NCBI RefSeq assembly: GCF_009914755.1
Contig: NC_060929.1
Origin: the human T2T-CHM13v2.0 reference genome, Homo sapiens
DNA length: 64,000 bases
Reading direction: 5' to 3' (one strand)
Shown here: in pieces, positions 1 to 64,000 of the stretch
Layout: the number at the start of each line of letters is the position of its first letter
Position numbering within the stretch: position 1 is the stretch's first letter
Position numbers and translations under genes: made by a program
The notes under the pieces: generated by a model
The model's input: the letters and a program-made list of their open reading frames with translations, nothing else
Databases searched by the model: none
What the model was told of the DNA's origin: nothing

Positions 1-14942: not shown

Positions 14943-16429
14943 AGAAAAGAAGCCCATGGGAAAGAGCTCCATGAAGTTCATGCAGAATGACCTCCAGCAA
15001 GGCCTGGAAAATGCTCAGTTACACAGAATACCTGTGTCCAAATACTTTGAGCGCACAGCTCTGGCATCAGGTTCCTGTAAGGACAGACCCTGAGATGGAT
15101 TTCGGGATGGAGGCTGCTGCCAGAGGAGACAATGTCACTGCAGATGGCTCACACTGCTCCCACACTGCAGGGGCCAGTGTCTTGGGGCTCCCTCCCGCCG
15201 TCCTGTTGGGGAACTGCAGAGATTCACCCCAGTTGCGTGGACTCCGCTGTGTCTCCTGTCAAGAAGCTCCTCAGCTTACCTTGGTTTTTCCTTTTTAAAA
15301 ACTCTCTGGTGTTTTCCTCTCCAGTGGGGGCTGCATCTCACCTTAGAAGAAAAGATTTTCCAACTAGGGGCTGTCTTGGTAGCTGGTCCAGAAGAAGGTC
15401 TCCTCTCTCTGGAGTGATGTCCAGCCAAGTAACTCCAGCCAGAACTCTCACTGAGTGTGGCTGGGTCTGCCCTGCTCTCCTCCCATCCTCGTGTGGACTG
15501 TGGAAACCCATCCATGCCCTATGCAAAGTCCCGCATCTCAGACTGTAAAATGGCAGAAGCTGAATTTAATGATTATATTGACTCTAAGAGGAAAACAAAG
15601 TTCTGAGGTAGACAATTGGTAAGCAAGCAATTATGTGTAACTTGTTAGAACACTAGGGTGTTTTTTATTTGTCTCACTTATTTTTTCTGTTTAACAGGCT
15701 GGCTAGGAGCCAGAGGGAGAGAAGGCTGGCTGGGAATTGAGAGGCATGAGGTCACCTCAGTCCCAACATTTCCATGTAAATGATGATGTGAGATGGGCTG
15801 GTGGCAGGAGTCCCTGGAAATCCTCACGATCTCAGCTTTTAACTTCTGTAAAATATTATGTCATTTAGGATCTCTTTAACAAATAACGTTTTTTCTAATT
15901 ACAAAAGTGTATATTCTCTTTGGAGGAGCTTTGGTAAATACAAAATGAGTTATAAGACAAAGAAAAATCATTCATAATTTTATCACTCAAATTTTGATAA
16001 TTATATTCTTGCATTTTTAATGAAATGTAGACATTTTAGATTATACTGTATATAAAATGTTGTTTCTGTTTTTTCATCCAATATTAGATCATAAACGTTT
16101 TACATGGCATAAACTATATATGTAAATCAGCTATTTCCACACCTGGGTGCTTGATTTAACCCTCCTTATACTGTTAGCCATTTAAATGATTTCTCCTTTA
16201 TCCTATGAATAACACTTCCACCAGTTATTATTCTTATATATAGCTCATTCAATCACTCATAATCTCATTGAGCATTTATTTATAATTTAGTTGCATATTA
16301 CCTGAGTGGATTGTGGTTATATGTTTATATGCTTATTCCAAATACAGTGCTAAGATTAGCATTAGAGACAGGAAAATACTCACAGGTTTTCAAACTAGAA
16401 GGAGCCAAACAAATCCATGATCCAGCTCT

Positions 16430-16520
16430 GCATACTCTCACCCAGCCTTAGTTTTCTTACACAGAAAGTGAAGACAATGCTATTTGCCTTGTGGCATCGT
16501 TGTGAAGTTAAAGAAGACAC
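16430..16520 (+). mobile_element. MIR fragment
   Basis: ccttagttttcttacacagaaagtgaagacaat...gttgtgaagttaaa resembles the MIR core. Confidence 0.45.
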
Positions 16521-17786
16521 CGATTCTGCACGCAGCAGTTCACAGACAGCGGGAAGCTGGGCCCCCACCAACTCTAAGGACAATCACCATCGGATGCCCC
16601 ACGATCCTACTCTCAGGGTGTTCGTATGCCATATGCCATGTTCACAAATCTGTAAAAAAAAAAAAAAGTTACAATTATGAAATTAAAAGTTAACTAAAGG
16701 AGGATGTTTTCATTATCTTTGAAATTTAACCCCCCAAATCCAGATTATAAAGCAAGGAGATGTCTTATGGCCCAACACTTGCCATTGATACTTTTTCGAT
16801 GTTAGTGGGCAGGGGAGGGTAGTGAAAGTAAAGGAATCAGAGCTCCGATGGGTGCACATTGTCTTCCCTACAAATCCATTTCTTGTCCAGCCTTCCTTCC
16901 TCATTGGGGCTGCTCTATCTTTTTCTGCGCATTTGAACTGCTCCCCTGTGGGCCATTCTCATTTGCTTTACTTCCTTGTCTGAATTCCATGGGACCTGCA
17001 TTTAAGAGGAGAGAGGAACCACTTTGGGACTGGAGGAAGTTCACCTTATGCCATATGCCTGCCTCCTTCCTCTACAGTGAACAGTCTCTGGTGTCCCTGG
17101 GTGTTCAGTTTCTTTCCACTCATGTATTACTGACTGTTCAGGTGGCAAATGGCCCGTGACCTTTATGGTATTAAAAAGAAAAAATAAAAAGCTGTGTTGC
17201 TTTTTTTTTAACTTTTATTTTAGGTTTGGGGGTACATGGGAGGGTTTGTTATATAGGTAAACACGTGTCACAGGAGTCTGTTGTACATGTTATTTCATCA
17301 TCCAGGTATTAAGCCCAGTGCCCGATAGTTATGTCTTCTGCTCCCCTCCCTCCTCCCACCCTCCCCCACTCAAGTAGATCCCAGTGTCTGTTGTTTCCTT
17401 CCTTGTGTTCACAAGGTCTTCTCATTTAGCTCCCACTTATAAGTGAGAACATGCCGTATTTGGTTTTCTGTTCCTGCATTAGTTTGCTAAGGATAATACC
17501 CTTCCGCTTCATTCATACTAATGAAAAAGACATAATCTTGTTATTTTTTATGGCCACATGGTATTCCATGGTGTATATGTAACACATTTTTTTTATCCAA
17601 TCCGTGATTGATGGGCATTTGGGTTGATTCTATGTCTTTGCTATTGTGAATAGCACTGCAATGAACATTTGCATGCATGTATCTTCATGGTAGAATGATT
17701 TATAGTCATCTGGGTATATACCCAGTAATGGGATTGCGAGGTCAAATGTTTTAGTTCTGCTTTTAGCTCTTTGAGGAATCACCATA

Positions 17787-18837
17787 TGTTGTGGGAAGTC
17801 AGGGACCCCAAACGGAGGGACCGGCTGAAGCCATGACAGAAGAATGTGGATTGTGAAGATTTTATGGACATTTATTACTTCCCCAAATTAATACTTTCAT
17901 AATTTCTTATGCCTGTCTTTACTGCAATCTCTAAACATAAATTGTAAAGATTTCATGGACACTTATCACTTCCCCAGTCAATACCCTTGTGAGTTCCTAT
18001 GCCTGTCTTTAATCTCTTAATCCTATCAACCAAGGAGGATGTATGTCGCCTCAGGACTATGTGATAATTGGATTAACTGCACAAATTATACAGCATGTGT
18101 GTTTGTGCAATATGAAATCTGAGCACCTTGAAAAAACAGCAATTGTTCAAGGAATAAGAGATAACCTTAAACTCTGACCACCAGTGAGCCGGGCAGAACA
18201 GAGCCATATTTCTCTTCTTTCAAAAGCAAATGGGAGAAATATCACTGAATTCTTTTTCTCAGCATGGAACGTCCCTGAGAAAGAGAATGTGCACCTAGGG
18301 GTAGGTCTCTGAACTGGCCCCCCCGGGGTGTACCTGTCTCTTATGGTCGAGATTGCAGAGGTGAGATAGACTTCAGTCTCCCATAGCACTCCCAGGCTTA
18401 TTAGGAAGAGGAAATTCCCGCCTAATAAATTTTGCTCAGACCAGTTGATCTCAAAACCCTGTCTCCTGATAAGATGTTATCAATGACAATGGTGCCCGAA
18501 ACTTCATTAGCAATTTAATTTCACCTCGGTCCTGTGGTCCTGTGGTCTCACCCTGCCTCCACTTGCCTTGTGATATTCTATTACCATGTTATGTACTTGA
18601 TGTCTGTCACCCACACCTATTCACACACTCCCTCCCCTCTTGAAAATCCCTAATAAAACCTTACTGGTTTTTGTGGTTTGTGGGGCATCACGGATCCTAC
18701 TAATGTGTGATGTCTCCCCTGGATGCCCAGCTTTAAAATTTCTCTCTTTTGTACTCTGTCCCTTTATTTCTCAAGCCAGCCAATGCTTAGGAAAATAGAA
18801 AAGAACCTACGTGATTTTGGGGGCAGGTCCCCTGAAA
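17787..18837 (+). mobile_element. MER11 solo LTR (HERV-K11/HML-8 family)
   Basis: Starts tgttgtgggaagtcagggaccccaaacggagggaccggctgaagccatg, ends ...aagaacctacgtgattttgggggcaggtcccctgaaa; 6-bp TSD ACCATA (17781-17786, 18838-18843); the host L1 rejoins across it. Confidence 0.9.
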
Positions 18838-19025
18838 ACCATACTGTTTTCCACCATGGTTGAACTAACTTACACTCCCACCAACAGTATATAAGTGTTC
18901 ACTTTTCTCTGTAACCTTGCAACATCTGTTAGTCTTTTACTTTTTAGTAATAGCCATTCTGACTAGTGTGAGATGCTGCTTCACTGTGGTTTTGATGAGC
19001 ATTTCTCTAGTGATCAATGATCTAG

Positions 19026-19363
<338 letters not shown>

Positions 19364-21824
19364 CACATGTTTGTCTTCTTTTGAGAAGTGTCTTTTCATG
19401 TCCTTGGCCCACTTTTGCGTGGTGTTGTTTTTCTCTTGTAAATTTGTTTAAGTTCCCTATAGATGCTGGTTATTAGACCTTTGTCAGATGCATAGTTTGT
19501 AAATATTTCCTCCCATTCCGTAAGTTGCCTGCTTACTTTGTTTACAGTTTCTTTTGCTGTGCAGAAGCTCTTTAGTTTAATTTGATCCCACTTGTCAATA
19601 TTTGCTTTCGTTGTTTTGCTTTTCATTGTTATTGTGTATCTTTGTCACGAAATCTTTGTGTGTTCCTATGTCCAGGATGGTATTGCCTAGCTTGTCTTCC
19701 AGGGTTTTTATATTTTTGGGTTTTACATTTAAGTCTTTAATCCATCCTGAGTTCATTTTTGTGTATGGTGTACGAAAGGGGTCCAGCCTCAATCTTCAGC
19801 ACATGGCTAACCAGCTATCCCAGCACCATTTATTGAATAGGGAATCTTTTCCCCATTGCTTGTCAGAAAAGCTATGTTTCTAAGCCTTCACCCAACATAC
19901 CTTTAACTTTTGACCACATCTCTCCCCCAGTCAATAGGCTCCAGGAAATGGGACAGGATTCTTGGAAATAAAGAGCTGACCCTGAGACAATGCAGGTAAA
20001 CACAGACTATCTGCTGCATCATAAGTAAACAAAATGTGTGTCTTTCATTCAATATTAGACAATGATAGACTGAGTATGTAAGCATGTTACCATCACAGGT
20101 ATGGAAGTGCCTAACTATGACTTAAATTGTAGAGCCTCAGATTTTAGATCTGGAAGAGCCATGGGTTTTAATCCATGCTGGGAGAGGCTCAAGGTTACTC
20201 TGGAGAAACACACAGTTTGGGGAGGCTGGAGACTGAGGGGTGGGCTCCCATTCCCCAGCTCCTTCAATGAGTCTGACCTATTTTATAAATCAGTTATTAG
20301 AAAATGATTCAAACAACTCAACCCAATTCCCTATTATTTGGTCAAAGCCATCAGTCCTCATGCTTCTTGCTGCTGCAGCTGTGGGCTCCCACTCTCCACC
20401 TGCTCTCCTGCCCAGGTTGGGGTGGCCAAAGACCTTCTCTTGCTGAGGAGAGAGGTTAGGGAGGGACCATTTTTTGATTATTTGAGGGTGTGGTTCAGTT
20501 GTAAACAGTGTAAGTTTTAGAATTTGTGTTATTGTGATGGCGATGACCAACTGCAACATATTTCCCATTTGCCTTGCAATAATAAGAGCATGTATTTTAC
20601 GCAACTGAAGTTTTTGGATCCTCCTTATTTACTTTACTTTATTAAGAATAATGACATTTGAGCAGAGAACAGTTCTAATTTTGCATCAGAGTCAAAAGTG
20701 AAAATGAAAGGAACTGACCCATGAAGGAACAGGTGTGAGTTGTTTACTTCATTCCTGCCTGTCCTGGTTGATGTTCAGCTCTGGCCCTTCATCCCACTTT
20801 CAAGTGTGGTGGATGCCTCATCTAGGAAAGGCCCTCACCACGCTGACTCCTTCTACTCACTCAACTGTACTTACTTCTCTTATTCCTCTATGAACACTGT
20901 TTTCTAGGTTGGGTGTGTTTTCTGTAATAAAAAGGTATTGTTGCACCACTTATTGACGACTTTTTTGGATGCCATGCTAAGCATTTCATAGTCACGAGTG
21001 CATTGTACAAACTACCCTTTATAACACTCCTATGAATTTATATTCCCATATGAATTGGCCTGAGGAAGTGGCGTGCTGGAGAGATTAAGCAATTAAATGA
21101 CAGTATACAGTTAATTACTGAGGGGATTTGGGCTTGGACCTGGATCTGTGATTCAAACACTCATGTCTATAACCACAGGTGCTGCCACATCATTTGCATC
21201 AGGATTTAGAATCTCTGCTGGCAGGCCTGGGAAGATGCATTGTAACCAATAAGAGGTAATTGCCACATTTACCGAGTTGTGAGAACAACTGTACGGCCTC
21301 TCAGAGAATGCCAGGCGCCCCTGTGTTTGTCTCAGTGTCTCCAGCTTGAATTGCTTCACCCCTGGCTCTCGGCAGTGCTGCTCCTCTCTCCTGCATGGAT
21401 CACCTGCTCCCGAAATTCATTCTCCCATTTCTTAGGTTGCCACTTTACCGTAGCTTCCTGATCTAAGGTAAAGCTTTGATGCTGTGCATGTCCCAAAATG
21501 CCTGAGCACTATTTTCACACTGGGTTGATGGTTTAGTTGGGTTTAAAATATATATATTTCTCTCAGAATGTGAAAGCCAAATTTCATTTTCTTATTATAT
21601 CTAGAATTTCAATGGAAAACTTCAGTGCCATTTTGGTTCTTGATTCTTTGTAGGTGATCTTTTTCTTTCACCTCTCTGGAAGCTTTTCAGCTCTTTATCT
21701 CTGATGTTATCAAATTTCACAATAATGTGCTTCAGTGTAGAAGAACTTTGAAATTCAATTTGAGGGGAACTCAATAGATCTTTTAAATCTGGAAATTCCT
21801 AAACTTTATTTCTGGAAAATGTTC

Positions 21825-22270
21825 TTGATTTTTAAGTTGAGATATAATTCACATACTATAATTTATTCATTTAAAGTGTACAATTTAGTACTTTCTAGAA
21901 GTAGCACAGACTTCACCACTATTTAATTCTAAAACGTTTTCAGCACCCCAGAAAGGAACACTGTATTTCCCATTTTTTCCCTCCTCCAACCTCTGGCAAC
22001 CATTCCTTTTTGAGGCTGAATAATATTCCATTGTGTGGAAATACTTCATGTTATTAATCCGCTCATCAGTTGGTGGACATTTGGGTTGTTTCTTCTTTTT
22101 GGCTACTATGGATAATGCTGCTGTACAAGTTTGTGTGTGGACATATGTTTTTAATTCTCCTCAGTATGAAGACTTGAGTAGAACTGATGGGTCAAAGAGT
22201 AATTCTATGTCTTACTTTTTGAGAAACTGCCAGACTGTTTTCCAAAGCACCTGTACCATTTCAATCCCAC
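21825..22270 (-). mobile_element. Old L1 (L1M) 3' fragment
   Basis: ttgagatataattcacatactataattt...ggacatttgggttgtttc...ttgagaaactgccagactgttttccaaag. Confidence 0.65.
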
Positions 22271-23480
22271 TGATATCTTTTCTGACATTTTTATTCCTTC
22301 CGTCTGCTTCTTTTTTTTCTTTTTGTGAAATTCTATTTTAAACTTTGAAGATGAATCAGGAAAATCAAAGCAGCTTCTTCAAAAACTAAATTACCAGAAA
22401 ATGATATATAGGAGATACAGGGGAAATGTATAAATTATATAGACTTAAAAACACATCAGCTAATCACAATGTATGAATTTTGTTTGGGAATATAGACAGA
22501 ACAGAATTGTCCATGTGTTTCTGGTTGCTCTGAAGGGTTATAGATATATAGGGGTTTGTTATATTCATTGTTTATTTACATATATGTTTTTAAATCTCCA
22601 TATAAAGGTTTTAAAAATTCCGTTGGAAGACTTATGTTTTAAAATGTACTCAGAATTTGTTTTAATCGGGGATGTTAAGACCTGCAGACATGGAAGTGAC
22701 TGTCCTGTGGAAATATGTTCATACTCACAGATCCCTAGAAATAGGAGGCACAGGGAAGCCCCAGGCACAGGCAGGAGAGGGGAAGGCATGGGCAGGAGCC
22801 TCTGCTGTGATCTCCGTGGGACAGCAAGGCCAGGCAGGGCAGGCAGGCTTAGGCTGGCCAGCCTGAATAGCTTCAGCAGGCTCTGGGGCATAGGGGCCAT
22901 CTCTAATTGCCTAGTACCTGGCCCTGGGGTGATTAGGGAAGGGCGGTATTGTCTCTTACAGTATCAGAGCCAGATAAAGTAGGTGGTTAAGAGTGCGGGT
23001 TTTGGATTGATAGTTTAATTGGCTGGCCCTGGGAAAGGCAATCTTTTCCCAGTAAACACCAGATGCTAGAGCATCAGGAAAATAGAAAATAAAAAAAATA
23101 ATTAATGCATTCTGTACGCACAGATGGAGAATTCCTTTGCTTCCCCAAAGGAAGAGTGCACAGGAGCCTGGCACTCCTGGACCTGAGGAAACCCTGAAAA
23201 TGTTGGTAGCTGCAAATCTCCAAAAAGAGGTCGCCAGTCTCCTAAGACTGCAAGACTGACCCAGCATTCTGGGAGCCAAGAGGCAGAAAGAGTCTGCGGA
23301 TCTCCCTGCTCAGTAAATTGGCTTTCACTAAATACTCTCTTTGCATAAGCAGCATTACCCAGTGTCCTGGAGCTTAGAAAAGTCCTGTTTCAATGTCTGA
23401 AGAAAATAAATTGTTTCTTTTTCCAGTGTCAGGGAGGAGTATTTGACTGCCAGTGTGGACTGAGGGGTCTTGGGATCACA

Positions 23481-23752
23481 CTCTTCCCAATGTGCTTTGA
23501 ACCGACCCTCTGTGCCTGCCTCACCATCTCCTCTGCTTACCTAGACATGTGGAAACCCTAACACAAGCCCTTCTAGGAGTCTGTGGTGTGGCTCAGCTGC
23601 CTCTGTAGTCATCTCTCTTCCCAATATGCTTTGAACTGGCCCTTCTGTGTCTGCCTCACCATCTCCTCTCCTTACCTAGACACTTGAGAACCCTAACACA
23701 AACCCTTCTAGGAGTCTGTGGTGTGGCTCAGCTGCCTCTGTAGGCATCTCTT
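23481..23752. repeat. Two-copy ~134-bp tandem duplication
   Basis: ctcttcccaa..gctttgaac...aaccctaacacaa.cccttctaggagtctgtggtgtggctcagctgcctctgtag.catct starts at 23481 and again at 23615. Confidence 0.9.
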
Positions 23753-24009
23753 GGGGTTAAACATTTTCCACTCTCCTAAGGCAGTGCCATCTATTCTTCT
23801 GCTTCATCTTCAGAAGACACTGAGCCCTTCCCCACCCTCCCTTCCCCACCCCCCACACCAGGTCCATGGCGCCCTTGAGGCCACAGGGTTGCTGCCATAA
23901 GATTTTTGTACTGACTGCTCTCTCCAAGCAACTGTGAGAGATTTCTATGGGCAAGGCCTCCAGGTTCCTGTCAAATCAAATTGTAGTTGAATGTTGGATA
24001 CTATTCAAG

Positions 24010-24530
24010 GAGCATCCCCTTTTCTCCTTCCTAACAGAGCCCTGAGTTATTCAGTCACATGGTTTGAAATATGGGGTGGGTGCTGGTTGACTTAACCTAA
24101 CCAGCACTGTCTCACCCTATGTCACAGTTATTGGTTCCAAGGTGGGTGCGCAACTGAGGCTCATGCCAGGTGCCACACAGCACTCCCTTGGTCCCCCTAA
24201 TGGACTTGGGGATGGGCAAGGGCCTGAGTTGTTCCAATTAGAGTCAAATACAAGTTGTACTAAGAGTGTGCTTGTTCATGCTCCCTCTTTGATGAAGAAT
24301 GCAGCCTCAGAAATTATTCCTGGAGATTTTGCCATGCTAAGACTGATTCTGACTTCACTGAAGGCAGAGCAGAAAATTGGGAAGAGACTGAGTCCTGGGT
24401 AGCATCCATGAACTTCTGTGCTCAGATTCACCCTGAAGCCTGGCCTGCTTCTGAACTACCCATCTGAGTCAATAAATTGCCTTCTTATTAAAGTCAAATT
24501 GAGCTGGATTTTTAGTTACCTGCATCTGCA
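24010..24530 (+). mobile_element. Old MLT1-type MaLR LTR remnant
   Basis: 3' end tgagtcaataaattgccttcttattaaagtcaaattgagctggatttttagttacctgca resembles the MLT1 terminus. Confidence 0.45.
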
Positions 24531-25211
24531 GTTGTTCTGTGAAGCTAATACTATGAGTTTGTATCTGAGAATATTTACAGTGCTTCTCTCATGGTTGAGT
24601 CAATCATTTCAAGGGTGCTTTAAGGGTAAAAAGAATGATCAATTGTGAAGCAGTGAATTATGCTGCCAGGCACAATTCATTGGGCAATATAAAACTTCAT
24701 TTCCTGGGCAGTAGAAAGTTTCATTGTACATAAATTACATATCTTGTTTCTGCCTCAACCTCCTATTTATTCATAGGCAAAGGAGATAAGGAAGTCCACA
24801 TAAGTCCAGCAGCTAATATGCCTCTCGGGCATCATCCAAAACAGATTTGAATTATGCAAGCCTTGTTAAAATTCATCATCATCATTCATATTTCTGAATA
24901 TTTAAATTAGAAATTCTGAAAAAGTAGTTTGATTCAGAGGTAGTTTGTATATATGTAGGCATTTTTTCAGGATCAAAAGCTTATTTTTTATTGTCTAATT
25001 GAGTTTAATTTACATATAATAAAATTTAGTAATTTTAAGTGAAGAAATCAATGCATTTTGACTAATATATATAGTCATGTACACAACACTACCATTTCAC
25101 TTCTCTTGGTTGAAAACATACGAGGAATTATTATTTTTTAACTTATGGATTTTTAAATGATTGTCAGTTACTTTAAAAAATGTAAATTCTTAATTTTAAA
25201 GGTTTAGGATG

Positions 25212-26500
25212 TCTGACAAATCTGACAAAAACAAGCGATGGGGAAAGGATTCCCTATTTAATAAATGGTGTTGGGAAAACTGGCTAGCCATATGCAGAAA
25301 ACTGAAACTGGACTCCTTTCTTACACCTTATACAGAAATTAACTCAAGATGGATTAAAGACTTAAATGTAAGACCTAAAACCACAAAAACCCTTGAAGAA
25401 AACCCAGGCAATACCATTCAGGACATAGGCATGGGCAAAGACTTTATGACTAAAACACCAAAAGCAATGAAGCCAAAATAGACAAATGGGATCTAATTAA
25501 ACTAAAGAGCTTCTGCACAGCAAAAGAAACTCTCATCAGAGTGAACAGACAACCTAAAGAATGGGAGAAAATTTTTGCAATCTATCCATCTGACAAGGGT
25601 CCAACATCCAGAATCTACAAGGAACTTAAACAAATTTACAAAAAAAAACAAAAAACAAAAAAGACCCCATCAAGAAGTGGGCAAAGGATATGAACAGACA
25701 CTTCGCAAAAGAAGACATTTACGTGGCCAATAAACATATGAACAAAAGCTCACCATCACTGGTCATTAGAGAAATGCAAATCAAAACCACAATGAGAAAC
25801 CAACTCATGCCAGTTAGAATGGTGATCATTAAAAAGTAGGAAACAACTGATGCTGGAGAGGATGTGGAGAAATAGGAACACTTTAACACTGTTGGTTAGA
25901 GTGTAAATTAGTTCAACCATTGTGGAAGACCATGTGGCAATTCCTCAAGGATCTAGAACCAGAAATACCATTTGACCCATCAATCCCATTACTGGGTATA
26001 TACCCAAAGGATTATAAATCATTCTACTATAAAGACACCTGCACATGTATGTTCATTGCAGCACTATTCACAATAGCAAAGACTTGGAACCAACCCAAAT
26101 GTCCATCAATGATAGACTGAATTAAGAAAATGTGGCACATATACACCATGGAATACTATGCAGCCATAAAAAAGGATGAGTTCATGTCCTTTGCAGGGAC
26201 ATGGATGAAGCTGGAAACCATCATTCTCTGCAAACTAACACAGGAACAGAAAACCTCACTTCCATGTTCTCACTCATAAGTGGGAGCTGAACAATGAGAA
26301 CACATGGACACAGGGAGGGGAACATCACACACCAGGGCCTGTTGCAGGGTGAGGGTCTAGGGGAGGGTTAGGGTTAGGAGAAATACCTAATGTAGATGAC
26401 AGGTTGATGGGTGCAGCAAACCACCATGGCATGTGTATACCTGTGTAACAAGCCTGCAGGTTCTGCTCCTGTATCCCAGAATTTAAAGTATTAAAAAAAA
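25212..26500 (+). mobile_element. 5'-truncated L1PA (intermediate age)
   Basis: ORF2 remnants [23 protein letters not shown] and WQFLKDLEPEIPFDP; 3' UTR and A tail at ~26493-26500. Confidence 0.93.
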
Positions 26501-26982
26501 TATAAAAGTCACAGGATGTTTGTGATAGTATCTGTTACGCTGATGCTGCCATCACATGGTTGACTATGTGGAGACTCCAAGTGAAATTTCTTGCAGTTCT
26601 CGGTGGCAGGAAAATCTGTATTTCTGGATAAAACTAAAAAAGTTTAGAAAAACATTCAAGTTTCATAGTCTAGAGCTCTAACACTGGAATCTTTTCCAAA
26701 TTTCAGGTTTAATGATTTACCTAAATCTAAAAATAGTAGGTTGCAGATGTATTTAAACAGTGTGCCTAGGTAGTATGTTTATATATTAGGATTAAAATGG
26801 CCTTCTAAAGTCTACTAATTCTAATATAGCCTTTATTGTTTCATGTAGACATATCTTTCCGATTCCCAGGATAATTTAAACAATTAATTCAAAGCAACTA
26901 TTGACTTAGTTCTAGATTGGGATATCTATTTATGCATTTGAAGCTTTAGATATGTATTTCAAATTAGAAATGTGTGCTGGTC

Positions 26983-27294
<312 letters not shown>

Positions 27295-28305
27295 TCATGG
27301 AAAGTTGTGACTTAGAGTCTCAGGTAAGTTTTGTTTCCATGTGAACACACTGCTTCCAATTGATGTTATGCCCAGAGCAATTAATAAATATCCTTTGAAC
27401 TGAATTAGTGATTAACTGCAAATATCACAATACATCTTCTTAGTGGGCATGATAATTGGACATATTTAGTCCTTGCTGTGACCTGAGAAAGGAATTATTT
27501 TCATTAAATGTTTAATGTTTCACCCTGTTCATGCAGCTGGAGTTACTGATTCAGTTTGATGTGAATTCAGTCTTATAAAAGACCCATCATTATAACCTGC
27601 ACTTATGCTTCCTATAGCATCGGAACTTCCAACTTGTAGGCAAAATAGATAAGATTTATATTCTTAAAAACCACAAGAAATCTCCCTTTATTCACAATAA
27701 ACATAGAATTAGCTATTCTATTAACCTGAACAATAGAACTCACTGGGAGTGACCACATACCCAATATCACGCATTGCCCGAGTGTCTGAAAAGGTCAGTG
27801 GGCCATTTTGCTCCATGCTGTGCCACGGGCCAACCACGAGGGCTGTCAGTGACTCACTGCGTGGGCCACCCAGGGCATGTGGTGCTGAGGCTGTCGAAGA
27901 GCAAGACGAGGCTGTATTTAAACTCAGGCCTCTGCTAAGTGTCAGAACTTGGGTAAGATGCCAAACACTTTAGAGCCAGTTTCCTTTTCTATGACTGGGT
28001 TATAACACTCACCCTGTCAGGTTCTCGTGTGCGTTGACAAGGCCGGCACGTGACACACCAGGGGCAGAGTTGGATGTGAACCTTCTTCCTCAGACATCAG
28101 GGTCCTCATGAGCATCAACAAAATAAGGAGAGCTGTGTCAGGACTGCAGCAGGGACTCAGCAACAATCAGTCTCTTTCTCTTGTCTCATCGAAATCATAT
28201 ATTTTTTAAAAAGGTGCAGTTATCATGGATGTTTATATTGATTCCTGGGATCAGACAAATATACCTTTCCTTGTCATGCTGTTTTCTCTTCCTAGGTGGT
28301 TTGAA

Positions 28306-28385
28306 GAGCTTTGTTTTGGACTTGATACTCCTGGAGCGCACATGAGAAATGAGCTTTGTTTCGGACTTGATATTCCTGGAGTGCA
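28306..28385. repeat. Short tandem duplication, 45-bp period
   Basis: gagctttgtt(t/c)ggacttgata(c/t)tcctggag(c/t)gca at 28306 and 28351. Confidence 0.8.
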
Positions 28386-29129
28386 TTTTTTTTTCTAATT
28401 AGTCCAGTCTTGACCCTGAGCCATCACCCCTCCAGAATAGCAGGACATTCCACTCCACTGTAGTTGGGGTGCCACAATTTCACTACTAATCAAAGGCTCC
28501 TTGGTTTCTGAAAAGTGGGAGAAGTACCTCTAATAATCAGTCTAGATTGTCACTGCTCACTTTCTCGTTTTCCAATTCCACAGGAGCCCCCAAAAGCCCA
28601 GAAGGTCTCATTTCTTAGCATCTTATAGACCATGGGAACCAGGAAACACTGGAACCCCAGGGCCTGCACCCACCTCATTTGCACCCTGTCTCTGTTTCTA
28701 TCACCCTGTAGGCATTGCTACAGAGCAGTGTTGGGACCCACTGGTGATCTGACTGCTTCCAGCCTGGGAAACTGCCTTCTTCTCTCCACTGATATCATGA
28801 TATTTCTGCTTTCCACCCCACAGAAATCCTTAAATGAAGCACAGAAGGGATTGGTAGTTACCTGGTGTGAAGCAGAGCTGAGGCTATGGGAGGAAGCAAT
28901 ATTGCAATGGACTCTGTCATTGATGTCACTAGTGTGTAAATCTGTTACCACTATGGTCAAATTTTTATATTTTTTAAGATTATAACTCATTCTGCTCATT
29001 GTATTCAATGCAACATCTACCCTAAAAGATACCCAGGCATTAATTTATGCTTTTCTGTTTACAAATGAGAATTTATAAGCAAATTGAGGTAGCAATTAGA
29101 TATTTTTTAATTGAAGGCAAAACAGAAGA

Positions 29130-30125
29130 CACATACACATACATCAGTGAAACAGAACAGAGAGCCCAGAAACAGACTGAAATACAGCCAACTGATCTCT
29201 GACAAAGGAGCAAAGGCAATTCAATGGACAAATGGTGCTGGAACAACTGGACATCCACGCACAAAAAAAAATGAATCTATAAACGGACCTTACACCTTTT
29301 ACAAAAGTTAATGCAAAGTAGATATTAGATCAATATATGAAACGCAAAATTTTCAAACTCCTAGAAGATAACATAAGGAAAAACTCTAGATAACCTCGGA
29401 TTTGGTGATTTTTTTTAGATACAACATCAAAGCATGATCCACGAAGAAAAAAATTGGGAAGTTGAACTTTAACATAAAAAAACTTTTGTTTTGTGAAAGA
29501 TACTGTTAAGAGAATAAAAAGACAAACCACAGACAGTGAGAAAATATTTGCAAAATACATCTAAGGATTCATATATGAAATATTCAAAGAACTCTTAAAA
29601 CTCAACAATAAGAAAACAAATGACCCAATTAAAAATGGGCAAAAGCTGAACAGATATGCAGATGGAAATTAAGTATATGAAAAGATGCTCTGTATAATAT
29701 GTTATTAGGAATTGCCAATTAAGACAAGAGTCAGATACCACTACACACCTATTAGAATGGCCAAAATCCACAAGACCAAAAACACCAAATGCTGGTCAGG
29801 ATGTGGAGCAACAGGAACTCGCATTCATTGCTGTGGGCATTATGTGACATTTTGGAAAAGGGAAAATAACATAGATAGTAAAATATCTATGTAATTACGT
29901 GACATTCTGGAAAAGGGAAAATTACATACATAGTAAAATAATCAGTGGTTGACAGGGATTGGGGAGAGGAAAGGATGGATGGGCAGAGAGCCCTGGACGT
30001 TTAGGGCAGTGAGACCACCGTGTGTGATTTCACCACAACGGTAGACCCACGACAGTGTGCAGATGCCAACACCCATTGAATGCAGACCACGAAACGGTAT
30101 TAATTACATAAACTATAAACTTTCT
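29130..30125 (+). mobile_element. Old L1 (L1M) ORF2 3' end and 3' UTR
   Basis: aacagaacagagagcccagaaacagac...; ORF remnant RYHYTPIRMAKI...KCW; gaactcttaaaactcaacaataagaaaacaaa. Confidence 0.75.
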
Positions 30126-31828
30126 TAATGAAATAAATCCTGTTTTAAAAAAGTAGACAGTTTTGTTCAGTTACTGCCTACTTTCTGAAATGGAGATGGT
30201 GGAGTGCTTCCAAGGTTGTGAGGATAAAAATAGCTTAGAGAATATAATAACTAAAATAGGTGTGTAAACATTGTTAGACTATTTTATTCTCATTAAAAAC
30301 ATGCCTTAAAAAAATTTGCTATTTTTTACGACTGGGCAAGTAGTGCAAACACATTATTATAATTCTCCTCTAGCTCCACTCAGAAGTCAGGACTGCAGGG
30401 CTTCGGTGCAGGACTGCACAGCTCCACATGCACTTGCCAAACGCAACAACCTCTTTCAGCGTCACTAAAATATATCAATAGGAGGATTGAGTTTAGACCC
30501 AACCTGTGTTTTCTCCCCTGGAAAACAAAGGTTTTCATGTAACAAAGAAGGTCTTTACCGCCCTCATCTGAAACGCTGAGGCATCTCTGATGTCTGCTGT
30601 AAGTGCCGCCAGGCTCTCTGAAATCTCGCAATGGGAAAATGGACTGCAGATTCTGCTTTTAGAAAGGCGGGAATCAGAACTCATGTCGAAATGCCATGTC
30701 CTCATTCATACACATCTTCTTTTACAAATCCAACATGTTTAGTTACTTTGGGATTAACATGGGCCTATTTTAAAGTGCATTTATTAATGTAGCATGGGTT
30801 GTCCAAATGCATTCTGGATCCTGAGCCGACATCCAGCAATGCTGAGTGTGCGCCTGTGTGAGTCACCAGCACTGATGAGCCTCAGGTTATTGTGTTCGTA
30901 AAATGAAGGGGCTTAGGCTTGCTCCGATTTTTTAAAAACGATTTTTAATAGCAAACGCTTTTTTTCTTGCTACATAAAAATGCACAAGAAAAACTCAAAC
31001 ATTACCAATGATAAATTATAATTTCATTAATATAAATATTTTTGTGAACTCAATTTATATGACTTAGTTATTATAAAAGAAATAAGCAATATGAGGTGGC
31101 CATTACCATCCTTTCCTGTTTTATTTTGTTCATATGCTATTGATAAATCTTGATGTACACAGAAAAGTAGTTTTAAAGAATACTTTTAAAAAAACTTGAC
31201 TTTAATTTCAAGAGACTTTTAAAAAATTCCTGCAATTGCTTTTTAAACATTCTAGAACAGTTTTCTGTATCTTAAAGCTAAATAACTAGAAAGAGCTCAC
31301 TCTTCTCACATTCTGTATTATAAATATGTAAATCAGAAAAGGAACAGACAAAATCATAAAAACACATGCATGAACAAATGGGCCTTGGTTTACATTGAAT
31401 TGGATCTAGAATGCACATAGGTTATAGTAGTATTTTTGTGTGTAATTTTACATGAGTGGACTGCTGTCAAAATAAAAATTGTCTACAAGCTCTATTCAGT
31501 GGTATATTTGCACAAATGGTAAACATATACATAGAGATCATGGGAGAAATTTATTTCATGGCTTACAAGAAGACAGGTTAAGTTGGGACATTTAATTGTT
31601 TCATTAATGCTACATTTTATAATGCACTTGTATGGGCATGGTATTTAAATGTATTATCACAACTTTTAAATGCTCATTGTTACAGATGGAATTATTAGAG
31701 AAAGTACTAACTTATATCTTCTTTGTGTGTGCTTTGGAAGCACCAGGAAATAATAAAGCAGCCCTTTTCCCTTTTCCCATCTATTTCCTGAAGACCAAGC
31801 TGTGTTTTTGCAGATTAGGCCTTTCTGT

Positions 31829-31829
<1 letters not shown>

Positions 31830-31883
<54 letters not shown>

Positions 31884-31927
31884 TGCATGCACACTCACGC
31901 ACGCACGCATGCACACACACACACACG
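31830..31927. repeat. (CA)n microsatellite with degenerate CACG/CATG tail
   Basis: About 25 perfect CA units followed by gcatgcatgcacactcacgcacgc... Confidence 0.97.
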
Positions 31928-33475
31928 CAATATAGCCTTTAGGAGTTTAAAGGAGGGAAAGAGAATATGCCTGGATAACTCTCACCTAGGTATTTTCTGG
32001 GGAGATCTAGAATCATCTAAGGGGGTAAGCTGGACTAGCCAATGGGAAATCAAAACGAAGATACTGAAGAGATGTTCCCAGAAGAGGAGCATTCCTAATG
32101 GGCTAGGCCCTAGTCACATGCAATTCCCCAGATGTGGTTGGTGTGGCCAAGGTTCCAGCATTTGACAGCTGCCTTCTTGGCACTTCGTGTGCTGTGAGGA
32201 GCATCCCTCCCCAGTGCCAGGGGCAGTGGTCCTCTCACCCCCTTCAGAGTAAAGGGCCAGCAATTGGCAGTCACAAGAAAAGTAGTAAGATAGGAAGGTG
32301 AGGAGCATGAAGTCCCACCATACCAGCCTCCTGTGTCTGGCACAGAATATGATGAGGAACCTCTGTGAACTGGAATCTTCCATATCTTGATACATGGGAA
32401 TTTCTGCTAGATATAATTTGACTTATAAAAAGAAAGAAATATGACCTTCTTGCATCTAAATATTGTAGAAGAGTTAATGACTGTAACATGGATGTTTTAC
32501 ATTCTGAGATGCTATTAAATCAATACCTGTCACAAAAGTATTCATAATTTTTTAGAAGAACAGAAGCAATCTCATCATATTAAATGCAGTGGATCAATTG
32601 TAAGATACATGCTAACGCCACAAAAAGTAAAGCATGGGAAAAAACATCTGTCTTAGAATGGAAAAATACAGTAGTTAAACTATTTTTAACTAGAATTTAA
32701 ATGCAACATTTTAGGATATGAAACCCTCAACTCATTTTGAAAACTACTGGCTCAGATGAAACCTCTAAAAGATCATGAAACTAATCAGATAATTTTCTGT
32801 GCCTTTGCCTGAGAGTCTATCTGAAAGTGGTGCAATTTTTACAGAAGAGGAATAACGTGTCCCGAACTGGGAACCCTTCACGGGCCACCATTCTGGGTGG
32901 CGCTTCAGTGTAGAGTTTTGGTCAGCAGAGGGCTCCAGGGGACTGCTGGGGAAGGCCAGGACATGGAAGAGGGCCTAGAGCCAGGATTACCTGGGAGAGG
33001 GTGGACCAATTTTGTCAAGCGCCTGAGGACCATGCCATACAGGATTCTCTCAAAACCACTCACACACTAGGTGGGAATAAATGATAAGAGAAATTAATGT
33101 GTGCTTAGCATGTGAGAGCCGACACTCATTCTCTCTCAAAGACAAAAAGTGATTTGATGGCCTCGACTCCACGAGAAGGAGCATCATCTGTGGTCCTTCC
33201 TGGGGGTGAGGGGCGGAGAAGTGAGGCAGGCGTCAGAAAACAGGAGGGTCGATTAAAATCTGTACATTGACAGTCAACCCTCATTATCCTCCCTCACCGA
33301 TGCCTGCACCCCACCCCTCGGGTAACCAGTGAGTAGAACACCAACAACCAACAAGCAAGCACCTGCCTTCCAGAGAGGAGAGGAGAAGGTTTTCTCCAGA
33401 GAAAGGAAACCATCCAGACCAAAGGCATCACTTACTAACATGCGGAAACCCCATCAACTCCCCGAAGTAAAACCT

Positions 33476-34684
33476 CTAGATGAGCCTTTCACTAATGATA
33501 ACACAGACTCATTCTCCTTCTTCATGTGCCACTATTAAATGTGAACAGTGAAGAATCACCTCCAGACGAGCCTTTCACTAATGATAACACAGACTCATTC
33601 TCCTTCTTCATGTGTCACTATTAAATGTGAACGGTGAAGAATCACCATCTAGATGAGCCTTTCACTAATGATAACACAGACTCATTCTCCTTCTTCATGT
33701 GTCACTATTAAATGTGAACGGTGAAGAATCACCATCTAGATGAGCCTTTCACTAATGATAACACAGACTCATTCTCCTTCTTCATGTGTCACTATTAAAT
33801 GTGAACAGTGAAGAATCACCTCCAGACGAGCCTTTCACTAATGATAACACAGACTCATTCTCCTTCTTCATGTGTCACTATTAAATGTGAACAGTGAAGA
33901 ATCACCTCCAGACGAGCCTTTCACTAATGATAACACAGACTCATTCTCCTTCTTCATGTGTCACTATTAAATGTGAACGGTGAAGAATCACCATCTAGAT
34001 GAGCCTTTCACTAATGATAACACAGACTCATTCTCCTTCTTCATGTGTCACTATTAAATGTGAACAGTGAAGAATCACCTCCAGACGAGCCTTTCACTAA
34101 TGATAACACAGACTCATTCTCCTTCTTCATGTGTCACTATTAAATGTGAACAGTGAAGAATCACCTCCAGACGAGCCTTTCACTAATGATAACACAGACT
34201 CATTCTCCTTCTTCATGTGTCACTATTAAATGTGAATGGTGAAGAATCACCATCTAGATGAGCCTTTCACTAATGATAACACAGACTCATTCTCCTTCTT
34301 CATGTGTCACTATTAAATGTGAACAGTGAAGAATCACCATCTAGATGAGCCTTTCACTAATGATAACACACTCATTCTCCTTCTTCATGTGTCACTATTA
34401 AATGTGAACGGTGAAGAATCACCTCCAGACGAGCCTTTCACTAATGATAACACAGACTCATTCTCCTTCTTCATGTGTCACTATTAAATGTGAACGGTGA
34501 AGAATCACCATCTAGACGACCCTTTCACTAATGATAACACAGACTCATTCTCCTTCTTCATGTGTCACTATTAAATGTGAACAGTGAAGAATCACCATCT
34601 AGACGACCCTTTCACTAATGATAACACAGACTCATTCTCCTTCTTCATGTGTCACTATTAAATGTGAACAACGAAGAATCACCA
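33476..34684. repeat. 86/87-bp AT-rich VNTR, 14 copies
   Basis: Unit gagcctttcactaatgataacacagactcattctccttcttcatgtgtcactattaaatgtgaac(a/g)gtgaagaatcacc[tccagac|atctagat]; starts at 33482, 33568, 33655, 33742, 33828, 33914, 34001, 34087, 34173, 34260, 34347, 34431, 34518, 34605. Confidence 0.97.
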
Positions 34685-34857
34685 GACATTGAAGGGAAAC
34701 CAATCTTAATGGGAAAAAACACCAAGGTAAACTGGCAGGCGGAATGATTGTTAAGAACCTAACATCGTAGCAAAATAAGAAATAAGAGTTTTATATCATC
34801 ATTCACTTAGTGGCACTGTCTGGCGTTTCAGTACACAACTTGGATGTACTTTTGGGT

Positions 34858-35186
<329 letters not shown>

Positions 35187-35378
35187 TAGATCAAACATCA
35201 GCAATATATTAAAATATCAGCAATTTCACATGATCAAGATTATTTTTAAAAAATAAAAAGAGAACAGAATTGATTCAATTTCTAGGCCAGCAACCAAGGA
35301 AAAAGCAAAGAATGAAAGATTTTATAATCGCATCATAATAGCAAGATCTTATATTTCTATTGAGCTTTAAAGATTACA

Positions 35379-35685
<307 letters not shown>

Positions 35686-37529
35686 TTACAAAACACAACA
35701 ATATACATTGTCTTGTTTGATCTTTAAACAATCCTATAATTGTAATTAATATATCTAAAAATTGTAACTCTTGAGAAATCCAGGATGACATAAATAAGGC
35801 CTAAACACAGCTTTAATTTGCCAAGTAATGGGAAGAGAAGGGATCGGAAGCCCGGCTGACTGACCCCACAACCTCTACTTCCAGTACTTAAAAGAAGTCA
35901 GCCAGGACGAAACCTTGGGAAGGACCTGAGATAAAGGCAGTGGGAAAAGAGCAGAGTCAAGGATGATCTATGAACAGGTAAAAAAAGGAATGCCTTAAAT
36001 ACAAAAACATATGTCCACAGAGCTGGGAGTTGTACGAAGCCGTGTAATTAGAGAACATCATGTTGACAGCAGACTCTTGACCTAGGGGGAAAATGTTCAT
36101 GACACTGACTCCCAGAAGGATAAACCTCAAGGATTCCAGATATGAGGCAGTCAAACCCTCAATTGGAAGCACTGTACAAATGTTCATGGCAAGAACTGAA
36201 ATGAATTTATACCCACATAAAACTACATGTAGGGAAATGCTGACTTTGTAAGATGTTTCTGGACACTACATTAGCAGCTGTGCCACACACACACAACACA
36301 AACTCAGGCAAGCCTGTCACCTGCACAGCTGGAGGGTTAGCTTGGACAGGGCGATTACAGTCTCCCCCAAAACCCTTCCTTCTCGTCCATGCCTGAATCC
36401 TATTCACATGCTACAAGGACCACATGCTTGTGGAATCCAACTCAGCTCACTTTAGAACCAAAGGATGCCTCTGTGACACATGCAGAAATGACTTCCTTTT
36501 CATTTTCATTCAGTCTGTAGGAAGAGAACAGCTGCAAGAGAGAGAAAGAAAATGTACACACTGGCTAGGTGGAGACGGCACCTGAAGAGTGACTTTCATG
36601 TTTAGCCCCAACGGTTTATAAACATTCATGTGGAGATTAAAGATATTCCCCAAAACCAGAAAACACAACTGAGTCAGCTTCTGTTAGTAAGCATCGCGCT
36701 GCAACCCGGAGGCCAGATGTCCTTGGAAAAGATCAGAGACATAAAACATCACCGCCTCTGTTTATGCAGCTTACTGAAGTTTACACGGAATCCTCATGCC
36801 TTCCCTGCGTTTAAGCCTTCTATGCAAATGATAGAGACTCTAAGTAGAGAAGGAGCAGCAGATTCTTGTCCAGTTCCGTGAGTCAACACCTGCATTGTCT
36901 CACTCCCCATGTTGACGGCTGTAGAGGACTTTCCATTCTCTGCCCCTACTGCCTCCAAAAACATTGGTTTTACATTGCCATAGCTAACATTAATACCTCC
37001 TAGAATAAAGGGGGAATCACCACCGAGTGTCAGTTCTGGTTCAGATGCTGGAGTGAGGGTGTTATTCTTCTTACATATAATGCAGTAACTCCACATTGCA
37101 CCAGTGGTTTGGTCAAAAGAGACTAAATTTCTAGGGAATTAGTGTTGATTATTTTTAGATATCATAACCTTGGCTTTACTGACACCTTATATTAAACAGA
37201 TCTTACTTGCCAAATGCCACAAGATGCAGGCTGACAGATGGGCTCCCAGGGCTCTTGTGAGCCAGAACTGTCATATATGCAAAACGACGAGACAGAGAAC
37301 ACTGCCCACATCCAACACAGCACAGCCACCCTGAAAGCCTCAGCATGTAAACTTTCGTGGCACCACCCTTTCTTTTAGAAATGTGTTTAGATTTTATAGA
37401 CTTTTGCTAGATTTTGTTATATAAGCTTTATGTACTGAAAGGTCTTAAAGATTTTTAAATATTGAGTAAAATGTTCACCAGTATATTTTATATATATATA
37501 TAATTTTTTTTCTTTAAAAACAAGGCCCT

Positions 37530-37835
<306 letters not shown>

Positions 37836-38162
37836 TTATACAAATCACCCTTCAAACTTTTATTTAGAATTTAAGGTCATTTGGGGCTGTCATGTAAACA
37901 AAATTCTCCCAATTGCTAGGGTCCTCTTGGGGTGCTGCATTCCTGCAAGCCATGATCATGCCAGGCTTTGTCAGTGATTGGAAAAACAGATCCTTCTCCA
38001 TCTGGGAGCTCAAATGCCTAGGGTGATGCCAGATCAACTTTTCATTACTGAGTCATACATTCCTAAATTCAGCGTATCACAGACAAACAGACATACCTTT
38101 AACAGTTTAACCTGACAAAGGTCTGAAATATTTCCATTGCAATAAAAGTTGTGAAAAGGCTA

Positions 38163-38516
<354 letters not shown>

Positions 38517-38825
38517 TTAGGAACAGAATTTCTTTCAGGGAGGAATAGGGCTCTGAGTGTACAGAGCAGCAGTGGAAAGAATCACACAAACCCCTTTTTC
38601 CATGCACTAGATCTCGGGGTATAACTTTTATGAACTTTAATTTCCTTCTAGTTAAATAAAAATAACAATATCTACTTGATGTGTTGCCTTGTACGTTGTG
38701 TATGAAGAGCCTAGAATGACGATCGACCCAAAAATGGAGTCAGTACTTTGATCCATTCACTCTTGGGTGCTGGGCTCCTCAGGGCATAGGCAGGAGGCAC
38801 AGCTGAAAAGCCACCTGTGGGTCCA

Positions 38826-39275
38826 CAGGTGCTGCTGGGGAGCAGAGTGAAGGAGGAAATAGGACAGGTGTTAAGGAGAACACAGGTGCAGCTGGAGAGC
38901 AGAGTGCAGGAGGGAATAGGCCAGGTGCTAAGGAACATGCAGGTGCAGCTGGAGAGCAGAATGAAGGCGGGAACTAGAACAGGTGTTAAGAAACATGCAG
39001 GTGTGGCTGGAGAGCAGGGTGCAGGAGGGAACTGGGACAGGTGCTAGGGAGAACACAGGGCAGCTGAGGGACAGAGTGAAGGAGGGAATAGGACAGGGGC
39101 TAAGGAGAACACAGGTGCAGCTGGAGAGCAGAGTCCAGGAGGGAATACAACAGGTGCTAATGAAAACACAAGGGAACCTGGGGCACAGAGTGAAGGAGGG
39201 AATAGGACAGGTGCTAAGCTTAAGGCAGGTGCAGCTAGAAAGCAGAGCGCACGAGGAAACTAGAAGAGATGATAG
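38826..39275. repeat. Degenerate ~57-bp purine-rich minisatellite, ~8 copies
   Basis: Consensus ~acaggtgcagctggagagcagagtg(a/c)aggagggaataggacaggtgctaaggagaac. Confidence 0.85.
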
Positions 39276-39464
39276 AGGAACACACTGAGATAGGTCCTGA
39301 GGGCTCCACTGAACCATACTTACCACTGCATTTCAGAGTTATTTCCTCTCATGCATCTATTTAAAAGGTGATCATTTGTGCACACTTTCTATCCTGCACT
39401 GCAGCTATTTTAAGTATTCCTTAAAATATTTTAAGTATTCCTTAAAATATTTTAAGTATTGTAA

Positions 39465-39921
39465 AATTCACAATTACAAAAATATGGAACCAGCCTAAAT
39501 GCCCATCAACCAATGAGTGGATAAATCAAATATTATATATATACACACACCATCAAACTCTACTCAGCCATAAAAGGTTAAAAAATAATGGCATTCACAG
39601 CAACCTGGAAGGAGTTGGAGACCATTATTCTAAGTGAAGTAACTCAGAAATGGAAAAACAAATACTGTATGTTCTCACTTATCAGTGGGACCTAAGCTAT
39701 GAGAATTCAAAGGCATAAGAATGACAAAATGGACTTTGGGGACTTAGGGGAAAGGTGAGAGGGAGGTGAGGGATAAAACACTACACATTGGGTACAGCGT
39801 ACACTGCTTGGGTTATGGGTGAATCAAAATCTCAGAAACCATCACTAAAGAACTTACACATGTAACCGAAAACCACCTGTTCCCCAAAACTATTGAAATA
39901 AAATAAAATAAAATAAAAATA
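39465..39921 (+). mobile_element. L1 3' end (L1PB/L1MA-like) with (AAAAT)n tail
   Basis: tggaaccagcctaaatgcccatcaaccaatgagtggataaa...ggagaccattattctaagtgaagtaactcag...ccacctgttccccaaaactattgaaataaaataaaat. Confidence 0.85.
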
Positions 39922-40095
39922 GCAGATATCTTATTCCTTTGGTAGTCCCCAGGGCCTACCTAGCTCAAGAATTTACTAAATGCTTGTAAAATATAAGAAT
40001 AAATGGAACTGGGTAAAAGCAGCTCGTACAGAGACGTCCAGCCATTTCAGAAGTGTGAAGGTTCAGAGCAGCCGGCCCTGAGCAGAACCTGGGGC

Positions 40096-40385
40096 ACAGC
40101 ACTTCCGGGTTAGGGTCAGGGTCAGGGTCAGGGTTAGGGTCAGGGTAAGGGTCAGGGTACAGCACTTCCGGGTTAGGGTCAGGGTTAGGGTCAGGGTACA
40201 GCACTTCCGGGTTAGGGTCAGGGTTAGGGTCAGGGTCAGGGTACAGCACTTCCGGGTTAGGGTCAGGGTCAGGGTCAGGGTTAGGGTCAGGGTCAGGGTC
40301 AGGGTACAGCACTTCCGGGTCAGGGTCAGGGTCAGGGTCAGGGTCAGGGTTAGGGTCAGGGTCAGGGTCAGGGTACAGCATTTCC
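40096..40385 (+). repeat. Composite interstitial telomere-variant minisatellite [ACAGCACTTCC(GGGTYA)nGGGT] x5 plus one degenerate spacer
   Basis: cagcacttccggg at 40097, 40160, 40199, 40244, 40307 and cagcatttcc at 40376; spacings 63, 39, 45, 63, 69 = 15+6n; filler is mainly TCAGGG and TTAGGG (one TAAGGG), G-strand on +. Confidence 0.95.
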
Positions 40386-40619
40386 AGCGCTGCCAGCGGC
40401 CTCCTTGCTTATGGTGCATGTTCTAACCCTCACAAACCACAAGCTTGTCTTTAAAAACATCAAGTTGAAATAAACCACATATTAATTGAGGTAAAATAAG
40501 TGGCCAGAGAACCCACATAATTTAGTTGCAGTAAACTTCTGCTGCATATTTAAAGGAAAATAAACGAAATAATAGTTTTCAAAACATAAAAATTATTCCA
40601 CTCTTTCTGAAAACACACT

Positions 40620-41270
40620 GCTAATCTAAGCCTAACCAAAAAGCTAACCCTAACCCTACCACTAACCCTAATGCTACCACTAGCCTCTAACCCTACTGCT
40701 AACTCTAACACCTAACCCTAATCCCAAACCCCTAAACCAAACCCTAGTCCTGAACCCTAACCCTAACCCCAACCCAAACCCCAATACCGACACTACACTA
40801 ATCATAACCCAACCCTAACTCTAACCGCAAAACCCTAACCCCTGACCCTAAACCCAACCCCAACCCAAAACCTAACTCTAACCCCTGAACCAAACCCTAA
40901 AACCCCACAAACCCCAAAAATATTCCAAACCGAACCTCACCCTAACCATAAATCCCAACCCTAACCCTAACCCTAAAATCTATCCCCTAACCCCAACTTT
41001 AACCCTAACCCTAATCCATAAACCTAACCCTTAACCCCGACCCCGCCCAAACCACAACCCCAGCCCCAAGCCTAGCGCCAGCCATCACCCTAACCCCTAA
41101 CCCGAACCCCTACCCTAACCCCTTCCCTAACTCTAACTTTAACCCTAACCCCATACCCCTACCCCTAAACCCTAACCCCAATTCCAACCCCAACCCTAAC
41201 TGTAACCCTAACACTTACCCGTGACCCTAACTTCAACCCTAACCCTGACTTTAACGCTAAGCTCAAACCC
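40620..41270 (-). repeat. Degenerate interstitial telomeric sequence, (CCCTAA)n-like
   Basis: ~650 bp of ccctaa/cccaaa/ctctaa/ccccaa hexamers, heavily diverged, same orientation as the terminal telomere. Confidence 0.93.
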
Positions 41271-42440
41271 TCACTCGCCCGGGTGCTCATTTCCACACCC
41301 ACTCCGGTGCCGGGTCTCGCCTCTATCCACCTTGTCCCTCGTCCGTGCCCCCGCTCACTCCGGCGCCCGGCTGCTGCCCCACCCGCTTCGGTGCTTGTGC
41401 CCTCACCTACCCTGGCGCCAGGACCGCCTCTGCTGACTGCGCGCTGAGACTCATGCTGTCTCCGGGTCCCCGGAACTCCGCGGAGTCCGGTTAACTCCAA
41501 CGCCTAATCCTAATTCCAAACCTGGGGATGCCCGGGGCCCGGCGTCTTCATCCCGCTGGGCACTGGGCCGGGGAAGCTGACCCGGCGACCTCAGCTGCCC
41601 GGTTCCCGGGGACCTGCCCGATCCAGGGCCCCCGCGGCGAGAGATGGGCGGTGGCGGCGCGGCGCTGCAGGACGCAGTCTCCCCCGGCCTCGCCCTCTCC
41701 GTCCCGGCGGGGCCGTAGTATCCCCGCGGAGGCTCGGAGGGGCCGGCCTGGGTGGGGCATCTCCCTGGTCTGCAGTTCTGGTTGTTTTTTTGTGGCTCCA
41801 TGGTAAGCACCCCACTGATCTTATATCTTCCCCCCTTTTCCTGAAAGTCTGTTTTTTCATCCTTCCTTCCTTTTCATCATCTCCCGTTTTCAAAACGGCT
41901 CTTAAACCATGCGCAATGCGTTAATGTTAAGTCGTCATTTCCATCTACTCAATGACAACGTTTTATCACGTGTTGTTCTGACTTCCATTTTTGTTGTGTA
42001 TTTGGTTCCTTGTTCTTTTTCTTTTCTTCCTGGGCTGGTTCCTCGTTCACTCTTTCTAGGTATGAGTGAACGGTTCCTTCCGGCTTGTCTAAATCTTCCA
42101 TCTTTCGGGGTGGGTGGTGCTGAGCGGGCTCCAGGTGTGCGCCCTGCTCCTGCGAGGCGTGTGAGCGCTTATCGCACCCATGGCCCCTGCGCGCCTCTGT
42201 CCTGCCGGGTTCCCGCAGAGGCGCCTGGTCCACACGCTGTTTCTCCCTCTTCGCCTCCTCTCTAGCCCAGACTCCGGAGCAGGTCCCGGCTGCGTCTCCC
42301 ACGTCTGGGTGTAGACCCGCGGTGTGGGCAGCCCTTCCTTTCGCTGCAGCCGAGTCTCCGCTATTACCGTTCAAGTTGTCCCTGGGTGGATTCTGAAAGG
42401 ACAAGGGGGAAACGGCCCGCTCTACTCCATGGCGGGTCAC
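41270..42440. promoter_or_regulatory. CpG island 1, directly centromeric to the ITS
   Basis: Dense CpG and high GC in 41270-41760 and 42100-42440; residual telomere-like hexamers at ~41490-41525. Confidence 0.75.
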
Positions 42441-42789
42441 TGACCTTCTGTTACATTTTATTTTACGTTGCCTTTGGCAGTTTTGAAACTGACCAATCCT
42501 TTTTGGAAATAAGAGAAGGTATAAAACCAAAAATGTTTTTTCAGTTCCTTTCTGAAAATGTGCTCGTTTTGGAGCCACTTGTGAGGACAAAGAGTTTGGA
42601 AAATTTAAGTGTCTCTACTTCTTCACTGTGTTTTGCTAACAAGAATGAAAAAAAAAGCATTAAAAATGGCCTTAATAAACGTCTTTCAACCTCAAACAGG
42701 ACTATGTTATCAGGTAAACTATGTTATTTTCAACAAATCTTAAGTTCCTACCGCAATGGAGAGACTTTAGGTCCGTAAAGAGCAGTTGA

Positions 42790-43069
42790 GGCCGGGCACG
42801 GTGGCTCACACCTGTAATCCCAGCACTTTGGGAGGCCGAGGTGGGCGGATCACCTGAGGTCAGGAATTCAAGACCAGCCCGACCAACATAGTGAAACCCC
42901 GTCTCTACTAAGAATACAAAAATTAGCTGGACTTGGTGGCACACGCCTGTAATCCCAGTTACTCAGGAGGCTGAGGCAGGAGCATCGCTTGAACCAGGAG
43001 GCACAGGTTGCAGTGAGTGGAGACGGCGCCACCGCACTCCAGCCTGGGCAACAGAATGAGACTCAGTCT

Positions 43070-43107
<38 letters not shown>
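42790..43107 (+). mobile_element. Full-length Alu (AluS-like) with 37-nt pure A tail
   Basis: Complete Alu; A run 43071-43107; gcagttga on both flanks. Confidence 0.95.
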
Positions 43108-43108
<1 letters not shown>

Positions 43109-43142
43109 CAGGCAGTTGAAACGCTTCCTCGGCAAGAAATAG

Positions 43143-43463
<321 letters not shown>

Positions 43464-43479
43464 TAAACACCAGGAAGCC

Positions 43480-45950
43480 TGGCCCTAGCACTACTGCGCC
43501 TCCACCTCAGCCCCCACTCCACCCGCACAGGTGAGGGTGCTCCGGAAAGGCTCCTGGGGCCCGGCTTCTTCATCTCCAGCCTCCGCACCTGGCGGAGGGA
43601 AGGGCTCGCCCCTAACCTGAGGTCAGAACTTGTTCGGGACCGCCGGGTGGAGACAAGGACGCGGGAACAAAACGTATGTGTGTGTTGGGGGGTGTTGCTG
43701 CGAGAGCGGGCAAGGGCGGGGACGCCGCGCTGACCCGGTCCTGGATCCCACCCGCGCTGGGCTCAGGGCCGCGGGTTCGGGTCCTGCCGGGCGTCCCACG
43801 CACCGGGGACGGGCACGAAACCGTCCACCTGCCTCAGACCTCGGCTGACCTCTGGGCCGCGGGAGGGCCCGAGGGTCTTTTCCGCCTCTGCTCGCTGTTG
43901 TGTCTCCAAGGTCAGAATCCCTGCGGCCGGGGCTGCGCAAAACGCCCCCCACCCCCGCCTCACTGCCGCCCCCGAGTCCCCTTCTCAGGCAGGCTGTGGG
44001 GGTTGGGGTTGGGCTTCGCGAGCCCAAGCGGACGCCGCAAAGAGAATGAGAACCTCGGAGCGCTCGGGGCGGGCGGGCCCAGCCCAGGCTCTTCCTACCC
44101 CTGCGGGGGTCCGAGGGCCAGCGGCATCGGCGGCGGGAGGAGGGGGCGGGGGCGGGGAATTAGGGGGAGGCGGGTGTTAAAGAGGAGAAGGGCGGGGGCG
44201 GAGGGGGAGGAGGAGACGGGGCGGGGAGGACCCCCAGGTTTCCGAGTCTCCGCCCGGGCTTTCGTTCCCGGCTGTGTGGCCCCGCGCGGTTCCCGAGCAG
44301 CTCCAGGAACTGAAACGTGAAGGGGACCTCGGTGCCCGGAGCTGCTGCCCAGGTAACCGCGCTGCGCCCGGCGAGCAGATGGGGGGTAGTCGCCCCAGTC
44401 CTGGACTCCGCGAGGGGGCGCGGGGAGTCCACGCTGCGGCCGCGCAGACGGGCGGGGCGGTTCGTTCCTGCGAGCGCCGGAACCGGGGAGGAGGCTGGGG
44501 AAGAGAAAGGGGCAGAGGGGCGGGCCCGGGGGCCGGGGCCGAGGGGGCGGAGCGCGAAGTTTCCAGAGGGAGGATTTGAGCTGCTGAGACCGGGGGCGGC
44601 GCCTGGGGACGCCGGAGATCCGCTGCTCCCCGGGACACTCACCTGCTGCCCGGCGCTGCGGGAGGAGAGCGCGGAACCGGGAGCCCTGGAACCCTGGCCC
44701 GACTGCTGAGCGCCCCGTGGGTCCTACGCTCCCGCGCCTTCTAGGGAAGCCCCTAAAGTTGGTGAGTCCCCTAGAAAGCAGTTCCTCTGTGGCTACGTCC
44801 AGGACGAACAACCAAAAACCGCCCCAGCCCCCCAAACCCCAATTGCCTTATTCTGTTTCCACTTGCTTTAGCCCCCACGCTCCTGTGTGCGAGAGGGGCC
44901 TGGTCAGACTGCAGACCCCACCCAGGAGGAGGAAGAGGAAGGGGCCGCCGTGGCCCGGGCACCCCCAGGGTAATGGAAGTCAGGTCCATATGAATATTGC
45001 AGAACGTGAAGGGCCAGGCAGCGCCCCCCACCGCCGGGCCCACGGGCAGCCCCTCATCTGCAACCCCTCATATTCATAGGCAGCCCCTCGTGTTCACAGG
45101 CACGCCCCTCATATGCAGTCCTTCATGGCCTGACATCTGTGGGGAAGTCTCTGCCCACACCTAACACCTAAGCCTCTCAGGTAGGAGGGGCAACTTGTGC
45201 GGGGGTCGCTGGGAGGTGGGGGGCATCAACTCTGGAAGAGACCACAGCTCTGGCCAGGACCAGGGTCGCCTCCCGGCCACTTCCGGCTTCTGGGAGATTT
45301 CCTTTTCCTTGCAACTGGGGTGGGAGTGGACAGATGACCGTCCCTAGGCCTGTGCTTCAAACCCGAAGCCATGCTTCTGTGCAAATGAGGCTCCTGGGCC
45401 ACATGAACTCCTGTGCAAAGGCCTGGAAAATTAACACTTTGAACAAAGTCAGACATGTTTGAGCATTTGTGGCGAGTTTCAGTTGCCAGGGGCCCCAGGG
45501 AAGGCTGGACTGCGGCTTGTCTGGCCTCCCCCGCCTCCCTATGGCTTCTGTAGGCGATGTGACTGAATCACAAAACGTAGGCATCTTGCAGTGCCGTGTA
45601 AGGAAATGTAAGTACCGTGAACAGTTTCCAGCATGTAATGCGCGAAAAGCCGGGCGTCCACGCCGGTGTTACCGGGGAAGGGTCAGTCACTGCAACCCCG
45701 GCATTGCGCCCGCTGTTCCCAGGACGGCCATGTCAGCCCGAGGACCTGCGTCTGCACTGGCTGTTGGTTGGGGCTGTGAGGGGCCTAAGGTTGCCTGGGG
45801 ATTGGAAACGCAAGGGCGTTTTGGAGGCTTGGCACACTGGGGGCCTGGAGTCGGGGCAGAGGCTCTCCAGGAGCTCCCTGTGGCTCCGGAGCAGCAAGTG
45901 GCCTGGTCTTCTGCCAGGCACAGTTGGGCATTCCCAGCCCGCCCACGTGG
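43480..45950. promoter_or_regulatory. CpG island 2, promoter-like, no associated CDS
   Basis: Very high GC/CpG with a core at 43700-44750; multiple GGGGCGGGG boxes (~44141-44230); ETS motif cacttccgg at ~45278; consensus donor CAG|GTGAGT on - at 44637-44645. Confidence 0.8.
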
Positions 45951-48625
45951 ACTCAATCTTTCTTCTTGTATTTGCTTTCTTCTGAGCTGTGTATCCTGAG
46001 TTTTTGTTGTTTGTTTTTGCTTTACCTGCATTCGTTTTCTGTTCTTTCTAATTCTGCATGCTTTTTGCACACTGGTGCTTTCTGCAGAAGGGGATGGGGG
46101 TGAGAGGTTTTGTGTGGATTGCGTCTGAGGCAAGGTGCCCACAGAGCATGCACATCAGGACAGATCTGTGAGGAGGGACAGGGTCAGAGCGTGGGGTGTG
46201 GAGCTCTTGACCCTGGGGACTGCCAGTGTTTGTGTGGGTTGTGTGAGTGTGCTTGTGGGGCAGTGTATCTTATGGGGTGTGTTGCAGTGTGAGGTGAGTG
46301 AGGTCAGAGGGGGTTGGGGGTGACGCTTTTGAATCTTGAGACCTTCTCTCAACCCAGAGCTAACAATTTTATCACCGAAAGATAATCTCCTGATGACACT
46401 GTGTATTTGTGAGTGATGTCACATGGGGGAAATGGCACCTGCCGCTCTGCGCCCTGTCTCTCTCCGGAAACGGCGCGTCAGGGGTGTCATTTCCATGACA
46501 GTAAATGTAGATATACGTTGTTGTTTTTCATGTTTACATAGACGAATTTGGGTATTTACTAAAAATGATTAACACCTACTTCCCTCTGTTGGTGGAATTT
46601 TAGGGTGTTTTATTTTACATTCAATGGAATTTCTAAGGAATATTAGTATATCTTATAAAGAAAAGATATAAATAATTTTAGGACAAGTGATAACAGGCAG
46701 TCCAAAAGCCAACAGGATGACAGATTGTCTCTGGTTCAGTTAGTTCCTCTATGTAAGTGTTAGAAGCAAAGACTGTGCATTTCACCCTTAATTCTAAATA
46801 TGATAAAAGGAGAGAATTTGCAGTGATTTGATTATTACAATAAAATGTACTGAAGTGACAGTTGACAAGCAAAAGGGGACCAACCACTCTGTATTGCCCA
46901 GACAAATTCCAGTTAGATTCGACACACATACACAGAGACACGCACACTTCCCCATGGAAAACAGGTCCCTTAGAAACAATAAACTACAAGAGGGCCTGGG
47001 ACTTCCAGGATGACTGAGTGAGGAACTTGGCAAATTCTCTTCCCCAAAAGCAACCACAAAGCTGAACAGAATTTTCAAAAACAGTCATTTCAGAATTCTG
47101 GAAATGGACTAAAGGCTTGCAAGAAACTGAGAGGCATTGAAACCCTTGGCAAGAACAGTGGGAGCCTCTGGCATTTCAGCGGGGACTGCTCCTGTCTCCC
47201 CAGGTCCATGGCATGGTAGCACTAGAGGGGAAGACAAGCCACCAGGAGAGCTGACTTGATTTGGGGGAGAGTGTGGAAAAGTCCATGGCCAGCTGTTGTC
47301 AGTAACAGGAGAGTATCGGTGGCAGACCGCCAAGGAAGGTCAGCGTCAAGGCTGCTTGAGGTCATGCTGCTCTTTCGGGCAAGCAACAGACCAGTAGATC
47401 AGGTAGAAATTCAAAGCAGCAGCAACCCTGTTCTCCAGTGGTTCTGGGAAGCTGGGAAAAAGCACAAGGCTTCATGCAGCCTCAGGGGAAAGCGATATTT
47501 TGTTATGGTGGCCCTAGATAACTAACATCATGTTTCAGCACGACCTCTGACTCACCACTGGCATGGGCAGATTCAGAAGAAGACTCAGACTGAATAGGGC
47601 TTCCCCTAGACTGTAAGCAGAACAGAGGTGGGGGCTGGGTCTGAGCTGTTTCTCTCTGTATACGCAACACCCTCACAGAATCCAGCACACAGAAGCTGTC
47701 CTGTAAATATCAGATGGACAGATAAACAGGTGAGGCACGGACTAGCTGGAGGATCTGCCCACATCAGGACCTTGGAGAGCTCCAGTCCTCAAGATGGGAA
47801 CTCTCTCTGCTCAGGACTCCAGTGGCTTAAAGGTCTTTCTCAGATCAGCTTTGCCCTCTTTTTTGACTGAGCCTGAAATTCGATACTTTTACCTAAGGTA
47901 GAGGTCACAAGGAGCTTAGTTTCAGGAGTCGTGAAAAGATGGTAGGCCCAGAACGTGTAAGTATATGGCAGGACTTTGGGATCCCCATGGATAATCTCAA
48001 TGCCTCAGACTCCAATAGGGTTTGATATTTATGGCATCCATATTGATATTTCTCCCATGTAGGAGCCCTCAAGCTGTTTCAAAACAGATGGATAGATGCA
48101 ACATTTGTGCATGTAAGGGCATCATGAGAAACTAAATTATGACATGGTTTGAATTAGGTAGGAAATGGACAATTTTGTGAATAACTTATTAAAAATAAAA
48201 TGATGATTCCAATACCATTGGATAAGAATCTCTAAAACATAACTAAGTTATATAAACTGCTAGCCAGATGGTGGAGCCAGGAGGGGCAAGCGCCGGCACC
48301 TTCATGTCTTTTGAACAAGGAAGGTGGTGCCTGCCAGGTAGGAGAGCCCTGCCTCCTCCCAGAAACCCCCACAGCCTTCATCCCACTTGGTCCTACTGTT
48401 CTTACCTGTTGCCCTCTCCATATCTCTTCTTGTTCAGCTTGGTCCATCTCTCTCTGGACTTGCTCCCCATCTCTGTCTCCCTAGTAACTCTTTCCTGTCC
48501 ATGTCTGAGAGTCCCTTGGAGAGAAGGCAGCTCCACCTTCTACAAGTGGTCCCTGAAATGCCCTCATCCCTACCTGCCCCAGTTCCCTTGTCGGTATATA
48601 AAAATATCTTTACAGTAAAGAACAG

Positions 48626-48752
48626 AGCACACTCAGCCCCCTGGTTGTTTGATGTCCTGCACAGCCTCAGGACTTTGCAGGGAGTCTCCACCAAGAAGAA
48701 GGCCCTCACCAGATTTGGTCTCTCAACGTTGGACTTCTCAGCCTCCACAACT
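48626..48752 (+). mobile_element. MaLR LTR segment (MLT1A/MSTC-like) forming the 5' end of the SPIC retrocopy
   Basis: agcacactcagcccc...caggactttgcagggagtctccaccaagaagaaggccctcaccaga...ttggacttctcagcctccacaact matches the post-TATA part of the LTR and stops where the consensus continues GT(A/G)AG. Confidence 0.75.
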
Positions 48753-48784
48753 AATTGTACTAATCATCAGTTTATTCATGAAGC

Positions 48785-49508
48785 ATGACTTGGATTGAAC
48801 AAGATAAGCTGGGTCAAGCATTTGAAGACGCTTTTGAGGTACTGAGGCAACATCCAACTTTAGATCCTCAGAACTCCCCTGATGACAAAAATTACCTGTC
48901 TTTCATTAACTGTTGTCTTCATATCAGAGGAAATTCCAGCTGCTATGAGTGTTGCCTACGGAGGAACCTGTCTACAATTGGAGAACTGTAATAGCAGGAC
49001 TGTGGACTTCTATTTTGAAGGAAATATTCATCAACCTCTGCAGAGCATAACTGAAAACCAGCTGGTACAACCTGCTCTTCTCCAGCAAGAGGAAGAAAAG
49101 GCAGGAAGAGGCTCTGGCTATTGAATACCTTCACAAATCCCTGTGTACTGAGATGGCATCTTGTATTCACTGGGAAGATAAAACCAAAGACACCTTTCAG
49201 TTTGTAACAAAAAACCAGGAAACTTCTGAACTTTGGGGGAAGAGAAAAAGCAACCAGAGTACCATGACTTTCCAGAAATGGCCAGGGCACTGAGGAGCTG
49301 TGGAAGAACTGGGGAAATCACCGAAACCCAGTACCATTTCAGTGAGGCCATTCTCCAAAAACTCTCTCCATCTTATTTCTTGGGGAAAGAGTTCTTCTAC
49401 TTACAATATGATCAACCTGATTAAGAATATATTGGTTTCTATAACTGTGATGCAGATTATAACTATACAAATGCCAATTACCAGAAGCTAAGCCACCCTG
49501 ATTCCAAA
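48785..49508 (+). pseudogene. Processed pseudogene of SPIC (Spi-C ETS transcription factor); probably the annotated SPICP1
   Basis: ORF fragments [23 protein letters not shown]..., [23 protein letters not shown] and [15 protein letters not shown]...[18 protein letters not shown] match SPIC end to end in ~720 intronless bp; several frameshifts, an ETS-domain deletion and an in-frame TAA at 49422; 3' UTR-like similarity continues to about 49590. Confidence 0.92.
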
Positions 49509-50475
49509 ATATAGTCTCACATTTCATGGTTTCCTGGTATCAGAAATCCCTATGAGCCTGAGATTTTTTCCCTTAAAGCAAATACTGAAGATAAGAAACC
49601 AATTAATTTCATTGTTGCTATCTTGTATCCAATGGCATAAAATCTATACTAACTTGATTAGAAATTCTGCCAATGAACAACTTTATTGTTTTGAGTGATG
49701 AAGCCCCATTTGAGAATATAGGCTCAATGGCCTTGCTCTTAACTGTTCTCTATGCAGTCACTTTCTTCTGCACTAAAGTGCCAATACAGATACTGAATAC
49801 ATTGATTTAAATACATAGATATATAAATAGATATTTAAATATGCAATATATATGGATACTTTATATATTGATTTAAACATTTTCCTCTCATAGATGAAAA
49901 ATCACTCTAACATGTATTGATGGCTTCACAAGAAATCATTTACAGAAAATAATTGCATATGATACAGTGTTTGTGCCAAAATGTATTCATGGCTTTAAAA
50001 ACTTCAGTGGAAATGTCTATTCAGATCCCTAGCCCATTGTTAAATTGGTTTCTGTTTTCTTGCTAAGTTTGAGCTGCTTATAGATGATGGATATTGACCC
50101 CTTATAGATGTTGGATATTGACCCCTTGTGGATGTATGGCCGGTGCTTTTCCCAGTATTTAGGTCATCTCTGCACACTGTTGATTGTTTCCTTTGCTGGG
50201 TAGAAGTTTTTTGGTTTGATGTAATCCTATTTGTTTAGTTTTACTTTTGTTGCTTGCACTTTTGGTGTTAAGTCCAAAAGAAAATTGCAAACACCAATGT
50301 CGTGTAATTTTTACTCTCTGTTTTCTTCTGGTAGTTTTAGAGCAAGTTTATCCAACCTGTGGTCTGTGGGCTGCATGCAGCCCAGGACAGCTTTGAATGT
50401 GGCTCAACACAAATATGTAAACTTTCTTAAACATTATGAGATTTTTTTGGTGATTTTTTTTTAGCTTATCAGCTA

Positions 50476-50478
<3 letters not shown>

Positions 50479-50524
<46 letters not shown>
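50479..50524. repeat. (GT)n microsatellite
   Basis: About 22 GT units between the MER30 left half and the Alu tail. Confidence 0.97.
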
Positions 50525-56972
<6,448 letters not shown>

Positions 56973-57821
56973 TGTTAGTATATTTTATGTGTGGCCCAAG
57001 ACAATTCTTCTTCCAATGTGGCTCAGAGAAGCCAAACAAGTGGACACCCGTTTTAGAGTTTCTAGTGTTATGTTACAGTCTTTGGTCCATTTTAAGTTGA
57101 TTTTTGAATACAGTGTGAGATAGGGGTCCACTTTCATTCTTCTGCATGTTTTCCCAGCATCATTTATTGAAGAGACTGTCCTTGTCTTCTTGGCACCGTT
57201 GTTGAAATCAGTTAACTGTACATGCATGAGTTCATTTCTAGGCTCTCTGTTCAGTTCCACTGGTTAACGTGTCTGTTTTTTCTTCTTTTTTTTTTTGGTC
57301 AATTTTATGCTATTTTAATTACTATGGCTTTGGAGTGTACTTTGAGGTCAGGTGGTGTGATACTTAACAGCTTTGTTCTTATTGCTCTTGGTTGTCCTGG
57401 CTATTCATGGTTTTATGAGGTTCTATATGAATTTTTTGATTACTATTTTTTATTTCTATGAAACAGACATTGGGATCTTGTTAAGGATTACATTGAAACT
57501 GTTGGTTGCTTTGGGTACTATGGACTTCTTAACCATATTAATTATCCAATCCATGAATATGGGATATCTTTCTATTTATTTGTGTCATCTTCAATTTATT
57601 TCCCCAATGTTTTATAGTTTTCATTGGCAGGTCTTTCACATCCTGGGTTAAATTTATTCCTAGGTAATTTGTTAAAGCTATTATGAGTGGGATTGTTCTC
57701 TTGATTTCTTTTTCAGATAGTTCATTGTCAGTATATAGAGAGACTACTGATTTTTGTGTGTTGATTTTGAGTCCTTCAGCTTTACTGTACTTGTTTATAA
57801 GTTCTGAGAGTGTTTTTGTGA

Positions 57822-60252
<2,431 letters not shown>

Positions 60253-60700
60253 GGTGGAGTCTGAGTTTTCCACATATAGGATCACTTTGTCAGTAAACAA
60301 TGGCAGTTTCACTCACTCTTTTCTTATGTGGATGTCTTTTGGTTTTTTCCATGCCTGATTACCCCAGCAAGGACTTCCATTTATATTAATATATTGCATG
60401 GATGTAGCAAGAGTGGGCATCCTTGTCTTGTTTCAGATCCTTGAGGAAAGGCTTTCAGTTTTTCAACACTGAATATAATGTTGGCTCTGGACTTCTTATA
60501 AATGGTCTTTATTGTGTTGAGGTACATTCTTTCTATTTTTAATTTGGTGAGTTTTTAAAAGGAGGGAATGTTCAGCTTTATCAAATGCCTTTTCTGTGTC
60601 TGATGGGGTAATCATATGATTTTTGTTTTTCATTCTATTGGTGTAATATATCATATTTGCTGATTTGCATATGTTGAACCATCCTTGCATCCCAAGGATA

Positions 60701-61690
60701 AAGACATTTCTCAAAAGAAGACATAAAAATGGCCAACATATATAAGAAGAAAATGCTTGACACGACTGTCATTAGAAAATGCAAATTCAGACAACAATGA
60801 GATATCATATCTCACCTGTCAGAATGCCTTTTATCAAGAAGATGAAAGACAAGTGTTGGCAAGGATGTGGAGAAAAGGGAACTCTTACACATTTGGTGGA
60901 AATATAACTTAGTACAGCCATTATGGAAAATAGTATGGAGGTTCCTCAAAAAACTAAAAATAAGCCATTGCACTCCAGCCTGGGCAACAGAGAGAGACCT
61001 CGTCTCAACAACAACAAAACCTAAAAACAGAATTACCCTATGATCCAGCAGTCCCACTTCTGGTTATTTACCCAAAAGATGTGAAATCAGTTTGTCAAAC
61101 AGATGTCTGCACTCCAGTGTTTACTGAAGCACTATTCAAAATAGCCAAGTCATAGAATCAAAAATAGCAGCAGATGAAATGGATAATGAAAATGTGCATA
61201 TACATCATTGAAGACTTTTCTCCCTTAAAAAAGAAGAAAATTCTTACATTTATGATGACACGGATGTAACTGGAGAACATTATGTCAAATGAAATGAGCC
61301 AGGAATGGAAAGAGAAATACCACATGTTCTCACTTACATGTGGAATCTGAAACAATTGGACTTATAGAGGCAAAGAGCAGACTGATGGTTACAACAGTTT
61401 AGGGGATGGGAAGATGATTGTCAAAGTACAAAATCTCAGAAAGAATACATATGTTTTTCTTTTTTGATTTAGATTGCATAGTGTGGTGAATCTAGTTAAT
61501 AACAGAGTATTACACATTTAAAAATTGCTAAGAAAGTAAATTTCAAGTGTGCTTAACACAAAAAATGTTAAGTATTTGAGGTGCTGGATATGTTAACCAG
61601 CTTGATTTAATTATGTCACATTGTATTCATAAATTACAACATCATTTTACACCTCATACATTTACACCGTTTTTTAAATTAAAAAAATAA
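60701..61690 (+). mobile_element. Sense 3' portion of the same old L1 (L1MA-like) with A-rich end
   Basis: Starts agacatttctcaaaagaagacat (RHFSKED), runs through the ORF2 end and an L1MA-type 3' UTR to aaattaaaaaaataacaaaa. Confidence 0.85.
60963..61016 (+). mobile_element. Severely 5'-truncated Alu (~50 bp)
   Basis: gccattgcactccagcctgggcaacagag...tctc plus AAC tail, flanked by aaaa(a/c)ctaaaaa(t/c)a. Confidence 0.75.
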
Positions 61691-63274
61691 CAAAAGGACA
61701 AAGATCACAGTTGCAAAGAGGTAAAAAGGCATAAAACCAAGTCACAAAAGTAGTAGAAACATCCAGCAATTATATGAATTGAGTGTTCCGAGGACTTCAG
61801 ATAGGCAGCTTTTTCTTTCCTTCCCAGGGCCTGGCTCCTTTCAGAGTTCCAGCCTCTCGAGTGATTTCTCCAGAGCCCACTCAGTGACACCTCTTATTTG
61901 ACGCATGCCTCTGCCTGTATATTCTGTGACCAAACAGGGTTTTACTTGTGTTTGGTTTATTTCAGATGCAAAAGAGAGCTTGGCATATATGCCTGGGAAG
62001 TGGAAATGTTGGAAATTCTGGGCCTCTGAAATAAGGATTGCTCAGAAAGTCGGTATTTTTTCCCACAACCAGAGGAACCACAGCTAACTGGCCCTTCTCT
62101 ATCCAGACAGGACTGGTCCTATGTGGATTTTAGTGGCTGTTTTGGACCCCTCTGAGTCAAGGGCAGGAGGCCCTTCCCCCGGTCACATTGGCCTTTCCAG
62201 GCCCTTCTCCTGCCCTGTGTCCTGTGGTGTGACAGTGATGACCATGTCCCTTTTGGAGCAAGTGTTGTGAGCTCAGGGATGGATTCAGGCTCAGCTTTGA
62301 GATACTCAGCACAGGCTTTTAAAACCCACTCTGTCCTGGTAACATCACTTATGTATTCGGGCCTGGAGGAGCCTCAAGATTGCAGAGGTGAAATGTTTTG
62401 TATTTTTTGTGTAATTTGTGCCATAAAGAACCACCAGGGTCTGAACGTCATAGCAAGAGGCAGAGTTCCTGATTCTCTGGGAATGTTGTTCTTAGGATGG
62501 TTTACAGAAACACTTGCTGGAGGCAAGTAATTTCATCTGGCTATTTCAACGTGGTGAAGGACACAGCATTATTTTTAGACAACACCAGGTGCCATTAGCA
62601 AACTGTATTTGCGTTAATCTTTTCCGCAGTGGGTGGGGATGGCCAGATGCACCCGGCTTCTGACTTACTCTTATGTCAGACTCACTTGGGGGGCTCTGAT
62701 GCTTGGGAACAGAGATGGGCCTGGGACATAGGAGCCACTCCTTGTCCAGAATATTAAGTTCCCACCTTCAAGGGACTTTCTGAATTGGTAAATATGAAGC
62801 ACCATGAAAAAAACGAATAGAAACATTTTCACATCTACTTAAGCTATAACTGGGAGCCACAGTGATGTGCTGCTGAGGCGAATCACCCCTTTGATTGCAG
62901 TGCAGCCGTCTTTACAGCAGCCGACCGTGTCCGGACACCCAGTGTCTCTGTGCTCCGAGGCTGGGGAAAATAGGGTGCACCCAGCAAGTCCAAGTGGAGT
63001 CCACCTTTGCCTCTCCACCAGGCATTGCAGAAAACCTGCCGTGAGGCTGCTGCGCTGCCTGCCTGCATGGCCTAGTTCTCCCCCAGACTAAGCAGATTCC
63101 TTCAGTGCCATGTGCAGCAGAGAGGGAAGGTGGTGAGACGCGGGCTATGAAGCTGCTCAGTGCAGCTCTCGAGTCTCGTCCCACCCCACAGCTGCTGTCT
63201 GGTGGTGCGGCTCCAGCATGAGGGGCTGGTGTGAATCCCATGTCTCCATCAAGTTGAGTCCCAACCCCCATTCC

Positions 63275-64000
63275 CCAGGAGGCCCTGAAACATAAGCGGC
63301 CGGGTCTCACTCACTGTCCACTCCCCGGAGGCCCTGGGACACAGCAGGCCGGGTCCCACTCACTGTCCACTCCCCGGAGGCCCTGGAACACAGGAGGCCG
63401 GGTCCCACTCACTGTCCTCTCCCCGGAGGCCCTGGAACACAGGAGGCCGGGTCCCACTCACTGTCCACTCCCCAGAGGCCCTGGAACACAGGAGGCCGGG
63501 TCTCACTCACTGTCCTCTCCCCGGAGGCCCTGGGACACAGCAGGCCGGGTCCCACTCACTGTCCTCTCCCCGGAGGCCCTGGGACACAGCAAGCCGGGTC
63601 CCACTCACTGTCCACTCCCCAGAGGCCCTGGAACACAGGAGGCCGGGTCCCACTCACTATCCACTCCCCGGAGGCCCTGGAACACAGCAGGCCGGGTCTC
63701 ACTCACTGTCCACTCCCCGGAGGCCCTTGAACACAGCAGGCCGGGTCCCACTCACTGTCCTCTCCCCGGAGGCCCTGGGACACAGCAGGCCGGGTCCCAC
63801 TCACTGTCCACTCCCCAGAGGCCCTGGGACACAGCAGGCCGGGTCCCACTCACTGTCCACTCCCCGGAGGCCCTGGGACACAGCAGGCCGGGTCCCACTC
63901 ACTGTCCTCTCCCCGGAGGCCCTGGAACACAGCAGGCCGGGTCCCACTCACTGTCCACTCCCCAGAGGCCCTGGAACACAGGAGGCCGGGTCCCACTCAC
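63275..64000. repeat. 49-bp GC-rich VNTR, ~15 copies, runs past the window end
   Basis: Unit ccc(g/a)gaggccctgg(g/a)acacag(c/g)aggccgggtc(c/t)cactcactgtcc(a/t)ctc; period 49 (63323, 63372, ...). Confidence 0.97.

What the first reader, a model, noticed from the sequence alone, without database searches (positions are those of the whole stretch)
48626..49600. SPIC retrocopy that appears to preserve an LTR-initiated, spliced chimeric mRNA (MaLR LTR exon 1 > SPIC)
Seen: a ~127-bp MaLR LTR segment ends at ...cagcctccacaact, 32 nt upstream of the SPIC ATG (48785) on the same strand. It has neither the LTR's promoter half nor its AATAAA-containing 3' end. The three intact MaLR LTRs in this window continue at the homologous point with a splice donor: ccagtatt|GTGAGC (6861), tgaact|GTGAGT (58327) and tgaact|GTAAGT (60170). 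Known: MaLR LTRs act as oocyte/early-embryo promoters that splice from this donor into host genes, and processed pseudogenes record germline-lineage mRNAs. Inference: the segment is exactly a TSS-to-donor LTR exon, so this pseudogene is a cDNA fossil of an LTR-driven SPIC isoform expressed in the ancestral germline or embryo. I could not identify the TSD or poly(A) of the retrocopy.
Basis: partly seen in the sequence, partly recalled or inferred. Interest (0 to 1): 0.82.

Follow-up and report, generated by a model that had tools for sequence, protein, structure and literature searches.

The report
SPIC pseudogene preserving an LTR-started mRNA
An old, dead copy of the SPIC gene on human chromosome 5 begins with a piece of a retroviral-type repeat that looks like a spliced first exon, so it probably records a repeat-driven SPIC messenger RNA from early primate germ cells or embryos.

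Summary
Window 48626-48752 is an internal piece of an MST-like MaLR LTR. A profile of 31 genomic copies matches only positions 258-386 (E 6e-42). No other part of that LTR is found on either side.

The piece starts about 28 nt after the family's TATAAG box. It ends on the last base before the family's GTAAG donor. All 31 other copies run past the 5' cut and 30 of 31 past the 3' cut.

It joins the SPIC exon that carries the ATG, within 4-5 nt of that exon's acceptor.

The retrocopy is much larger than annotated. It runs from 48626 to about 61700, is broken by two nested insertions, and ends in an A-rich remnant. The target-site duplication candidate is not significant.

One full-length, same-sense LTR of this family lies 45 kb upstream of SPIC exon 1 on chr12. 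It is not shown to be the source.

Best reading, about 0.75: a retrocopied LTR-initiated, spliced SPIC mRNA. It is a new example of two known phenomena. Interest is moderate.

The parts
48617..48625 (+). Candidate 5' target-site duplication (AAAGAACAG) in otherwise unique flank DNA
   Evidence: Resembles AAAGATCACAG at 61700-61710, just after the A-rich tail. It is not significant against A-rich controls (1930 of 4782 control 25-mers score as well). The flank 48150-48625 is single-copy in the genome.
48626..48752 (+). LTR-derived first exon: internal 127-nt piece of an MST-like MaLR LTR, from the predicted start site to the base before the splice donor
   Evidence: Profile of 31 copies matches positions 258-386 only, E 6.4e-42. 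The family majority has TATAAG about 28 nt upstream of the piece's first base and GTAAG right after its last base. 19 of 127 bases differ from the family majority.
48753..48787 (+). Remnant of SPIC exon 3 (5'UTR plus ATG at 48785-48787)
   Evidence: Aligns to parent exon 3, L012 9004-9049: CAACAATTG...ATG followed by gtaagc. The first 4 nt are missing, or overlap ambiguously with the last 5 nt of the LTR piece. There is also a deletion of about 7 nt.
48788..50342 (+). SPIC exons 4 to last, joined without introns (disrupted coding sequence and first part of the 3'UTR)
   Evidence: Four separate chr12 exons match contiguous window sequence at 75-91%. The ORF from the ATG stops after 68 codons. 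The parent's last exon encodes an Ets domain, PF00178, E 2.8e-26. 3'UTR colinearity with the parent runs to 50327 and with the chr4 and chr17 retrocopies to 50342.
50343..57049 (.). Later insertion block: a hAT-type short DNA transposon carrying nested (TG)n, Alu and L1 sequence
   Evidence: The same 9 nt, GTTTTAGAG, lies on both sides (50334-50342 and 57050-57058). The chr4 retrocopy has it once. The family name is from recall only.
57050..57818 (+). Continuation of the retrocopied SPIC 3'UTR (L1-derived part)
   Evidence: Colinear with the chr4 copy (73.0% over 793 nt, E 2e-125) and the chr17b copy. Other L1 copies in the window match the same chr4 stretch at 67.5-67.8%.
57822..60253 (+). 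Nested full-length THE1-like MaLR element (two LTRs and an internal part; Alu inside the 5' LTR)
   Evidence: Sequence. The two LTRs align to each other at 86.0% and 88.5%. It interrupts the colinear 3'UTR match.
60274..61664 (+). Last part of the retrocopied SPIC 3'UTR
   Evidence: Colinear with parent positions about 4120-5334 of the last exon and its downstream sequence, and with the chr4 and chr17b copies at 70-84%.
61676..61699 (+). A-rich remnant of the poly(A) tail
   Evidence: It follows the last base homologous to the parent and to the other old retrocopies, which carry A-runs at the corresponding place.
61700..61710 (+). Candidate 3' target-site duplication (AAAGATCACAG)
   Evidence: See the first part. 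Not significant. The downstream flank 61690-62250 is single-copy.

Best explanation
SPICP4 is an L1-type processed pseudogene made from a chimeric SPIC mRNA. Transcription started inside a then-young MST-like MaLR LTR upstream of SPIC, about 28 nt after its TATA box. The 127-nt LTR exon was spliced from the LTR's own GTAAG donor to the acceptor of SPIC exon 3. That exon carries the ATG and is the first constitutive acceptor, since exon 1 has none and exon 2 is optional. The mRNA therefore kept the whole SPIC reading frame.

The full-length mRNA, with a 3'UTR of about 3 kb, was reverse-transcribed and inserted at chr5 in a germline-lineage cell of an early primate. The copy then decayed. It took up a hAT transposon and a THE1-like element, and it lost 4 nt at the exon junction.

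Shown: the boundaries of the LTR piece, the absence of the rest of the LTR, the intronless SPIC structure, the full extent of the retrocopy and the nested insertions.

Inferred: the start site (from the TATA position), the splicing event, the tissue, and the identity of the source LTR.
For: 1. The LTR piece matches profile positions 258-386 only. No other LTR part appears within 40000-54000 or 61500-64000 at E<=10.
2. The family majority has TATAAG about 28 nt before the first base of the piece and GTAAG right after the last base.
3. 31 of 31 other copies pass the 5' cut and 30 of 31 pass the 3' cut.
4. The SPIC side begins at exon 3, which in the parent reads ...ttcttcaag|CAACAATTG...ATG|gtaagc.
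5. Four other SPIC retrocopies carry exon 1, with or without exon 2, in the same place. The 5' end of this gene's retrocopies therefore records real isoforms: exon 1+2+3 twice, and exon 1 plus an inner acceptor of exon 3 twice.
6. Both flanks are single-copy DNA.
7. Ages fit. K2P between retrocopy and parent 3'UTR is 0.16-0.27, so about half of that per lineage. The piece differs from the family majority at 19 of 127 bases. The LTR was therefore only slightly older than the retrocopy.
8. One full-length, same-strand LTR of this family lies 45 kb upstream of SPIC exon 1, at C12:101390413-101390883. No other sense copy scoring comparably was found in the about 80 kb of chr12 fetched, from C12:101376000 to 101456000 with small gaps.
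9. MaLR LTRs supply a promoter, start site and a donor near their 3' end, but no acceptor, in oocytes and zygotes (PMC5538554, passages).
10. SPIC marks the inner cell mass in human and macaque (bioRxiv 10.1101/318329, passages).
Against: - The junction is not exact. Four nt of exon 3 (CAAC) are missing, or under another alignment the last 5 nt of the LTR exon are missing and a T is added.
- The target-site duplication candidate is no better than chance in this A-rich context, so the 5' end of the insertion is not independently fixed.
- The chr12 LTR is only 3rd of 31 copies in rarity-weighted shared non-majority bases with the window piece. Today its TATA-like motif and its donor dinucleotide both differ from the family majority.
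- The start site is inferred from the TATA position, not measured.
- No RNA or cross-species data were available.
Confidence: 0.75

Rival explanations
1. Chance neighbourhood. An ordinary 5'-truncated SPIC retrocopy landed beside, or inside, an LTR fragment that was already at chr5.
For: LTR fragments are common, and retrocopies are often 5'-truncated. The target-site duplication that would fix the 5' end is not significant.
Against: - No other part of the LTR lies on either side of the retrocopy.
- The fragment would have to be cut beforehand at the predicted start site.
- The insertion would have to fall exactly at the donor, and the cDNA would have to be truncated at an exon start.
- None of the 31 other copies is cut at both points.
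Confidence: 0.07
2. Template switching by the L1 reverse transcriptase. After copying SPIC mRNA, the enzyme jumped to an unrelated LTR-derived RNA, giving a two-part retrocopy that never existed as one mRNA.
For: Such two-part retrocopies are known (recalled). Template switching is described for retrocopies in PMC5470649 (passages). A possible 4-5 nt overlap (CAAC/CAACT) at the junction could serve as microhomology.
Against: A switch point has no reason to coincide with the LTR's donor on one side and an exon start on the other. SPIC would need an mRNA beginning at exon 3, which none of the four other retrocopies shows.
Confidence: 0.07
3. In-situ LTR plus later deletions. A solo LTR stood upstream of the retrocopy ('pseudogene recycling'), and deletions later removed its promoter half, its 3' end and the retrocopy's first exons.
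For: LTRs next to processed pseudogenes that drive them are documented (PMC5538554, passages). This pseudogene has many indels.
Against: It needs two deletions with four breakpoints at the start site, the donor and an exon start. LTR-mediated retroposition, with LTR on both sides, is also excluded because no LTR lies at the 3' end.
Confidence: 0.04
4. The mechanism is the same, but the LTR promoter was not the chr12 copy found here. It was either another LTR that has since been lost from the SPIC region, or an LTR beside an older SPIC copy.
For: The chr12 LTR is not distinguished from other copies by shared rare bases (3rd of 31).
Against: It is the only full-length sense copy of the family in the roughly 80 kb of chr12 examined. 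It shares with the window piece a base, A at 48663, that none of the other 30 copies has.
Confidence: 0.3

Closest known systems
MaLR LTR-initiated chimeric host-gene transcripts of mammalian oocytes and early embryos (Franke et al. 2017, PMC5538554, passages read; Peaston et al. 2004, recalled)
   Same: The LTR gives the promoter, the start site and a non-coding first exon. The donor lies near the LTR's 3' end, next to the polyadenylation signal. It splices into the first available host acceptor.
   Different: Here the transcript is inferred only from a DNA copy tens of millions of years old. The LTR is a primate MST-like type and the host gene is SPIC. No RNA evidence was seen, and no paper found links SPIC with a MaLR LTR.
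Processed pseudogenes as fossils of past transcript isoforms (Shemesh et al. 2006; title seen only in the reference list of PMC5470649; content recalled; the paper was not held)
   Same: An intronless copy preserves an exon combination of the parent gene. The five SPIC retrocopies record three different 5' structures.
   Different: The preserved isoform starts in a transposable element rather than in a genic exon.
Pseudogene recycling by LTRs (Franke et al. 2017, PMC5538554, passages)
   Same: A MaLR LTR sequence sits directly 5' of a processed pseudogene, on the same strand.
   Different: Recycling needs a promoter-bearing LTR at the pseudogene locus. Here the promoter half is absent, and the piece has the boundaries of an exon.
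Chimeric retrocopies by reverse-transcriptase template switching, and LTR-mediated retroposition (as described in PMC5470649, passages)
   Same: Two unrelated transcribed sequences are joined in one retrocopy.
   Different: The junction lies at splice sites. There is no LTR at the 3' end, and there is an A-rich tail instead.

Membership tests
L1-type processed pseudogene | Exons of a multi-exon parent joined without introns, at a different locus | tested here: met
   Four chr12 exons, separated there by 2-3.5 kb, match contiguous window sequence. The exon 3 remnant lies just upstream.
L1-type processed pseudogene | Poly(A) tail at the 3' end of the copied mRNA | tested here: met
   An A-rich stretch at 61676-61699 follows the last base homologous to the parent and to two other old retrocopies. 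It is degraded, so the support is moderate.
L1-type processed pseudogene | Target-site duplication flanking the insertion | tested here: inconclusive
   The candidate pair AAAGAACAG / AAAGATCACAG is no better than A-rich controls.
LTR-initiated chimeric transcript (MaLR LTR as alternative promoter and first exon) | The LTR part begins at the LTR's transcription start site | tested here: inconclusive
   It begins about 28 nt after the family's TATAAG, the usual distance by general knowledge. The start site itself was not measured.
LTR-initiated chimeric transcript (MaLR LTR as alternative promoter and first exon) | The LTR part ends at the LTR's splice donor | tested here: met
   Its last base is the one before GTAAG in the family majority and before GT in most of the 31 copies. 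The donor's position near the 3' end of MaLR LTRs is stated in PMC5538554.
LTR-initiated chimeric transcript (MaLR LTR as alternative promoter and first exon) | Joined to a genuine acceptor of the host gene | tested here: met
   It joins the start of SPIC exon 3, within 4-5 nt. The small gap is attributed to later decay.
LTR-initiated chimeric transcript (MaLR LTR as alternative promoter and first exon) | A sense-oriented LTR of that family upstream of the host gene, identifiable as the source | tested here: inconclusive
   One full-length sense copy lies 45 kb upstream. The shared-rare-base test ranks it 3rd of 31.
LTR-initiated chimeric transcript (MaLR LTR as alternative promoter and first exon) | RNA evidence for the junction | not testable with these tools
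   No expression data were at hand.
LTR-mediated retroposition | Retrocopy flanked by LTR sequence on both sides | tested here: not met
   0 profile hits at E<=10 in 61500-64000.
Pseudogene recycling by an in-situ LTR | Promoter-bearing LTR present at the pseudogene locus | tested here: not met
   Profile positions 1-257 are absent from 40000-48625 at E<=10.

The most novel reading that the evidence does not exclude
The MST-like LTR 45 kb upstream of SPIC on chr12 was, in early primates, a germline or early-embryo promoter of the full SPIC protein. SPIC's expression in the primate inner cell mass may have begun, or been reinforced, through this LTR before the canonical promoter took over. The isoform may still be used in primates whose copy keeps its TATA box and donor.
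Probability: 0.15. Interest if true: 0.6.

Novelty: new member of a known kind. Interest (0 to 1): 0.45.

Why it matters
Retrocopies can form only from RNAs present in the germline lineage. This one is therefore direct DNA evidence that a MaLR LTR drove a complete SPIC mRNA in germ cells or early embryos of an early primate. SPIC is a transcription factor reported as an inner-cell-mass marker in human and macaque.

The finding gives a dated, testable example of LTR promoter use, and probable later loss, for a developmental regulator. It shows that the 5' ends of old pseudogenes can be mined for extinct TE-driven isoforms.

It also corrects the extent of SPICP4. The annotated 0.9 kb is the start of a retrocopy of about 3.9 kb spread over 13 kb.

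Tried and rejected
1. Target-site duplication. A local alignment of the 25-nt 5' flank with the sequence after the tail scored 17. That score was reached by 1227 of 20000 random window 25-mers, 1930 of 4782 A-rich 25-mers and 1607 of 5000 shuffles. It is not usable.

2. Hidden LTR homology next to the piece.
- 48540-48625 against the 5' part of the LTR: 818 of 2000 shuffles score as well.
- 48753-48800 against the 3' part: 1704 of 2000 shuffles score as well.
- No hidden LTR homology was found.

3. Source LTR by diagnostic bases.
- The window piece and the chr12 LTR share 5 of the piece's 19 non-majority bases, including one found in no other of the 30 copies. Even so, the chr12 LTR ranks only 3rd of 31.
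- A genome pattern count for that base (113 hits, against 140 for the usual forms) was misleading. 0 of 20 fetched pattern hits belong to the LTR family.

4. The idea that the retrocopy ends at 50342 without a tail is rejected. It resumes at 57050 and again at 60274.

5. The idea that the 3' end of the LTR lies beyond the retrocopy's true end is rejected.

6. Literature.
- 20 papers hold SPIC, LTR and 'chimeric transcript'. I read passages of one, which uses SPIC only as a marker.
- nothing relevant beyond PMC5538554.
- none of the 15 listed papers holds SPIC together with an MST, THE1 or MLT1A name.
- SPICP4 occurs in one expression list only.
- I found no description of an LTR-SPIC transcript in these searches. 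Supplementary tables of oocyte and embryo LTR studies were not examined and could hold one.

8. The subfamily of the LTR (MSTD, MSTC, MSTB or other) could not be named without a repeat library.

Full report
**What is at the coordinates**

The window is human chr5:1-64000. From 48785 a decayed SPIC reading frame starts (68 codons, then a stop). Four exons that lie 2-3.5 kb apart on chr12 match contiguous window sequence at 75-91%. The last chr12 exon encodes an Ets domain (PF00178, E 2.8e-26). This is therefore a processed pseudogene of SPIC, as RefSeq's SPICP4 label says.

Directly upstream, 48626-48752 matches many dispersed genomic copies of one LTR family at 77-89%.

**The LTR piece**

I fetched 31 genomic copies with their flanks, aligned them and built a profile. 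By its ends and overall look the family is an MST-like MaLR LTR. The subfamily cannot be named without a repeat library.

- The profile matches the window only at 48625-48753, profile positions 258-386, E 6.4e-42.
- Nothing else matches in 44000-54000 at E<=10, nor in 40000-48625 or 61500-64000.
- In the family alignment the majority sequence has a TATAAG box about 28 nt before the first base of the piece. A GTAAG follows directly after its last base, next to the AATAAA signal.
- All 31 genomic copies continue at least 18 nt beyond the 5' cut, and 30 of 31 continue at least 20 nt beyond the 3' cut. The window piece is the only one bounded at both.
- The sequence just outside the piece shows no hidden LTR homology (818 of 2000 and 1704 of 2000 shuffles score as well).
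- The upstream flank 48150-48625 is single-copy in the genome.

**The SPIC side of the junction**

Mapping the 5' ends of four other SPIC retrocopies onto chr12 gives the parent structure:
- exon 1 ends at L012 6692 (donor gtaaca);
- exon 2 is optional (L012 about 7534-7642);
- exon 3 is 46 nt (L012 9004-9049), reading CAACAATTG...ATG and followed by gtaagc;
- the next exon begins at L012 9699.

The ATG is thus the last three bases of exon 3.

The five retrocopies record three 5' structures:
- the chr11 and one chr17 copy carry exons 1+2+3;
- the chr4 and the other chr17 copy carry exon 1 joined to an inner acceptor of exon 3;
- the window copy carries the LTR piece joined to exon 3.

The window reads ...CTCCACAACT|AATTGTACTAATCATCAG...ATG. 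Compared with LTR donor plus exon 3, four bases (CAAC) are missing. Under another alignment the last five LTR bases are missing and a T is added. About 7 nt are also deleted further inside exon 3. The junction is therefore within 4-5 nt of both splice sites, in a pseudogene that is about 25% diverged and rich in indels.

Exon 3 is what an upstream promoter would be expected to splice to. Exon 1 has no acceptor, and exon 2 is skipped in two retrocopies.

**True extent of the retrocopy**

- Colinear homology to the parent's long, partly L1-derived 3'UTR and to the other old retrocopies runs to 50342.
- It resumes at 57050-57818 and again at 60274-61664. There it matches at 70-84%, while other L1 copies in the window match the same chr4 stretch at 67.5-67.8%.
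- The first gap is a hAT-type short DNA transposon (name by recall) with later (TG)n, Alu and L1 insertions. The same 9 nt, GTTTTAGAG, lies on both sides, and the chr4 retrocopy has it once.
- The second gap is a full-length THE1-like element whose two LTRs are 86.0% and 88.5% alike.
- After 61664 comes an A-rich remnant (61676-61699), where the chr4 and chr17b copies have A-runs.
- A candidate target-site duplication, AAAGAACAG at 48617-48625 and AAAGATCACAG at 61700-61710, abuts both ends but is not significant in this A-rich setting.
- The downstream flank is single-copy.

**Ages**

- K2P between retrocopy and parent 3'UTR segments is 0.16-0.27, about half of that per lineage.
- The LTR piece differs from the family majority at 19 of 127 bases, within the range of the genomic copies (9-22). 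The LTR was therefore only a little older than the retrocopy, as expected for an active promoter.
- The nested THE1-like element is younger (LTR pair 86-88%).
- MST families are primate-specific, and THE1 and late MST types are simian-specific (PMC10735291, passages). This places the event in early primate evolution, if the family is indeed MST.

**Source LTR**

I fetched about 80 kb of chr12, from 101376000 to 101456000 with small gaps.
- The profile finds one full-length copy on the SPIC strand, at C12:101390413-101390883, 45 kb upstream of exon 1 (score 454).
- A weaker, split sense match lies further upstream.
- Its homologous stretch is 77% identical to the window piece, like the rest of the retrocopy against its parent.
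- It shares 5 of the piece's 19 non-majority bases, one of them seen in none of the other 30 copies. Its rarity-weighted score is nevertheless only 3rd of 31.
- Its TATA-like motif and donor dinucleotide today differ from the family majority.

It is a reasonable candidate, not a demonstrated source.

**Interpretation**

Three separate coincidences fit one event: a start about 28 nt after the TATA box, an end at the donor, and a junction at the start of an exon. Together with the absence of any other LTR sequence, they are best explained by an mRNA that began in the LTR and was spliced to SPIC exon 3.

This is what MaLR LTRs are documented to do in oocytes and zygotes. They supply a promoter, a start site and a donor near the 3' end, but no acceptor (PMC5538554, passages). 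SPIC is reported as an inner-cell-mass marker in human and macaque (bioRxiv 10.1101/318329, passages). That fits the gene having left five retrocopies.

Each rival needs several unrelated breakpoints to fall on these special positions. The rivals are chance neighbourhood, reverse-transcriptase template switching, and an in-situ LTR trimmed by deletions. LTR-mediated retroposition and in-situ 'pseudogene recycling' fail a defining feature. I put the chimeric-mRNA reading at about 0.75.

**Novelty**

Both ingredients are known: LTR-initiated host transcripts, and pseudogenes as transcript fossils. The searches I ran found no report of an LTR-SPIC transcript or of the structure of SPICP4. Supplementary tables were not examined. 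This is a new, well-preserved example with a corrected annotation, of moderate interest.

Noticed in passing
window 48762-49656 versus 48626-61710: RefSeq's SPICP4 span covers only the first 0.9 kb. The retrocopy is about 3.9 kb of SPIC cDNA spread over 13 kb by two nested insertion blocks.
   Followed up: yes
window 50334-50342 and 57050-57058: An identical 9-nt duplication, GTTTTAGAG, flanks a hAT-type short DNA transposon. That transposon was itself later split by (TG)n, an Alu and about 3 kb of L1. This gives a clean nesting order for relative dating.
   Followed up: partly
window 57822-60253: A full-length THE1-like MaLR element (LTR pair 86-88% identical, Alu inside the 5' LTR) is inserted in the retrocopy's 3'UTR. 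A MaLR-started retrocopy was thus later hit by a younger MaLR.
   Followed up: partly
L012 6600-9049 (C12:101435600-101438048) with L002, L003, L004, L007: The five human SPIC retrocopies record three different 5' structures. One uses an inner acceptor inside exon 3 (acag|AAT...), seen in the chr4 and one chr17 copy.
   Followed up: partly
L005+L014 (C12 last exon and downstream), positions about 2700-3016 and 4069-4250 of the joined stretch: The parent's 3'UTR holds an Alu that is absent from all retrocopies, including the 94%-identical chr11 copy. It also holds a (TTTC)n-type microsatellite where the old retrocopies continue in L1-derived sequence. Both are later changes in the parent.
   Followed up: no
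window 48625: A single G precedes the first LTR-homologous base, where the family majority has T. It could be flank DNA or an untemplated cap-derived G of a full-length cDNA. This is undecidable here.
   Followed up: no
genome-wide, pattern: The 16-mer CTGCACAGCCTYRGGA occurs 113 times in the genome with 0 control hits, yet 0 of 20 sampled sites belong to the LTR family. It must be part of another, unidentified repeat family.
   Followed up: partly
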